This document shows, piece by piece, positions 1-64,000 of a DNA stretch of 64,000 nt; position 1 is the stretch's first letter, and the number at the start of each line of letters is the position of its first letter. This stretch comes from Cyanobacteria bacterium auto_48_18 (GTDB lineage Bacteria > Cyanobacteriota > Vampirovibrionia > Obscuribacterales > Obscuribacteraceae), in the NCBI GenBank assembly GCA_036170915.1, contig JAVHQC010000022.1, forward strand, positions 401,713 to 465,712, given 5' to 3'. The position numbers and the translations under genes are program-made. The notes beneath the pieces were generated by a model that was not told the DNA's origin, did not search any database, and saw only the letters and a list, made by a program, of their open reading frames with translations.

Positions 1-588
1 GCCGAAGCGACTCGCAAATTTGTTAAAAAGGCAGGTGGTAATGCCACGTGGGATCGCCTCGCCGAATATCTGGAGCAGGCCTCGTCTGACAAAGCAATAT
101 TTGTCATCAACCGCTCATTTGACGCTTCAATCGATACGGTTTTTGAGATGTGGATTAACCCCGATCATTTGTCAAAGTGGTTGCCACCACCCGGATTTGA
201 CATGAGATGGCTCAAGTGTGACATCAAAACTGGTGGCAACTCTTTCTATTGCATGAGTAACGATGCAGGGATGAAAATGTATGGTCGTTCGCACTATTTA
301 AAAATTGAAAAACCTCAATGCATTGCATACACGCAACATTTTTGTGACGAGAACGAGAATGTTTCTCGGCATCCCATGGCTCCAACCTGGCCAGCTACAA
401 TGCTGACCACTATTTGTTTTGCCGAAGAAGGTCCTGAGCAAACCCGCGTCACTATTTCGACCGAATGTTATGGTGATACAACCCCAGAAGAACTTGCGAC
501 TTTCGTTAACGGACGAGGCGGCATGACTATCGGTTGGACAGCTTCATTCGATAAGCTTGAAGAATATTTGGTGACTGCTATCTCGTAG
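1..588 (+). CDS. SRPBCC/AHSA1 (START-like) domain protein, probably tandem domains, 5' end outside window
   Basis: Frame 1 is open from base 1 (…KKAGGNATWDRLAEYL, the end of one AHSA1 domain). It continues into FVINRSFDASIDTVFEMW…GWTASFDKLEEYL, a second AHSA1 domain. Confidence 0.85.
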   Translation, partial: AEATRKFVKKAGGNATWDRLAEYLEQASSDKAIFVINRSFDASIDTVFEMWINPDHLSKWLPPPGFDMRWLKCDIKTGGNSFYCMSNDAGMKMYGRSHYLKIEKPQCIAYTQHFCDENENVSRHPMAPTWPATMLTTICFAEEGPEQTRVTISTECYGDTTPEELATFVNGRGGMTIGWTASFDKLEEYLVTAIS

Positions 589-603
589 TCAAAGAAATTG
601 AGG

Positions 604-1989
604 TTAGCGCTCGAACAGCAAATTCACTTCTGTAGTGTCTTGCGAAGAATTTGGTGCGGCTGGGTAAGGTTCGGCTGACATGCAAGCATTCAGCGCAGCA
701 TTGTCGAATGCCTCGTCTCCGCTCGACTGAGCTATTACAAGATGCGCGATGCTTCCGTTGTTTCTGATTCCAACTACCACCTCTGCTTTGCCAGTGCCCT
801 TAACTTTCCAGGCTGCATGAGCCTTTTGACTAACTGTGACAATCCACGGCTCTAGATTCGGATCAGTAACTTTTGGCGTAGCAGTTTTATATTTGGCCAG
901 GTCTCGCATCATTTCGTCTGGGGATGGCTCCTCTATTGACTGGAGCCACTCGTCAGATTGACGCGAATCGGGCTCGATATAAGGCACCACCCAACCGTCT
1001 GAGCGAAATTTCATTGCTACAGGTGTCTTTGACCATTTGTTTTTTCGCAGTTTGTCAGAAGGCGGCGGCAAAGGCACTGCCGACAACAAGGCTGACAAGA
1101 CTTTCTGATCAAATTCGTCATTTGTTGATGTTTGAAAGATTCGGTAATTGCCAATATTTCCTGTGGAATCTACAAGAAAGCGCACGCTGCATTCAAGCAT
1201 AGGCCTGGCAGAAAAAGGTTTGAAATTTTGAATTAACCTGGCAACTAATTTTCTTGTATACGCGTCATAGTCTTCACTTGAGAGGGCGATAAGGCCGAAG
1301 GGGTAGTTGGGATCCACTTCCCGACGTTCCAGTTTTAGTATTGCATCTGGTGGTCGAAACTCATACAGCAGATGCATCGTATTAATGTCTCTTGCTGACA
1401 GCGATTTTTGTTGTCCCAGATATGGATACATAATGTCATGCGGATCCAGGCTGTGCTCGACAAGGCCAAGGGCATGACCGATTTCGTGCAAACAAATGGC
1501 GCGCATTAAGTTGTCTGTCAGAGGCCTTATGCTGCAATTTGTTTTTATGGAAATAACAGCAGAATCCATGTGGTGTGGGCTGGTTTGATAGCTAGTTAGC
1601 CCGGCTACTGAATGCTTTTCTTTGGGAAATTCTTCAACAAATTGGCAGGTGATATCGACTGGCGGTTCAGTGACATATTTAAACTTGATTTTGGATTTTG
1701 AATTGTCCTCCCATTCGGAAAAACTATTTCGCAGAATTTCTTCAAACTTTGGATTGAAGTTTGGAACGCTTGAGCTTGGCTTGATCAGGACTCTGACAGC
1801 CATATCTCGATCAAACCACCTGAATGGATGGCCTCGGGTGACTTGTTGAAAGTAATCATCTTTAGGAGCCGTATATGTTCGTGTTCTAGGAGACGGACTA
1901 ACATTTTCTGCTAAGCAGAAATTTGTCGCAGTTAGTCCACCTGAGGTGAGCACTATAAAAAGCCAGTAGATTTTCCAGGTCTTTATCAA
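604..1989 (-). CDS. Secreted matrixin-like (M10/metzincin) metalloprotease fused to two TonB/TolA C-terminal-like domains
   Basis: Signal peptide; HEIGHALGLVEH zinc motif and DIMYP Met-turn; two C-terminal repeats (S..D..FD..(V/A)L.A…P.P..P) typical of TonB_C/TolA_C. Confidence 0.8.
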   Translation of the reverse strand: MIKTWKIYWLFIVLTSGGLTATNFCLAENVSPSPRTRTYTAPKDDYFQQVTRGHPFRWFDRDMAVRVLIKPSSSVPNFNPKFEEILRNSFSEWEDNSKSKIKFKYVTEPPVDITCQFVEEFPKEKHSVAGLTSYQTSPHHMDSAVISIKTNCSIRPLTDNLMRAICLHEIGHALGLVEHSLDPHDIMYPYLGQQKSLSARDINTMHLLYEFRPPDAILKLERREVDPNYPFGLIALSSEDYDAYTRKLVARLIQNFKPFSARPMLECSVRFLVDSTGNIGNYRIFQTSTNDEFDQKVLSALLSAVPLPPPSDKLRKNKWSKTPVAMKFRSDGWVVPYIEPDSRQSDEWLQSIEEPSPDEMMRDLAKYKTATPKVTDPNLEPWIVTVSQKAHAAWKVKGTGKAEVVVGIRNNGSIAHLVIAQSSGDEAFDNAALNACMSAEPYPAAPNSSQDTTEVNLLFER

Positions 1990-1993
1990 ATAA

Positions 1994-3844
1994 CTAATTC
2001 ACCTTCGCTTCTAAACAAGCCCTGACTGCCGGTTTTGACATCAGTTCGTTTAAGGTCAGCGGTGTCTTTTCCACACGAGACAAAATCGCCCCGCAGTAAA
2101 TCCACTGCTCCTCGTTGGTTAATCCGAGATTATCGTCAAGCAGCGCAAATTCATTTTGTAAGTCATCAAGTTCTTTAGCATTGTCATTCAGCGGTGGTCT
2201 GCGCATGCGTTGAACGACATCTAGTACCAGCTTGCGCCGCTCATCGAGAGTGCTCTGAAACTTCGGGCCAATATAACTGCTTTTGTCTGCAATCATCTTG
2301 GCATAGACTTGTTCCAGCCAGCGTTCAAATTCAGAGCTGAAATTCGAAGTTTGCAATATCTTTCGCAAGCTTTCTTCAGTGACTATGCGTGGTGCAGGAG
2401 CACCCGGATAAACGTAACTGATTGCCTGACCAGCAAGCATTTTGGCAAAGCTGTCATAGTAACCCCAGGTGTTTTCTTGGCCAAGTTGCTGAGATAGTGA
2501 CGCGTTAGTTGGCGCCAGGTCTCGCAGCAGTGCGTCTCTAATAACAAATACTTCGTGCGGATTGTCATTGCAGTTGGCGATTGCTTTCAGTTTATTCTGT
2601 ACGCCGGCATGTTCACCCTTATCGATCAACAGTCCGACAACAAAACCTGAAGTTGCTTCCACCACAGTATCTCCTGCCACCCAGTAGTGCTCAGATGTGG
2701 GTGAGATTTTGTCGAAACTGGCTGCCCAGGTGGGGTCACCTGGTATCGGCTGCGCGTAGGCCATAAGTTTAGTATTGTTCCATGGCCAGCTTTTGACTTC
2801 GTTGCGCAATTGATCGCCATAATTTCCTAGAAGTACGGCGCTGACAAATTGACTGCCGAGACCAGCTCCCAGGCTGTGACCGGTGACGTAAATGTGCTCG
2901 GGGGCCGGATATTTTTGCTCAAGATATTTGCAGCATGCGGCAATTGGTCCAAGCATTGTTGGCAGTGCCTCAGCAAATCCTTCGGTCACCTTGCCGACTT
3001 TGCTTATCAAAGGCTTTTCGGTTTGTTTGCCGCCCCGAAGGTCAGTGATCCAGTCTGGGTTGCCTCGCGCCTCACCAATAAAATCTTGCGCTTTCCAAAC
3101 TGTTTTGCTCAGCGCTGAACCGCTGCGGCTGCCGCGAAAGACAATATGAGCGTCATAGCCTGTCGCGGTCTTTTTCATCAGCACAAAGCCCATGGGGCTC
3201 CAGGCCGGTTCAGACTTTCCAGCAATGCCGGTGCCGCCCTCAAAGACAATCAGGTGGTCTTCACCTGTCGGGTATTCGCGAATTTGAAAGCGCTCTACAT
3301 CGTTATAAGGATAACCGGTCGGCTGTGAGCGGTAGCGAATGCCTTCCACTGATTTGATGTTGCTGGTTATGTACGCAGGGGCAAGAACAGCTAAAAATCT
3401 TTCACCGTCGCGGTTGAAGGTTGGAAGTTTGACGTCAATCTGCTTGTAGTTCGTCAAAATTGGGTCGAGTTTTGTATTACTGTTTTGCCAGTTTCGCGCC
3501 GCATTTGGACCCGTGTAGAATCCCTGGCCAGTAGGGTTTGGCGCGCTGGCTAGCGTGGCCGCATATTCATGAGTGAAACGGCAGATGTTGTCGCGACGGT
3601 CGCTGCCCACGCGAGACATAATGTCGTACCAGGGGTCTAGTGGCAGGCACAGAGACTGGTGATAGAGCTGATAGGCTAGCGTGCATAAGTCAAGATTAAG
3701 AACAGACTCAGGCACGGCCTGTCTCGTTGACCTGGTGTCGTCTGCCGCGGCAGGGGAAGTGACACACAGGGCGAGCACTGCCCAAAACACAATGGCAAGA
3801 CTTTTATATCGCTCAAGCCTGTGCAGATGAATTGTTGTGAACAT
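1994..3844 (-). CDS. Secreted lipase class 3 family (alpha/beta hydrolase)
   Basis: Signal peptide; IVFRGS, DWITDL and IYVTGHSLGAG (GxSxG) motifs. Confidence 0.8.
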   Translation of the reverse strand: MFTTIHLHRLERYKSLAIVFWAVLALCVTSPAAADDTRSTRQAVPESVLNLDLCTLAYQLYHQSLCLPLDPWYDIMSRVGSDRRDNICRFTHEYAATLASAPNPTGQGFYTGPNAARNWQNSNTKLDPILTNYKQIDVKLPTFNRDGERFLAVLAPAYITSNIKSVEGIRYRSQPTGYPYNDVERFQIREYPTGEDHLIVFEGGTGIAGKSEPAWSPMGFVLMKKTATGYDAHIVFRGSRSGSALSKTVWKAQDFIGEARGNPDWITDLRGGKQTEKPLISKVGKVTEGFAEALPTMLGPIAACCKYLEQKYPAPEHIYVTGHSLGAGLGSQFVSAVLLGNYGDQLRNEVKSWPWNNTKLMAYAQPIPGDPTWAASFDKISPTSEHYWVAGDTVVEATSGFVVGLLIDKGEHAGVQNKLKAIANCNDNPHEVFVIRDALLRDLAPTNASLSQQLGQENTWGYYDSFAKMLAGQAISYVYPGAPAPRIVTEESLRKILQTSNFSSEFERWLEQVYAKMIADKSSYIGPKFQSTLDERRKLVLDVVQRMRRPPLNDNAKELDDLQNEFALLDDNLGLTNEEQWIYCGAILSRVEKTPLTLNELMSKPAVRACLEAKVN

Positions 3845-3890
3845 CGTAGTCTTCCGTGATTAGAAACAATAATTTAGCAAGCGTTACCAA

Positions 3891-6488
3891 CTAAAAACCC
3901 TTTTGCTTCTCCGCGAATGCCATAGCTACTTTTAGTTTCTCTAGATGTTGATCTACTGTTTTTTGTCCACCGGCAAATTCGTAGCCATCAAAGAAAGCAA
4001 AGACTTCTTTGGCCAGGTCGGCGTCAATCAAACCGGTGACACCTTCAACCAGCCTGGTGATAATCAAGCTGGGGTAGGTTTTGTTAATTTGCTCCCAGTT
4101 GCCTTTAACAAATTTCCAGCTCACTTGCCTGCCCCGAGGGTTGAGCATAATGTTGCGCACCAGATATGGAGCGTTCTGCCCTTTAACTTCACCGGCAAGA
4201 GTTTTGGCCATTGTTTTTTGCAGCAGTTCTTCTTGCTGGAATTGACCCAGGGCGTACATATAACGCTCTTGCTCTTGTGGCGAGCTGCCGTTCTTGAATA
4301 GAGTTTCAAATTGCTCATAGCGCTTTTGGTCGCCTGTGTGAGCAAGAATTGTCACTACCGAAGAAAGCACATCTGGCGGCAAAATCTTCTCGCCACTCAA
4401 GTGCTTGTCGTATAGCAGGGCCGCTTGCTCTTGAATGGCTGTGTCACCACCAGTAGTGCCGAGAGTCAAAATGGCGATGCCTCTTAGTTGTTTAGTCAGC
4501 TCACTTTCGCCGTCGGTTGCTTCCCAGCCCAGGCGCTTGTAGGTAGGGCCAAGGAGCTCCCTGGCCAGCTCTTTAACTTTCGCATTCTGCTGAGGGTTTG
4601 CATCAAATATTCTCTCGCAATATTGAAGCGCTGAAACTATGACTGTCCAGACATTTTTGTCTGGTTCATCTTTAAATAGCTTGACCAACTGGAAGAAATC
4701 ATTCAGCGCCACGGTGCCATTGATAGTCAGTGCCCACAAATCGCTCACCAGATTAAAGCGCTCCAGTGTACTCAAACTGTTGCCAGCGCCTGTGCTGTCG
4801 CTATAGCTGTTTGCCAGCAGAGTCTTCATGGCAGCAAGCAAGTCGCTACTGTAATCTACGCGATAAAATCCGCTGCCGCCGGCGTTGACGATTACCCATT
4901 CAATGGCACCACTGCCTATAGTTACTTCTGTCTTTTTCTCTGTTAAAAGCAAACGCTGCTCCACCAGAGTGCTGTCACCTTTCATTTTCGCTTTCAGTAG
5001 TATCGGCACCTGATAGCATTCTTTAGCATCACCATCAAGATACAAAAATCGTCTCTGGCTGATTGTCAGTTTATTATTTTCACCGGCTAAAGTTACGCTG
5101 ATGAGCGGGTAGCCCTCCTGGAAGATCCATGAGTTCATAATTTCTTGCACAGGCTCTTGAGACGCAGAAGCAAGGGCCAGCCAGAGATCGTTAGTTTCAG
5201 TATTAGCGTGTTTGTGCTTATTCAGATAACTGTTGACACCGCTTTTGAATTTCTCGGCACCGATATACTGTTCCAGCATGCGCAATACTGATGCGCCTTT
5301 TTCATAAGTAAGCACATCAAACATGCCATTGGCTTCTTCAGGTGCGCGCACCGGAAATTCAATTGGTCTGGTTGCGCGCAGGCCGTCTGTGGCAAATGCC
5401 ATGGCGCGTGATACACCAAAAGTTTCCCATCTTTTCCATTGTGGTTTGAAATTATCTACTGCCACCAGTTCCATAAAAGTAGCAAATGCTTCGTTCAACC
5501 AGATGCCATTCCACCATTTCATAGTGGTTAGATTGCCGAACCACATGTGCGCGAGTTCATGCGCCACTACGTCGGCAATGCGCTCTAGTTCAGCGTGAGA
5601 GGCCTGTTCTGTGTCAACCAGCAAGGCGCTTTCGCGATAGATAACAGCGCCTAAATTTTCCATGGCACCAAAGGCAAAATCAGGTACTGCGATCATATCC
5701 ATTTTATCGCCTGGATATTTGATGCCATAATATTTGTTGAAAAATGACAGAGCCGCCGCACCAATTTCTAAGGCAAATTTGGTCAAGTGCAGTTTACCCA
5801 TAGGCGAGTAAATGCGCATAGGAATGCCATCTACCATCACCGCTTCGCTTGCCTCTAATTTTCCGACAATGAATGCCACTATATAAGTGGACATTTTCAT
5901 GGTTTCTTTGAAGGTTATAGTTTTCTTGCCGTAGTCATCGACAGTTTCATTTTCAACGGCAGTATTCGACAGAGCTGTCAAATCTTGGTCGACATACAAA
6001 GTTAGCTTGAATGTGGCCTTGAAAGCCGGTTCATCAAAGCAAGGAAAGGCACGTCTGGCGTCGGTTGCTTCAAATTGCGTCAGCGCTATCCAGCTTTTTT
6101 CACCATCGCTTAGTGTTTGGGCGCTGCGATAAAATCCGCGCAATTTGTCATTTATTTCGCCCGCAAATTGAATATTTAATTGCCAGCTGCCGGCACTCAA
6201 TTCGGCGTTGAAAGTTAGAGTCGCTCTCTCGGTCGCAGTGTCAATTTGAGCAACACCCGGCACGATGACGCCGTCTTGTTCGGCCGTGACACTGTCGATG
6301 GTGAGATCAAGAGCATTGAGCAAAATTGTTTTTGTTGCCGATGCAACGTTGACCTCGATAGTTTCGCTACCGGTAAAAGTGAAAGTCGCAAGATCAGGCT
6401 TGAGGCTAATGGCATAGCGCTCTGGTATCACCACCGACGGAAGGCGATATGACTTTTCTTTTTCCAGCGTGGCTTGATCTTTCGACAT
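3891..6488 (-). CDS. pepN: M1 family aminopeptidase (aminopeptidase N / puromycin-sensitive type)
   Basis: GAMEN motif, HELAH-x18-E zinc motif, YEKGASVLRML, ERAP1-like C-terminal domain; 865 aa. Confidence 0.93.
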   Translation of the reverse strand: MSKDQATLEKEKSYRLPSVVIPERYAISLKPDLATFTFTGSETIEVNVASATKTILLNALDLTIDSVTAEQDGVIVPGVAQIDTATERATLTFNAELSAGSWQLNIQFAGEINDKLRGFYRSAQTLSDGEKSWIALTQFEATDARRAFPCFDEPAFKATFKLTLYVDQDLTALSNTAVENETVDDYGKKTITFKETMKMSTYIVAFIVGKLEASEAVMVDGIPMRIYSPMGKLHLTKFALEIGAAALSFFNKYYGIKYPGDKMDMIAVPDFAFGAMENLGAVIYRESALLVDTEQASHAELERIADVVAHELAHMWFGNLTTMKWWNGIWLNEAFATFMELVAVDNFKPQWKRWETFGVSRAMAFATDGLRATRPIEFPVRAPEEANGMFDVLTYEKGASVLRMLEQYIGAEKFKSGVNSYLNKHKHANTETNDLWLALASASQEPVQEIMNSWIFQEGYPLISVTLAGENNKLTISQRRFLYLDGDAKECYQVPILLKAKMKGDSTLVEQRLLLTEKKTEVTIGSGAIEWVIVNAGGSGFYRVDYSSDLLAAMKTLLANSYSDSTGAGNSLSTLERFNLVSDLWALTINGTVALNDFFQLVKLFKDEPDKNVWTVIVSALQYCERIFDANPQQNAKVKELARELLGPTYKRLGWEATDGESELTKQLRGIAILTLGTTGGDTAIQEQAALLYDKHLSGEKILPPDVLSSVVTILAHTGDQKRYEQFETLFKNGSSPQEQERYMYALGQFQQEELLQKTMAKTLAGEVKGQNAPYLVRNIMLNPRGRQVSWKFVKGNWEQINKTYPSLIITRLVEGVTGLIDADLAKEVFAFFDGYEFAGGQKTVDQHLEKLKVAMAFAEKQKGF

Positions 6489-6585
6489 TTAAACAGTTCT
6501 CCCTCAATAGCGGAAGGCATGATATCACGCCGTTTTAGCTATCGAGGGAGAACCTTGAATTATTTGATTGAAAAAGGCGAGTTAA

Positions 6586-7029
6586 TTAAATACCCAGATA
6601 TCTGCGCACTTGTGTGAATACGCCTGGGTTGTTGGTGTGAACATAATCTAGAAATTCTGGATTGTTGTAAGTTCTCCAGCTGTAGTCGCCGTAGTAGTTA
6701 TTGTGGTGATAAGAATTCCACTGAGCTCTGAGCTGGTCATTCATGGCCTTGCGCTCGGCTTTGGACAAACGAGCTGAAGAGTAGCGGTTCCAGTGGTTGG
6801 CAAGGTAAGCTTTTTGCTCGTTCCAATCTGATGGATAAGCGGCGAGATGGTGGCGCTTGTATGCTTCTTTAAGTTCTTTGCGTTGCCAATGCTTCATTTG
6901 ACCGCGTTTATAGCCATAGTGGTCATAATCGCGGTGATCCCAGTCGTCATGATCGGCCATTGCCGGAGCAATTGCTCCACCAAACACCAATACTGTGGCA
7001 ATCAATTTGATAGTTACTTTGTACAACAT
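6586..7029 (-). CDS. Small secreted His/Asp/Asn-rich protein, paralog 1 of 3
   Basis: Signal peptide ending AMA|DHDD; C-terminal YNNPEFLDYVHTNNP..FTQVRRY shared with the two neighbours; GGAG RBS. Confidence 0.85.
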   Translation of the reverse strand: MLYKVTIKLIATVLVFGGAIAPAMADHDDWDHRDYDHYGYKRGQMKHWQRKELKEAYKRHHLAAYPSDWNEQKAYLANHWNRYSSARLSKAERKAMNDQLRAQWNSYHHNNYYGDYSWRTYNNPEFLDYVHTNNPGVFTQVRRYLGI

Positions 7030-7130
7030 GTTTACTCCAGAGAAGTTTGAAATAATTGAGTTTCAAAGCGTTAGCCGAAATTGTCTGGTTATTCTAACCT
7101 GCACAGTCAAATACTTAATTGCCGCACCAA

Positions 7131-7165
7131 AATCCCTCAATGATGCATTCGATCATTGAGGGATT
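7131..7165 (-). terminator. 14-bp perfect hairpin, likely intrinsic terminator between paralogs 2 and 1
   Basis: AATCCCTCAATGAT-gcattcg-ATCATTGAGGGATT, ending in a short T run on the minus strand, about 45 nt downstream of the 7210 stop. Confidence 0.65.
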
Positions 7166-7209
7166 ACTGACTTTGACCGCTGGGCGATCAATTTCTATTA
7201 TGCGGTGAA

Positions 7210-7650
7210 CTAAAATCCTAGATACGAGCGCACTTGCGTGAACGTACTAGGATTGTTGTTGTGCATATAGTCTAAGAACTGCGGATTGTTATAAGTGTTC
7301 CAATTGTAGGAGCCATGATAGTTCGGATTGAATGAGCTGTATTGGGTGCGCATTTGTTGTTCAAGAGCTCGGCGTTGAGCGGCGGAATAACTGTTATTGC
7401 GGTGACTCCAATTTCTGGAATAAAACGATCTTTGACTATTCCAATCGCTGGGAAAATTATTGTTGTTGTTACGGGCAGCGCGTCTCATTTGTTGTTTGTA
7501 TTTTTGTTTATGCCAGCCGCGGTGATTGCCATTGCCATTGCCATTGTTCCAACGGCGATCATCATCATCGTGGTCGGCCATTGCTGGTGTAATTGATGCT
7601 GCAAGCATAATTACGCTGGCGAATATCTTCAGTGTTCCAAATTTAGACAT
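7210..7650 (-). CDS. Small secreted His/Asp/Asn-rich protein, paralog 2 of 3
   Basis: Signal peptide AMA|DHDDDD; NG and N runs; same C-terminal motif; GGAGG RBS. Confidence 0.85.
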   Translation of the reverse strand: MSKFGTLKIFASVIMLAASITPAMADHDDDDRRWNNGNGNGNHRGWHKQKYKQQMRRAARNNNNNFPSDWNSQRSFYSRNWSHRNNSYSAAQRRALEQQMRTQYSSFNPNYHGSYNWNTYNNPQFLDYMHNNNPSTFTQVRSYLGF

Positions 7651-7775
7651 GTGTCCTCCAGATAGTTACTTAGTTGTCAAACGAGTGGTCGATTTGATGT
7701 TTTGGTTGTTATGTTTTTGACGGCAGTCCAGACAGTAAGGTTCCTGTCGGCACTGCTTGTGAAAAATTAAAAATC

Positions 7776-8219
7776 TTAATTGCTGATGTAGCGCCTTACT
7801 TGCGTGAACAGGTTCGGATTATTAGTGTGCACATAGTCAAAGAATTCCGGATTGTTGTAAGTGTTCCAGTCATATGAGCCCGTGTAAGTGTTTTTGTGAT
7901 AGGCATTCCAGGAATTTTTCATTTCTAGCTCAAGCGCTGCGCTGTCTGCGGCCGCGAAACTAGGATTGCGATGACCCCAGTTGTTAGAGAAATAAACTCT
8001 CTGACCGTTCCAGTCGTGTGGATAGACTGTTGTGGTGGTGACAGTGCCGTTGGATTGTTGCATGCGTGCTTGTTTATGCCAAAAGTGTTTACTGTGGCGG
8101 CGCTCGTGATGGTCGCGATGATCATTGTCGTCATGGTCATGATCGGCCATGGCGGGTGTGACAGAGGCGGCAAGCACCAGAGCTGCAGCAACCATCTTCA
8201 ATGTTTCAAATTTAGACAT
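7776..8219 (-). CDS. Small secreted His/Asp/Asn-rich protein, paralog 3 of 3
   Basis: Signal peptide AMA|DHDHDD; same C-terminal motif; GGAG RBS. Confidence 0.85.
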   Translation of the reverse strand: MSKFETLKMVAAALVLAASVTPAMADHDHDDNDHRDHHERRHSKHFWHKQARMQQSNGTVTTTTVYPHDWNGQRVYFSNNWGHRNPSFAAADSAALELEMKNSWNAYHKNTYTGSYDWNTYNNPEFFDYVHTNNPNLFTQVRRYISN

Positions 8220-8436
8220 GTAATCTCCAACGTGAATTAACAGTTGTCAAACTATCCGCTTGCGCGGTATTTGCTTTATGTTTTGCACGCCGACGGCCCA
8301 TACGCTCGAACGTTCCGTAAACTTTGATGTCTCTGCCGCGAAGATAACCTTTAAGGCTTAAAGCAATAAAGGGCTTAAAGCGTTAGCATAGAGGCCGCGT
8401 ATATTCGTCTTTAATCAGTCAGGAGCTAGTAAAGCT

Positions 8437-10338
8437 ATGGTAGAAGTGCAGGCAAACGCCGTTGCAACCATCAAGGAATTGGCCAGTCAACTCAGAGTCG
8501 ACAGCATTCGCTGCACCACCGAAGCCGGCTCCGGTCACCCAACATCTTCAATGTCAGCAGCCGACATTATGGCCGTGCTGATGACCAAATATCTGAAATA
8601 CGATTTCAGCAAACCTGAGCATCCGGTCAATGACCGCCTGATTTTCTCTAAAGGTCATGCCTGCCCTTTGCTTTATTCAATGTACAAAGCCGCCGGAGCG
8701 ATTACCGATAACGAACTGATGAGCTTGCGCAAGTTTGGCTCACGGTTGGAAGGTCACCCGATACCTAAGCTTTTGCCCTGGGTAGACGTCGCCACCGGCT
8801 CACTCGGCCAGGGATTGCCCATGGGTGTGGGTATGGCGCTGGCCGGCAAATACTTGGATAAATTGCCTTATAAAGTCTGGGTTTTGTTGGGCGACAGTGA
8901 AATGGCCGAAGGTTCTGTTTGGGAAGCCATGTCATGTGCGTCTCACTACAAGCTCGACAATATGGTGGCCATTCTTGACATGAATCGCCTTGGTCAGCGC
9001 GGCGAGACTGCTTTTGGTTGGAATTCTTCTTTATATGCCGATCGTGCCAAAGCATTTGGTTTCCACGTTATTGAAATTGCCGGACACGACTTTGATCAAA
9101 TTGATGAAGCGCTGCAAGAAGCCAGTGCAGTAACTGGTCAACCAACAATCATCATTGCTAAGACTGAAAAAGGTCATGGCATTCCTCTTACAGCTAACCA
9201 AGATAACTGGCACGGTAAGCCGCTTTCTAAAGAGCAAGCTGAAGAAGCGGTGAAGTTGCTAGGTGGTATCACCAGCATGAAAGTGGCTGTACAAAAGCCA
9301 TCAGATCCACCAGTAGCGAAGAAAGTCACATCAGAAATCACCGGTTCGGGCAAGTTTATTACACCTGCCTATTCTAACCCTGCGGCCACTAGAGAAGCTT
9401 ACGGCGACGCGCTGAAAGCGTTGGGTGGAGCTCATAGCGACGTAGTTGTGCTCGACGCTGAAGTGGGCAATTCTACTTATTCAGATAAGTTTGCCAAAGC
9501 GTACCTCGATCGTTTCTTCGAAATGTATATCGCAGAGCAACTGATGGTTGGTGTGGCAATCGGCTTGTCTACTCGCGGTAAGAAAGTATTTTCTTCCACC
9601 TTTGCCGCCTTCCTCTGCCGTGCCTATGATTTCATTCGTATGGCGGCCATCTCACGTGCCACCATTAAACTTTGCGGCTCCCATGCCGGCTGCTCCATAG
9701 GAGCAGATGGCCCATCACAAATGGCTCTCGAAGATCTGGCCATGATGCGTGCCATTCATGGCAGTACCGTTCTCTATCCATCAGATCCAATTTCTACCGC
9801 TAAACTGGTAGAAAAAATGTATGGTGTGGAAGGTGTTTCATACATGCGCACCACCCGCGAAAAGACTCGCGTGCTCTACAAAGAAGACGATGTCTTTGAG
9901 CTTGGTGGCAGCAAAACATTGCGCACCTCTGCCGACGACATGGTCACCTTAATTGGTGCTGGTATCACGTTACATGAGTGTCTCAAAGCTTATGACGAGC
10001 TGAAAAGCCAGGGTATTGCAGTACGCGTCATTGACCTTTATTCAATCAAGCCAATCGATGCTAAAACTCTCCAAACTGCTGCACGTGAAACAGGCACATT
10101 GATTGTAGTTGAAGATCATTGGCCTGAAGGTGGTATGGGTGACGCGGTGCTTGATGTATTTGCACCAAAAGGTCCACCAGCTCGCGGTAGCAAAATTGCG
10201 GCATTCGACAAGCTGCCGAAGGTTGTAAAAATTGCTGTGCGTGACATGCCCGGCAGCGGCTCACCAGAAGAGCTGATGGAAGCGGCCGGCATCACAGCCA
10301 GTCACATTGTTGCTACTGTGAAATCTCTAATTCAATAA
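8437..10338 (+). CDS. tkt: Transketolase
   Basis: SGHPTSSMS, SKGHA, ATGSLGQG, GDSEMAEG (TPP-binding), GADGPSQM and VEDHW motifs; AGGAG RBS. Confidence 0.95.
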   Translation: MVEVQANAVATIKELASQLRVDSIRCTTEAGSGHPTSSMSAADIMAVLMTKYLKYDFSKPEHPVNDRLIFSKGHACPLLYSMYKAAGAITDNELMSLRKFGSRLEGHPIPKLLPWVDVATGSLGQGLPMGVGMALAGKYLDKLPYKVWVLLGDSEMAEGSVWEAMSCASHYKLDNMVAILDMNRLGQRGETAFGWNSSLYADRAKAFGFHVIEIAGHDFDQIDEALQEASAVTGQPTIIIAKTEKGHGIPLTANQDNWHGKPLSKEQAEEAVKLLGGITSMKVAVQKPSDPPVAKKVTSEITGSGKFITPAYSNPAATREAYGDALKALGGAHSDVVVLDAEVGNSTYSDKFAKAYLDRFFEMYIAEQLMVGVAIGLSTRGKKVFSSTFAAFLCRAYDFIRMAAISRATIKLCGSHAGCSIGADGPSQMALEDLAMMRAIHGSTVLYPSDPISTAKLVEKMYGVEGVSYMRTTREKTRVLYKEDDVFELGGSKTLRTSADDMVTLIGAGITLHECLKAYDELKSQGIAVRVIDLYSIKPIDAKTLQTAARETGTLIVVEDHWPEGGMGDAVLDVFAPKGPPARGSKIAAFDKLPKVVKIAVRDMPGSGSPEELMEAAGITASHIVATVKSLIQ

Positions 10339-10361
10339 GTGCTTCAAATTTAGACCATGAA

Positions 10362-10398
10362 AAAACTCCTCCAGCAGTAAAATTGTTGGAGGAGTTTT
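10362..10398. terminator. Bidirectional intrinsic terminator between convergent genes
   Basis: AAAACTCCTCCAGCA-gtaaaat-TGTTGGAGGAGTTTT with A and T tails. Confidence 0.85.
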
Positions 10399-10422
10399 GA
10401 TTTGCAGCCGGCTTCGTTTAAA

Positions 10423-10779
10423 TTATTCGGGGCTAGCAGTGCGCTTGTTCAGCGAATCTTTAGTGATCTTCAGGCTAACTTTATTGAGGTCTTTTTCAAT
10501 TTTATTTTCGTCGGCATAGCTAAGTTTGCCACCATTTTTTTCTTTGGCTTTTTCAATTTTGGCATTGATATCGGCAAGATCTTCTCGCAGATGATCTGCT
10601 TCCTTTAGAGTCAATTCGTTTGCTTTTTGGCCCTTGTTGATTTTAGCGGTCAATCTTTCGATGCGCATAGTGATGGTAACCTTCTGCTTTGCTGAAGCTT
10701 CAGCTACAGAAATCATTGTGCTCATTCCGGTTGCCATCATCAGGCTCAAGCAAAAGCTTGCCACTTTAGTAAAATTCAT
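10423..10779 (-). CDS. Small secreted helical protein, function unknown
   Basis: GGAGG RBS, signal peptide, Lys/Glu-rich helical mature part. Confidence 0.8.
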   Translation of the reverse strand: MNFTKVASFCLSLMMATGMSTMISVAEASAKQKVTITMRIERLTAKINKGQKANELTLKEADHLREDLADINAKIEKAKEKNGGKLSYADENKIEKDLNKVSLKITKDSLNKRTASPE

Positions 10780-10945
10780 TGATTATCCTCCAGAACGTAA
10801 ATACTGGCGACAATCTTAGCGCAATTGCTGACAGCTATAGTCACCAAGCACAAATAGTGTTGAAAGTCGGCTCACAAGGTATATACAGCTAGTGATAAGG
10901 CCTGTTATTGACGTATAATCCTGCAAACCATTGAAGGACATAGAT

Positions 10946-11719
10946 ATGAAGGAATTCGCTGCCTATAAGGCACCATTTTATACATTCTTCTCGGCGCCTT
11001 TTTACCGCGACCTTTTGAAGAATGGCAAGGGCCTCGGCATTCTCTACCTCCTCATTTTATCTGCCATTTTCTGGTCGTTGCAGACGGCTAAAATATTTGC
11101 GGTGATGCAAATGGGCATCAATGGGCCTGAAGTAAGCGAAATGGTCGCCCAGGTGCCTGAAATGAAGTGGAAACAAGGCAAGCTCAGTATTGATAAACCA
11201 TCACCCTATATTATTCTCGACGACAAAAAGCAGCCGGGCATTATCTTTGATATCAATGGCAAAATGAAAACCCTGGCTGATGCAAAGGGCGCCAAGGTGC
11301 TTGTTACGGAAGATTTTCTGGTAGCTAAGAAATCCTCAGGAGTAGAAGAATCTATTCCGTGGGCAAAAATTGAAGACTTTGCCGTAACCAGAGCCATGGT
11401 TGAAGATTGGCGCAGCAAGGTAGTGCCCATTGGCACCACAATTATCTGGACCATGGGAATTTTTGTCTGGTTCGGACATGTTGTGATGGCTCTGATTTAC
11501 GGGCTGATTGGTCTGATTTTTGACAAACGCAAAGTCGGTTTTCAGGCCATGATGAGGCTGGCTGCTTTTGCCATGACGCCCAGCATTATTATTTCAGTGC
11601 TGCAACAGTTAACCGGTTTTGAAATTCCGTTATATCCGCTGATTTCGATCATCATGCAGATCGGCTTCATGTATTTCGCTTATCAGGCGTTTGAAAAAGG
11701 TGAAGAAGCCCAAGTCTAG
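10946..11719 (+). CDS. DUF1189-like membrane protein
   Basis: FYRDL…G.GILYLL N-terminus, a soluble loop and three C-terminal TM helices; ATG 10946 with AAGGA RBS. Confidence 0.7.
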   Translation: MKEFAAYKAPFYTFFSAPFYRDLLKNGKGLGILYLLILSAIFWSLQTAKIFAVMQMGINGPEVSEMVAQVPEMKWKQGKLSIDKPSPYIILDDKKQPGIIFDINGKMKTLADAKGAKVLVTEDFLVAKKSSGVEESIPWAKIEDFAVTRAMVEDWRSKVVPIGTTIIWTMGIFVWFGHVVMALIYGLIGLIFDKRKVGFQAMMRLAAFAMTPSIIISVLQQLTGFEIPLYPLISIIMQIGFMYFAYQAFEKGEEAQV

Positions 11720-11726
11720 TCTAATG

Positions 11727-12416
11727 CTAACGGTCTAGAAGCGGACTGCGCAAACGTTTAGATGTAGTTTGAGTTTCAACTTCTGCCACCTCAGTTGCAC
11801 CACTGGCGGTTACACCGCTGATGGCACCAATGGCGCCTAATTGCTGCAAGACGCTGAAAACAATATCGTAAGCGTTTTGCAGATGGTGCAGCTTGTCCAT
11901 CACACCGTCGTAATGGTAGACAACCGCATTGGCATGTTCAGGAATGCGCAACTTGGGATAAGTCTGTGCTGCTTTAGTTTCGATATGCAAGAGTGTTGGC
12001 GGTTGCAAAAGTATTAATTCGCGCATTTGCACGTCTAGAAAAAGTTCTTGGATTTTCTGAGGATCTGTGCCTTGAATCATAAATTTGCTGTCGAATAAGG
12101 CGTCTTGAACTTGCAAATCTTGCATGCCCATAGCTTTGCCGATTTTATGATGGTCTTTTTCTTGGAAAATAGAAAAAGCGAAATCGTCAGCAGGCGGATA
12201 GCAGACCAAAACGCTATTGCTTGCGCCTTTTTTGCCATAACGAGATTCGGGAGAATAAACGATTCTAAGGCTGGTATCTTCCAGCGGTACCGAAAGCGCA
12301 ATCAGTTTGCCTTCGTCTTCACCGCTGTCAGTTAAGACTTTGCCCTTTTTTTCGTCAGCGAAATTTCTCCAAACATACTCCCAACCAAAGAGGTCGCTGT
12401 GAAATTTCATGGTCAT
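11727..12416 (-). CDS. Hypothetical protein
   Basis: 229-aa ORF with GGAG RBS; no motif that I can assign. Confidence 0.7.
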   Translation of the reverse strand: MTMKFHSDLFGWEYVWRNFADEKKGKVLTDSGEDEGKLIALSVPLEDTSLRIVYSPESRYGKKGASNSVLVCYPPADDFAFSIFQEKDHHKIGKAMGMQDLQVQDALFDSKFMIQGTDPQKIQELFLDVQMRELILLQPPTLLHIETKAAQTYPKLRIPEHANAVVYHYDGVMDKLHHLQNAYDIVFSVLQQLGAIGAISGVTASGATEVAEVETQTTSKRLRSPLLDR

Positions 12417-12504
12417 TCTCCGCTTTTAAAACTTAGAGTTGATTTTAGCCAAATTGCCTGCCGCTTTGCAAGGGTGTGTGTCTTATCTGATTACAACTCT
12501 CGTG

Positions 12505-12623
12505 CGATAGGATATTGAAACGATAGGATATTGAAATGCTCTTGCCAAATCGCAGAGAAATTTTGCCAAAATTTCTCTGCGATTTGGAAATGAGCTTAGA
12601 AGACCCCAGAAGACCCCAGAAGA
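12505..12623. repeat. Repeat cluster: 16-bp tandem duplication, 20-bp perfect inverted repeat, 10-bp tandem repeat
   Basis: CGATAGGATATTGAAA x2 (12505-12536); CCAAATCGCAGAGAAATTTT-gcc-AAAATTTCTCTGCGATTTGG (12545-12587); AGAAGACCCC x2.5 (12598-12623). Confidence 0.9.
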
Positions 12624-13435
12624 ATGGAGCTAATATCGATATCGCCGCAACAATGTGGATAAGAGACGGTGTGCTTGTGGACCGCATGCACATTAACGCT
12701 GTGGCCTTCGCCTATGCGGCTTATCTCACGCTTGAACCGGCCAGAATGAGCGCTAGTTTGGCCGAACTGGTAAATTTTTCCCTGGCCAAATCGGGCATGT
12801 CTTGCCTGGAAAAAATACTCAGTTTGGAGATCAATGCTTCACTTGAAGATGCTCAGGTTGCTGCCCGATTTTATAACCAAATTGCCACTGAAGCCGCGGC
12901 TTCTGCCAGCTATTTTAGCGGCGCACTGGAGACCCTGTGCAAGCTAAAAGCGTCAGGCACTAAGAACTTCATTACATCAGCTGTGGAGCAGCAGATTTTA
13001 GACCAGTGGCTCACGAGCAAACAGGGCCTGGAGGCAGCTCCTTATCTGGAAGAAACTCTTGGTCGGCGAAATAATTTTGTTAAAGGAGCCGATCATTTTG
13101 AATACGTGCGAAAAATCGTAGATTGGGCGCCTATTTATTATATTGCCGACGCCGAATTCGAAATCAAACAGGCCGCAAGCATCAAGCAAGCTAATAACCT
13201 GGTGCCCCTGGGCTTTGCTCATTGCACTGATAGCGACCAAATCAGGCAAGCTCAGTCACTAGTGCGCACGGCTTGCAGTGTCGTGGCTTCGCAGTGGCAA
13301 TTTGCGTTTCTTGATACCATCGACTGCAATAATTTGATCTTGCCAACGCAAGAAGCTATAAGAGAAAATCTGCTGAAAGCCGGTGCAGTAGCTGTAGTAG
13401 CCGACTTTGCCGAACTTGCCGAATATCTTTTCTAA
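12590..13435 (+). CDS. HAD-like hydrolase fold protein with degenerate motif I (start uncertain)
   Basis: IAATMWIRDGVLVD in place of hhhDxDGVL; FITS (motif II), K (motif III), YIADAEFE (motif IV), LLKAGAVAVV C-terminus. Confidence 0.6.
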   Translation: MSLEDPRRPQKNGANIDIAATMWIRDGVLVDRMHINAVAFAYAAYLTLEPARMSASLAELVNFSLAKSGMSCLEKILSLEINASLEDAQVAARFYNQIATEAAASASYFSGALETLCKLKASGTKNFITSAVEQQILDQWLTSKQGLEAAPYLEETLGRRNNFVKGADHFEYVRKIVDWAPIYYIADAEFEIKQAASIKQANNLVPLGFAHCTDSDQIRQAQSLVRTACSVVASQWQFAFLDTIDCNNLILPTQEAIRENLLKAGAVAVVADFAELAEYLF

Positions 13436-14406
13436 TGCATCGGCTCAAAAATAGCGGCGTCTTCACCAAGTGACTTTGTTCCATGACCGACAATAATTTT
13501 GGCACGAGGAAATAGTGCTTTAATGGTGGCCACCTGGGGGTGACCTAAGCTAAGTGGCAATCTGAGTTGCGTGATGGGCAAGCCTTTCAATGAAGCCATT
13601 CCACGCTCAGTAACCCTCGTGCCTGCTACATCTAAAAAATGAAGTTTTTTCAAGCGTGCGAGAAATTTTATAGTCTCGTCGGTGATGTTTTGATTGCCCC
13701 CCAAATGCAGCTCGTTTATGTTTGTACATGCACCTACGTATTTAAGCGCTTCTGCGTTGGGGTGGCACCGGGTTAAGTTCAGCCTTTCCAGCTTAGGCAA
13801 ACTGACCAGATATGCATAGCTGGCCGGCTTCAGCGAATTGTGCCCCATTTTCAAAATTGAAAGCTTTTTCAAATTTGTTAGAGATTTAAAGGAGCTGCCG
13901 TTTACCAGTGTTGAAAATAGCGAAAGGCTTTCGAGATTGGTCAGGTATTTGACATTAGCCAGGCCGATGTCGCTCACTTCCGAACGGTCCAATATCAAAT
14001 TTTTGAGCCCGGTCATATGGCCCACGTAAACCATGGCTTTGTCGCATAGCCCATCTTCACTATCAGCAAACGAAGAAAATCGCATGCGTAGTGATTCAAC
14101 GCAATCTGGTGGAAGATTTTTCAAGACTTCAGGGTGAAGAAAAAATTTGTGATTGGCGTCGAGTAAAATCTCACTGTCGGCATCGAAGGTAACTGTGCCT
14201 TGAGCTGGCCCAACTGGTGTTTTGTCGTCAGGTCCGCGCATGGCCTTTTTAGCTGTGAGAATACCAATGGAAAAATCTTTGGGGAAGTTGACCACTCGTT
14301 TTGCACCAGCCGCTGACACCACTGCTGGTGTTAGCTCTAAGCAGCCTGCTGCTAATGCTGCGATCACACAGAGAGTTTTGCCTAATCTGTTGTCAGTGAA
14401 AAACAT
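13432..14406 (-). CDS. Secreted leucine-rich repeat protein
   Basis: Signal peptide, FPKDFSIG cap region, then LxxLxLxxxxIxDxGL-type repeats. Confidence 0.85.
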   Translation of the reverse strand: MFFTDNRLGKTLCVIAALAAGCLELTPAVVSAAGAKRVVNFPKDFSIGILTAKKAMRGPDDKTPVGPAQGTVTFDADSEILLDANHKFFLHPEVLKNLPPDCVESLRMRFSSFADSEDGLCDKAMVYVGHMTGLKNLILDRSEVSDIGLANVKYLTNLESLSLFSTLVNGSSFKSLTNLKKLSILKMGHNSLKPASYAYLVSLPKLERLNLTRCHPNAEALKYVGACTNINELHLGGNQNITDETIKFLARLKKLHFLDVAGTRVTERGMASLKGLPITQLRLPLSLGHPQVATIKALFPRAKIIVGHGTKSLGEDAAIFEPMH

Positions 14407-14421
14407 CTTTAATATCTATTC

Positions 14422-15999
14422 TTAGCTGTAGAACCACTGTTCGGCTCGTAAGAGCTCTACGGCAATTTCTCTGATTCTTTTGGCGAAGGCAAATTGCGTC
14501 AACTCGTGATGGGTCAATGTGCTCAATATCTGTTCGCCATTTTCACCGCGACGCGGATACTTCAGTGGCACATTCCAGAAGGGCAGGCGGCCTGGGCCCG
14601 GCTCTACAAGCCCTGTTGGCCTGGGGCTGTATGGAATATCGCCATACTCGTTTTGCCACTCTTGCAGAATAGCCCCGACTCTTTGCATGGAGCGATTGCG
14701 ATATTCATGACCCATGGCCGAACTGAACGCGGCATCGCTGTGGAAAACGTCTGGTTGTTTGTGACGCGCTCGCTGCATGGCTAGTTCTACTCTTTCGCTA
14801 CCTGTAATCATATGGATGCTGTCGCGAGGCCCCACAGTGACGCCGCTGAGTAACTCTGTCATGATTCGCAAGACTCTTATCACTGCCATTTGCGTACGTC
14901 TAATGCCACGCAATGCAAGGTTTTTTACTTCTGGCAAAAGTATGTTGAAAGAATCTGCGAAGCTAGCCATGGCTGATTCGAGCGAATCATATATGGTGGC
15001 ATCTTCAAACATCGACTCGGTACCTGGCCCGCGAATTAAGGCAATTTTGGCAAAGCCGTCGGGATTGTTGTAATTGATTGAGTGGTCGCCGGCAATGAGA
15101 GCGTGTGCGATTTTAGAGCCTGTAACTTCAGGGTGGGGCACATACCATTCGTCGATGGAAATCAGTTTCAGAGCTTCGCGTTCATCTTTGGTAAAGTCAA
15201 TTAGCCCCAGATCGCTAGTCAAATGTTCTTTGGCAAATGGATTGGTTATCTTTGAGTAGATTGAGCAAACCGTGTGCTGATCACGGTTGCGCTGCAGGTC
15301 GTGACTGGTCGGATTATGGTGATAGCGTTCAAAGGCTTCAAGATTGAGTTTGGCGCTCAGCATCTTTGCCACTGTTGTTGCCATAAATTTTGGTGGTGCA
15401 ATCTGGTGTTGCTTAATAGCCAGGACAATGCGTTCAATTGATTTCATATTTTCAGCATTGTCAACTTCCCAGAGATAAGACAGTGCCTGGGCTGCGGCCT
15501 GTGAGCCGTGAATGTTGTGAATGATAAAATTAGTGCGGGTTTTAACGGCGTCTGAAAATATTGAGGCAATGATGGCATCGCGCATTTCGTCTGAGGTGAG
15601 CTGCAGAATTTTAGAAGCTTCATAAACTTGATCAAGCTCTGCTCGGGTGTGCTTCCAGTTCATGTTCCACTGATAGCCCCGGTGGGCACCGCCGGTTTCT
15701 TCCGCTTCTAATTTTAAGTATGCTTCGCGCACCAGAGTAAGACAGCGCCAGATAATATCTTTGTCTTCTTTTTTGAGTAAATGTTCTGATTCGATTTTGT
15801 CGTAGACATGAGTTACCTGGCCATCACCGGCGAGAACGGGTACGTCGGCCAGGTCAGCAATTAAGTCAGCAAGCGATTTGCTTTCATCAGCTAGTGGTGG
15901 AAATAAATCTTTCCACTTGCCGTTGTCTGACAATTCGAGCAATCTAGTTTGGTTCTGATTTGCGTTACCGCTCTTTTTAGCGCTCGATTTGGCCATCAC
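14422..15999 (-). CDS. Hypothetical protein with divergent HD-domain-like motifs
   Basis: H…IASIFSDAVK…HNIHGSQAA…AIKQHQ…LIAGDH has HD-like spacing, with SD replacing HD. Confidence 0.5.
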   Translation of the reverse strand: MMAKSSAKKSGNANQNQTRLLELSDNGKWKDLFPPLADESKSLADLIADLADVPVLAGDGQVTHVYDKIESEHLLKKEDKDIIWRCLTLVREAYLKLEAEETGGAHRGYQWNMNWKHTRAELDQVYEASKILQLTSDEMRDAIIASIFSDAVKTRTNFIIHNIHGSQAAAQALSYLWEVDNAENMKSIERIVLAIKQHQIAPPKFMATTVAKMLSAKLNLEAFERYHHNPTSHDLQRNRDQHTVCSIYSKITNPFAKEHLTSDLGLIDFTKDEREALKLISIDEWYVPHPEVTGSKIAHALIAGDHSINYNNPDGFAKIALIRGPGTESMFEDATIYDSLESAMASFADSFNILLPEVKNLALRGIRRTQMAVIRVLRIMTELLSGVTVGPRDSIHMITGSERVELAMQRARHKQPDVFHSDAAFSSAMGHEYRNRSMQRVGAILQEWQNEYGDIPYSPRPTGLVEPGPGRLPFWNVPLKYPRRGENGEQILSTLTHHELTQFAFAKRIREIAVELLRAEQWFYS

Positions 16000-16027
16000 T
16001 CGTCTCCGTTACTTGCTAAGGGCATGT

Positions 16028-17083
16028 TTATATTGTTTGGCCGCGCTCTAAAATCCACTTGATGCTGCGCCTCATACCCTCTGCCAAAGCGACTTTGGGA
16101 TTGTACCCGAGTTCGGCTTTTGCCAGATCAATTTTGCAGGCGATATTCTTGTTCATCTCTGAAAGTACGTGAAATTTCTGGTGATAAAGACCGAGACCTT
16201 GCAAAGTGCCGTCAACTAAAAATGCCACATCGCTGGCTATTGAAGGTAAACGCATACGTTTGTGAGCACAGCTAATGTTGAAATCTTTTTCTAGAACACT
16301 TTCTACCGTGTCAACTATTTCGTTCATGGTATACGGCCGCTCATCAGCGATCCAGTAGGTTTTGCCATTGGCCCTGTCGATGGTCTCACAAAGCATCAGG
16401 CCCTGACAAATGTTGTCTACATAAGCCATGGAGCGAAGGTTTTCGCCGCTGCCAACAATAGGCATTTTGCCATTCTTAATCATTGAGAAAAATAGGGTTT
16501 GCCGTGGCGGCTGGCGTGGCCCATAGAACCATGGTGGCCTGATAATCACTGTTTCCATGCCGCCTGCGTGCGCCTCATTGACAAGATCTTCGGCCATTTT
16601 TTTCGACAGACCGTAATGCATGTAGGGGTTATATTTTGATTTTTCATCAAAACTATCTTTGATGTCGGCGCTGCCATTGCAACCAATAGGCGAGTTAGAG
16701 GAGACATGTACGAAACGTTTAACCCCTGCAGCTTGAGCGGCTTTAAGCATGTGGCGAGTGCCTTCCAGGTTGACTTGATAAAACTCTTTGCGACCGCTGT
16801 TCGGATGGATCACACCAGCAATATGGAAAACAGTTGCTCCTTTTGCGCCCTCCATAAGCTTGTCTAAGCCGGCACCAGTGGCCAGGTTTCCTTCTACAAA
16901 CGTCAACTGCTTCGATAGTGCCTGAAGTTCGCTGACATCGCTTCCGGGCAGAGTGAAAGCACGCACTGGACGGTCGGCTGGTGTGGAGAGGCTGGCAACT
17001 TCAGGAAGGCCGCCTATTAACGCTTCCACCAGGCTAGAGCCGAGCCAACCGGGAACACCTGTGACAATGGCAAGCTCAGACAT
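16028..17083 (-). CDS. NAD-dependent epimerase/dehydratase (extended SDR, 3-beta-HSD-like)
   Basis: VTGVPGWLG, FHIAG, YGLSK (YxxxK), RPPWFYGP. Confidence 0.9.
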   Translation of the reverse strand: MSELAIVTGVPGWLGSSLVEALIGGLPEVASLSTPADRPVRAFTLPGSDVSELQALSKQLTFVEGNLATGAGLDKLMEGAKGATVFHIAGVIHPNSGRKEFYQVNLEGTRHMLKAAQAAGVKRFVHVSSNSPIGCNGSADIKDSFDEKSKYNPYMHYGLSKKMAEDLVNEAHAGGMETVIIRPPWFYGPRQPPRQTLFFSMIKNGKMPIVGSGENLRSMAYVDNICQGLMLCETIDRANGKTYWIADERPYTMNEIVDTVESVLEKDFNISCAHKRMRLPSIASDVAFLVDGTLQGLGLYHQKFHVLSEMNKNIACKIDLAKAELGYNPKVALAEGMRRSIKWILERGQTI

Positions 17084-17108
17084 GGTTACTCCTTAGTAGT
17101 ATTGAATT

Positions 17109-18692
17109 TCATGGTTTGTGCAGCTCCGCAAAATGGAGGGCATTGCGCCGTGCCATTGCCATAATTGTGCCTTGCGGATTGATGCCTGGAGAGTCGGGCA
17201 ACATGCTGGCATCATTAACATAGAGATTGCTAAATCCATGCACTTTACCAAATGAGTCAGCGGCACAGCTTTCTGCTTTTTCTCCAATTGGGCAGGTAGA
17301 GAACGCGTGCACAGTGGTCAAACTAAGGGCGTTGCGCGGCAGATTTTCGTCGAGCCAGCGCACTGCTTCGAGTTCTGAGCTAATTTTTGGTAAACCCTGA
17401 ACGCAAGGATAGACAGCTTTAGCACCTGCCGAAAGCAGCAATGAAGATAGCCTTGCCAGGCCCTGACTGAGATGGCGAATATCAGTATCTGAAAGCTCGT
17501 ATTTTAAAACTGGTTCGCCGTCGCCCAGTAGTGATGTGCGCACGGTACCACTGCCGGTGCCGCGCACCGCTACATAGTAAGTAGCCATCTGCCGATAATC
17601 GGCAATCAAATCGTGGTTAGTGAGCCAGTTGTCTCCCAGGTTTAACGCCAGGTGACCAACTGAAAAGAATGAGCCACCCATAGAAATATCGGGCCAAAAT
17701 TCTTTCACTTGCAAAAGCGGCATGACACTTTTATGAGCGTCGATATCTTCATCAAACAGAGCTGATACTTTGAGCATTGGGTGAATTTGAAAAGTATCAC
17801 CTACGTGTTCTTTAATGCCGCTTTTGCGCAAAAGGCCAGGGGTTTGGGTGGGCCCGGCGCAAACAAAAACATGATCGGCGTCAATGCGAACAAGGTCGCT
17901 TGTGCGGTCCGCTTTGTGTATTTCAGCGAGAACACCTGTGATTTTTCCTCTAGATTTGAGCAGCAACTTGGCCTTGCAGCCAGTGATGAAGCGTGCGCCA
18001 TGGGCCTGAGCTTGAGGAATCAGTTTTACGCTAACTCCCTGCTTGGCTCCTTTCGGACAGCCGGTTGAGCAAGTATTGGTGTTGACGCAATCGGCCGCCG
18101 CTCGTTTAACTTCTTGTGCCGACCATTGCATGGCTTCTACGCCGCGATTAAATACGGCAGTTGATTTTGGCCACGGGCCAGGATGATTGCTTACGCTCAG
18201 CATAGTTTCGGCCCAGTCAAAATGCTGATCGAGCGATTCTTGAGTAAAGTCGGCCAGGCCGAATCTGGCCTGCCAGCGCATGAGAAATTCTGGTGGCAAT
18301 CTGTGCCAGAAACCGCTATTAATTTCAGTGCTGCCACCCAGGCAACGGCCTTCCACATAGCCAATCGGTACGCTGCCCATCACCGGCATGATGCCGCGAT
18401 TGCGATAGAGCAAACTCATGGCTTTTGCTGGTGACTGACCATAGTCTGCAAAACCATGACGCTCACCTTCTTCAAGAACTACAACTTCAAAACCTTGTTC
18501 AGCTAAAATGCTGGCGGTTGTGGCACCACCTGCGCCACTGCCGATGATGAGCACTTGCACGCGAATGGGCTGACCGGTAGCGTTTTCGCGCGTGCTTGTA
18601 GAAGTATTGATGCCGGTACTAACACCGGTGATAACAGTACTGCTGGTAGTGCTGCTAGTGCTAGTACTGCTAGTAGTGTCACCTGCTGTCAT
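17109..18692 (-). CDS. GMC family FAD oxidoreductase
   Basis: IIGSGAGG, GRCLGGSTEINSG, CxxxxxCxxGC, H…C.IG, DASMLP…NPQGTI; Ser/Thr-rich low-complexity N-terminus. Confidence 0.9.
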   Translation of the reverse strand: MTAGDTTSSTSTSSTTSSTVITGVSTGINTSTSTRENATGQPIRVQVLIIGSGAGGATTASILAEQGFEVVVLEEGERHGFADYGQSPAKAMSLLYRNRGIMPVMGSVPIGYVEGRCLGGSTEINSGFWHRLPPEFLMRWQARFGLADFTQESLDQHFDWAETMLSVSNHPGPWPKSTAVFNRGVEAMQWSAQEVKRAAADCVNTNTCSTGCPKGAKQGVSVKLIPQAQAHGARFITGCKAKLLLKSRGKITGVLAEIHKADRTSDLVRIDADHVFVCAGPTQTPGLLRKSGIKEHVGDTFQIHPMLKVSALFDEDIDAHKSVMPLLQVKEFWPDISMGGSFFSVGHLALNLGDNWLTNHDLIADYRQMATYYVAVRGTGSGTVRTSLLGDGEPVLKYELSDTDIRHLSQGLARLSSLLLSAGAKAVYPCVQGLPKISSELEAVRWLDENLPRNALSLTTVHAFSTCPIGEKAESCAADSFGKVHGFSNLYVNDASMLPDSPGINPQGTIMAMARRNALHFAELHKP

Positions 18693-20329
18693 AGGTTGCT
18701 GCCTTGAATTTGTATTTGAGTTTTACCGTCAATCACGGCAATCACCGCCGGATATTCGAAGAATGCCAGCAGCGCCAGGCTGCGCAATGGTTTAAACAGT
18801 TTTCTAGCGATTGGTATGGGGCCGTATGACCAGGCATTAATCACTTTTTCTTGTTGCCTGGCAGCAAGATTTTCAAACGGGCTAAAATTGGTCAGAATGG
18901 TAATGGTGCGAAAACCAAATATTCCCACTTTGAATAAAAAGCGCAATTTCGTCGGCAGTGAGCCGAGTTCAGAGCAGGCAAATTCTGTGGCGTAACGTAT
19001 TGCTGCTGCTCTTTGCTCGTTTGTGAGCACAAGGGCTCCGGTGGGTAAAGATGCTGAAACCACAGCCAACCAGAAAGCGTCGACCTTGAAGCAATGATTG
19101 ATATTGCTTTGTGTTGGCACCGACGTGATTACTGATAAAGAGCTTTCAGTAGAAACTAAATTGGTGGCTGGTTTCGCTTCCCAGGCTAGAGCGGCTGTGG
19201 TGCCTAGTTCCAGGCCATAGCGGGCCATGGCGATCACTCCCCAGATGGTCACTGTGGAGTAGAATACCAGGTGCACCACCACAGCATACGATAGGGCCGT
19301 AGACTCAGAAACTTGGCCAATACTTTCGTTGATAAGTAGTCCGAGATTGTCTAGATTGCTGGGCAATTGATAGTGGTGAGGCAATATGTGGCTCTCGCCG
19401 GCTGTCACCGCCCGCAGTGCCGTACTGCAACAAATCTGGTACGGCCCGACATAACCAGGGGTGGACGGAATAAGAATGCCGAGATTGGTAAACGCCATCA
19501 CAGCAACAGCTTTGACGATGTTAATGGGCAAATTGAAACATGGCATCACCATGGCAAACATCAGACCTTCCACGATCCAGATAAGAAAGCTGTTGCACAG
19601 AACAGACAGCGCCGTAGAGGCGTCACGCAAGCAGCTGAGACCACGGGTGACTTGAGTAACCAGGGCGAGGGCGCGGTTGTGCCACTTGCGACCAAGGGGA
19701 ATGCTCAGTTGCGATGCCAGTGAAAGTGACAGTTGAGGCGAGAAAGCCAGAATCATCACACAGGGAATGGCACAACCAAAGATGACTGCGGCCACTGCAG
19801 CCGCGGTTTTCATCCACTGGTCTGTGGGGGTGACGAAGCTGGCCAGGACAAAAAGCGAAAGGATGGTCAGGCCGTCGAGCAGCCGCTCGAGGAAGGTGAC
19901 AGTCAATGAAAGCGCGTATGGTAAACCGGTGCGTTCGGCTAACATGCCTGCTCTGGCAAATTCGCCTAAACGAGCCGGCAAAATGTTATTGGTGGCATAG
20001 CCCACGGCGATGATGTTGCTGGCTGTGGCCACAGTCAAATTAGCCTCAGTGCTGACTAGCTGTTTGAGCCGCCAACCGCGCAAAAGCATTCCCACCAGAT
20101 AGGTCAAAACTGCAAGAGGTAACCACGGCAGCCAGGTGGCTGTGGTAAAGGCATCTTCTACCAGGTGCCAATTAATCTTTTTGGCGGTCATGACAAGCAG
20201 TAAGAGGCTGATAATAAAGCCGCCAGCCACCACGGCTCCTCGCGACTTGATAATTCTTGTGAGAGTTACCGAGTGACTTTTGCCCTCTGGTTGTGTGCTT
20301 TCGGGGCCTTCGCCCGGCTCGTTCATCAA
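18689..20329 (-). CDS. Lysylphosphatidylglycerol-synthase-TM (flippase-like) protein with extra C-terminal helical domain
   Basis: LRGWR, NNILPARLGEFAR, ERLLD, PSTPGYVGPY; about 130-aa C-terminal extension; overlaps the GMC start by 4 nt. Confidence 0.85.
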   Translation of the reverse strand: MMNEPGEGPESTQPEGKSHSVTLTRIIKSRGAVVAGGFIISLLLLVMTAKKINWHLVEDAFTTATWLPWLPLAVLTYLVGMLLRGWRLKQLVSTEANLTVATASNIIAVGYATNNILPARLGEFARAGMLAERTGLPYALSLTVTFLERLLDGLTILSLFVLASFVTPTDQWMKTAAAVAAVIFGCAIPCVMILAFSPQLSLSLASQLSIPLGRKWHNRALALVTQVTRGLSCLRDASTALSVLCNSFLIWIVEGLMFAMVMPCFNLPINIVKAVAVMAFTNLGILIPSTPGYVGPYQICCSTALRAVTAGESHILPHHYQLPSNLDNLGLLINESIGQVSESTALSYAVVVHLVFYSTVTIWGVIAMARYGLELGTTAALAWEAKPATNLVSTESSLSVITSVPTQSNINHCFKVDAFWLAVVSASLPTGALVLTNEQRAAAIRYATEFACSELGSLPTKLRFLFKVGIFGFRTITILTNFSPFENLAARQQEKVINAWSYGPIPIARKLFKPLRSLALLAFFEYPAVIAVIDGKTQIQIQGSNL

Positions 20330-20455
20330 ATGCGCAACCGTACTGATAGCTAGTAAACAGAAAGCCTGCCAGCTAAAATCTTCCCATTATTGAGGGCTTT
20401 AATGCACCTGATCTTAATTAGCTTGCATAACTACATAGTTATTAGAGAGTAAAAA

Positions 20456-21973
20456 GTGGACGAGTCGACGCTCAGAATTTATCTAAGAAGGGTGCTGGCG
20501 GTGCCGGCAGGAGCTTCACGCAAGGTTTTGCGTTCTGCTCGTGATCGCCGGTCGGGGCTTTGGCGAGAAAAGCTGCTTGCTGCGCCTGCTTCTGAAAAAC
20601 AGCTATTTGAGCAGCGGCTGGCAATTACCAATACTGCGTACGATGTGCTGAGCGACGCAGTGCGTTTTCGCACTTTCTACACCCGCCTGGAGGCCGGCGA
20701 AGAAGTGTTGCCGGAGCTTGAGCTGCTGCTCGCCGGTTTGGGTGAGTCAAGCCCTAAGCCGCTGCCGGCCAGGGTAGTCGAGAAGCGTTTGGCAGCGGTG
20801 CACGAGCGCATGCAGCGCACGCAAACTTTAATCGAGAGCGCCATTCGTGAGGCGGTGGATAACGAAGCAAAGCGTTTGCAAGAGCAAAGCGTGCCCGATG
20901 CAGACGAGTTTTATGATGCTGTTTATGCGTGTGGCATTGCCGCGGGCACACGGGTCAAAGAAGATGAAATTGCCAACTCAGGCAAGAACAAAATTTTAGA
21001 CGAAAATTGCCTGGCCGAACTCGACGCCACCATCACCGACACTTCAGAAATGGCTGCCCACAAGGCTTATGACAAGCTTGAAGCTAAAGTTGCCACCAGT
21101 ACCGCCGAAGAAGCCACACCAGCGAACCGTTCTACCGCCCTGGCCTTAAGTTTGATTATTCTGGTGCTTGTTTTTGGTGCCGCTTATTTTACGCTCAGTC
21201 GCGACCCCTCATCATTTCTAGCTGCTCCAGCTCCTGTAGTCACTCTAACCGAAGCAGAAGCATTAGCTTGTGAGAGTCCTCAAGACGCAAAAATTTTGGC
21301 CAGCCCTGATCAAAAAATTGCTGGTGGCGCTGGTCTTATTGCTACAGCAGGAGCGGCTGGACTGGCCGGCAGCATCAATAATGACACTGAAGACGGCCAA
21401 ATTAGCTATCACGAAGGCATTCAAGCTGCCATCTCAGGTGATACCACTCAAGCGTTGGCAGATTTTGATAAGGCTTACCAGGCCAATGCCAATTTAAAAG
21501 TGGCTTTATACAATAAAGGCAATCTACTGGCTCTTACAGGTCGGCCTGTGGAGGCCATCGCTAGCTATTCGGAATTTCTCAAATTTAAACCAAATCTTGC
21601 TCAGGCTTATTACAATCGTGGCCTGGCGCATCAGACGCTGGCATTACAGGCGGTATCAAATCAGTCTGACGAAAATAGGCGTGCCACTGCTGGTCAGGAA
21701 TTGCAAAAGGCAATTGCCAACTACAATTGCTGCTTGAAGATCAATCCGCGTTGCGCCCAGGCCTATTACAACCGTGGCTTTGCCGGCTATTGTCTTGGTC
21801 AGTTTGAGCAGGCCCTATCTGATTTTGAAAAGGCCCAGAGTTTGCTGCCCATACTGGAAGCGGCTAATTTCAACAAAAATGCAGTGGCTGCGCAGTTGCA
21901 CAGGCCTGTTGAGCCTATAGCTAAAGTGCCACCAACAGCGCCTATTGGACCGGTTGGTCCGCCTGGGTCTTAG
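20456..21973 (+). CDS. Degenerate J-domain + TM + TPR protein
   Basis: N-terminal VLAV…AS…AYDVLSD resembles a J-domain but lacks HPD; one TM helix; several AYYNRG TPR repeats. Confidence 0.7.
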   Translation: MDESTLRIYLRRVLAVPAGASRKVLRSARDRRSGLWREKLLAAPASEKQLFEQRLAITNTAYDVLSDAVRFRTFYTRLEAGEEVLPELELLLAGLGESSPKPLPARVVEKRLAAVHERMQRTQTLIESAIREAVDNEAKRLQEQSVPDADEFYDAVYACGIAAGTRVKEDEIANSGKNKILDENCLAELDATITDTSEMAAHKAYDKLEAKVATSTAEEATPANRSTALALSLIILVLVFGAAYFTLSRDPSSFLAAPAPVVTLTEAEALACESPQDAKILASPDQKIAGGAGLIATAGAAGLAGSINNDTEDGQISYHEGIQAAISGDTTQALADFDKAYQANANLKVALYNKGNLLALTGRPVEAIASYSEFLKFKPNLAQAYYNRGLAHQTLALQAVSNQSDENRRATAGQELQKAIANYNCCLKINPRCAQAYYNRGFAGYCLGQFEQALSDFEKAQSLLPILEAANFNKNAVAAQLHRPVEPIAKVPPTAPIGPVGPPGS

Positions 21974-22011
21974 CCCTATTTAGCTTTATTTTTAAGCTCT
22001 ACTTCTTAGCT

Positions 22012-22512
22012 CTATTTGCCGGCTCGTTTTTGTAAAATTGCTTGTGAAGCGCCGCCGTGCTGTACACCCTTACTGTCTACAAATGCCCAGTCTTCAATAT
22101 CAGGCGTTTTGACAGTGACGGCCATACCAGCCTTAATGCCGGGCAGATAGACTGAATCTTTTTCAAGATGGCCGACGATTTCGTTGTCATAGACTCTATC
22201 TACTTCAATCCACTTAAATTCAGATTTGCCGCTGTCGTAAAGGCATGAATTGACTGCGAATTTTTCACCTTTTTGTTTGACATTGAATGCTTCCACAAAT
22301 TCTTTCCAATTAGCTTGAGCGTCGGCTTTAACTTTGGCCAATTCAGGATCGACGGTCTTGCCGTTGACAAAACCTTCAGGCGCTTTGGGCACCTGAGCTT
22401 GAGGTGTGGAGCACGCCGCTAGAGAAACCATGGCCACCATCATCAGGCTTGCAGTCAAAGCATGAGTGTTGAACCGGGAAAGCGTTGCTGGCATCAAAAA
22501 TTTGTCTGACAT
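22012..22512 (-). CDS. DUF2314/YegJ-like lipoprotein
   Basis: Lipobox LAAC; E.KWI, I.G.L, DIEDW…G…GG motifs. Confidence 0.75.
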   Translation of the reverse strand: MSDKFLMPATLSRFNTHALTASLMMVAMVSLAACSTPQAQVPKAPEGFVNGKTVDPELAKVKADAQANWKEFVEAFNVKQKGEKFAVNSCLYDSGKSEFKWIEVDRVYDNEIVGHLEKDSVYLPGIKAGMAVTVKTPDIEDWAFVDSKGVQHGGASQAILQKRAGK

Positions 22513-22594
22513 GTTTTCTCTCGAATTGGAACTTAAGCGGTGGTAACAGTCAGATTGTAGCAGGCTCTAGAGCGCGTGGTCGTCAGTGATGAGC

Positions 22595-24637
22595 TTAGTC
22601 GTTAATTAAGCTTGAAGCCTGGTTAATCTCTTCATTAACGCTTTTGCGCTCTTCTTTGGTTAATCGAGGGACGCTGGTTTCAATTTTAATTTGCTTGGCT
22701 AGCAGTCGAGGATCTCTGACGTTAATGGACGGTTGTTCGGTGAGGCGTACTAGTGTTTTTTGTGGCAATGCGGCGAGCACGGGTAGACAATCTGGTGTCA
22801 GGTCTGAAAATCTGATGTCGAGCTCCCGCAACGTCTTTATTTTTGTCAGCAGTTTGAGGCTTTCCAACGTAATGATATTGCGTGGAATAAACAATTCTTG
22901 CAAATGCCGCATGCGAGCAATTTTTTTGAAATCATCCAACTCCAGTTCAGAACTCTCTAGAGCCAGCCGGCGCAGATGTTTGTGGTCAATTAAGTGATCT
23001 AAGAGATCGGATGCATCGGCGCAGTTAGAGAATTCAAGAGTTTGGAGCGTCTCAAACATGGGAAGTTTGTACACTTGATCAGGTGTGATCGTGGTTTGAT
23101 TGAGCAGCAAGTCGGTTAACCTGGGCATCTTGTTTAGCACCATAAGGCTTTTACCATCGCAATCAGTGCTTGTGAGATTAACACGCTGCAGACCTGTAAG
23201 GTGCTGACACTGTTGCAAAGTTTTAGAGCAGTTCCAGCCGCAGTCTGACAGGTCTAAGCAATACAGATCGTTTGGGCCGAAACCTTTCAGCAAGTAAGCC
23301 TTTTCGGTTAAATCATGATGTGCGATAAAAATTAGAGCGGCACCCGGCGGAACCGAAAGCACGCCATCTCTTACAGTTGCGACCTCGGGAACGCCTTTGA
23401 CTAAGAACTCAAAGCGACCTTTCGTAATAGCGGCTGGAAACTTGAAGATTCTGTTTTTGCCATCAATGTGTGAAAGAAAAGGCTTCAGCGGAGCGGGTTT
23501 CGCTGGTGGCTCCGTCTTTGTAGCCGAAATTTTGGTAGTTTTGATTTCACCTTTGGTGGCCAGTAGAGTGGTGGCGCTTGTGGTGGCGAGGCCAAGAATT
23601 ACTATAACCAGTGCTCCAACAAGTGCTAAGTTTCTACGCTTAGTTTGCAGAGAAATTTGCGCAAATTTCTCTATGGTTGAACTGTCGCTGCCAGATTCGT
23701 GCTGATTACCATGATCTTGGGGCCGCAAGCGCCGCAGCGGCTGCCCGACTCGATTGTCGGCGTGCCCCGCGTTTTGCGCTTGTAACTTACCTAGATCGTC
23801 TATCAGTCTGGTGGCGCTTCGATAACGATCAGCGGGATCTTTTTTCAGCAGTTTGGCCACAATTTTTTCTATCTCGGGCGAAAACTCGCTGCCTTCAGAT
23901 GCCATGCTGGCCAGTGTCGGCGCCGGTGCGCTTTGATGCATCAGCAAAGTCTGTACGGCATTTTGTCCTTTAAACGGTACTGTGCCTGTAAGCGCTTCAA
24001 ACAGGCTGACGCCGATGCTATAGAGATCGCTTGCATAACCAAGGGATGCGCCGGACGTTTGCTCTGGGCTCATATAATATGGCGAGCCTAAAATCTCGCC
24101 CGTGGCAGTGAGCTTCTGCACCATATCTCCCACTGATTTCACCAGGCCGAAATCTACCAGTTTGATGTCGGCGCCACTGAGCATGATATTGGCCGGTTTT
24201 ATATCGCGGTGAATAATCTCAAATTGGTGGGCATGCTCAAGGCCACAGCAGACCGCCAAAAATATTCTGATTGCCTCAGCTTCGTCCAGCGGCCCTTCGC
24301 GCAGAATGCGCTCTCGCAGGCTTTCTCCTGCCAGTAAATCCATCACATAGTACGGCACACGTTTCTGGTAAATGCCCATATTGTGCACTTTGACCAGATT
24401 CGGATGCGAAAGTTTAGCAATAGCGCGGGCTTCGGCTTGAAAACGCCGCCAGTGAACCTGATTTTCTTCCCCTAATCTAAGAGCTTTAAGGGCGTAGCGA
24501 CTTTTTAAGATGATATGTTCGCACAGATAAACTTTGCCCATGCCGCCCTGGCCGAGCAACGAGATGATTTCATAGGCATCGTCGACGATTACACCTGGCT
24601 GTAAATCGTCACTTAGATAGTCATCATGGTAGGTCAA
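22595..24637 (-). CDS. Ser/Thr protein kinase - TM - LRR receptor-like kinase
   Basis: LGQGGMG, ALK, HRDIKPAN, DFG, GSPYYMSPE; one TM; C-terminal LRRs. Confidence 0.92.
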   Translation of the reverse strand: MTYHDDYLSDDLQPGVIVDDAYEIISLLGQGGMGKVYLCEHIILKSRYALKALRLGEENQVHWRRFQAEARAIAKLSHPNLVKVHNMGIYQKRVPYYVMDLLAGESLRERILREGPLDEAEAIRIFLAVCCGLEHAHQFEIIHRDIKPANIMLSGADIKLVDFGLVKSVGDMVQKLTATGEILGSPYYMSPEQTSGASLGYASDLYSIGVSLFEALTGTVPFKGQNAVQTLLMHQSAPAPTLASMASEGSEFSPEIEKIVAKLLKKDPADRYRSATRLIDDLGKLQAQNAGHADNRVGQPLRRLRPQDHGNQHESGSDSSTIEKFAQISLQTKRRNLALVGALVIVILGLATTSATTLLATKGEIKTTKISATKTEPPAKPAPLKPFLSHIDGKNRIFKFPAAITKGRFEFLVKGVPEVATVRDGVLSVPPGAALIFIAHHDLTEKAYLLKGFGPNDLYCLDLSDCGWNCSKTLQQCQHLTGLQRVNLTSTDCDGKSLMVLNKMPRLTDLLLNQTTITPDQVYKLPMFETLQTLEFSNCADASDLLDHLIDHKHLRRLALESSELELDDFKKIARMRHLQELFIPRNIITLESLKLLTKIKTLRELDIRFSDLTPDCLPVLAALPQKTLVRLTEQPSINVRDPRLLAKQIKIETSVPRLTKEERKSVNEEINQASSLIND

Positions 24638-24780
24638 TGGTCAATTGCTTTCCTGGCGCAGCTACCCTGCCTATATACCCTGATATAAGCACATGGCAGC
24701 CATTAATCTAGGCCTTTTCATTAGCCGTCACTCGTGGCAGTTAAATTTTGCTACCGAGCCAAGCGAATCATTTAAACTGA

Positions 24781-25815
24781 TTAGCCAAACCGTGACACCA
24801 GCTTTAATACCGTTAAAATTTGTTCTTTAAGCGGTTTGCGGTGGGCTGATATAGATTTTGTCGCCATTAGCTGATCATAGTTAGCTATGAAAGAATCGTA
24901 GCTGGCGGCGAGCATTTCGTCATTAGAGTATTTTGGCTGCCAACCCAGTTGCTTCAGTGGTTCTACATCAAAGTAGAAATCTTCGCCATATGTCAAATAG
25001 TGCCAGGGCGCCAGTGGTGATAACTTGACGGCATCAAGAGTTTGCAATGTACCCACGGTCAGTGCGTGCGGCAGGCGTTTGACTTTTGATTTGGAGCCGG
25101 CGTGTGCAATCAGATTTTCCAGGCACTGTCCGATGGGGTTGAAGCGGTCTGTGCCGACGTTGTAGAGACCAGGTTTGTTTAATTCAACCAGCATCAAATA
25201 ACAATCAATCAGATCTTGAGCATGCAGGAACTGGATTTGATTTTTGCCCGAGCCAATCACGTAGACATTGATGTCGCTTTTGATCCAGTCAAATAATAGT
25301 TGAAAAATTCCCAGGCGACCGTCAGCAATAATGGTGCGCGGCCGCACCGCTATTAGTGGCATACCTGCTTGAGCAGCAATTTGTCTGGCGACAAGTTCGC
25401 CCTCTAATTTGCTTTCGCCATAAATTTCAACCGGTTTTGTAGCAGTGTCGTTGGTAATTGGGCAAGGCGCGCAGCCAAAAATGGCTGAAGAACTGGTGTG
25501 AATAAAACATTGCACGTTGGCTTTGACCGCTTCTTCGGCCACAATTCTGGTGCCTTCCACATTAACCTTTTGAAACTGGTCGCCGGCTTTAGTGAGCGGC
25601 ACCAGGGCAGCTGTGTGGTGGACGATATGAACGCCCTGCATGGCGCGCGCCACCGCATCTCGGTCAAGCACGCTGGCCAGCACAAATTCTGCTTTTTGCG
25701 GCCGCTCACGGTCTTCCCAGATGTCGAGAATGCGCACATCTTCGCCACGTGCTACCAGATGTATCGCAATTAAATTGCCAAGAAAACCCGACCCGCCAGT
25801 TACTAAATGTTTCAT
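24781..25815 (-). CDS. NAD-dependent epimerase/dehydratase (extended SDR)
   Basis: LVTGGSGFLG, YGESK, RPRTI; ATG at 25815. Confidence 0.9.
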   Translation of the reverse strand: MKHLVTGGSGFLGNLIAIHLVARGEDVRILDIWEDRERPQKAEFVLASVLDRDAVARAMQGVHIVHHTAALVPLTKAGDQFQKVNVEGTRIVAEEAVKANVQCFIHTSSSAIFGCAPCPITNDTATKPVEIYGESKLEGELVARQIAAQAGMPLIAVRPRTIIADGRLGIFQLLFDWIKSDINVYVIGSGKNQIQFLHAQDLIDCYLMLVELNKPGLYNVGTDRFNPIGQCLENLIAHAGSKSKVKRLPHALTVGTLQTLDAVKLSPLAPWHYLTYGEDFYFDVEPLKQLGWQPKYSNDEMLAASYDSFIANYDQLMATKSISAHRKPLKEQILTVLKLVSRFG

Positions 25816-25894
25816 GGTACTTTTTGTTGCTAGAGTTACCAATATTTTGGCAGCTTCGGCATTGTTTAGGTGGAATCTGGGATATTAAGTTGCC

Positions 25895-26872
25895 ATGGCC
25901 GACATAGAAAATAAACTAAATCAGGCACGCAAATTTAGCCTCAGGCTACCAGGTACGACGAGCAATCTCGGGCCAGGTCTAGATTGCCTCGGTCTGGCTC
26001 TCAACATCTACAGCAAAATGTCCTTTTTCGTTTTAGACCAGAACGATCCCGGCATTCCCCTGATAACCTTTAAGGGCAGTATTGCCAAGAGCGGAATGGC
26101 TCAAGATCAAGGCCGCCTCACATACACGATTTTGAGCAAGCTCTGGCAACGTGACCACGATCTTTTGCAGCGCGTGCGCATCGTGGTAGATTCTGAAATT
26201 CCACTTGGTGTCGGCCTTGGCTCGAGTGCCACAGCCATTCTAGGTGCTCTCTGGGCGGCCAGTGTGCTCACCGATCGAATTCCGAGCACGGCAGGTTTGC
26301 TGGCTGAGGCCTGTGCTCTTGAGGGTCATCCTGAAACTTTTTCTGCCTGCCTGCTTGGTGGTCTGGTGGTGTCGAGCCCCATGAACGACGGCACCAAGAT
26401 TGTGACGCAGAAGCTGGTTTGGCCCTCTGACTGGCATTTCTTAGTAGTTTCGCCTCAATACTCACTGAACACTGCCAGCTCCCGCTCAATTTTGCCAGCC
26501 ACTGTAAAAATGCAAGATGCCATTCACAATGTGCAAAAAGTAGCCTTGCTTGTGGCCGCCGTGGCGCGAGCAGATGAAGCGGCTTTTCGAGACGCCCTTG
26601 ATGACAGATTGCACGAGCCTTATCGCATGCATCTGGTGCCTGAATTAGCCAAGTTGAGACGAGAGTTGATGAATGAACCGATTCTAGGTTGCACCTTATC
26701 TGGTGCCGGGTCGTCGGTGCTCATAATTGTGCATGAGAAACGCAAAGCACAGGTGTTGGAACGTCTTCAATATTGGGTGGCAACTGAAGCTAAGCCGCCG
26801 CGCATTTTGGATTGCCAGGTGGACGACCAGGGTGTGCAGGAATTTGAGTATAGTTCGGGCCCTGCGCGCTAG
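25895..26872 (+). CDS. thrB: Homoserine kinase-like GHMP kinase
   Basis: PGTTSNLGPGLD, PLGVGLGSS, LHEPYR, LSGAG; canonical HPDN reads HPET. Confidence 0.8.
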   Translation: MADIENKLNQARKFSLRLPGTTSNLGPGLDCLGLALNIYSKMSFFVLDQNDPGIPLITFKGSIAKSGMAQDQGRLTYTILSKLWQRDHDLLQRVRIVVDSEIPLGVGLGSSATAILGALWAASVLTDRIPSTAGLLAEACALEGHPETFSACLLGGLVVSSPMNDGTKIVTQKLVWPSDWHFLVVSPQYSLNTASSRSILPATVKMQDAIHNVQKVALLVAAVARADEAAFRDALDDRLHEPYRMHLVPELAKLRRELMNEPILGCTLSGAGSSVLIIVHEKRKAQVLERLQYWVATEAKPPRILDCQVDDQGVQEFEYSSGPAR

Positions 26873-26897
26873 CTAGCTTCAGATGCACCTCTTCGTG

Positions 26898-27836
26898 CTA
26901 CCTGTTCGTCACCGGTTTGTGCTGGCTGTTTTTAGTCATAGACTCAAGGTAGCTTTTAATTTGATCGAAGAATCCAATGCCAGATTTGCCGTTGTTAGTT
27001 TTTTGCTGAATTTCTGTGATCTGCTTGTGGAAAGAATCAAAATCACTCTTGGTTCCGTAACCGAGCGCTTCGGCAAGCTGTATGTCTCTGTCTGATCTGC
27101 TGACAAGATCTGATAGTTCTTTGTTTTGTGCTGCACTGCGATTTTTTGTGGCTGCTAACTTTTCGGCGTTTTGTAGCGAAATTTTCGCTTCAACAACAGG
27201 TAATGGCACCACTAGCTCCGTTATCACCAGGGTATTTAAAGCAGTCTGCAATACCTCTTTTGCCTCTACCGGCTTGTTGTCGTCGATTAGTTTGGCCGCT
27301 TTTTTAAGCGCGCCCGGATAGGTAGCTAGTGGAAGATTAGTAGTACTAATGACACTTTCGCTAGCTAGATTCATTAGGATGGCTCTGGCTTCTTGTATGC
27401 GACCCTCGTTTAATAGCTTTTGCGCTTCTTTGCGTGCATTTTTAATTGCCTCAATCGAAGCTGATACGTTGGTTGTGACAACTCTAACGTCAATGGGTAC
27501 TAGTGCGGCTTTAGGGTCACGAGCCAGAACAATCTCTAATTTTCCAGTTGCTCTTTCCAGCCCCGCCAGGGCTTCTTTGTTCTTGCCGTTATCTAGTGCC
27601 CTCAAAGCGTCTTGGGTTTCGCGCAAAGTACTAACTGCCTCAGCGACAATTTCTTTTCTTTTATCTGTCGTTTTCTGGATAGCTTGTTTGCTCACCTCGG
27701 CCTTGGTTGCAGACTTTTGCGTAGCTCGAGTTTGTGGACCGGGTAGCGCTTGCGCCTGAGTTAGTGCCGTAGATACGGCTACGGAGACACTGAGTGCTGC
27801 AGCTGTTTTTAGTTGTGTTTTTCTCCTGTAAAGCAT
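26898..27836 (-). CDS. YfdX family stress protein (secreted)
   Basis: Signal peptide; LERATGKLE…ARDP, LPLATYP.A, ALNTLV, AEALGYG motifs; AGGAGG RBS before ATG 27836. Confidence 0.85.
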   Translation of the reverse strand: MLYRRKTQLKTAAALSVSVAVSTALTQAQALPGPQTRATQKSATKAEVSKQAIQKTTDKRKEIVAEAVSTLRETQDALRALDNGKNKEALAGLERATGKLEIVLARDPKAALVPIDVRVVTTNVSASIEAIKNARKEAQKLLNEGRIQEARAILMNLASESVISTTNLPLATYPGALKKAAKLIDDNKPVEAKEVLQTALNTLVITELVVPLPVVEAKISLQNAEKLAATKNRSAAQNKELSDLVSRSDRDIQLAEALGYGTKSDFDSFHKQITEIQQKTNNGKSGIGFFDQIKSYLESMTKNSQHKPVTNR

Positions 27837-27908
27837 AACTTTCCTCCTGGTAGCTTGCAAAAGTTTCGTTATAGTTGCTCGCTGGCGGATCTAGAAAACC
27901 GCAGACAG

Positions 27909-28445
27909 CTAGTTATTGCCGCCCTTGCTTTGCACTGCCGGCCTGCTCGACACGACTGGAATTTTTTTGACGGACTCTTTGTAATGGGCTGTTTTTGGTA
28001 GTGTGATTGTCACCACTCCGTTTTTGAATGAGGCCTGCACTTTTTCGGTGTCGAAACAGTTTTGAGCCAGCGGAATATGTCGAGTGAATGCCCCATAGCG
28101 GCGTTCCGTTCGATAAACACCTTGAGCGTTTTCTCGTCTCTCTTCTTTCTTTTCGCCGCTTATGGTGAGCATGTCGCGAGACATTGAAATGTCGATATCT
28201 TTCTCTTCCATGCCTGGCACTTCCAAGCTAATTTGAAACTCTTTATCGGTTTCGTGCATGTCTAGATTTGGGCAAAAGCGGCTTTCAAGGCTGTTTAAAG
28301 CACTCATGTGTGAGTCGGAAAATCCGAGAAAGCGATTAAACATTTGGTCGAAGTCGCTCCACAGTGCCGGCACATCGTTGATGTTATCTTCACGCCGAAT
28401 AGGTAGATTTTTACGGCTCCATGGCAACAATTTAGTTAGTGACAT
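27909..28445 (-). CDS. Small heat shock protein (Hsp20/alpha-crystallin)
   Basis: P.LDMHET, EVPGM, LTISGEK, ERRYGAF.R, ASFKNGVVTITLPK; GAGGAGG RBS. Confidence 0.95.
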   Translation of the reverse strand: MSLTKLLPWSRKNLPIRREDNINDVPALWSDFDQMFNRFLGFSDSHMSALNSLESRFCPNLDMHETDKEFQISLEVPGMEEKDIDISMSRDMLTISGEKKEERRENAQGVYRTERRYGAFTRHIPLAQNCFDTEKVQASFKNGVVTITLPKTAHYKESVKKIPVVSSRPAVQSKGGNN

Positions 28446-28706
28446 TGTGCTAACCTCCTCTGTGAATGATAAGTATTTGGAGATGCGGGCGAATTAGTTT
28501 GCAGCCTGCGCCTTGTTTTTATCTGTTGTTCCATCCATAAGGCATCACCTCGATTTAAAAAATTCGAAAGTGCTACGTTATTAAATGCAAAATTGGTTTA
28601 GCAGAGCCAAGCGATGACTGCGCCTTTGCTCTATGCTTTTTTTATAACAATTTCCTTCTATGGCGCCTGTTTGTTTAATGATTTTTTCAACAAACTTTTA
28701 TCGCAA

Positions 28707-28769
28707 TTAAATCCCGCCCTTCAGCTTTTGCAAATCAGCTAAATCAGCCGCACGGCCTATCAACTGTTT
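28707..28769 (-). pseudogene. Displaced duplicate 3' end of the nucleotidyltransferase gene at 29404-29886
   Basis: Translates KQLIGRAADLADLQKLKGGI* versus KKLIGREADLADLQTLKSAN*; identical 15-mer ATCAGCTAAATCAGC at 28734-28748 and 29431-29445. Confidence 0.9.
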
Positions 28770-28797
28770 GCTGAGGGCCGGATGGGTGTGCTATAGT
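28768..28797 (+). promoter_or_regulatory. Putative sigma70-type promoter for the RNA/NYN cassette
   Basis: TTGCTG-N18-TATAGT with an extended -10 TG. Confidence 0.55.
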
Positions 28798-28802
28798 ATC
28801 GA

Positions 28803-28873
28803 CACTACCCCATGTGGTTTACCTGCATGGCCCCACCCGGAAGACTGCAAGGTTTGCCGGGTGGATTTTTTTT
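28803..28873 (+). ncRNA. Putative ~70-nt two-hairpin RNA ending in an intrinsic terminator, upstream of the NYN gene
   Basis: CCATGTGG-tttac-CTGCATGG (28810-28830), then CCACCCGG…CCGGGTGG (28833-28864) followed by A-T8. Confidence 0.55.
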
Positions 28874-29384
28874 GGTTTCGACCGCCTAGTTATTTGAGGA
28901 TCAAGCCATCCGAGTCAACTACATGATCGACGGTTTCAATGTCTATTATTCTGTGGCCACTTGTATCAGCAAGGGTAACATTGCACACGGGAAGTGGTTT
29001 GACTATCGTGGTTATTGTGAGTGGGTAACAGCACATAATCCGAACTTCTCGGCCGGGTCGAAAGTGCACCGTGTCCGGCTTTATTCTGCCCTTGCTCACC
29101 ATGATCCAGATCCTTCGGTGGTATCACGACACCTAGTGCTGAACCAGGCGATGACTGCTACGAATGTTGAAGTCACGCTGGGAAATTTTAAGCGTAAGCG
29201 TATTCGTTGCAAGCTTCCTTCATGTGGTGGATCGTTCGACAAGCACGAAGAGAAGGAGACCGATATAAACGTGGCCATGGGTGTAATTGAATCCCTTCTG
29301 GTCGACAACGTTGAACAGCACCAGCTGCCAGCAGCAATCCGGCTGCCCAGTGGGATTAATCTACTCAAGCCCACCTCCTGGTGA
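28872..29384 (+). pseudogene. NYN (LabA/DUF88, PIN-like) RNase, apparently inactivated
   Basis: RVNYMIDGFNVY, CxxxxC, EEKETDINVA and family-like C-terminus QLP…G…KP.SW are present, but the SGDxDF segment is missing (in-frame deletion). An in-frame TAG at 28887 follows a candidate TTG start at 28872. Confidence 0.8.
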
Positions 29385-29403
29385 GCCTCATTCCAAGTCG
29401 CAA

Positions 29404-29886
29404 CTAATTTGCGCTTTTCAATGTTTGCAGATCAGCTAAATCAGCTTCTCTTCCAATCAGTTTTTTATAAGCGATCAAATCATCCAGTGGTTGAACACTC
29501 ACTTTCATTCCTTGCCATACATGCAGCTCGGCTTTCTTTAAATCGAAGTTGTAAGCCAGCCACTGCCCATTAGAAAACATTTGCTGGGCTTCGGTTTGAT
29601 TGATGTCTACGAGGGTCGAGCCGATTTTCAATTTGAGCATCACCATCTGAAATTCACTGTCCTGGTAAAAGTGCAAAGGCTCGATTATGTGCTTGCGCAG
29701 CAGGTAAGCAACCAGTTCAATATGTGCGCGCGGCAGCTCTAAATCAATGTCTTGCAAAGGCCATTTTGAGCCGTGAATATTTCCGGCCAGGCCGCCCGTA
29801 AACTGATATGGCACCTTGTGCTCATGCAAAAGCGCGACCAAAAATTTGATGGCCTCAAGCTTTTCGTCATCGACAATGGCATTCAT
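29404..29886 (-). CDS. Pol-beta-superfamily nucleotidyltransferase-like protein
   Basis: VPYQFTGGLAGNIHG…DIDL, and LIAYK…GR..DL.D C-terminus. Confidence 0.75.
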   Translation of the reverse strand: MNAIVDDEKLEAIKFLVALLHEHKVPYQFTGGLAGNIHGSKWPLQDIDLELPRAHIELVAYLLRKHIIEPLHFYQDSEFQMVMLKLKIGSTLVDINQTEAQQMFSNGQWLAYNFDLKKAELHVWQGMKVSVQPLDDLIAYKKLIGREADLADLQTLKSAN

Positions 29887-29898
29887 CGTATTTTGATC

Positions 29899-32193
29899 TT
29901 AGTCTTTATTGCCACTATTGGAAAGTTTTTGCGCAAACTTAGAATAGGCGTACGACGAGATCAGCAGTATCACTCCAGCGCCGATGAAGGAGAGAATTCT
30001 TTGAATGGTTTCGGCACCGGCAAGATCCACCAGCAGAAGCTTACCGGCCACCAGACCAAATACACAAAGGCCCATGACTCTAAAGGCTTTTTGAGGTAGG
30101 TTAAAGCCTGCCACCAATAGGAACATGCCTTCGATCGCCCAACCGGCGCTCACCAGACCAGGCTGCAATTTGACGCCCAGCAGCATAGTCACCACAATGG
30201 TGGCCGTAATGCTGTAAATAAGGCCAATAAAGCGCTCTGGACTATTCTTGATAATATCGAGGCGATGCTTTTGATATTGGTAACTGCTGCCATAAATCAG
30301 TGCGGCAGAAATGAGCGTGCCGGGCCAGCTCCAGTTTTGGTTGAGACTCATAAGTGTGCAACAGGCTACGAAGTAGAACAGCAAACCAGTAAAGCGAATC
30401 AGACGGCTATTGACTTGAAATCCGAGTGCCACTACCGATGATGCCTGTGCTACCCACAGCAGTGGCAGCCAGTGATTGGCAACATCGTTGCCATGTTGAT
30501 CAAGCGCTGGGTTATAGAGCACTTGCGACGGAATCAGTGCATAAAGCAAAATGCCGCCGAGAAAATATGAAGCAAAGAAAAACCTGCGCTCACCGTACGA
30601 TTGCACTGCGGCAAACTGTTCGCTGCGCTGGAACAAACCAGCGGCAACAAAAGCAATGGCACCAAACAGGCAGGTAATGATGCTTCCGCGAATAGGATAG
30701 GGGCCGATATTTTGCTGATAGGTATTGTTAGAATCAAACAAAATCGCCGCTCCTACCACTAAACAAAGTGCATAGGCAAACCAGCGCAGTGATTTTATTT
30801 GATTTTGCAGACCGAGGAATGTCAGAGCCAGTACTTCGAGCGCGAGCAAACAATTAGTGGTTTGACCGTCGTGAAACAGCTGCGGAATTGTCAAAGTAGC
30901 AAATGCAGTGCCTAGAGTCAGGTAAGTAGTGCTTTGCGCCGGTGCATCTCTCAGGGCCAGCTGCTTGGCCATGACAAGATAAACGGCACAGAGCAATAAT
31001 GGAAACAGAAATTCGTTAGCCCCAAGGGCCAGATAGACGCTGCCTTGCGTGCCAAAATAAAAGCAAAGTGCTGAAATAATGGCCCCAGCGATTAGACGCG
31101 CACGGCCTTTTTTGATAACTTCGGGCAGATAGAGTGAAACTGCACCAAAGGCAAGCCAGTTAGTGAGCAAGAAAGCAACTCTCATGGCATTGAACGAAGT
31201 TGGCGACACTGGCACGTGCGCCGATGCCGTGGCCTGAAGCAATGTGGCAAAAGCCGAAGTGTAAGCGGCGCATAGCCCCCAGAAATAGAGCACGCGCCAG
31301 TGCATGCGGGTACACAGATAGGCGGTGGTAAGGGTCAAGATGCCGGCGGCGGTGGTGGTCAGCACCGTGGGTTCGGTCAGTGGAATGGTTATGAAACCAA
31401 GCACCACCGCCAGGGTGGCCATAATTTCTGAACGCTTGTGCAGAGAATGAGCAATTGCCATACCTGCCACGGCAAGCAGCAGGCAGACTGCGGTGATGGG
31501 CTCGCCAATTAGCTGCACTGAGGCGATAAAATGCATGGCGTAGACACTGAAGTATGCCAGCGACCATCCGCCGCCCATGAGGCCACGCGCGTACCATGAG
31601 ACGCTTTTGTTGCGGTGCTCTAGCCATTCGCCGAGCCCCAGCATACTGGCGGCGATGATAAGCCCGGTAGCGATTTTTGCAGCTGGCCCAAAATATTGAA
31701 AAGAGTAGATAATCAGTAAAGCTATACCAATAACAAGGCTACCGACACCCAGGGTATTGAGCCAGTAGAGGCCAATGCGAGTCTCTAAATTCTTTTTTGT
31801 ACCTGGTGCCGCATCTGCCGCATCACCAGCGGTGCCTGCTGCAGTCTCTGGGGCAGGGCCCGAGCTACTGGTGTGAGATTGGGCGTCTTGAGGACCATTC
31901 TGTGAGCCTGTCTGAGTGCCTGCCTCGGGGTCTAGCGGTGCGTCGGCCACCGGGGCACTGTCGGCAATTCTTTCAATTATTAGCAAATCTGGTGCATTTT
32001 GCTGAGCGGCTTGAGCATGCTCCACTTTTATGTGTTCATGTTTTAAGAGGGCAGCATTTGCTTCTGTAAGTTGCGAAATTTCTTCTGTGGCAGGGGCCGA
32101 AAGCTCGAGCCTGGCTTCGATTGCCGTCAGTCGCGAATTGATTGCCACGATGGCCTGGCGCAGGCTGGAAATTTCATCTTCTTGCACTTTCAA
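29899..32193 (-). CDS. DUF2339 multi-pass membrane protein
   Basis: N-terminal coiled coil and linker, LETRIG..WL, many TM helices, KLLLVDL…RILSFIG.G ending. Confidence 0.88.
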   Translation of the reverse strand: MKVQEDEISSLRQAIVAINSRLTAIEARLELSAPATEEISQLTEANAALLKHEHIKVEHAQAAQQNAPDLLIIERIADSAPVADAPLDPEAGTQTGSQNGPQDAQSHTSSSGPAPETAAGTAGDAADAAPGTKKNLETRIGLYWLNTLGVGSLVIGIALLIIYSFQYFGPAAKIATGLIIAASMLGLGEWLEHRNKSVSWYARGLMGGGWSLAYFSVYAMHFIASVQLIGEPITAVCLLLAVAGMAIAHSLHKRSEIMATLAVVLGFITIPLTEPTVLTTTAAGILTLTTAYLCTRMHWRVLYFWGLCAAYTSAFATLLQATASAHVPVSPTSFNAMRVAFLLTNWLAFGAVSLYLPEVIKKGRARLIAGAIISALCFYFGTQGSVYLALGANEFLFPLLLCAVYLVMAKQLALRDAPAQSTTYLTLGTAFATLTIPQLFHDGQTTNCLLALEVLALTFLGLQNQIKSLRWFAYALCLVVGAAILFDSNNTYQQNIGPYPIRGSIITCLFGAIAFVAAGLFQRSEQFAAVQSYGERRFFFASYFLGGILLYALIPSQVLYNPALDQHGNDVANHWLPLLWVAQASSVVALGFQVNSRLIRFTGLLFYFVACCTLMSLNQNWSWPGTLISAALIYGSSYQYQKHRLDIIKNSPERFIGLIYSITATIVVTMLLGVKLQPGLVSAGWAIEGMFLLVAGFNLPQKAFRVMGLCVFGLVAGKLLLVDLAGAETIQRILSFIGAGVILLISSYAYSKFAQKLSNSGNKD

Positions 32194-32380
32194 CCTGCCT
32201 ATTTGGTTAGATCTCGCTGCTTTTTATCGCAAATGTCTCAGGCTATCACAACTTTGCACCAGATCGCGTTTTTTACTCTGGCTAACATGAACGGTCACTT
32301 CTCGATCACATTCGGAGCGTAAGTTGAAGATATGGGTGGTGCCGAGATGCGAAAAACGCGGCCCAAATGGGAGGCTCAAA

Positions 32381-32794
32381 ATGACAAGAGATGCGAAACA
32401 GTACACGGAACACGATTCATTGAATAATCCGCTGGCTAGCGGTCTACTTCACCGGCTTTGCAAGCACGCCGATGTAAAAGTTAGATTGCATCTAGCGGAA
32501 AATAGACACACACCGATCGAACTATTGATGGCACTAAGTGCTGACAATGATGCGGCGGTGAGATTAGCGGTGGCTGAGAATGCAAGCGCTCACCACTGTT
32601 TAATTGAACGTGCAGTCAATGATGAAAGTGTTGATGTGCGCTACGGGCTAGCGGAAAATCCGCATGTGCCCTCGCATCTTTTGAAAATTTTGGCCCTCGA
32701 TGAAAATCCATATGTGGCCATGCGTGCTGAGCAAACCTTGGCGCGAGTAGTGAGAGAGTGCCTGGCACTCCACTGCTTGAAAAATCGCAATTAG
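32381..32794 (+). CDS. Short alpha-helical (HEAT/LRV-like) repeat protein
   Basis: Repeats D..VR..LAEN…P..LL..L..D; GGGAGG RBS before ATG 32381. Confidence 0.75.
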   Translation: MTRDAKQYTEHDSLNNPLASGLLHRLCKHADVKVRLHLAENRHTPIELLMALSADNDAAVRLAVAENASAHHCLIERAVNDESVDVRYGLAENPHVPSHLLKILALDENPYVAMRAEQTLARVVRECLALHCLKNRN

Positions 32795-32820
32795 AATTTT
32801 TCCGGATAAATTCGATTGTT

Positions 32821-32864
32821 GCAGAAGATCTGGTGGAGAATCCAGCTCTTATCGGATCTTCTGC
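32821..32864 (+). terminator. Long RNA hairpin downstream of 32794 (terminator or stabiliser)
   Basis: GCAGAAGATCTGGTGGAG…TCTTATCGGATCTTCTGC pairs using G-U wobbles on the + strand only; no immediate T run. Confidence 0.5.
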
Positions 32865-32882
32865 GCCACCCATAATTTTTTA

Positions 32883-33008
32883 AAGAAATACTTTTTCGAA
32901 AGTATTTCTTGGAATTAAGCTGCCAGGGGCGAACAGCTCTCTTTTAAAAAAAATACCTCCGGAGGTATTTTTTTCAGATCTGAGCCGCCGTACTCCCCCC
33001 AGTATGGC
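32883..33008. promoter_or_regulatory. Three related TAC-N8/10-GTAT palindromes (candidate operators)
   Basis: AAGAAATACTTT-ttcg-AAAGTATTTCTT (32883-32910); AAAAAAATACCTCCGGAGGTATTTTTTT (32947-32974); GCCGTACTCCCCCCAGTATGGC (32987-33008). Confidence 0.6.
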
Positions 33009-33120
33009 CCGCGGCTGGCTTATATCAACGATTTTTTGCAATTTGATTATTTCCCTGCCATGAAATATGGTGCCATCCGTGACATGCTGCTTATGATGAT
33101 AAGTAGTCAGGAGGTTTCCT

Positions 33121-35097
33121 TTGATTAATCGTTATGTAGGGCATATCGGGCCAGTTTTGAGCCTGTCTTTAACTCTCGTGGTGGCGTCAGCAGTATCACC
33201 GCTACAATCCGCCAGTGCAGCGCCAACAGCAACTAAAGCAAAGACCCTGAGTCTGCAGTCTACTCGGGTTAGTCCTAATGCTTTTCGCGCCAGACTTTTA
33301 AAGGGCAAACTTTCGGCAGATGTGGCCGCGGCTGAAAAACTATTGCTTGCCGGAAAATATGTTCCTGCTCAAGACGCTTTTCGCGCGGCTTTAAACAAAA
33401 ATTCAAAAGACACAGCCGCTATGACCGGTCTGGGATTCGCCCTGGCGCAGCAATATAAACTTGACGCAGCCAACGAGCAATTTACAAAAGCATTGAAAAT
33501 CAATGCCAAAACACCTCTGGCCATGGTTGGTCAGTCGCTGGTGAAACTATATCGATTGCAGTCATCATCAATGACCGTCATTTCGCAAAGGCAGGCATCA
33601 TTAACCTCAGCCGAAGCTGGTTGTAAGCAAGCATTAAAGCTTGATCCCCAGGCTGCAGAAGCCTATATCGTGCTAGGTCTGGTGCAGAGAGAGCAGGGTC
33701 GTTTGAATGAAGCGCGCAATAGCCTTTCTATGGCTATTAAATTAGACCCGCAATATGCTTCGGCCTTTGTTCAGCGTGGCTTAATCGATTTAAAAATGGG
33801 TGATACAGCTGCTGCCCTGACTGATTTTAATTCGGCTATCACCCTTCGCCCTGACAATGCTTCTGCCTATTATGGCCTCGGACAGGCCTACCTCAATCAA
33901 GGAATGTATGACGACGCCTACAAGGCCTTGAACACTTCCCTCTCTAAAAATCAGAATAGCGCGCCGGCGCACATTGCAATGGGTGACGTTTACTTCAAGC
34001 AAAATAACCGCGTTGCCGCCATAAAAGAGTATCAAAAGGCAATCAGCATTAAAGCAGAAAATGAAGTTGCTTATTTGCGCATGGCCGACATTCGCGAATC
34101 GCGCGGCGATTTGGAACTGGCGCTGGGTGATTTGCGCTCAGGACTGGCTTTGAACCCCAATAGCGTAGATTTGCACCGCAGAACCGGCGATATTAATTTG
34201 CGACTTGAAAAAACTGATGATGCATTGAAGGAGTACACAACGGTGCTGGGCTTCATGCCGGGCGACGTTGCAGCCGTAAAAGGCATGACTCGCGCGCTCA
34301 TGATCAAAGCGCAGAAAGAAGCCAATGGTGCTTTCTTTGTTGCCAACAACTTCGAATCAGCTGAGCACTTCATTCAACGGGCTATTCAGTTAAATCCAAA
34401 TGATATGGAATTGCGCCTGGCTGATGCCAAACTGCGTGCTCTTTCTGGTAAACCGGTTGATTTATCCAATATTGGAACGCCCACTACTGACCCTCAGCGT
34501 ATTGCCTATGCTGAGGCATGCCTGGCACAATTTAAGTATCAGGAAGCCACAGATAATTTCGCCATAGTTATCGCTAACTGCACCACCGCCGCTCAAGCGT
34601 TTGCTGTAGCCGACATGGCGCTGATGATTCGCGACCTTGATAGCGCCGATGCTGCTTACAAGCGTGGTGGCACATTTACTGAAGAAGACGCTGCCGCTCG
34701 CTCTAAACGTGGGCTAGGCAGGGTGGCCACAGCTCGCGATAAAGCTCGTCAGGCGCTAACTCTGGGGCAAGATCTCGAGCGTAAAAAACAGTTGACCAGC
34801 GCTATTGATCAATATCGTGATGCCGCTTATCAAAATCCTAGACTGTCGGCAGCACACCTTGGCTTGGCTGATACTTTGCAAAAGCTGTATAACAAGTCAG
34901 CTCCGCCTTTGCGCGAAGCTGCTTTGCACTATCGCGCATACGCATCGCTAGAGCCAGGTTTGCCCGAAAAGCAATCAGAGAAAATTGCTAAGAAGGCAGC
35001 AAAATGTGATGAGCTCGCATTCAAAATTGAGCAGGGCAAATCTACAAGCAAATTGTCTTCCATTTTTAGTTCAGTAGAGAAATTCTTCAAAAACTAA
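33121..35097 (+). CDS. Secreted tetratricopeptide repeat protein
   Basis: AGGAGG RBS with TTG start; signal peptide; more than 10 TPR repeats. Confidence 0.9.
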   Translation: MINRYVGHIGPVLSLSLTLVVASAVSPLQSASAAPTATKAKTLSLQSTRVSPNAFRARLLKGKLSADVAAAEKLLLAGKYVPAQDAFRAALNKNSKDTAAMTGLGFALAQQYKLDAANEQFTKALKINAKTPLAMVGQSLVKLYRLQSSSMTVISQRQASLTSAEAGCKQALKLDPQAAEAYIVLGLVQREQGRLNEARNSLSMAIKLDPQYASAFVQRGLIDLKMGDTAAALTDFNSAITLRPDNASAYYGLGQAYLNQGMYDDAYKALNTSLSKNQNSAPAHIAMGDVYFKQNNRVAAIKEYQKAISIKAENEVAYLRMADIRESRGDLELALGDLRSGLALNPNSVDLHRRTGDINLRLEKTDDALKEYTTVLGFMPGDVAAVKGMTRALMIKAQKEANGAFFVANNFESAEHFIQRAIQLNPNDMELRLADAKLRALSGKPVDLSNIGTPTTDPQRIAYAEACLAQFKYQEATDNFAIVIANCTTAAQAFAVADMALMIRDLDSADAAYKRGGTFTEEDAAARSKRGLGRVATARDKARQALTLGQDLERKKQLTSAIDQYRDAAYQNPRLSAAHLGLADTLQKLYNKSAPPLREAALHYRAYASLEPGLPEKQSEKIAKKAAKCDELAFKIEQGKSTSKLSSIFSSVEKFFKN

Positions 35098-35130
35098 ATC
35101 GGTAAATCAAAATCAAACCAACGGAAGACC

Positions 35131-36429
35131 CTACTGCGGAGTGCCATCTGTAGTAGGGTCTTTACTCATGGTCAGGCTAGGTGGAGAAATGGCGTGTGGA
35201 CTGGCTTCTGGCACTTCTTGTACTTTGGCCACGGCCTCATCGTCAGTCAATACATCGTCTCTGCTGCTTTCAGCAATAATGCGAGCGCGCTCTTTTAACT
35301 GAGCCACCTGTTCGCGTGAGTCGAGATAATATAATGCGTAAGCATAACGCTCAAGATATGGCACTAGAGCCACTGAGTCGGGACCGTGGTGCACCTCGGC
35401 TAAGCGCAAAGCTTGCTCGAACAATGGTGCAGCTTCTGCATATTTTTTCTCTTGAGCATAGACATTGGCTAAAGCAAACATTGCCCGCCCTTCGTTGCCG
35501 TTGCGAGAAGGTGCAGCTTGCCAGAGGCCTTGAGCGCGAAGATATAGTGCTTCGGCCTCGGCCAATTTGCCCTGCTGTATCAGGCATCTGCCAAGTTTAT
35601 CTAAGCGCGCATATACCTGATAGTGTTCAGGTGGTTGAATGCGTTCGGTTATATCGAGCGCGTCTTTTAAGTATGATTCGGCATCTTCGTTGTCTTTGCG
35701 CGCTAAAGCCAGGCTACCGAGGCTGTCATAGCTGTTGGCAAGCGATAAATGCTGCTTGCCAAGCACGGTTGATTTGATATTGAGCGCAGCCTTAAACAAT
35801 CTTTCGGCCATGGCAAAATCTTCCCGGGCACCGTATATGTTGCCGATATCGTCGCAGGCGATGGCCCATTCAATCAACGGGTCGCGCATCACCGGTGATG
35901 CCTCTCCGGCCCATGCCTGTAGGGGCATTCCGGCCTTGAGAGTAATTTTGCCTTGAGCTTGAGTGCTGGCCTGACTAAGCTTGCCTTCCACAAAAGCGAG
36001 AATTTTTTCTGCCAGCGGAGTGGCCTTACCGGCGGTGCCATGATTTAAATAAAAATGCACCAGTGACGACATGGCCGGAATTAACTGTTCATCTTCACTG
36101 CCGCAAGCCACTGTTTTGACGGCCAACTCTTCTTCTAAATAGGGTTCTGCTTCAGCGAAGCGGCCGCGAATAGTAAGCAAGCGCCCTAATTCGCCATCAC
36201 TTTTAGCCAGTCGCACATCTCCAGCTGGAAACGTACGGGCCAGATTAACGGCATATTTCAAAAGCCGTTCAGCATCACCGTATTCGCAGGCGTAGGCGGC
36301 TTTTTCGCCTTTTGACTGCACTTGCTCCCATGATCCTGGCGGCAAGGCAGAACAGGGCGTTAACAATTGGCTTGATAGGGCCAGGGTTAATGACGATGCT
36401 AGAATTAGCGATTTAGCTGTTTTTTTCAT
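35131..36429 (-). CDS. Secreted TPR protein (kinesin-light-chain-like long repeats)
   Basis: Signal peptide MKKTAKSLILAS…; repeats AE.L…AL.I…G..H…A. Confidence 0.85.
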   Translation of the reverse strand: MKKTAKSLILASSLTLALSSQLLTPCSALPPGSWEQVQSKGEKAAYACEYGDAERLLKYAVNLARTFPAGDVRLAKSDGELGRLLTIRGRFAEAEPYLEEELAVKTVACGSEDEQLIPAMSSLVHFYLNHGTAGKATPLAEKILAFVEGKLSQASTQAQGKITLKAGMPLQAWAGEASPVMRDPLIEWAIACDDIGNIYGAREDFAMAERLFKAALNIKSTVLGKQHLSLANSYDSLGSLALARKDNEDAESYLKDALDITERIQPPEHYQVYARLDKLGRCLIQQGKLAEAEALYLRAQGLWQAAPSRNGNEGRAMFALANVYAQEKKYAEAAPLFEQALRLAEVHHGPDSVALVPYLERYAYALYYLDSREQVAQLKERARIIAESSRDDVLTDDEAVAKVQEVPEASPHAISPPSLTMSKDPTTDGTPQ

Positions 36430-36587
36430 GTTTGGCTTTCTAACTGACTCTTCTTGATAGTACCGGATTTGGGGCCTCAGTGCACCTGCAAAGGTAGATA
36501 AATTCCAGGAAAAATCGGTTTGGCGATTGACCTTTGGCGGCATTTGACGCACAGTAGCAAGGATAATTTATTTGGGCAATCAGTAAA

Positions 36588-38819
36588 TTGGCATCCCCTA
36601 CTCAATCCGACGATAATCGTGAACCTGGCCAGCGCTCAGACAGCGCTGGCACTACTTCTGGCCATGCTCCTGGTAGTGTTCCGGGCCATGCACCAGGTAT
36701 CGAAGGACAGCTAAGGCCTGGCGACAAAGTAGACGACTACGAAATCGTGTCGCTTCTGGGTGTAGGCGGCATGGGCTACGTCTACAAAGTGCATCACACC
36801 ATTTTGCAAAAAGACTATGCCCTCAAGACTCTTAGCCCCGACAAAATAACTGAGAATTCCTGGTATAGATTGCAGCAAGAGGCTCAGGCCATTGCGCGCA
36901 TGACGCATCCAAATGTGATTGCCATTCACAATTTAGGTATGCATCTGGGCATTTTGCCGTTTTATGTAATGGATTTGCTCGAAGGCGAAAATCTAGCTGA
37001 TTTAATCGAACGCACAGGACCGCTGCCTTTAGAAACTGCTTTGCCTATTTTTATCGCAGTCAGTAAGGGTCTGGGTTACGCACATAAAAAAGGAATTGTG
37101 CATCGCGACGTCAAGCCAGGCAATATTGTTTTACTCGATGCCCCAGACGCCAGCGGTTCAAGAGTGAAGCTTGTAGACTTCGGCGTGGCCAAGCTTTCTG
37201 GAGGCACGGCCGACAAGCAAAATCTCACTGCTGCCGGAGAAATTTTTGGCAGTCCATATTATATGAGCCCCGAACAGTGTGAAGGAAAAAAGGTTGACGG
37301 GCGCTCGGACATTTACTCTCTGGGTTGTACATTCTTTGAGATTTTGACCGGGGCTCCGCCTTTTCGCGGCGCAAACCCCATTCAAACCATGATGATGCAC
37401 CAGACGCAGACGCCGCCGACCTTGACGCAAGTGACCGGCGGCAAATATTTTCCTGAGCCCATGGAAACATTGATTGCTGAAATGTTAGCCAAGGCGCCCA
37501 TGGATCGTTATCAAAATCTCGACGAGGTAGTGAACGAGCTTTGTTTAATTGAAGAAGAGAAAGACTTCAAGCCGCAGCCGGAAGTTACCGGTGGGCGCAA
37601 TCGAAGCAATAAAGATCGCGATAGAGACAACGAAAATGGCTCAGATAGTGGCAACCCGCATAACCTTACTGTGTTGGTGTTGAAAATTTGTCTTTCGCTG
37701 ATCATAATTTTTTCGGTGTCAGGAACGATTATTTACCTGATGACTAACAATTTTCAGGTGCCATTCCGTGATGGTGAAAGCCGCTCTGTGAGCGTGGCTC
37801 CGAGTGTGCCGGAAACTACGTCTTCTCCTTCTACAACTTCTTCTAGCGCAAGTTCTGATGATGACAAAGCTGAGGATTCAACTGCGAATGCTACTGCAAA
37901 TGCTACTGCAAATGCCACTGCAAATGCCACTCCGAGCGCTACTCTAAGCACTACTCTAGGCACCGCCACTGGTGCCACTTCTCAGGCAAGTCCAAGCAAG
38001 CCTTACTATGCGGGTATTGAAGAGCATGGCGATGTTAAGTATAAGATTTTTGAATTTCCCAATGCTCGTAGCTTCGGCAAATTAATTTCACGCAATTATG
38101 ACAGTATTGAGCAAGAGGCTAAGGGGCGTCAGCTCGTGCATGCCGACGCTGAGTTGCTATTGCGTTGTAATAACGAGGTGACCCTGAATCCTTCGCTATT
38201 GGATGGTTTTGGTCCATCAGATTTATTTGAAATTGAGTGTATAGACCTCTTTCGTGTCCGCAATGAGTTTATTCAACATGTGGCCAGGCTGAGCAATTTA
38301 AGGGGCTTACGTATTGAGACCGGCGAAATTGATGATGAGAGCTTGAAGTATATTGATCAGTTGAGTGAACTTAAAGCCTTGCATTTAAATCAGACGAAAA
38401 TTCTCGGTAGCAATCTGGCCAAGCTTGGCCGCATTCATAAATTGAAACGAGTCACTTTTGCTGCGGGCTATGAGACCTCGGCTCTCCTGGCCGCTCTAGC
38501 TAACTCGCAGTCCCTGACTGAATTAAATGTCGAAAACGCACTTTTAAGTCCGCAAGATTTTAAGGCAATTGCCACAATGACTCGTCTTACAGATTTGACT
38601 GTTAATGCCACGGGGCTTACTAACGCCGACATGGAAGTAATTTCAACTTTGCCTCGATTGAAAATTCTCGATGCTGGCTTCTGTTTGATCGATGCTAATT
38701 GTCTTAAATCGTGCAAAAAAATGAAAGCTCTGGTGCAGCTGCAATTGAGTGGCGATAACTGGCGTGAGGGTGATACAGCCGCTTTTGCGTCAGCTCTCAA
38801 GTCGGTTACGGTACGCTAG
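36588..38819 (+). CDS. Ser/Thr protein kinase - TM - LRR receptor-like kinase
   Basis: LGVGGMG, HRDVKPGN, DFG, GSPYYMSPE; TM; Ser/Thr/Ala stalk; LRRs. Confidence 0.92.
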   Translation: MASPTQSDDNREPGQRSDSAGTTSGHAPGSVPGHAPGIEGQLRPGDKVDDYEIVSLLGVGGMGYVYKVHHTILQKDYALKTLSPDKITENSWYRLQQEAQAIARMTHPNVIAIHNLGMHLGILPFYVMDLLEGENLADLIERTGPLPLETALPIFIAVSKGLGYAHKKGIVHRDVKPGNIVLLDAPDASGSRVKLVDFGVAKLSGGTADKQNLTAAGEIFGSPYYMSPEQCEGKKVDGRSDIYSLGCTFFEILTGAPPFRGANPIQTMMMHQTQTPPTLTQVTGGKYFPEPMETLIAEMLAKAPMDRYQNLDEVVNELCLIEEEKDFKPQPEVTGGRNRSNKDRDRDNENGSDSGNPHNLTVLVLKICLSLIIIFSVSGTIIYLMTNNFQVPFRDGESRSVSVAPSVPETTSSPSTTSSSASSDDDKAEDSTANATANATANATANATPSATLSTTLGTATGATSQASPSKPYYAGIEEHGDVKYKIFEFPNARSFGKLISRNYDSIEQEAKGRQLVHADAELLLRCNNEVTLNPSLLDGFGPSDLFEIECIDLFRVRNEFIQHVARLSNLRGLRIETGEIDDESLKYIDQLSELKALHLNQTKILGSNLAKLGRIHKLKRVTFAAGYETSALLAALANSQSLTELNVENALLSPQDFKAIATMTRLTDLTVNATGLTNADMEVISTLPRLKILDAGFCLIDANCLKSCKKMKALVQLQLSGDNWREGDTAAFASALKSVTVR
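37881..37931 (+). repeat. 12-bp coding tandem repeat (TANA x4) in kinase stalk
   Basis: ACTGC(G/A)AATGC(T/C) x4. Confidence 0.9.
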
Positions 38820-38860
38820 AGAAGTTGAATCAAACGGGTGGGGATCTAGATAGAAGGTCA

Positions 38861-39307
38861 ATGATTGATTTCGAAGAATTGATTGCCGAACGGGGTTCGT
38901 CAAACTGGCAAAAGGAAAGTCCTGGTTCGCCTTCGTCCATTCAACTTCTCCAACAGGAATGTCCGTTTCCACTCCCGGCGGAATATGTCGAGTTCCTGCT
39001 ATATAGTGATGGAGCCTATGCCGAGCTACCCGTTGACCCGCTCTGGTGTGTTCTTTTTCCTGCGAACAAAGTTATGAGTACAAATATTTTGTGGGGAACT
39101 TTTGATGACCTACCTGGCTATTTGGTCATTGGAACAAATGGAGGCGGATGCGCTCTATTATTTAAAGTGTCAGAAGGCTCTTGGCCCGTTTATTGGACTG
39201 ATGAAATCTATTTTGGGCTAGAACCAGAACTCGTAGCAAACAGTTTCATTGAATTTGTTTGTATGTTAGGAAGGTCTGAGGACTCGGTAGTAAATGCTGC
39301 TGAATAG
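38861..39307 (+). CDS. SMI1/KNR4 (SUKH) family immunity-like protein
   Basis: LPAEYVEFLLYSDG, IGTNGGG, VANSFIEF. Confidence 0.85.
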   Translation: MIDFEELIAERGSSNWQKESPGSPSSIQLLQQECPFPLPAEYVEFLLYSDGAYAELPVDPLWCVLFPANKVMSTNILWGTFDDLPGYLVIGTNGGGCALLFKVSEGSWPVYWTDEIYFGLEPELVANSFIEFVCMLGRSEDSVVNAAE

Positions 39308-39347
39308 CGGTTTCAACTGTTATGTGCCTGATGCAGCTCTCTACGAT

Positions 39348-40709
39348 TTAAACAGCTGGTCCAACGCCCGCTAGTTTTTTCTCGGCCAATTTTTTCGCAG
39401 CCGGAGTTTTCAAATAACTAGCAGCGCTGTTGCGCAAAATCGTTGCCGTTGCGTGTTTAGAACCGAGCCAGAGAGCCCTTGAGGCATCGTTGTACGATTG
39501 TTGATAAAGCCCAAGCTTTAGCGCTGCCAGGCTGCGCATTTCGTAGCCGCCAGGTTTAGTAAATTGTTGTTTGATATATTTGTCGGCACAGGCAAAGGCC
39601 TCTTGCCACCGCTGTTGTTTTGCCAGCTGCACAAATTGGTCAGGCGCGCTGGTGGCAACTTTAGCACCAGAGTTATTTTTTGACTTGTCTAAAACTATGG
39701 CTGAAGCGACAACAGCCGTTGGTTTCGTCAACGTGCGTAAACTCTTACCTTTAATTGCCAGAGCTGTAGAAGGCCTTGTGCCCTCTGCGATTTCCATTTC
39801 GTTTTCGCCTTTATCGTAATGAGAGCAACCATAGCTGGTGTAAGCAGCTGTGTCGAAATTGCTGTAGTCGGCAAAAATAAAAGCTTTGCTGGCCATGCGC
39901 TCATGCATGATTTTGTCAGTTGTTTTAAAAGCTGCGTAGGGCAAATCATGGTGCGGATCTTCCACCGCCTTAATTGCTTCTTTATCGCTGATGCAATCGG
40001 CCAGATCTTTTCTATTCTTATAAATGTGCTGAGCATCAAAGCCTTGTAAGTGGCTGCGGGCAACGGTTTCTTGTGAGTGCGTGGCCAGATGTTCCAGGTG
40101 CAAACGCTTAAATAATTCAGCTTTGTGCGCAGGCGTGATCGCCTTATCTTCCCAAATATAATTGAGCTTTTCGGCTAGTGCCAGTTCGCAAGATAGGTCG
40201 GCAGAGTTCCAGAACCCGGGCAGGCAATGAAGAACGGTGCCATCGGCGGTCATGACAAAAGTTTGCAAATTATGCGGGCCGGCACCATTGGTGGTGTTAA
40301 CCGCTGTGCCGTCGATAGGGTGCACCCCTGAATCTCCGGCATAACCTTCTTGCATAATGTTTTTATAGCCGCAAACGAAACGATTGCGCAATGTTGTAAA
40401 AGTGGGTTCTTGTGAAAGCGACACGGCTCTCAAGCTATTGCCGGCACTTCACGTAAAGCCGTCGATGTTGCCGAGCATGTGAATCCATACGATCAGCTTA
40501 TGTTCTTTTTTTGCCTGTTCTTTGGCTGCATCTAGTGACGTCAGCCAGTTGATTTTTGAGCAGACAAGTTTTGATTGCGTCTGCGCTACACTGCCGGGCA
40601 AAACCGCAGGCAGCGCCGCCAGATTCTCAGCGGCAACAACCGGCGCTGTAATTTGCCAGGCGACTAAACCCAGACTGAGTGACAATGACGCTATCTTGTT
40701 GGTCAGCAT
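39348..40709 (-). CDS. Candidate selenoprotein: secreted thioredoxin-like/selenoprotein-N-like protein with C-terminal TPR; in-frame UGA at codon 87 (40449-40451)
   Basis: ORFs 40449-40709 and 39348-40433 are in frame and joined by TGA-AGT-GCC-GGC-AAT-AGC, giving INWLTSLDAAKEQAKKEHKLIVWIHMLGNIDGFT-U-SAGNSLRAVSLS; 453 aa total. Confidence 0.8.
40413..40432 (-). promoter_or_regulatory. Candidate SECIS hairpin
   Basis: TGAGAGC-cgtgtc-GCTTTCA, starting after a 16-nt spacer 3' of the UGA. Confidence 0.55.
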
Positions 40710-40748
40710 GACCTTAGTATAAGGCCAATCGCCAGATAGTCTATGTTG

Positions 40749-42542
40749 CTAGAAACCATTTTGTGGAGCCAACACGGGCGCCGGCACATTAATGTCTGGG
40801 CGCGCAGTCAATCGCAGCAGTTCAGGATTTTGAATATACGGATGCGGTGCAACCGGTTTGAAGTATTGTTGCAAGGCCTCGACTGAGATTCCGGCAGCGC
40901 GAGCGGCTTCTAGTTTTTCACCGGCAATCAAATTGGCTTTGGCAAACTGTTCGATGCCAGCGCGGTATCCCGAAAGTATGGCTTCATCTTTCTGATTGGC
41001 GTTCAACAAAAATTTGAGAGAGTGAAAACTGTTGACCTCAGGGCGAATGACGATACCGGCGCTTTCGGCCAGACCGTTCTGACCTTTCTCAAAATTTCCG
41101 CTCAAATATTTGGCAAATAAATAGAGGCCCTTGTTCACGTATGACATAGCGCCTACAGGCAAACTGGCAATAACGTTGTCTGTGTGCACACCAAAGTGGG
41201 TGCTGACCATCTGTGTGGGGCATTTGCCGAAGCGACCAAGGGCACCGTCAAACAAGCGCCGCCCGAGATATGTGACCGATTCGAGCAGAGCGGGAATGGC
41301 ACAGGTGGCACGTATGGCGTCGCCTACCTGAGCTGGCTGGTTGGAAATTAAATGGCGATTGTGGCCCCTGGTGTATTCGACAACACCGTTTTTGGTGAAC
41401 ATCACTTCGCTTTCGCGGCCAACGGCCATGGTCCAGAATTTTGCGGGCCATTCTTTGACGTGCAACTCGGTCAATTCGCCAAGTTTGCTCGACCCATAAA
41501 TGCCGTCTTGCAGTAAGTCGATTTTTTTGTTCTCGCGTAGCAGTGGCGTGAGCAATTTCTTTTTGTCGATCAGACCAGAGAAGTCTGTCATCTTGGCCAG
41601 TTCGATCATTTTGTAGGAAGGTAATTCAGCGGCAGCCATAACCGCAGGTATAGCCCCGCCACTGACACCACCAATGGTGTCAAGTTTAATTTCGGCGGCG
41701 CGGCAGGCTAAAATTACACCAGTGCTGGTCAGGCCCGCTTTTGAGCCGCCACTGCCGCAGACCAGGTGCCATCCTCGTTCTGTAGATTGTCCAGCTGTGG
41801 CTACAGCCTGTCTGTCTTTGATAATAGCGCTGGTGAGCGATGCATGGTCAGCTGAGCGCGAACGCTCACCCAGGGTGGAAAAGCCTTTGCTGAATGCCAT
41901 TCCCACGCCGTGAAAAGCTGCATTGGTGAGGCCGAATCCGGCAGCGGCCATGGCCGTGCGCTCCAGGCTGGCGGCCTCTCCTGTTTTAATCAGTGAGTTG
42001 GCTTGCTCTGTCACCACTCCACCTAAGATGCCTGAGGTGAGCGCGGCGCTGATGCCTTTTTCTGAAGCGATCAGACCAGTTTTGGTCAGCAGCTTGGGGC
42101 CGTATTCGAAAGCGGCTATGGCGCTTGCGCCAGTAACTGCATGGGCAAGTCTGTCTTTGTTGTCTTGGCCCTGTTTCAGTGGTTCTACGGCTCCTATTAA
42201 GCCACCGGCGGCCACTGGGGCAAAACTGCTCACTCCAGGAGCCCGCTTAATCAGTGCTGTGGCGGCGATGAAGACTGTGGCACTGCCCACCAATTCGCCG
42301 GCGATGTAGGCCTTTGATTGCGCTTGTTTGGCTTGTTCGGCCATTTCTTGCGGCGAGTCGGTTTTTCCGGTGATGAGCTGGCTTGTGCCTTTGAAGGGAG
42401 CCACTAGCTTGTGTGCCACGCCCGAGCCAAAGTTAGAAAGCACACCGGCTTCGGTGTCACTGTCATTGGAGTTTTGTCTATTCTCAGGTGCGGGGCGGTC
42501 GATGGGCATTTTTTGAGCGGAAATAATGGGGGACATTCCCAT
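40749..42542 (-). CDS. Patatin-like phospholipase with long Gly/Ala-rich hydrophobic N-terminal region
   Basis: GSGGSKAG oxyanion loop, GVSGG nucleophile motif, ATCAIP, FDGAL; start uncertain. Confidence 0.85.
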   Translation of the reverse strand: MGMSPIISAQKMPIDRPAPENRQNSNDSDTEAGVLSNFGSGVAHKLVAPFKGTSQLITGKTDSPQEMAEQAKQAQSKAYIAGELVGSATVFIAATALIKRAPGVSSFAPVAAGGLIGAVEPLKQGQDNKDRLAHAVTGASAIAAFEYGPKLLTKTGLIASEKGISAALTSGILGGVVTEQANSLIKTGEAASLERTAMAAAGFGLTNAAFHGVGMAFSKGFSTLGERSRSADHASLTSAIIKDRQAVATAGQSTERGWHLVCGSGGSKAGLTSTGVILACRAAEIKLDTIGGVSGGAIPAVMAAAELPSYKMIELAKMTDFSGLIDKKKLLTPLLRENKKIDLLQDGIYGSSKLGELTELHVKEWPAKFWTMAVGRESEVMFTKNGVVEYTRGHNRHLISNQPAQVGDAIRATCAIPALLESVTYLGRRLFDGALGRFGKCPTQMVSTHFGVHTDNVIASLPVGAMSYVNKGLYLFAKYLSGNFEKGQNGLAESAGIVIRPEVNSFHSLKFLLNANQKDEAILSGYRAGIEQFAKANLIAGEKLEAARAAGISVEALQQYFKPVAPHPYIQNPELLRLTARPDINVPAPVLAPQNGF

Positions 42543-42576
42543 AGTAGTTAAATATTGACAAGTCACAACACGGTTA

Positions 42577-44238
42577 TTACGGGCCCGCTGGGGCAGTGCC
42601 GCGCAGCGGCAGCGTCACCGGGGTGAGACCAGCTAGAGAAATCTTGTGTTTTTTGATGAAGAGCCTGAATGCAGCCTGATTGGGCAAAATCGCCGACACC
42701 GGATACGCGGTCACCGCCGGCAGCCGCTTGGCCAAATTTTTAATATAGTTACTAAAGAAAGGGTCGAGCTCAGCGGCCGGGAGATCAAATGCCGCTTCCA
42801 CGTAAGTGTCATATTTGCCTTTGAGCTGAAGTTGCCCGAGGTCGAGGTAGCGCTTTAACTTGCCGCGCTCTAAAAGAAATGATCCGGCTAGCGCCTGAGC
42901 GCCTTGCTGGCGGTTAGAGGGTGTGCGGCAGATGATGTCAGAAAATTTCCAGTCAATAAATTCAGGCGGAAGTTGACGAGCCATGGTGGGAGCCTCAAAG
43001 CCGCTGTACAGCACGGCATGGCCACCTTGGCGATAACCATAGACCGTCTCGAGCGCTCGAGGGATGCCTTCTTGCGCCCAGGGGTAAAAGCGCAAGCCGT
43101 AGTCTAGCAGAGCGTTGTGCGTCAATTCATGAAAGAGGGTGCTGCGATAAGAGAGCCCGCAAGTAGAAATTAAATTGAGGCGTTCACTGGTTTGACCGAG
43201 ATTGCTGGTTGATACTCGCCTTTCGGTTTTGTTGGCAATGTATTTTTGATGCTGTTTGCAGTTGTCCCAGGCGTAGACGCAAACAGGATATTGAGCGGTG
43301 AGCTTGCATACTTTTTTGTCTAGGAACCGCAAGAACAGCTCAGCGTCTTCACCATAGCTCTTAAGTGCGGCACCCCCTGTGTTAGACAAAATAATCAAAT
43401 GGCGAGTGTCTAAGCGGTGTTTGAACGACTGGTGGTCAGGCGAAAACGAATTATTTAAACAAACCGAAAGTGGCTGATTTTCGGTGCCGCTTTGATAACC
43501 GAGGTCGATTGACTCTTGTGCGGCTGCAGCGGACGATTTGTGGTCGCTGATAGCCTTGAACTCTTTTACCTGATGGGCTTGTACTATGCCGCCGGCACCT
43601 CTAGGATCAAGGGCCAGAGCGGCTTTGAGATTTTTTAATGCCTCAGCGTGATCACCTTTGGCACTGCAGATTTGGGCCAGGCCATCATAGATAACTGCTT
43701 TAGCGATGGGCAATTGCGGCGGCACTGTGTTCAATGCGCGCAGCAAATTTGACTTAGCCTGGTCATATTGTTTTTCAATCAAACCCAGCTGACCAGCCGC
43801 TAAATGTAAATCGTAGCGATCGGCTTTGAGTAAGGCTTTGCGGCAAAGTTCAAGGGCTTCTTTGGGGCGGCGCAATCTTTGCAAAATGTCGACTTTTAGG
43901 GCCATCAAGTCAATGTTTTCAGGCTCGCCGGCCAGGGCGGCATCGACCACAGGGAGCGCGTTTTCAGGCTCGTTGCAGGCCACGTATGAGCGCGCTAATA
44001 TCCAGCGGGCCTCGCGTACGTGATTGTTGTTTTTAATATAGACAGGCGCTTTGCGAATGCAGCGCGCCCACTGATTATGCTGATAGAGGTCCACAACTTC
44101 GCCGAAGCGGTCAATTTTTTCTGCTGCCGGTTTTATTGTCGGAGCGGGTGCAGGTACCTTGGTAGGCAGGTTGGTGCAACCACCTGTTGCCAGGCAAAGG
44201 GCGGCAACTAATGGCAGAAGCGATATTTGACGCAGCAA
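42577..44238 (-). CDS. Lipoprotein with TPR repeats and C-terminal gluzincin-like domain
   Basis: Signal peptide with TGGC; TPRs; FHELTH…PWAQEG. Confidence 0.75.
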   Translation of the reverse strand: MLRQISLLPLVAALCLATGGCTNLPTKVPAPAPTIKPAAEKIDRFGEVVDLYQHNQWARCIRKAPVYIKNNNHVREARWILARSYVACNEPENALPVVDAALAGEPENIDLMALKVDILQRLRRPKEALELCRKALLKADRYDLHLAAGQLGLIEKQYDQAKSNLLRALNTVPPQLPIAKAVIYDGLAQICSAKGDHAEALKNLKAALALDPRGAGGIVQAHQVKEFKAISDHKSSAAAAQESIDLGYQSGTENQPLSVCLNNSFSPDHQSFKHRLDTRHLIILSNTGGAALKSYGEDAELFLRFLDKKVCKLTAQYPVCVYAWDNCKQHQKYIANKTERRVSTSNLGQTSERLNLISTCGLSYRSTLFHELTHNALLDYGLRFYPWAQEGIPRALETVYGYRQGGHAVLYSGFEAPTMARQLPPEFIDWKFSDIICRTPSNRQQGAQALAGSFLLERGKLKRYLDLGQLQLKGKYDTYVEAAFDLPAAELDPFFSNYIKNLAKRLPAVTAYPVSAILPNQAAFRLFIKKHKISLAGLTPVTLPLRGTAPAGP

Positions 44239-44340
44239 TTCTTTGTTCTGGAGACTTATTACTCGCTTATCTTATCTTGCTTGACAGAATAAGAGTAAGA
44301 GCATTAGCTTTAAGCCGCTAGCTTAGCTTTTCAGGATTCA

Positions 44341-44937
44341 ATGACAGATACTCAGCCTTCGCCAATTTCTGCCAGCGCCGAAGATGTGGCGCGTCAAAAG
44401 TTGGTTCATATTTTGCAGCTGGCTTACTCGGGCGAAAAAGCTGCCACCATGGCCTATGCCGGTCACTGGCGGTCGCTTAAGGCGGGCACCGAGCGTGATA
44501 CCATAAAACGCATCGAGAAAGAAGAGATTGAGCATAGGCAAGCGGTGGGTCGCATGCTAAAAATGCTCAACGCCAGCCCTGCCTGGTGGCGCGAGATTTT
44601 GATGAGCGTCATTGGCTCTGTGGCGGCAATTGGTTGCTTTTTTAGTGGCTGGTTTTTGCCCATGTATTTTGCCGGCAAGCTAGAAAACGAAAACGTCAGA
44701 GAATACGATGTTGCTGCCGGTTACGCTCACACAATCAAGCTAGACGAGCTTTTGCCTGAGCTACACGAGATGTCGCGCACAGAAGCCGAACACGAGTTGT
44801 TTTTCAGTAGTTGTGTCGCTAACCACTGGATGCTTAAGCCCGCCAGGCGGCTTTTTGGCTGGGATCCGTTGCTGGTTATTGAGAGCCATAAAACTAACGC
44901 CGCCGAAGCCTTTGACGGCTCGCAGCTCGATAGTTAA
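44341..44937 (+). CDS. Ferritin-like di-iron protein (Coq7-like fold)
   Basis: AYSGE, EEIEH, LE..N…Y, EAEHE (two ExxH motifs). Confidence 0.8.
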   Translation: MTDTQPSPISASAEDVARQKLVHILQLAYSGEKAATMAYAGHWRSLKAGTERDTIKRIEKEEIEHRQAVGRMLKMLNASPAWWREILMSVIGSVAAIGCFFSGWFLPMYFAGKLENENVREYDVAAGYAHTIKLDELLPELHEMSRTEAEHELFFSSCVANHWMLKPARRLFGWDPLLVIESHKTNAAEAFDGSQLDS

Positions 44938-45018
44938 AGCCAAATTAAGAACTTGCGGGCTTGTCAAGCGATTGGCTAAGATAGTGAAACTCTGTTAGTT
45001 TGGCGGTAATTTTAGACA

Positions 45019-45396
45019 ATGGATCCTCTGGTGCTTTTCTTAGTTTTTGCCATTTGCGGCTTCTTTGTGGTGCACAAGCTCTCAGATGCCTGCGAGACGT
45101 TCGACGTCTTTTCGGGTCGCATTTTTGACACCAGACACAGCGCTGAACACATCAACTTTGAATTTAACGGCATCTTTCATGTGCTTCTTGGCTCAGTGGT
45201 TCTGGTCTTTCTCATATTTGTCGTATCAGCCTTTTCCGAATTAGGTACTCCGTCGCGTGTTTTCGTGCCTATTGATCACTCCCACTCACACTCGCACTCA
45301 CATACCGCCAGCCATCACCACAACCACAAAACTGTAGTGGCGGCTAAGCATAAAGCGGCTGCGCCTCACGTTGTGCATCCGAAAGTAAGTAAATGA
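45019..45396 (+). CDS. Small two-TM membrane protein with His-rich tail
   Basis: Two hydrophobic helices, then HSHSHSHSHTASHHHNH. Confidence 0.7.
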   Translation: MDPLVLFLVFAICGFFVVHKLSDACETFDVFSGRIFDTRHSAEHINFEFNGIFHVLLGSVVLVFLIFVVSAFSELGTPSRVFVPIDHSHSHSHSHTASHHHNHKTVVAAKHKAAAPHVVHPKVSK

Positions 45397-45411
45397 GCTT
45401 TGCTCTTGGCG

Positions 45412-45441
45412 TGATCATCAACCGTTAACGGTTGATGATCA
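45412..45441. repeat. 30-bp perfect loopless palindrome
   Basis: TGATCATCAACCGTT|AACGGTTGATGATCA. Confidence 0.9.
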
Positions 45442-45464
45442 TCGATGGGTATATGAAATAGACC

Positions 45465-47177
45465 ATGAGCGAGCTTTCTGACAATACCGTCGCGTTTCAG
45501 ACCGGCTCTGAAGCTTCAGTAATTTATGAGCCTGGCGATATCGTGGGCGAAGACTATATTTTGCTCGCTGTTCTAGCGCGCGGTGGCATGGGAGTTTTGT
45601 TTACGGCGCGCCACCGGCAAATGGATACAGATCGTATTTTCGCCCTAAAGCTTTTAGAGCCGTCACAGTTGACAGGCGTCAACTGGCGTCGCTTCGAGAT
45701 TGAGGGCAAAGCTCTGGCAAGGCTTGAGCATCCTAATGTAGTCAAAATTTTCAACATGGGTGTAGACGCTAAAGGCACGCCTTTCTATGTCATGGAGCTG
45801 CTAAAAGGGCAGTCGATGGCCGACTATCTGAAAGAGTTTGGCCCAATGTCGCTGCCACTTTTCATAAACGTTTTTTCTGATGTCTGTGCTGCACTTAAGT
45901 ACGCCCATGCCAAAGGTATCGTTCATCGCGACATTAAACCGGCCAATATTTTCCTCATCGGCAAAGGGCCAAGAATTGAGTCGGCGAAAGTCGTCGATTT
46001 TGGCATTGCCAAATTCGAAACTATTGACCAGCAGGGTTTGACGCGACCTGGTGAGGTTTTCGGTAGCCCGCAGTTTATGAGCCCTGAGCAAACCAAAGGC
46101 CTGCCTGCCAGTCGGTTTTCTGACATTTATTCGCTTGGCTGCACCATGTTCAACGCCGTGATGGGCAAGCCACCTTTTCGTGGCGCTAACTCGATTGAAA
46201 CTATGACCATGCACCAGGTAAGCAATATTCCTGAATTGCACAGGCCCGATTTTTCTGCCAGACAGCTGCAGGCGGTGGACGAAATTATTGCCACTTGCAT
46301 GCAGAAAAATGAAGATGAAAGATTTGCCGACGTAGATCAAATAATCAGTTTGCTGAAACAGATAAAAATAGACGATTTTTCGCCTGATGCCGACTCGGCG
46401 TATGTGTCTAATCGGGATGATCAAAGAGAGGCAAGCGTTGATGATGACGAACCCCAGTCAAAACTCAAACCGCTGATTGCAGTGGTCTCGGCACTTGCAT
46501 TATTGCTAATTGTCGGTGGCGGCACGCTGTTGCTGATCAGGCCATGGGAGCGCAGCGAGTCTTTACTGTCGCGACCCGCGGTAATAGATACCACCGGTAT
46601 GGAGGAGTTACGCAAACTCGCTCCCGAAGTCGATGCTGCGGATAACTTTATCAACAACAAAAAGCCACTCTCTGTCGTGTCAGGCCATACTCGAACCTTC
46701 ACTTTTCCACGGGAGTTGTCTGTTGGCTACATTTCACAAAAAGGCGTCAGTGAAATGCCTGCTAAGGGAATCATAAATTTGATTGATCAGCCGGTTATAT
46801 TCACGGCTGGTGGCACCCTGAAAATGCAGGAGGCTGTGATCCGCAGATTTGACCATGCTGCTGTTGAAAGCTTGATACTGAAGAATATGGAGAATCTTCC
46901 CGACATCAATTTGATGAAAGATTGGGTCAATTTGCGAGCTTTGACATTGGACCATTGCACGCTAACGCTCGAAGATCTGAGAAAAATAGGCACATTGCAA
47001 ATATATGAGCTGAATTTGTCTGGTGCTATCTATGAGCAGAGTGCGTTAACGGAACTGACTCGCTGCAAGCATTTGAAGAAAATTGTGCTCGATAAAGCTA
47101 TGGACGATGCGGTGAAGGAAGAGCTGAAGGCCGCCCTTCCGGGCTTGCGTATTGAAACGAGTGGTCCGTCGACTTAA
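45465..47177 (+). CDS. Ser/Thr protein kinase - TM - short LRR receptor-like kinase
   Basis: LARGGMG, HRDIKPAN, DFG, GSPQFMSPE; TM; FPRELSVG cap and about 3-4 LRRs. Confidence 0.92.
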   Translation: MSELSDNTVAFQTGSEASVIYEPGDIVGEDYILLAVLARGGMGVLFTARHRQMDTDRIFALKLLEPSQLTGVNWRRFEIEGKALARLEHPNVVKIFNMGVDAKGTPFYVMELLKGQSMADYLKEFGPMSLPLFINVFSDVCAALKYAHAKGIVHRDIKPANIFLIGKGPRIESAKVVDFGIAKFETIDQQGLTRPGEVFGSPQFMSPEQTKGLPASRFSDIYSLGCTMFNAVMGKPPFRGANSIETMTMHQVSNIPELHRPDFSARQLQAVDEIIATCMQKNEDERFADVDQIISLLKQIKIDDFSPDADSAYVSNRDDQREASVDDDEPQSKLKPLIAVVSALALLLIVGGGTLLLIRPWERSESLLSRPAVIDTTGMEELRKLAPEVDAADNFINNKKPLSVVSGHTRTFTFPRELSVGYISQKGVSEMPAKGIINLIDQPVIFTAGGTLKMQEAVIRRFDHAAVESLILKNMENLPDINLMKDWVNLRALTLDHCTLTLEDLRKIGTLQIYELNLSGAIYEQSALTELTRCKHLKKIVLDKAMDDAVKEELKAALPGLRIETSGPST

Positions 47178-47182
47178 GCTGG

Positions 47183-48250
47183 CTATTTGACAGGCTTCTC
47201 ACCAGCAATGTCTCCGATCACCTGGCTCAAACCCGCCACCACCTGCGCCATGCTCTCGTAATTGAGAGTGTCAGGTAAGTCTGTGGGCTGGTGATAAGTC
47301 TTAGTGCGAAAAGGTGCTGTGTCGGTGACCATGGTGGCGTTGTAGCCAAATTTGTTGAAGCTCCAGTCGTCAGAATAATTGACGCCGATGACAAAGTCTG
47401 GCAGGGCGAAACCTTGCGATGGAAAATCAACCAGGCGACGGAAAGTGCCAACGCATTCGCGGTTAAAGACACTGGCCGATTGATTGGAGACAAAGGCAAT
47501 GAAATTGCCGCGTTTGGGATAGAAAAGCGAGCCCCCGCGAATCGGATATGTCTGACTTCCTGGTTCGTCTGAGTAGCTGCCCATGGTCTCGAGCGCCAGC
47601 ATGCCGACAATGTTGTCTTTGCGCTCGTGGGCGGCCTTTGCCCACTGATAGCTGCCCATTTCTACTTTGCGAAAATAAGGCGGTTCTTCATTTGGAAAAG
47701 CCACAAGGCGCACTGTGCGTTCATACTGGCGGCCTTTGAGCAGTCGAGCCAGCTCCAGCAGTGCGGCAACTCCAGAGCCGTTATCATCGGCTCCTGGCGT
47801 GCCCGGAGCGCTATCGTAATGAGCGCCAACCACAAGAATTTCGTCTTTTTTCTTGGTGCCGGCAAATTCAATTTCGATGTTGCGACAGGCCTTGCCGGCT
47901 ACTTCGAAAACCTGCGATTTGGTGGTGAAGCCTTCTTTCTCGAGGCATTGCTCAATATATTTAGCTGCAGCTTCGAGCTTGTCGTAATGGGCGAGATTGC
48001 GCTCACCAATTGTTCCGGCGAGCATCTCCACGTGTTGCTTAAGGCTGACAGCAAGGGCTTTTTCTTTGTCGGTGAGCGAGCCTAGTTCGCCATAAGAATC
48101 ACCGGGCATCCAGAGAATAGAGGCTGCATAACCGCAAATTGCCGCAATCAGCATAGAAATTATGCTGTTAAATCGCGCGCGCTTGCTGCTTTTCAGCTCA
48201 AGCGCTTTTTCTTCATCGCCGTCAGGTTTATTGTCCAAGCACGTAAGCAA
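47183..48250 (-). CDS. M28 family metallopeptidase (true start probably slightly downstream)
   Basis: GAHYDS, GADDNGSG, NEEPP, YH motifs; N-terminal TM. Confidence 0.88.
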   Translation of the reverse strand: MLTCLDNKPDGDEEKALELKSSKRARFNSIISMLIAAICGYAASILWMPGDSYGELGSLTDKEKALAVSLKQHVEMLAGTIGERNLAHYDKLEAAAKYIEQCLEKEGFTTKSQVFEVAGKACRNIEIEFAGTKKKDEILVVGAHYDSAPGTPGADDNGSGVAALLELARLLKGRQYERTVRLVAFPNEEPPYFRKVEMGSYQWAKAAHERKDNIVGMLALETMGSYSDEPGSQTYPIRGGSLFYPKRGNFIAFVSNQSASVFNRECVGTFRRLVDFPSQGFALPDFVIGVNYSDDWSFNKFGYNATMVTDTAPFRTKTYHQPTDLPDTLNYESMAQVVAGLSQVIGDIAGEKPVK

Positions 48251-49193
48251 AAATCAGGGGTGCCACGATTGAAGCGTCTGACTCAATCACAAATCTCGGA
48301 GTGTCTTCGCCCAATTTGCCCCAGGTGATTTTCTCGTTTGGCACAGCTCCGCTATATGAGCCGTAAGAAGTTGTACTGTCTGAAATCTGGCAGAAATAGC
48401 CCCAGAGCTTGCAGTCTTCTTGCAAGTCTTGCTGAATTAGCGGCACCACACAAATGGGGAAGTCGCCTGCGATGCCGCCGGCAATCTGGAAAAATCCGAT
48501 TGATGAATCTTTGCTCTCGGCCTTATACCAGTCGATCATCATGCCCATGGCTTCCAGACCTGATTTGACTGTGTCTATATTTTTGATGTCTTTGCGAATG
48601 ACGTGCGAAACAAAGATATTGCCTAAAGTTGAATCTTCCCAGCCTGGCGTGATGATAGGCAGATTTTTCTCGCAAGCGGCAAGCATCCACGAGTCTTTTT
48701 TATCAATTTGATAGTGCTTGTCGATTTTGCCTGAGCGAATCAGCTGATACATGAACTCGTAAGGGAAATATCGTTTGCCCTCTTTGTCGGCTGTTTGCCA
48801 CAGTTCGAGCACTTCATTTTCGATGCGGCGAATAGCTTCGTCTTCAGGAATACATGTGTCAGTGACGCGGTTCATGCCACGGCTATGCAGCTCCAGCTCT
48901 TCTTTAGGTGTGAGCTGGCGATAATGGGGCACGCGTTCATAGTGGTTGTGCGCCACTAAATTGAAAATGTCTTCTTCGAGGTTAGCGCCGGTGCAGCAAA
49001 TTGCTTGCACTTTATCCTGGCGAATCATCTCTGCCAGTGACAGTCCGATTTCTGCTGTGCTCATGGCACCAGCCATGGTCAGAAACATCTTGCCACCTTT
49101 TGCCAGATGCTCTATGTAGGCTTCTGAAGCGTCCACAACAACCGCGGCGTTAAAGTGACGGTAGTGGTGCTTGATGAATTCCTTGATGGCCAT
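48228..49193 (-). CDS. Deoxyhypusine synthase-like protein (probable polyamine/homospermidine synthesis)
   Basis: AGAMST, TGANLEED, DSTLG, GSYSGAVPNEKITWGK, SDASIVAP; ATG 49193 with GAGG RBS. Confidence 0.9.
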   Translation of the reverse strand: MAIKEFIKHHYRHFNAAVVVDASEAYIEHLAKGGKMFLTMAGAMSTAEIGLSLAEMIRQDKVQAICCTGANLEEDIFNLVAHNHYERVPHYRQLTPKEELELHSRGMNRVTDTCIPEDEAIRRIENEVLELWQTADKEGKRYFPYEFMYQLIRSGKIDKHYQIDKKDSWMLAACEKNLPIITPGWEDSTLGNIFVSHVIRKDIKNIDTVKSGLEAMGMMIDWYKAESKDSSIGFFQIAGGIAGDFPICVVPLIQQDLQEDCKLWGYFCQISDSTTSYGSYSGAVPNEKITWGKLGEDTPRFVIESDASIVAPLIFAYVLGQ

Positions 49194-49483
49194 GTGCTTC
49201 CTCGGCTGAAGGGCTAAAAACTTCTGAGAGAGTGATCGTAACCCGGAAGTTTTGCCAGCTGGCGCAATGCACATTGTTTGTTAACGGAGGCCTTAGTCGT
49301 CAAGCGCTGGCGGCAGTTAGCGCACTTGAGTTACCGGTAAATCAGGCACTTAATCTTACAGCTTGCATTGAAATTAGACCGTAAATTTGGCGCCTGGCTG
49401 CTTTAAGGACACTTCTATGTGCTGCCCTTGAATGTTTGTGAGTGTTTGCTCATAGAAAGCTCACGATAGTTCGCGCGAATTAT

Positions 49484-49734
49484 TTGCTTTGAATATATGG
49501 CTCTTTCTATAGTAAACACCTAGTCCATTTCTCCGCGTTCTCATTGAGGTCATTTCAAGTCTTTTAACTCTCAAAGAGATTATAGAAACCAACGCAAGAA
49601 CCCGAAGGCACCGCATTTAGTGCGGCCGTGGGCGACTACTTTTCTAACAACTGTGAATGCTTAAGCACGCCGCCTAGCGCTGCTTGACGCACTCATTAAC
49701 GGCCGATTAACGGCCTTAAATCTAGGAGATTACT
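49484..49734 (+). promoter_or_regulatory. Putative promoter and ~215-nt structured 5' leader of the M28 gene
   Basis: TTGCTT-N18-TATAGT (49484-49513); nested stems GCGTT…AACGC and CCGCA-tttag-TGCGG. Confidence 0.4.
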
Positions 49735-50946
49735 ATGCACAACCTTTTCCCTCTGGTGCTGCTGTTTGCAGCATTTGTTTTCATCGTGCTCATTCGTCGT
49801 CGCAAAACTGGTGCCAAGCCTTCCGTCGAAAAGATCGAAGTGCCCACGCCTGCAGCTGCTGCTCACGCTCACCCTCATGACGACGACCACGACCACACTC
49901 CGCCGGCTGGCACTTTTGCTGCTGACGAGAGCGACTTCCACCCCGTTCACCACGGCAAAAACTGGAAGGGCGGCTGCAAATTCGATCCGGCTGAAGTTCG
50001 CCGCACTCGCAATTTCGCCACGCCCAAAATCGATGTCTCGAACCTGCCGGCGCCCGACCCTCGCATGGTCAACGCCTTCAAGGTCATCGACATCGCCCGC
50101 ATCAAAGACACGATGCTGAAGCTCACCGGTGAACTTCCTATCGTCGTGGCCGGCGCCAACGTCACTCTGGCTACGCGCAATACTCACTCTCGTGAGCTCG
50201 ACCTGGCCATGAGCTTCATCGAAGCCCAGTACGCCGCCATCGGCCTCAAAGCCACTCGTGACCCCTACAAGGTGCGCGGCAAGAGTCTGAACAACCTCAT
50301 CATCGAGCTGCCCGGCAAGACCAATCCTTCGCGGGTTGTGATTGTCGGCGCCCACCTCGATTCCACCGCTGGTTCGCCCTGGGCCAACGAAAAGGTTGCA
50401 CCTGGTGCCGACGATGATGGTTCGGGTACTACCGGCATGCTCGAGCTTGCTCGTGCGTTGCTGACGCTCGACTTGCCCTTCACTGTTCGTCTGGTGCACT
50501 TCACCGGCGAAGAGCAGGGTTTGTGGGGCAGCTATGCCTATTCCGACAAGGTTGCGGCGGCGAAAACCGACGTTGTGGCCATGGTCGAGATGGACATGAT
50601 CAGCTACTGCAACAAGCCGGGCAATCGTCTCGATATCCACGACGACATCGACAAGAACGGTTCGCATGACCTGGTGGTGCGGTTCTTCCGCAACATCAAG
50701 CGTTACGGTATCAACCTCACTCCGGTGGATACCCACAACAACGCGGTCAAGGATCGTTCTGACCACGCCGGTTTCCTCGACCATGGCTACAAGGCTGTGC
50801 TCGTCAGCGAGGAATTCACCGACGACGGCTTCAACCCCAACTATCACATGCTCTCCGACCGTGTGAAGAACTGCAATCTGCCGTACATGGTGGAAGTGCT
50901 GAAGGCTGTTACCGCTGTGGTGGCCGAACTGGCTGACTTCAAGTAA
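49735..50946 (+). CDS. M28 family aminopeptidase (leucyl aminopeptidase-like), membrane-anchored
   Basis: AGGAG RBS; N-terminal TM; GAHLDS, PGADDDGSG, GEEQGL, DMI, SDH, YH. Confidence 0.92.
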   Translation: MHNLFPLVLLFAAFVFIVLIRRRKTGAKPSVEKIEVPTPAAAAHAHPHDDDHDHTPPAGTFAADESDFHPVHHGKNWKGGCKFDPAEVRRTRNFATPKIDVSNLPAPDPRMVNAFKVIDIARIKDTMLKLTGELPIVVAGANVTLATRNTHSRELDLAMSFIEAQYAAIGLKATRDPYKVRGKSLNNLIIELPGKTNPSRVVIVGAHLDSTAGSPWANEKVAPGADDDGSGTTGMLELARALLTLDLPFTVRLVHFTGEEQGLWGSYAYSDKVAAAKTDVVAMVEMDMISYCNKPGNRLDIHDDIDKNGSHDLVVRFFRNIKRYGINLTPVDTHNNAVKDRSDHAGFLDHGYKAVLVSEEFTDDGFNPNYHMLSDRVKNCNLPYMVEVLKAVTAVVAELADFK

Positions 50947-50964
50947 CCCTCGAGAAAAACAAAA

Positions 50965-51015
50965 ACGGGCACTGGTTGAAACTGCAAAGTTTCTTCTGGT
51001 GCCCGTCTTTTTTTT
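50965..51015 (+). terminator. Intrinsic terminator
   Basis: ACGGGCAC…GAAACT-gcaa-AGTTTC…GTGCCCGT followed by C-T8. Confidence 0.85.
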
Positions 51016-51098
51016 CGTGAATTGTCCAGCAATGGTCAATTTACTTTTTTTTCGACCCTTTCTATTCATGCATATAGTTGATGGCGGGTGATGCGTGC

Positions 51099-51148
51099 TT
51101 GACACCGACTCTGTAAAAAGCGATGATATATAACGAACGTTCGATATA
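51099..51148 (+). promoter_or_regulatory. Promoter region with palindromic TetR-type operator
   Basis: TTGACA at 51099-51104; TATAACGAAC|GTTCGATATA at 51129-51148, just upstream of the TetR start. Confidence 0.7.
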
Positions 51149-51164
51149 AAAAGTAAAGTGATAA

Positions 51165-51779
51165 ATGCCTAAATTAGTCGACCATCAAAAATATCGCAAT
51201 GAACTGCTTGCGCAAAGCTTCGAATTCTTGGCCGATAAAGGCTATGGCAATGTGACGATGAGAGAGTTGGCTAAGCACTTAGGAATATCAACTGGCACTC
51301 TCTATCACTATTTTCCGAACAAAGAAGCGATCTTTGAAGAGCTAGTTGAGTTTCAAGCAGAACAAGATATCCTTCTGGCTTCTAGCATTGACGACAGCGG
51401 CGATTTGGTGCAGCGTGTCGAAAAACTTTTGAAGCTGATGGCCAATCACCAAGACTACATGCTTAAGCAAGCAATTTTTTGGCTTGAGTTTGCTCGCGAA
51501 AAAGGCTTCGATAATTTGCCGTTGAGTGATGCCACGAAGCGCAGTTGCCAGCGCTACCAAGACTTTCTTCAGCACTATCTGCAAATCGAAGACCCTGCCG
51601 TTGCAAGCTTCGCTGCTATCTATCTCAGTGGGCTGACTCTAGAAATGCCGCTCGGCAATATCGAGATTTCCATTGAGAAACAAAGCGCCATTCTGGCTCA
51701 CTTGCTGGAAGCATATCAGCCTTCCAAATCAATAAACTCAACCAGCTCAACCAGATCAACCAAACCAAAAAACAGGTAA
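51165..51779 (+). CDS. TetR/AcrR family transcriptional regulator
   Basis: GY..VTMRELAKHLGISTGTLYHYFPNKE HTH. Confidence 0.95.
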   Translation: MPKLVDHQKYRNELLAQSFEFLADKGYGNVTMRELAKHLGISTGTLYHYFPNKEAIFEELVEFQAEQDILLASSIDDSGDLVQRVEKLLKLMANHQDYMLKQAIFWLEFAREKGFDNLPLSDATKRSCQRYQDFLQHYLQIEDPAVASFAAIYLSGLTLEMPLGNIEISIEKQSAILAHLLEAYQPSKSINSTSSTRSTKPKNR

Positions 51780-51784
51780 GAGTT

Positions 51785-52981
51785 ATGTTCAATGTAGCGG
51801 CCGTAACCAATAGAAAAAGTTGCTGTGCTGTGGCTACTTTGGGCGCTGGCACTATGGCGCTGGTCGCCTGTGGCTGCTTCAATTTGTCTGCAGCATTAAC
51901 GCCCAGTGCTGCATTACCGAAAAATGATGTTGTTCAAGCCAATCAAATTGCTGTCACCGCTAGCGGGCGCCTCGAACCAGAAGGTGAAATAGCGACGATT
52001 TCAGTTCCGGCATTTCTCAAAGATGAGAGAGTGACGACCGTAAAGATCAAAGAAGGTGATTGGGTAGAAGCCGGGCAAGTGCTCTGCGAGCTAGATGCGG
52101 CGCAAAGGTTAAAGGCCGAAGTCAAAGCAGTTGAGCAAACGGTTAGTGTTGCCCAGGCTAAACTGGCGAGAATTAGAGCTGGAGCTAAAATTGGTGAAAT
52201 TGACGCTCAGAAAGCAGCAGCGGAAAATTACAAATTTGAGCTGAAAAACAAGCTGATAGCGCAAGAGGCCCTGATAAGGAAACAGCAGGCCGAATCTCAG
52301 TTCAATGAAAATGAAGCTAGGCGTTATTTGAGCCTGGCCCATGCAGGTGCAATAAGCACATCACAGGCTGAAAGTAAAAGCACTGCAGCAGCAGCGAGCA
52401 TCGCGCTTTTATCTGAAGCCAGATCAGAAAAGGAACGACTTCAAAGCACACTTAGCGCCAAAATAGACGAGGCGAATGCCTTACTTGAGAAGATAGCCGA
52501 AGTACGAACGGTTGACGTTAATGTTGCTCAAGCCGAAGTTGACGAAGCCAGGGCATTGCTGGCAAGAAAGGCGTTAGATCTTAGATTGGCCACCATTCGT
52601 GCTGCCAAAAGTGGTCGAGTATTGAAGGTAAATGTTCGTGCAGGTGAAAGCATCTCCGACAAGGGCATTGCGCAGATAGCCTTTACCGACAGCATGTGTG
52701 CTATTGCTGAAATACACCAGAGCGACATAGGCAAAATCGTTAAGGGACAGCGCGCCACCATCATTGGAGACGCTTTTGAAGGTATTCTTCACGGTACAGT
52801 CAAGCGCATCGGTTGGCAGGTATTGAAGCAGCGCGTTTATGCGCAAGAGCCTAATGCCAGTAGCGACAATCGTGTGGTGGAAGTAAAAATCGAAATTGAT
52901 CAAGCCGGAATAAAGCAAGTGCAAAATTTGACCAATCTTCAGGTAGAGATTGCCATTCCGCTCGAGCAGAGTAAGGTCTAG
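51785..52981 (+). CDS. devB: ABC exporter membrane fusion protein, DevB family
   Basis: TASGRLEPEGE, coiled coil, AEIHQSDI, DNRVVEVKI, LTNLQV. Confidence 0.88.
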   Translation: MFNVAAVTNRKSCCAVATLGAGTMALVACGCFNLSAALTPSAALPKNDVVQANQIAVTASGRLEPEGEIATISVPAFLKDERVTTVKIKEGDWVEAGQVLCELDAAQRLKAEVKAVEQTVSVAQAKLARIRAGAKIGEIDAQKAAAENYKFELKNKLIAQEALIRKQQAESQFNENEARRYLSLAHAGAISTSQAESKSTAAAASIALLSEARSEKERLQSTLSAKIDEANALLEKIAEVRTVDVNVAQAEVDEARALLARKALDLRLATIRAAKSGRVLKVNVRAGESISDKGIAQIAFTDSMCAIAEIHQSDIGKIVKGQRATIIGDAFEGILHGTVKRIGWQVLKQRVYAQEPNASSDNRVVEVKIEIDQAGIKQVQNLTNLQVEIAIPLEQSKV

Positions 52982-52993
52982 TGGTAGGCGAGC

Positions 52994-54148
52994 ATGAAAG
53001 TCAAAGACTCATTGGCCTGGCTGCAATTGACCCGCGAGAAACCTCGTTTTCTCACGGCTTTAGCTGGCATAGCTTTTGCCTGCGTGCTGATTTTCATGCA
53101 GCTAGGTTTTTTAGAATCACTTTATACCAGCTCAACCAGGCCGCACCATTTACTCAACGCTGATCTTGTCATTGCTCATCCACGTTTGCAGACTTTCTTT
53201 TCTCCTATAAGCTTTCCTCGCCAGCGCATGTATCAGGCCCTCGGCTATCACGGTGTAAGCACGGTTACAGCGCTACGCATCGGCACAATAAAGTGGCGCA
53301 ATCCGCTCTCAAGCAACGTTCGCCCTATTCTCGTATTTGGAATAGATCCAGCCAAGAAACCTTTTGCATTACCAGAAGTGTGTGCCAATGCCCACCATCT
53401 AAAATTATTTAATCGCATACTTTTTGATAAACTCTCGCGCCCTGAATTTGGACCGATCGCCGAGTTGCTTGCCAGCAGAGGGCCAGTCGCTGTGGAGCTA
53501 AATTCTAAGGCTGTACAGGTAGCAGGGTTATTCAGTATTGGCGCCTCATTTGCTGCAGACGGCAATGCTATTACCAGCGATACCACTTTTAATTACATAT
53601 TTGGCAAACAAAGTTCTAACGATATTGACCTTGGCCTGATAAATCTTGTACCTGGGGCAAACCTTGAGTCGACCAGAAAAGCTTTACAGCAAGCTTTTGG
53701 CAATCAAGTGCTGGTCTATACAAAAGCAGAATTTGCCGAAGTAGAAAGGAAATATTGGGCGGAGAGCACAGGTATAGGCTTTATCTTCACTTTAGGTGTA
53801 GTTGTCGGATTCATCGTAGGCGTGGTCATCGTCTATCAAATTTTGTATTCAGATGTATCTGAGCACCTGTCTGAGTATGCCACGCTCAAGGCTATCGGCT
53901 TCCACGATAACTATCTTCTTCAGGTGCTGGGTCTTGAATCAGTAATACTTGCCCTGGTTGGATTTATACCTGCTTTTTTCATAGCTATTGCCATGTATTA
54001 TTCAGCGGCCGAAGTAACGGCCCTGCCGGTATTTATGACGTGGCAACGAGCACTTTTGGTCTTTTCGCTAGCTCTGGCCATGTGCGTCATCTCTGGGGCC
54101 GTTGCTAGTCGCAAATTGCGTCATGCCGATCCGGCTGACGTGTTCTAA
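52994..54148 (+). CDS. devC: ABC exporter permease, DevC family
   Basis: LAWLQL…GIAFA..LIFMQLGF, YQILYSDV..HL.EYATLKA, ADPADVF. Confidence 0.92.
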   Translation: MKVKDSLAWLQLTREKPRFLTALAGIAFACVLIFMQLGFLESLYTSSTRPHHLLNADLVIAHPRLQTFFSPISFPRQRMYQALGYHGVSTVTALRIGTIKWRNPLSSNVRPILVFGIDPAKKPFALPEVCANAHHLKLFNRILFDKLSRPEFGPIAELLASRGPVAVELNSKAVQVAGLFSIGASFAADGNAITSDTTFNYIFGKQSSNDIDLGLINLVPGANLESTRKALQQAFGNQVLVYTKAEFAEVERKYWAESTGIGFIFTLGVVVGFIVGVVIVYQILYSDVSEHLSEYATLKAIGFHDNYLLQVLGLESVILALVGFIPAFFIAIAMYYSAAEVTALPVFMTWQRALLVFSLALAMCVISGAVASRKLRHADPADVF

Positions 54149-54156
54149 GGTGCATT

Positions 54157-54846
54157 ATGTCTATGCCTGATATGACAAATTTGCCGGTGTCTATTAGACA
54201 GCTAGAGCACAGCTTTGGTAGCGGTATCCTCGAAAGAAAGATACTTAGCAATGTTGATCTGGATCTTGAAAAAGGCGAAATTGCGCTACTTACCGGGCCA
54301 TCTGGATCGGGCAAAACAACTCTTTTAACTCTTATCGGCGCCTTGCGAGCAGCACAGACCGGTAGCGTGAGAGTGTTCGGCAATGAGCTTGCAGGGGCCA
54401 GCAAAGATCAGCTGATCAAAACCAGGCAAAACATTGGATATATTTTTCAGGCTCACAATTTGGTGAGTTTCTTAACGGCCGAGCAAAATGTGCGTATGTC
54501 TTTAGAAATAAATTCTGCCATATCAGAACCCCAGGCTCTAGCGATTAGCCGGGAGATGCTTGTAAAAGTTGGTCTTGGTGATCATCTAAACAAATATCCG
54601 GAGCAATTATCCGGTGGTCAAAAACAACGGGTGGCCGTTGCCAGAGCGCTTGCTAGACAGCCGCAACTGATTCTTGCCGATGAACCCACCGCAGCGCTTG
54701 ATAAAAAATCGGGAAGAGATGTGGTTGAGCTGATGCAAAGTTTAGCCAATGAACAAGGCTGCACAATTCTGTTAGTAAGCCACGATAACAGAATTTTTGA
54801 TATCGCTGAGCGCACCATTACTATGGAAGACGGCTGCATTGTTTAG
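54157..54846 (+). CDS. devA: ABC exporter ATP-binding subunit, DevA family
   Basis: GPSGSGKT, LSGGQKQR, ADEPTAALD, SHDNRI. Confidence 0.92.
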   Translation: MSMPDMTNLPVSIRQLEHSFGSGILERKILSNVDLDLEKGEIALLTGPSGSGKTTLLTLIGALRAAQTGSVRVFGNELAGASKDQLIKTRQNIGYIFQAHNLVSFLTAEQNVRMSLEINSAISEPQALAISREMLVKVGLGDHLNKYPEQLSGGQKQRVAVARALARQPQLILADEPTAALDKKSGRDVVELMQSLANEQGCTILLVSHDNRIFDIAERTITMEDGCIV

Positions 54847-54899
54847 TTTAGTTTAGTTAGTTAGTTTGATTGCTACTTACTCTGCGCCGTCAATAGAAG

Positions 54900-55478
54900 T
54901 TACTTTGCAGTACGTTTTTTCAAAGGGGTGAAGGCAGGGTCTGGAGCCTCATTTAAAAGCGTTTCAATTGCTTCCTCTATCTCTTGCCCACGTCTTGGTT
55001 GAAAGCGAATTTTGCCCTTGCCGTCAATTATGTAAATTGTGGGCCAGCCTTGAACTTTCCAGGCCGTGGCAATCGGGCCTGAAGTATCACCACCATCGAC
55101 GATGCATGGCCACTGCACGGTGCCGTTGTCAATTATTTGTCTGAGTTCTTCTCGAGCATCGCTGTTGATGCCTAAAATCGTAAATGGTTTGCCAGCGAAC
55201 CTTTGCACGAGCGACCGCTCGTGTGGATACATTGATCGGCAGGGCCCTCACCAGTTGCCGAAAAAATCGAGCATTACTACTTTGCCACTGTAATCGCTAA
55301 GTTTAATAGCTTTGCCATTGACGTCTTTGCCGACGATTTCTGGTGCGAAACTGCCAATGGGCAGCATGCTTTCTTCTTCGGTCTCGAGTGATCTGATGCC
55401 GCTACTGCCACAACCAGACAAAATCGGCAGGGCGATGAGCAATAGAGTCAGCAACGATTTGATTTTTACTTTATTCAT
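54900..55478 (-). CDS. Candidate selenoprotein: TlpA/redoxin-family lipoprotein with UxxC active site; in-frame UGA at codon 77 (55248-55250)
   Basis: Lipobox LSGC; APEIVGKDVNG..IKLSDYSGKVVMLDFFGNW-U-GPCRSMYPHE…WPTIYIID..G.IR; the two called ORFs are in frame; 192 aa. Confidence 0.88.
55206..55223 (-). promoter_or_regulatory. Candidate SECIS hairpin
   Basis: CACGAGC-ggtc-GCTCGTG, starting after a 24-nt spacer 3' of the UGA; the GGUC loop matches the E. coli fdhF SECIS apical sequence. Confidence 0.7.
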
Positions 55479-55536
55479 AGTGATCCTCACAGGCAATTGC
55501 AGCGACCTATTATCAATCACACTCAAGTTTTATGTG

Positions 55537-55684
55537 ATATTTCGATATTGGCGGAAATATGAAAACGACTTTAGCTGTCGGTGCTTTAACGGCACTTGCT
55601 CCCGAGACCAGACTGGAGATATTCTCTCAAGTGACAGTCATATTACCGGTTATCGGCTCTGCCACCATTGGTGGTGCTAAGTGA
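55537..55684 (+). pseudogene. ArsR/SmtB-family regulator relic (N-terminal 22 codons) with its operator
   Basis: 55559-55684 reads MKTTLAVGALTALAPETRLEIF then unrelated sequence; ATATTTC-N10-GAAATAT inverted repeat at 55537-55560 overlaps the start. Confidence 0.7.
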
Positions 55685-55728
55685 GCGTGGCGACGGTGAA
55701 AATCGGGTGCAAACAAGGGGTGCAATAA

Positions 55729-56178
55729 GTGACGGCAACTATTATCCAAAGCGAAATCGTTTCTAAAGAAGATCAGGATGCCATCATAGCCATTCTGCAA
55801 GCTAACAACGTCAAGTATGGCTACGAATGGGCTTCAGCTCCGCTGTCTGTGACCTTAAAGAACGATGCGGGACTAACGGTGGGTGGTCTGGTGGGCAGCA
55901 CCAACTGGGGCTGGTTGCATGTAGAACTGCTAGCTGTCGATGGCAGCATGCGCGGCCGTGACTATGGTTCGCAGCTCTTGATCCGTGCCGAGCAGATCGC
56001 TTTAAAAAGAGGCTGTCGATATGCTTTTCTTGATACTTTCAGCTTTCAGGCCCGGGGCTTTTACGAGAAACACGGATATGAAGTTTATGGTGTGCTTGAT
56101 GACTTTCCGGCCGGGGCATGCCGCTTTTTCTTGAAAAAAGACTTGGCAACGGCAGTGCAGCATAGCAAACTGCTATAA
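55729..56178 (+). CDS. GNAT family N-acetyltransferase
   Basis: WLHVELLAV..SMRGRDYGSQL, LDTFSFQARGFYEKHGY. Confidence 0.92.
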   Translation: MTATIIQSEIVSKEDQDAIIAILQANNVKYGYEWASAPLSVTLKNDAGLTVGGLVGSTNWGWLHVELLAVDGSMRGRDYGSQLLIRAEQIALKRGCRYAFLDTFSFQARGFYEKHGYEVYGVLDDFPAGACRFFLKKDLATAVQHSKLL

Positions 56179-56252
56179 CCATTGATTGTTTGCTAATGTT
56201 TGATGGAACCTTTGGCATTGATGTGCGGTCTTTGCCAAAAGTCAGTGACAAC

Positions 56253-56298
56253 CTTTTACTAGTCTTCTAATCTTTTTACTAATCTTTTTACTAATCTT
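56253..56298. repeat. 12-bp tandem repeat upstream of TerC
   Basis: CTAATCTTTTTA x2.7 (56267-56298) plus a degenerate upstream copy. Confidence 0.8.
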
Positions 56299-56314
56299 CG
56301 GTGCAAATTTTTAT

Positions 56315-57055
56315 ATGAACATTGTTATGGATGGCGAAACATTTGCAGCGCTGTTGTCGCTTACCTTGATGGAAATTATTCTTGGCATAGACAACATAAT
56401 CTTCATTTCAATTTTGGCAGCGCGTTTGCCGGCCCATCAGCAAGCGCGGGCGCGAATTATAGGCCTGGCGATGGCTATGGTGATGCGGATTATCTTGCTT
56501 TGTTCCCTGGCCTGGGTAATGAGCTTGACCAAACCGTTATTTTCTTTAGCCGGTCATGAAATTTCCGGCCGTGATTTGTTGTTGCTTGGTGGTGGTGCCT
56601 TCCTGATTGGAAAAGCAACCAAGGAGATACACAACCGTATTGAGTCTGATGATCATGAAATTACAAGCAAAGGGCATCCATCTATGCTCAGCACATTGAT
56701 TCAGATTGCAGTTTTAGATATGGTTTTTTCGCTAGATTCGGTGATTACGGCCGTCGGGATGGTGGACCAGATTTGGGTGATGATCGTTGCGGTAATCGTT
56801 GCAGTGATAATTATGATGATTTTCGCCGAGTCTGTCAGCACCTTCATCCACAAGTACCCTACGGTGAAAATGCTGGCTTTAAGCTTTTTACTTTTAATCG
56901 GAGTGGTATTAGTTGGCGAGGGCTTTGGACAGCATATCAATAAGGGTTATATATACGGCGCCATGGCGTTTTCAGTCTTTGTGGAGGTTTTAAACCTGGC
57001 CGCCACTGCTCGAAAGAAACGCAAAGCACAGTTGACACCAACAGCAACAGAATAA
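56315..57055 (+). CDS. TerC family integral membrane protein
   Basis: MEIILGIDNIIFI, KAT.EIH, DMVFSLDSVITAVG, KGYIYGAMAFS. Confidence 0.95.
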   Translation: MNIVMDGETFAALLSLTLMEIILGIDNIIFISILAARLPAHQQARARIIGLAMAMVMRIILLCSLAWVMSLTKPLFSLAGHEISGRDLLLLGGGAFLIGKATKEIHNRIESDDHEITSKGHPSMLSTLIQIAVLDMVFSLDSVITAVGMVDQIWVMIVAVIVAVIIMMIFAESVSTFIHKYPTVKMLALSFLLLIGVVLVGEGFGQHINKGYIYGAMAFSVFVEVLNLAATARKKRKAQLTPTATE

Positions 57056-57103
57056 ATTCAAAGAGCGCTAAAATACGGCATTCGTAAGCTTGGGTATTTA
57101 ATA

Positions 57104-58963
57104 ATGGCGGTTTTGAAAAGGGCGGTAGGCAGAGCAAGACCAGTGCTCGTTCTAATTCTGGTCTCTTTTCTACTTATTGTTATCTTTAGCTGCGGCCAGT
57201 CGAGCAGCCTGGCCGGTTCAGAATCACGCATAGTCTGGCACGATTTTGACGAGTCGATTTTTGCCGATGCGAAAAAGCAGAACAAATTTGTCTTACTAGA
57301 TCTCGAAGCCGTCTGGTGTCACTGGTGCCATGTGATGGATAAAGAGACCTATGCTGATGCGGCAGTAGTGAAATTGCTCAATGACAAGTACATCTGTGTG
57401 CGGGTAGATCAAGATGCCAGGCCCGATTTGAGCAGCAAATACGAAGATTACGGTTGGCCAGCAACCATTGTCTTCAACAGCGACGGTGGCGAAATTGTCA
57501 AACGCTCGGGTTATATAAACCCCACGCGCATGGCTCGTCTGCTTGCTGCCATTGTCAAAGATCCCAGCGCTGAGGAGGCAGAGAAGACCGATAACGCCAA
57601 TGCAGCTGATGTCACTACAAATGCTGAGAGCAAACCGGGTTTAAGTGCGGCCATTCGTGCCGAACTGCTAGGCAAATTTACCAGCGGATATGACCCTAAA
57701 TATGGTGGCTGGGGCACTTATCAAAAATTTCTCGATTTTGACACCGCCGAATTTGCCCTTTCACAAAGCTGCGACGGCGATCAGGAAGCGGCAAAAATGG
57801 CCAGAGGTGCCCTTGATGGCGAAATCAATTTGGTCGATCCGCACTTTGGCGGCGTTTATCAATATTCAACTGATGGCGACTGGATGCATCCTCATTTTGA
57901 GAAAATTATGCAAACTCAAGCTGAGAATATGCGTATTTTCTCTCTCGGTTACAAAATCTTCAAAGATCAGCGCTATCTAACTGCGGCCCAGTCAATCGCG
58001 CAATATCTCAATGACTTCCTCACTGCGCCAGACGGTGGCTTTTATACCAGTCAGGATGCCGATCTCAAAGCTGGTGAGCATAGCGGCGAATATTTCAGTT
58101 TGAATAAAGCAGAACGGTTGAAGTTGGGCATTCCTACTATTGATAAGCATGTCTATGCCCGTGAAAACGGCTGGGCAATCAATAGTTTTTGTGAGTTGTA
58201 TGCAGCCTGCGGTGATCCTGTTTATTTAGCTCGCGCGGTTTTGGCCGCGGATTATATGCTAGCTAATCGAACTCTTCCCAATGGCGGTTTCAGGCATGGC
58301 GAGACCGATAATGGCGGCCCCTTCCTGGGTGATACACTGGCCATGGGGCGCGCTTTCCTTTCGCTTTATCGTGTTACCGGGGAGCGCAAATGGCTCAGTC
58401 GCGCCGAGCTGGCAGCAAATTTTATTGATGCACATTTTAAATCTGTGCAACAGGGCGGTTTCAACAGTGCCGAGGCGGGGCAACGCAAAGTGGCCATGCC
58501 AGAGCCTTTGTTAGATGAGAACGTCATGCTCGCTCGTTTTACCAATTTGCTTTTTCACTATACCGGGGACAAGAGATATTTGGTCATGGCTGACAGGGCC
58601 ATGACTTATTTATCGCAACCGGCCGTTGCGCGCAAGCGCAAAGTATTTGTCGGCGGAGTTTTATTGGCCGACAAAGAACTACATGCGATACCAGCACATA
58701 TTACCGTGGTGGGTGCAAAATCAAATGCTGATGCCTCTGCGCTCTTTCGGACTGCCATCACTCTTCCTCTCACTTTTGCCCGTGTGGAATGGTGGGATAG
58801 TAAAGAAGGTCCGCTGCCTAACACTGAAGTCGAGTTACCTCAATTGGCAAAAGCTGCCGCTTTCGTCTGCACCGCTGGGCGCTGCTCGGCCCCTGCCTAT
58901 GACCCGCAGACACTGGCGCAGATTTTTGCCGCCAGGCAAGAAGGGCTGAAGACAGGGCCGTAA
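57104..58963 (+). CDS. YyaL/SPATA20-like thioredoxin (DUF255) plus alpha/alpha-toroid protein, putative lipoprotein
   Basis: WCHWCHVM, GWPATI, GG…YS.D..W..PHFEK, GGFYTSQDAD. Confidence 0.9.
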   Translation: MAVLKRAVGRARPVLVLILVSFLLIVIFSCGQSSSLAGSESRIVWHDFDESIFADAKKQNKFVLLDLEAVWCHWCHVMDKETYADAAVVKLLNDKYICVRVDQDARPDLSSKYEDYGWPATIVFNSDGGEIVKRSGYINPTRMARLLAAIVKDPSAEEAEKTDNANAADVTTNAESKPGLSAAIRAELLGKFTSGYDPKYGGWGTYQKFLDFDTAEFALSQSCDGDQEAAKMARGALDGEINLVDPHFGGVYQYSTDGDWMHPHFEKIMQTQAENMRIFSLGYKIFKDQRYLTAAQSIAQYLNDFLTAPDGGFYTSQDADLKAGEHSGEYFSLNKAERLKLGIPTIDKHVYARENGWAINSFCELYAACGDPVYLARAVLAADYMLANRTLPNGGFRHGETDNGGPFLGDTLAMGRAFLSLYRVTGERKWLSRAELAANFIDAHFKSVQQGGFNSAEAGQRKVAMPEPLLDENVMLARFTNLLFHYTGDKRYLVMADRAMTYLSQPAVARKRKVFVGGVLLADKELHAIPAHITVVGAKSNADASALFRTAITLPLTFARVEWWDSKEGPLPNTEVELPQLAKAAAFVCTAGRCSAPAYDPQTLAQIFAARQEGLKTGP

Positions 58964-59016
58964 AAAATGCCATATACTGTTAGCCGTGAATCAAGGCTGC
59001 TGTTAAGAAAAGGACA

Positions 59017-59943
59017 TTGATATTGAAAGCGCTCCAGCACCTTCTTCTCACCATTTCTGTCGGTCTTGCCGTGATAAGCAGCACTGTAGTTGACGCATCG
59101 GCTTTAGAGCAGCCTGCCGTCTCTAAAGGCTCTGTTAGCGTCCACACTGCAAATGTGAGCAAGTTTGACCACACATATGCTGCCTTTGGCCGCGAACTGT
59201 CTAAATATCTCGAGAACGGCAATGTTCACTACAAGTTGTGGAAGGCCGATTCAGCCGGTTTGGATCAGTTTTTAAAGCAGCTCTCCGATTTGTCTCCGCA
59301 CGAATATCAGCATTTCACTGCCGATCAAAAAAAGGCATTCTGGATCAATGCCTACAACGCATTAACCATAAAAGTGGTGCTCGACAATTATCCAATCAAG
59401 GGCAACCATTCTCAATATCCGCCCAGCAGCTTCCGGCAAATTCCGGGTGAATGGGAGCACGGTAAGTTCAAAATCATGGGCGCACCGGTTAATTTGTACG
59501 ACATTGAACATGAGCGCCTGCGACATGACTTTCCTGATCCCCGTATTCACTTTGCCGTGGTGCCTGCTGCTCGCAGTTGCGCAAAACTTTCGCCGCATCC
59601 ATTTGTGGCCACTGATCTCGATCAACGCCTCGATCAGTGTACACGCGAATTTTTTGCTGATCCCAATAATCTCACTGTAGATCCTGATACCGGCTTGATG
59701 CGGGTGAACAAAATCTTCAGCTGGTTTACGCTTGATTTCGCCAGCAAGGCAGGTTATGCCAGACGTGCTTTTCCACCACCCATGGATAAAGACATCATCG
59801 CCTCATACGTAAGTTTTTACGTGCCAACTGACGAGCGTGATGTGATTGAAAAATTTCGCAAGCAAGACAAATTGGTGCTCGATTATCTGCCCTACGACTG
59901 GGCGCTAAACGACGCGGACGAAATTAAAAGCGTTAAGAACTAG
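59017..59943 (+). CDS. DUF547 domain secreted protein
   Basis: AFWINAYNA, DIEH..LR, DPRIHFA, KIFSWF..DF, YDWALN. Confidence 0.9.
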   Translation: MILKALQHLLLTISVGLAVISSTVVDASALEQPAVSKGSVSVHTANVSKFDHTYAAFGRELSKYLENGNVHYKLWKADSAGLDQFLKQLSDLSPHEYQHFTADQKKAFWINAYNALTIKVVLDNYPIKGNHSQYPPSSFRQIPGEWEHGKFKIMGAPVNLYDIEHERLRHDFPDPRIHFAVVPAARSCAKLSPHPFVATDLDQRLDQCTREFFADPNNLTVDPDTGLMRVNKIFSWFTLDFASKAGYARRAFPPPMDKDIIASYVSFYVPTDERDVIEKFRKQDKLVLDYLPYDWALNDADEIKSVKN

Positions 59944-60374
59944 CAGTATTTGTCAGCTACGGCAATCATCGCTGCGGCGGCTTGCGGATTGCTATGATTT
60001 TGAGCCAAGAGTTTCAAGTGACCGCCAATGTTGGCGAGCTTTTCTGGAGAAAAGGCGCCCTGATCGCTGCCAAATTTTCCCGGAGCTTCTTTATTCAGTT
60101 CTAAAACATTGACCAGCAATTTGAGGCGGGGAGCCGTCATTTCTTCATTGCGCCCAAAAATATTGTCCACCGATTTGACATTGTTGGCATTGATGGCGCC
60201 GAGGCCCTGCATCAAAGCAAAAGCCGAAGTGTCCGACTGGCGCATGCGATTTTCTGCAGCGTCATTGCTGACGCCGGTTTGATAATGCTCGGGCTTGAGC
60301 TGCGGAATGCCTATCTGATCACGCGAGTCATTAGCGACATTATCGTTCGATTCTGCATGATTGCGTACCGACAT
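59940..60374 (-). CDS. Hypothetical protein
   Basis: GGGAG RBS before ATG 60374; no recognisable motif. Confidence 0.6.
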   Translation of the reverse strand: MSVRNHAESNDNVANDSRDQIGIPQLKPEHYQTGVSNDAAENRMRQSDTSAFALMQGLGAINANNVKSVDNIFGRNEEMTAPRLKLLVNVLELNKEAPGKFGSDQGAFSPEKLANIGGHLKLLAQNHSNPQAAAAMIAVADKYC

Positions 60375-60513
60375 AGTGGATCTCCCGTCAGACAAATAGC
60401 CATTCTCTATAGATGTACCCGAAAATAGCTGAAAACAGCCACGCATTGGGACAATTTAATGCTTGACTTCAATTCGCTCAGTATATTCCCCCCTGCACGC
60501 GAGGTCTGGGGCT

Positions 60514-61716
60514 TTACTGTTCTTTAGATTGCGACTGTGGTTGTTGGGCGCTTTCGACTACGTCGCCGTGAAGAGCGGCCATAATAAAATTGGCTGCAAT
60601 GGCTTGCCTCAGGCCAATGCCGATAATCGGGGCAGGGTCAGGTAGGGCTGTGTTAAAAGAAAGATTGGCATTATTATCGAAATGCCCGACCAGATGCAAA
60701 ACGCGGCCCTGGCCAAACGGGAATGACAGTGCAAGAATGCCCAGCCGGTCTTGATCCTGGCTGGCGAGCTCGCGACTTCTGGCCAAAACCTGCACCGATC
60801 GGCCTTTAATAACGCGCACCATCTGGCTCTTGTCTTCCAGCTGCCAGTGCGCCACTTTCGGCACGCCGGCTAACAGTATTGGATCGCGATCGACGACAAC
60901 TGCGTCAACAACTCCTTTTTCGGTTTCATTGCTATTCCATTCAACGTAACCAGGAAAAGCTTTTTGCAAGCAAGAGTCGAGCGCCCAATCGGTGCTCAAA
61001 AGATAACCGCCGTTTTCTACAAACCTGCGTACGGTCACAATTGCTGCTTGATTTAAGACACAACCGCAATTGATCGTCAGTATTTTTGTGCCAGTGAGGT
61101 CAGTTGAGGGCAATTCGTTCTGCGTGATTTTTGTAAAAGGCAAACCGAAATTGCGCAGAATGTGCCCGCAGTCGTCCCATTTGCCTTTTACTTCGACGAT
61201 GGTATTTTTCGAAAATCTGGTGCTTTTACCGGCATGAGCTCGCTCAAGCCAGGCTTTAAAAAGTGCCGGTTGCACTGTAGTTGTGCGTGCTTGAGCCAGA
61301 TAGGGGGCACTGCGCATGAATTGCGCGGCCATGCCATCAAGGCCGCGATTGCTCCTTTGCCCAGAACCTGATGAGCGCACGGTGGCCGAGCTAACTCCGC
61401 CGATGATACGGCCAGAGCCGCCGCTGCCTATCTTGAGTTCTGGGGCTGGAGGGGTAACTTCGTCCTGACTATCTTGAATGTTCTCATTTTCTGTTTCTGG
61501 TGCCGGCTGGCGCAAGCGCGCTCGGCGAGCGCTCTGCGTGGTATCGAGATAATTTTCATCGGCATATGGAGCTACCGGTGCTGTTCTTGCCCGGGGCTTG
61601 ACTTTGATTTCATCTACGTTTTCGTCAATCCAGTCAGATGCCGCTGCACTCGCCAACAGCTGCCCGGGCGGGTAAAGCAAGAGAATGAGAGCAATTGTCA
61701 GCTTAAGCTTGTTCAC
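60514..61716 (-). CDS. Secreted hypothetical protein with class-I glutamine-amidotransferase-like fold region
   Basis: Signal peptide, disordered linker, INC…VRRFVENGGYLLSTDWAL, G.GRVLH..GHF. Confidence 0.65.
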   Translation of the reverse strand: MNKLKLTIALILLLYPPGQLLASAAASDWIDENVDEIKVKPRARTAPVAPYADENYLDTTQSARRARLRQPAPETENENIQDSQDEVTPPAPELKIGSGGSGRIIGGVSSATVRSSGSGQRSNRGLDGMAAQFMRSAPYLAQARTTTVQPALFKAWLERAHAGKSTRFSKNTIVEVKGKWDDCGHILRNFGLPFTKITQNELPSTDLTGTKILTINCGCVLNQAAIVTVRRFVENGGYLLSTDWALDSCLQKAFPGYVEWNSNETEKGVVDAVVVDRDPILLAGVPKVAHWQLEDKSQMVRVIKGRSVQVLARSRELASQDQDRLGILALSFPFGQGRVLHLVGHFDNNANLSFNTALPDPAPIIGIGLRQAIAANFIMAALHGDVVESAQQPQSQSKEQ

Positions 61717-61855
61717 CAGTATTCACTTGTTGCGCCAATAGAGTAAAGCTAACACAAATTTAGTGCTGAAAAATATTGCACTCCGGAACCGTTAAGGAGA
61801 GTTAGAGGTAGTAATGCTATCCTCACTGCTCCCAATTCAAGCTGGAGGCATGACC

Positions 61856-62377
61856 ATGACCGAGACCGTAGACAACAATAGTCAAGAAACTTGCAAGTTG
61901 GCAACACCGCAAGAAGAGCACCAGTGGCTCACCTCCCTTGTGGGCGACTGGACTTTTGAGTCTGAGTGCTCAATGGGGCCGGAGCATCCTCCGATGAAAT
62001 CTAGCGGCAAAGAGACTGTTCGCTCCATTGGCGGACTCTGGATTGTCGGTGAAGGCGAGGGCACAATGCCTGACGGTGGAATTGGCACTACGCTGATAAG
62101 TCTCGGATATGACCCTGCTAAAAAACGTTATCTCGGCACATGGATTGGTTCGATGATGACGCACATGTGGATTTACGATGGTGAGATGGACGCCAGCGGA
62201 AAAATCTTGACTCTGTCTGCCGAAGGCCCGTCATTTACAGACCCAACGAAGACCACTATGTATCAAGACATTATTGAAATCAAAGACGATAATCACCGCA
62301 TTCTGCGCTCGCAATATCAGGGCGAGAATGGGGAGTGGACGCACTTTATGACTGCGCACTACAAACGCAAAATCTAA
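61856..62377 (+). CDS. DUF1579 family protein
   Basis: PQEEH.WL..LVG.W, LGYDPAKKRY.GTWIGSM; GGAGG RBS. Confidence 0.88.
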   Translation: MTETVDNNSQETCKLATPQEEHQWLTSLVGDWTFESECSMGPEHPPMKSSGKETVRSIGGLWIVGEGEGTMPDGGIGTTLISLGYDPAKKRYLGTWIGSMMTHMWIYDGEMDASGKILTLSAEGPSFTDPTKTTMYQDIIEIKDDNHRILRSQYQGENGEWTHFMTAHYKRKI

Positions 62378-62391
62378 AATCGAGCGTTCTG

Positions 62392-62709
62392 TCAGGCTTG
62401 CTTTAACTTTGAGTCGGTTTGTCTGATATCAGATTCGGTATCATTGATGGCGCGTCTCAACATGGCGAGCGCATTCAAATTTGGCCAGATCGCATCTTTC
62501 ATTTCTTCGAATTGATATGGACCAATTTGGTGCGAATCATATCGACGACACACGTCTTCCCATAACTCAAAAAGTGTTTTAGGACAGCACGTCTCGCGGG
62601 CACGTCTTTGGAATTCTAGTAGGTCAAAGGGTTCGATGGTCGTAACCTCCAGAAGATAGAACCATGGGGGTTCTATTTGTAGGATGCTCAGGTTAATCTG
62701 ATCTGTCAA
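62392..62709 (-). CDS. Hypothetical protein
   Basis: 105-aa ORF with TTG start filling the gap; no motif. Confidence 0.55.
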   Translation of the reverse strand: MTDQINLSILQIEPPWFYLLEVTTIEPFDLLEFQRRARETCCPKTLFELWEDVCRRYDSHQIGPYQFEEMKDAIWPNLNALAMLRRAINDTESDIRQTDSKLKQA

Positions 62710-62818
62710 GTAAGACTTTGAATAGAAACTTTTTGTTCCAACTTTTAATATTTTCTATGAACATTCGATGTCTGTCTGGCGGTGGTGTCGATATAGGGCG
62801 GGCACCGCCTGCGGTGAA

Positions 62819-63763
62819 CTATGACACCATCTGCCGCCGCGCCTTAACCAAAAAGTCATTAGCCCATTGATAGTCTGGTCTTTCGGGAAGTTTTGTTTGT
62901 TCGAATGCCCTGGTGAATTCTTGATGCAACTCCAGGCGCCAGGCATTGACCTCATCCCAGCTTTCGTGCCCGTTACGAATTGAAAGCAGGCGCTCCCGGT
63001 GTTCTGCCACCTGCACTGGTACCACTCCTTCTTTCATAATCGTCACACCTGAGGTCAAAAGTCTGACCAGGTGCATCACATGTTTCCATTTGAACTCACC
63101 TTGATTGCGCAGGTCTTGCTCTAGTTTTTTGAACTGTGAGAGCACATAGCCGTTGTAAGTTTGATAGACAAGCTTCGATAGCATTCGAGAGCGGCCAGCT
63201 AGCAGCTCATCCGCCAACGGCGTTGAGTGTTCCACCAGAGGTGTATAAAAGCACTCAAGAACGTTAGGATTAGCTTTCAATGCCAGCACTAGAAATTTTT
63301 GCAATTCCCAGTAGCATTCTTGATTCTCGTGATTTTCGATTTGCTCAGGCAGGCCATACAAAGACCAGTGCAAATCTGCCGGCGGCAGATAAATTCCGCG
63401 CCGGTCGATATCTGAGTGGGCGACATCTAGGCCGAAAGCGCGCGAGCCGACCACACATCTATAGATCACGTACTGTTGCAACTGCTGATCGTCAATAGCG
63501 CTTTCGTGGCGCTCGAAGTTGACGCCCTGTACGTGTTTGCGGATGGCAATTTCTTGGCGGAACAGTCTGGCCTGGCCGCCATCAGGAAAGGCGATCAGGT
63601 ATGAGTGCTTGCTGTCTGTGGGACTCTTGCTGATTTTGCCCACGGTGCCGCTGCTGCGCAGCGGAGCACCGCCGAAGTCGCGACTTTCTACCAGAGTGAC
63701 GACCTGTGTTCCGGCAGGTAGAACCAAATGAGGATTAGCATTGGGTGAATTATTTTCTGTCAT
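62819..63763 (-). CDS. YcgL/RlaP-like nucleotidyltransferase with N-terminal beta-rich extension
   Basis: VGSRAFGL…SDIDRRG (GS…DxD), ANPNVLE, K..MHL.RLL, LPERPD. Confidence 0.85.
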   Translation of the reverse strand: MTENNSPNANPHLVLPAGTQVVTLVESRDFGGAPLRSSGTVGKISKSPTDSKHSYLIAFPDGGQARLFRQEIAIRKHVQGVNFERHESAIDDQQLQQYVIYRCVVGSRAFGLDVAHSDIDRRGIYLPPADLHWSLYGLPEQIENHENQECYWELQKFLVLALKANPNVLECFYTPLVEHSTPLADELLAGRSRMLSKLVYQTYNGYVLSQFKKLEQDLRNQGEFKWKHVMHLVRLLTSGVTIMKEGVVPVQVAEHRERLLSIRNGHESWDEVNAWRLELHQEFTRAFEQTKLPERPDYQWANDFLVKARRQMVS

Positions 63764-63800
63764 CTCATACGCTTACAGTGCGATTTCTATTCTAACCCCG

Positions 63801-63830
63801 GAGGGCCCAAGTCTTTCGACTTGAGCCCTC
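63801..63830 (-). terminator. Hairpin, probable terminator of an upstream minus-strand gene
   Basis: GAGGGCCCAAGTC-tttc-GACTTGAGCCCTC; on the minus strand it has a GAAA loop and a G-U pair; weak U tail. Confidence 0.5.
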
Positions 63831-63867
63831 CCCTTTATCTGGAAAAAATTTTCGAACTTTCGAATTA

Positions 63868-63999
63868 TTACTCTGGTGAATAGGTGTCACGTACTGGCAC
63901 TGTTTCATAGAGCAGATGGTTGAGAGTTGATTTAAAAGCGCTGAGTGCACTGGCTAAAGACGATGTTGCTCTGGTCTTAAACGCCATCACTCTCTCTTT
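63868..63999 (-). CDS. Possible 3' end of a gene that begins beyond the window
   Basis: Open frame KERVMAFK…DTYSPE followed by TAA TAA and a hairpin. Confidence 0.4.
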   Translation of the reverse strand, partial: KERVMAFKTRATSSLASALSAFKSTLNHLLYETVPVRDTYSPE

Positions 64000-64000
64000 G

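Follow-up and report, generated by a model that had tools for sequence, protein, structure and literature searches.

In the genome of Cyanobacteria bacterium auto_48_18 (Obscuribacteraceae), what looks like two genes encoding 86 and 361 amino acids is almost certainly a single gene with an internal stop codon decoded as selenocysteine (Sec), and the product is probably an exported thioredoxin-fold selenoprotein of a group related to selenoprotein N (SELENON), the protein mutated in a human muscle disease. The protein is a cousin of SELENON and not its orthologue, and the Thr-Sec variant that it carries is new within the SELENON-related group. The gene resides in a stretch of 64,000 nucleotides of contig JAVHQC010000022.1, designated here as the window.

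Gene organization and reading frame

The gene is transcribed from the minus strand and extends from an ATG at position 40709 to a TAA stop, with a single internal TGA at codon 87 (Table 1). The 86-aa and 361-aa open reading frames had been recognized in the earlier note as two halves of one frame broken only by this TGA, and the minus-strand translation agrees with this reading, which left the strand unstated; all motifs quoted there were found as written. The expectation that standard annotation would miss the gene also holds, as the gene is split at the TGA and family members are likewise split in the databases. A signal peptide had been proposed as well, and the N-terminus indeed contains a basic residue, a hydrophobic stretch (11-residue mean hydropathy of 2.08) and small residues around positions 26-27, with such a hydrophobic stretch observed in 27 of 27 homologues checked, the export signal being judged by a hydropathy heuristic and not by a signal-peptide predictor. 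No Pfam or NCBIfam family was found for the read-through protein (0 families at E<=1), its two halves or the two paralogues, and a sequence-profile search of the PDB gave 0 matches.

Table 1. Features of the gene, with positions in the window
Feature	Position	Strand	Basis
Whole gene, 453 codons + TAA, with one in-frame TGA	39348..40709	-	Translation; homologues continue through the TGA over their full length
Probable cleavable signal peptide, residues 1 to ~27	40629..40709	-	Sequence and hydropathy heuristic; cleavage site placed by eye
Thioredoxin-fold domain of DsbD-gamma/DsbH/AGR/UAS type, residues ~47-195	40125..40571	-	Model with pLDDT 95.6; 3f9u with Z 11.8, rmsd 2.1, 109 aligned
TGA very probably read as selenocysteine (U87), start of helix after strand 1	40449..40451	-	TGA in 47/48 loci, TGT in 1; Cys in 9/16 spanning proteins; position from models
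Candidate bacterial SECIS, 7-bp stem, 6-nt loop with G second	40413..40432	-	Loop starts 23 nt after UGA; folding, synonymous conservation, constraints as set out in the main text of PMC13188914
Family-specific helical subdomain, residues ~193-305	39795..40133	-	Alignments and model; subdomain barely tested by the fold search
C-terminal TPR domain after a disordered linker, residues ~350-439	39393..39662	-	1na3 with Z 13.8, rmsd 1.9, 83 aligned; linker of low confidence in the model

A patatin-like gene (window 40749-42566) is located 39 bp upstream on the same strand, an arrangement that is kept among close kin only, and downstream lies a convergent SMI1/KNR4-family gene (window 38825-39307). 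Among 57 loci, mostly from close kin and with limited flanks, a patatin gene is present upstream in 16 and a kinase gene nearby in 21, and neither a family-wide operon nor a conserved neighbourhood pointing to a substrate was found in this set. A sigma-70-like site just upstream is at the level of chance (4 found vs 1.9 expected in the promoter/terminator scan). A search for RNA records that contain the sequence listed none.

Conservation of the internal TGA

The column of codon 87 contains TGA in all but one of the 48 loci covering it, the exception being TGT, with 42 distinct contexts in a set that includes the gene itself, its paralogues and some near-duplicates. Since the codon is common across the order, a TGA private to this strain or arising from a sequencing error, either of which would have undermined the proposal, does not account for it; the best-matching DNA record is identical letter for letter and may come from the source sample, and is hence not independent. 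Of 283 representative proteins, the 150 best were sorted by their position relative to the column: 112 start downstream of it, 20 stop immediately ahead of it, 16 extend across it and 2 are unclassed, with the spanning proteins having Cys in 9 cases, Trp and Ala in 2 each, and Ser, Pro and Thr in 1 each. The hallmark of bacterial selenoproteins, an in-frame UGA kept at a single column where homologues have Cys, is thus observed here, with other residues in 7 of the 16. Non-Cys homologues had been named beforehand as evidence against Sec, and they were indeed encountered, but as a minority (Ser, Ala, Pro or Thr in 5/16, Trp in 2); most of these forms are distant, and they are presumably inactive copies. 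The Trp entry P0006 nearly matches a locus (L087) whose codon is TGA, so that its Trp reflects a choice made in gene calling, and a second entry, P0022, also has Trp at the column. In oxygenic-type cyanobacteria, a distant stop-free clade was found in 14 of 300 genomes searched, with Cys in 5/5 of those inspected and no tRNA-Sec match in 13 of the 14. Based on these comparisons, the UGA at codon 87 is very probably read as Sec.

Some family members show peculiarities of their own. P0022 and P0123 have part of the domain internally duplicated, and one orthologue (L033/L041 of genome G072) contains a TAG after about residue 280 besides the TGA, which may represent a truncated copy or an assembly error.

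A candidate SECIS element

A hairpin with a 7-bp stem starting 17 nt after the UGA and a 6-nt loop, CGUGUC, starting at 23 nt, is predicted in the coding region. As set out in the main text of PMC13188914, bacterial SECIS elements lie 16-37 nt after the UGA, have a G in the first two loop positions and an energy of about -7.5 kcal/mol or better. The hairpin conforms to this consensus, with a marginal energy of -7.8 kcal/mol when folded with its flanks; it is no stabler than shuffled sequences (z of -0.6 to +1.0), and the isolated stem fell short of a filter set at -7.5 kcal/mol. This filter let 288 other TGA sites through, and a generic SECIS scan of this kind is too loose to count as evidence. 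It is the synonymous conservation, rather than the weak signal from energy, that supports the candidate SECIS. Codons +7 to +10 are nearly fixed synonymously (AGA 39/42, GCC 42/42, GTG 35/35 and TCG 39/40) as compared to values of 0.3-0.8 for most degenerate codons elsewhere in the gene, and the Cys paralogue L076 uses other codons at these positions with the synonymous constraint relaxed. Within the clade, pairing is retained in 89% of cells vs 35-61% for slid controls, and none of the 7 pairs changes on both sides. In the sister clade with a Cys-Sec motif, one G-C pair is replaced by A-U with an unchanged hairpin register in 4 of 5 loci folded, and the bacterial locus L116, described below, has a hairpin with the same register, nearly the same stem and the same distance from the UGA.

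Selenocysteine machinery in the genome and its relatives

Reading of the UGA as Sec presupposes the dedicated machinery, for which a search of selA, selB, selC and selD had been suggested. A tRNA-Sec scoring 75.8 bits, which is the sole tRNA with a UCA anticodon, selB above the cut-off and a Cys-form selD beside yedF are all present, so that the genome is not devoid of Sec machinery, but neither selA nor SepSecS was found in this 86% complete assembly. The simple reading is that the missing selA is an assembly gap. In 3 of 4 congener loci, selA adjoins the gene just upstream of tufA, and in two comparisons contig C27 of the assembly begins inside the selA-adjoining gene, with the genes beyond selA being absent too; all six congeners have selA. 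Among 200 other genomes of the class, 41 contain the gene, 44 contain selA above the cut-off and 40 contain both, given here without a statistic because kin are not independent. The one gene-positive genome without a selA match has tRNA-Sec, and 6 of the 8 members of the family Obscuribacteraceae that lack the gene also lack selA.

Two further features of the genome were observed in the course of this analysis. A second hidden selenoprotein gene is present in the window (54900-55526, minus strand, TGA at 55250-55248), encoding a lipoprotein of the TlpA/ResA type with the motif W-U-G-P-C; it is of a known kind and has a 7-bp hairpin, whose inner stem resembles that of the Thr-Sec gene. In addition, two dense tRNA arrays on one contig (G000:C33:15652-24684 and 164122-165603), each with 9-10 genes, duplicate tRNAs located elsewhere.

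Distribution, paralogues and sister clades

Where relatives come from named genomes, these mostly bear the label Obscuribacterales, Melainabacteria or a similar one. Within the same 200 genomes, the gene was found in 39 of the 47 that belong to the same family and in both that belong to the sister family, mostly in 2-4 copies, and in 0 of 151 from the other nine families of the class. The genome studied contains three paralogues with one TGA each, and the other two, L023 (G000:C22:55243-56436) and L024 (G000:C16:90909-92045), share the same TGA and hairpin and have basic C-terminal tails without TPR.

A Cys-Sec clade with SELENON spacing and Arg at +4 and +7 occurs in seven genomes of the class, and no match to it was found in this genome. 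Its Obscuribacterales members (L077-L080 and L082-L084) have a motif closer to SELENON than that of the gene and are split by database annotation. Natural Cys-Cys, Cys-Ser and Ser-Cys forms exist as well; L081 has Cys-Cys, yet it keeps the hairpin stem. The Ser-Cys form (L133-L137) constitutes a stop-free clade in cyanobacteria without tRNA-Sec, with further entries from Acidobacteriota and Myxococcota, and represents a selenium-free version, whose hosts are possibly culturable. Four weak TGA-bearing matches elsewhere in the phylum (L138-L141), all from genomes with tRNA-Sec, were rejected as family members, being short UxGC-type thioredoxin candidates and as such candidate selenoproteins.

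Thioredoxin-fold core and additional domains

The model of the mature protein has a mean pLDDT of 90, and since a fold search with the whole protein returned only TPRs, the core was folded alone. The core model contains a strand at 28-34, Sec at 43 and a helix at 44-54 (core-model numbering), as in the four-stranded thioredoxin fold, and its best match, 3f9u, is accompanied by others of the DsbD-gamma, DsbH, AGR and UAS types, with AGR3 and UAS domains among the top ones. The thioredoxin-like start proposed in the earlier note is hence borne out by structure prediction and fold search, to which Pfam and NCBIfam are blind, and the same applies to the C-terminal TPR, matched by 1na3 though neither database recognizes it. 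Foldseek gave nothing at E<=0.001 for either the whole-protein or the core model, and an ESM Atlas search with two natural homologues returned clusters of unnamed bacterial proteins as well as thioredoxin-like leads that stayed below 0.9. A solved SELENON structure appeared in none of the fold-search lists, which is an absence and not an exclusion.

According to the model, Sec87 would sit where thioredoxins carry the attacking cysteine. Cysteines of the read-through protein occur only at positions 50, 113, 162, 174, 239, 295 and 374, and within the context F-T-U-S no Cys is adjacent to Sec or three residues after it, the sequence U-S-A-G lacking the second Cys of a CxxC or UxxC motif. Besides, the near-invariant N147 aligns with the Pro that precedes strand 3 in SELENON. 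Due to the lack of a partner Cys and the Asn at the Pro position, this is not a standard dithiol thioredoxin. In the helical subdomain that follows, R218, S219, Q222, F224, D225, K262, H269 and R271 are near-invariant in the alignments.

The fold subtype is shared with the Thioredoxin_7 (PF13899)/DsbD-gamma/DsbH/AGR/UAS group, and weak Pfam hits are obtained for 10 of the 19 sequences in the wider alignment. However, the protein has neither CxxC nor a Pfam hit, and it can be told apart from the genome's Thioredoxin_7 proteins with a SELENON profile. Sec in a thioredoxin fold with an in-frame SECIS is likewise known from the VPGUxxT (NF041382/3), Trx7/PDZ (NF041199) and TlpA-like UxxC families, but these differ in the Sec motif, and relatives score far below the cut-off (best E of 5e-4), with no hit for the protein and its paralogues.

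Relationship to selenoprotein N

A motif scan of metagenomes yielded 31 loci, which were taken as 29 SELENON-type animal exons or transcripts, one bacterial locus (L116) and one chance match. The animal-type assignment was made using the SCUG motif, in which Cys is next to Sec (PMC12839072), residues equivalent to W453, G463, R466 and R469 of the human protein, as counted from its Sec462 (PMC12839072, PMC3541580 and PMC6438913), and EF-hand hits in the two long loci scanned. When a profile of animal-type sequences (10 domains) was compared to 45,126 six-frame segments of the genome, the three paralogues ranked 1-3 with 27.0, 24.4 and 15.3 bits (E of 9e-6, 6e-5 and 0.036), the third being on a par with the chance hits that come next in the ranking. 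Nine Thioredoxin_7 proteins of the genome, one of ten loci not having been extracted, reached at most 4.5 bits. With X at the Sec column, the scores of the paralogues dropped to 20.9, 18.4 and 9.4 bits. In profile-profile comparison, the family matched SELENON with a probability of 96.3 over 115 columns. The control is two-edged, in that generic Thioredoxin_7 proteins match the family almost as well as SELENON does (scores of 58.7 and 68.2), whereas their match to SELENON is poor (29.1). Thus, the nearest match to SELENON in this genome is the Thr-Sec family, and a specific kinship of the domain with SELENON appears likely from these profiles. SELENON was not reached by word-based searches for homologues that started from two alignments, with 8000 candidates scored.

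This kinship is limited to the catalytic domain. The homologous region covers about 105-115 columns with 21-22% identity, and includes Arg at +7 and the alignment of Sec on Sec that the earlier note had drawn by eye; a probable extracytoplasmic location and an RNA hairpin that closely follows the UGA within the coding region and has its centre on the same codons are further common traits. In contrast to animal SELENON, the read-through protein has no membrane anchor and no middle domain, a profile of the SELENON N-terminal and middle regions giving -2.5 bits, and Pfam detects no EF-hand in it, whereas EF-hand hits occur in the animal-type loci. Instead, it contains the helical subdomain and the TPR domain, and its UGA would be decoded through an in-frame bacterial SECIS. 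The description as an exported SelN-like selenoprotein thus stands for the export and for the homology of the domain, but not for the rest of the protein. Similarly, Thr does replace the Cys that precedes Sec, as had been noticed, but in addition the loop preceding Sec lacks one residue, and Asn takes the place of the SELENON Pro before strand 3.

L116 (L116:1170-2396, minus strand, adjoining a pilin-like gene) encodes a bacterial protein with middle and Cys-Sec thioredoxin domains and an in-frame SECIS. It is the top scorer of the 31 motif loci with the family profile (36.7 bits), and like the gene described here, it is exported and has an in-frame UGA with a similarly placed hairpin. It differs in retaining both the Cys-Sec pair and the middle domain of SELENON (63.8 bits), and its signal motif marks it as a lipoprotein. 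In a 62-row tree, L116 groups with the animal sequences at 100/99, and the Thr-Sec clade is a separate branch, also supported at 100/99, and is not the sister of SELENON in the best tree; all these groups are apart from seven Thioredoxin_7 rows at 100/99, with long branches in play. Tree tests rejected neither a placement of SELENON as sister to the Thr-Sec clade nor one outside the bacterial clades (p-AU of 0.35 and 0.34). An orthologue of SelN is also said to be described from Poribacteria in a thesis, on which the literature search found no paper.

Hairpins of animal and bacterial genes

Animal-type sequences contain a long coding-region hairpin, which retains at least 9 of 10 outer pairs in 20 of 21 distinct sequences, four loci that are intron-cut, chance or bacterial having been left out. 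Its centre lies within one base of that of the bacterial hairpin in the Thr-Sec gene, the Cys-Sec clade and L116. Three inner pairs in the bacterial register are kept in 10 of the 21, with about 22% expected from even codon use, an expectation worked out by hand for sequences that are not independent and in which the amino acids fix most of these bases. SELENON is known to have a coding-region redefinition element (PMC3541580), and such elements have been proposed, for selenophosphate synthetase genes, as descendants of bacterial SECIS (10.1101/014928). The shared centre and inner pairs are suggestive of a redefinition element that descended from a bacterial SECIS. A wider scenario, in which animal SELENON took its catalytic domain and Sec codon from the bacterial exported group and its redefinition element is an extended bacterial SECIS, seems unlikely on present evidence. 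If true, it would provide a second, independent case of such an element derived from a bacterial SECIS, and the Thr-Sec clade would be a natural Cys-less SELENON active site, present in 2-4 copies per genome and closely tracking the Sec machinery.

Proposed function

The protein is likely a periplasmic single-selenol reductase, and its assignment as a protein-thiol reductase is offered tentatively, with somewhat less than even chances. As comparison strongly supports, SelB with Sec-tRNA would bind the hairpin just 3' of the UGA and insert Sec87, and the signal peptide would direct the protein to the periplasm. There, the single selenol may attack an envelope protein at an oxidised sulfur, be it a sulfenic acid or part of a disulfide, and an outside reductant would release the Sec87 adduct, with the helical subdomain providing specificity and the TPR docking a partner. 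As a guess, the Sec-containing TlpA-type lipoprotein encoded 14 kb away could be this reductant.

The same selenoprotein could instead be a single-Sec enzyme acting on a small molecule such as peroxide, halide or a metabolite, with the conserved NGAGxxN loop and the helical subdomain forming a closed pocket, although we consider this rather unlikely. Known single-Sec enzymes with a thioredoxin fold include peroxidases and deiodinases, and the polar and basic residues that are nearly invariant and lie a long way from Sec along the sequence, the lack of a resolving Cys and the Asn at the aligned Pro position would suit such an enzyme. However, the best fold matches are DsbD-gamma, DsbH, AGR and UAS domains and not peroxiredoxins or glutathione peroxidases, and the TPR suggests a protein partner. 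Those same AGR3 and UAS matches, the intactness of homologues in which the column has Ser, Ala or Pro and the 2-4 paralogues per genome with differing tails could point to envelope scaffolds or chaperones, in which Sec87 would serve as a sensor or metal ligand; this is improbable, as Sec or Cys is retained in the great majority and, to our knowledge, the costly Sec is catalytic in nearly all studied cases. For a true bacterial orthologue of SELENON doing the same job, the homology of the domain and an Arg at +7 matching human R469 (PMC3541580 and PMC12839072) can be cited, but lack of the middle domain largely refutes it, no EF-hand or Cys-Sec pair is found, +4 is Asn and not Arg, and it is L116 rather than the Thr-Sec clade that groups with animal SELENON, which leaves this possibility very improbable. 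Finally, a UGA acting as a real stop or Trp codon, be it with two separate proteins, a pseudogene or a changed genetic code, is scarcely credible despite the absence of selA from the assembly and the two Trp entries, as one of these reflects gene calling, TGA ends many orthologues as an ordinary terminal stop, the only UCA-anticodon tRNA is tRNA-Sec, a stop would sever a well-predicted domain after its first strand and conservation across the order excludes decay.

Significance of a new selenoprotein family

The family is uncatalogued, being outside Pfam, NCBIfam and the 119-family table of PMC13188914. No SELENON-like family is listed in that table or found by a term search of the main text of PMC12013277, and the literature search retrieved no paper on bacterial selenoprotein N or on selenocysteine in the lineage of non-photosynthetic cyanobacterial relatives. 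Some limits apply, in that thioredoxin-fold selenoproteins are the commonest bacterial kind and the Thr-Sec clade is not the closest to SELENON. The chemistry of SELENON is poorly defined, no solved structure of it having turned up in the searches, and the bacterial cousins, which are small and soluble and naturally have Thr-Sec, Cys-Sec, Cys-Cys, Cys-Ser and Ser-Cys active sites, offer a ready series for addressing the role of each residue. For the non-photosynthetic relatives of cyanobacteria, an abundant selenoprotein family is added, nearly every member of which is split by gene callers. As this family accounts for three of the four selenoproteins found in the genome, with SelD in its Cys form and no formate dehydrogenase match, it may be a main reason why this lineage keeps Sec.
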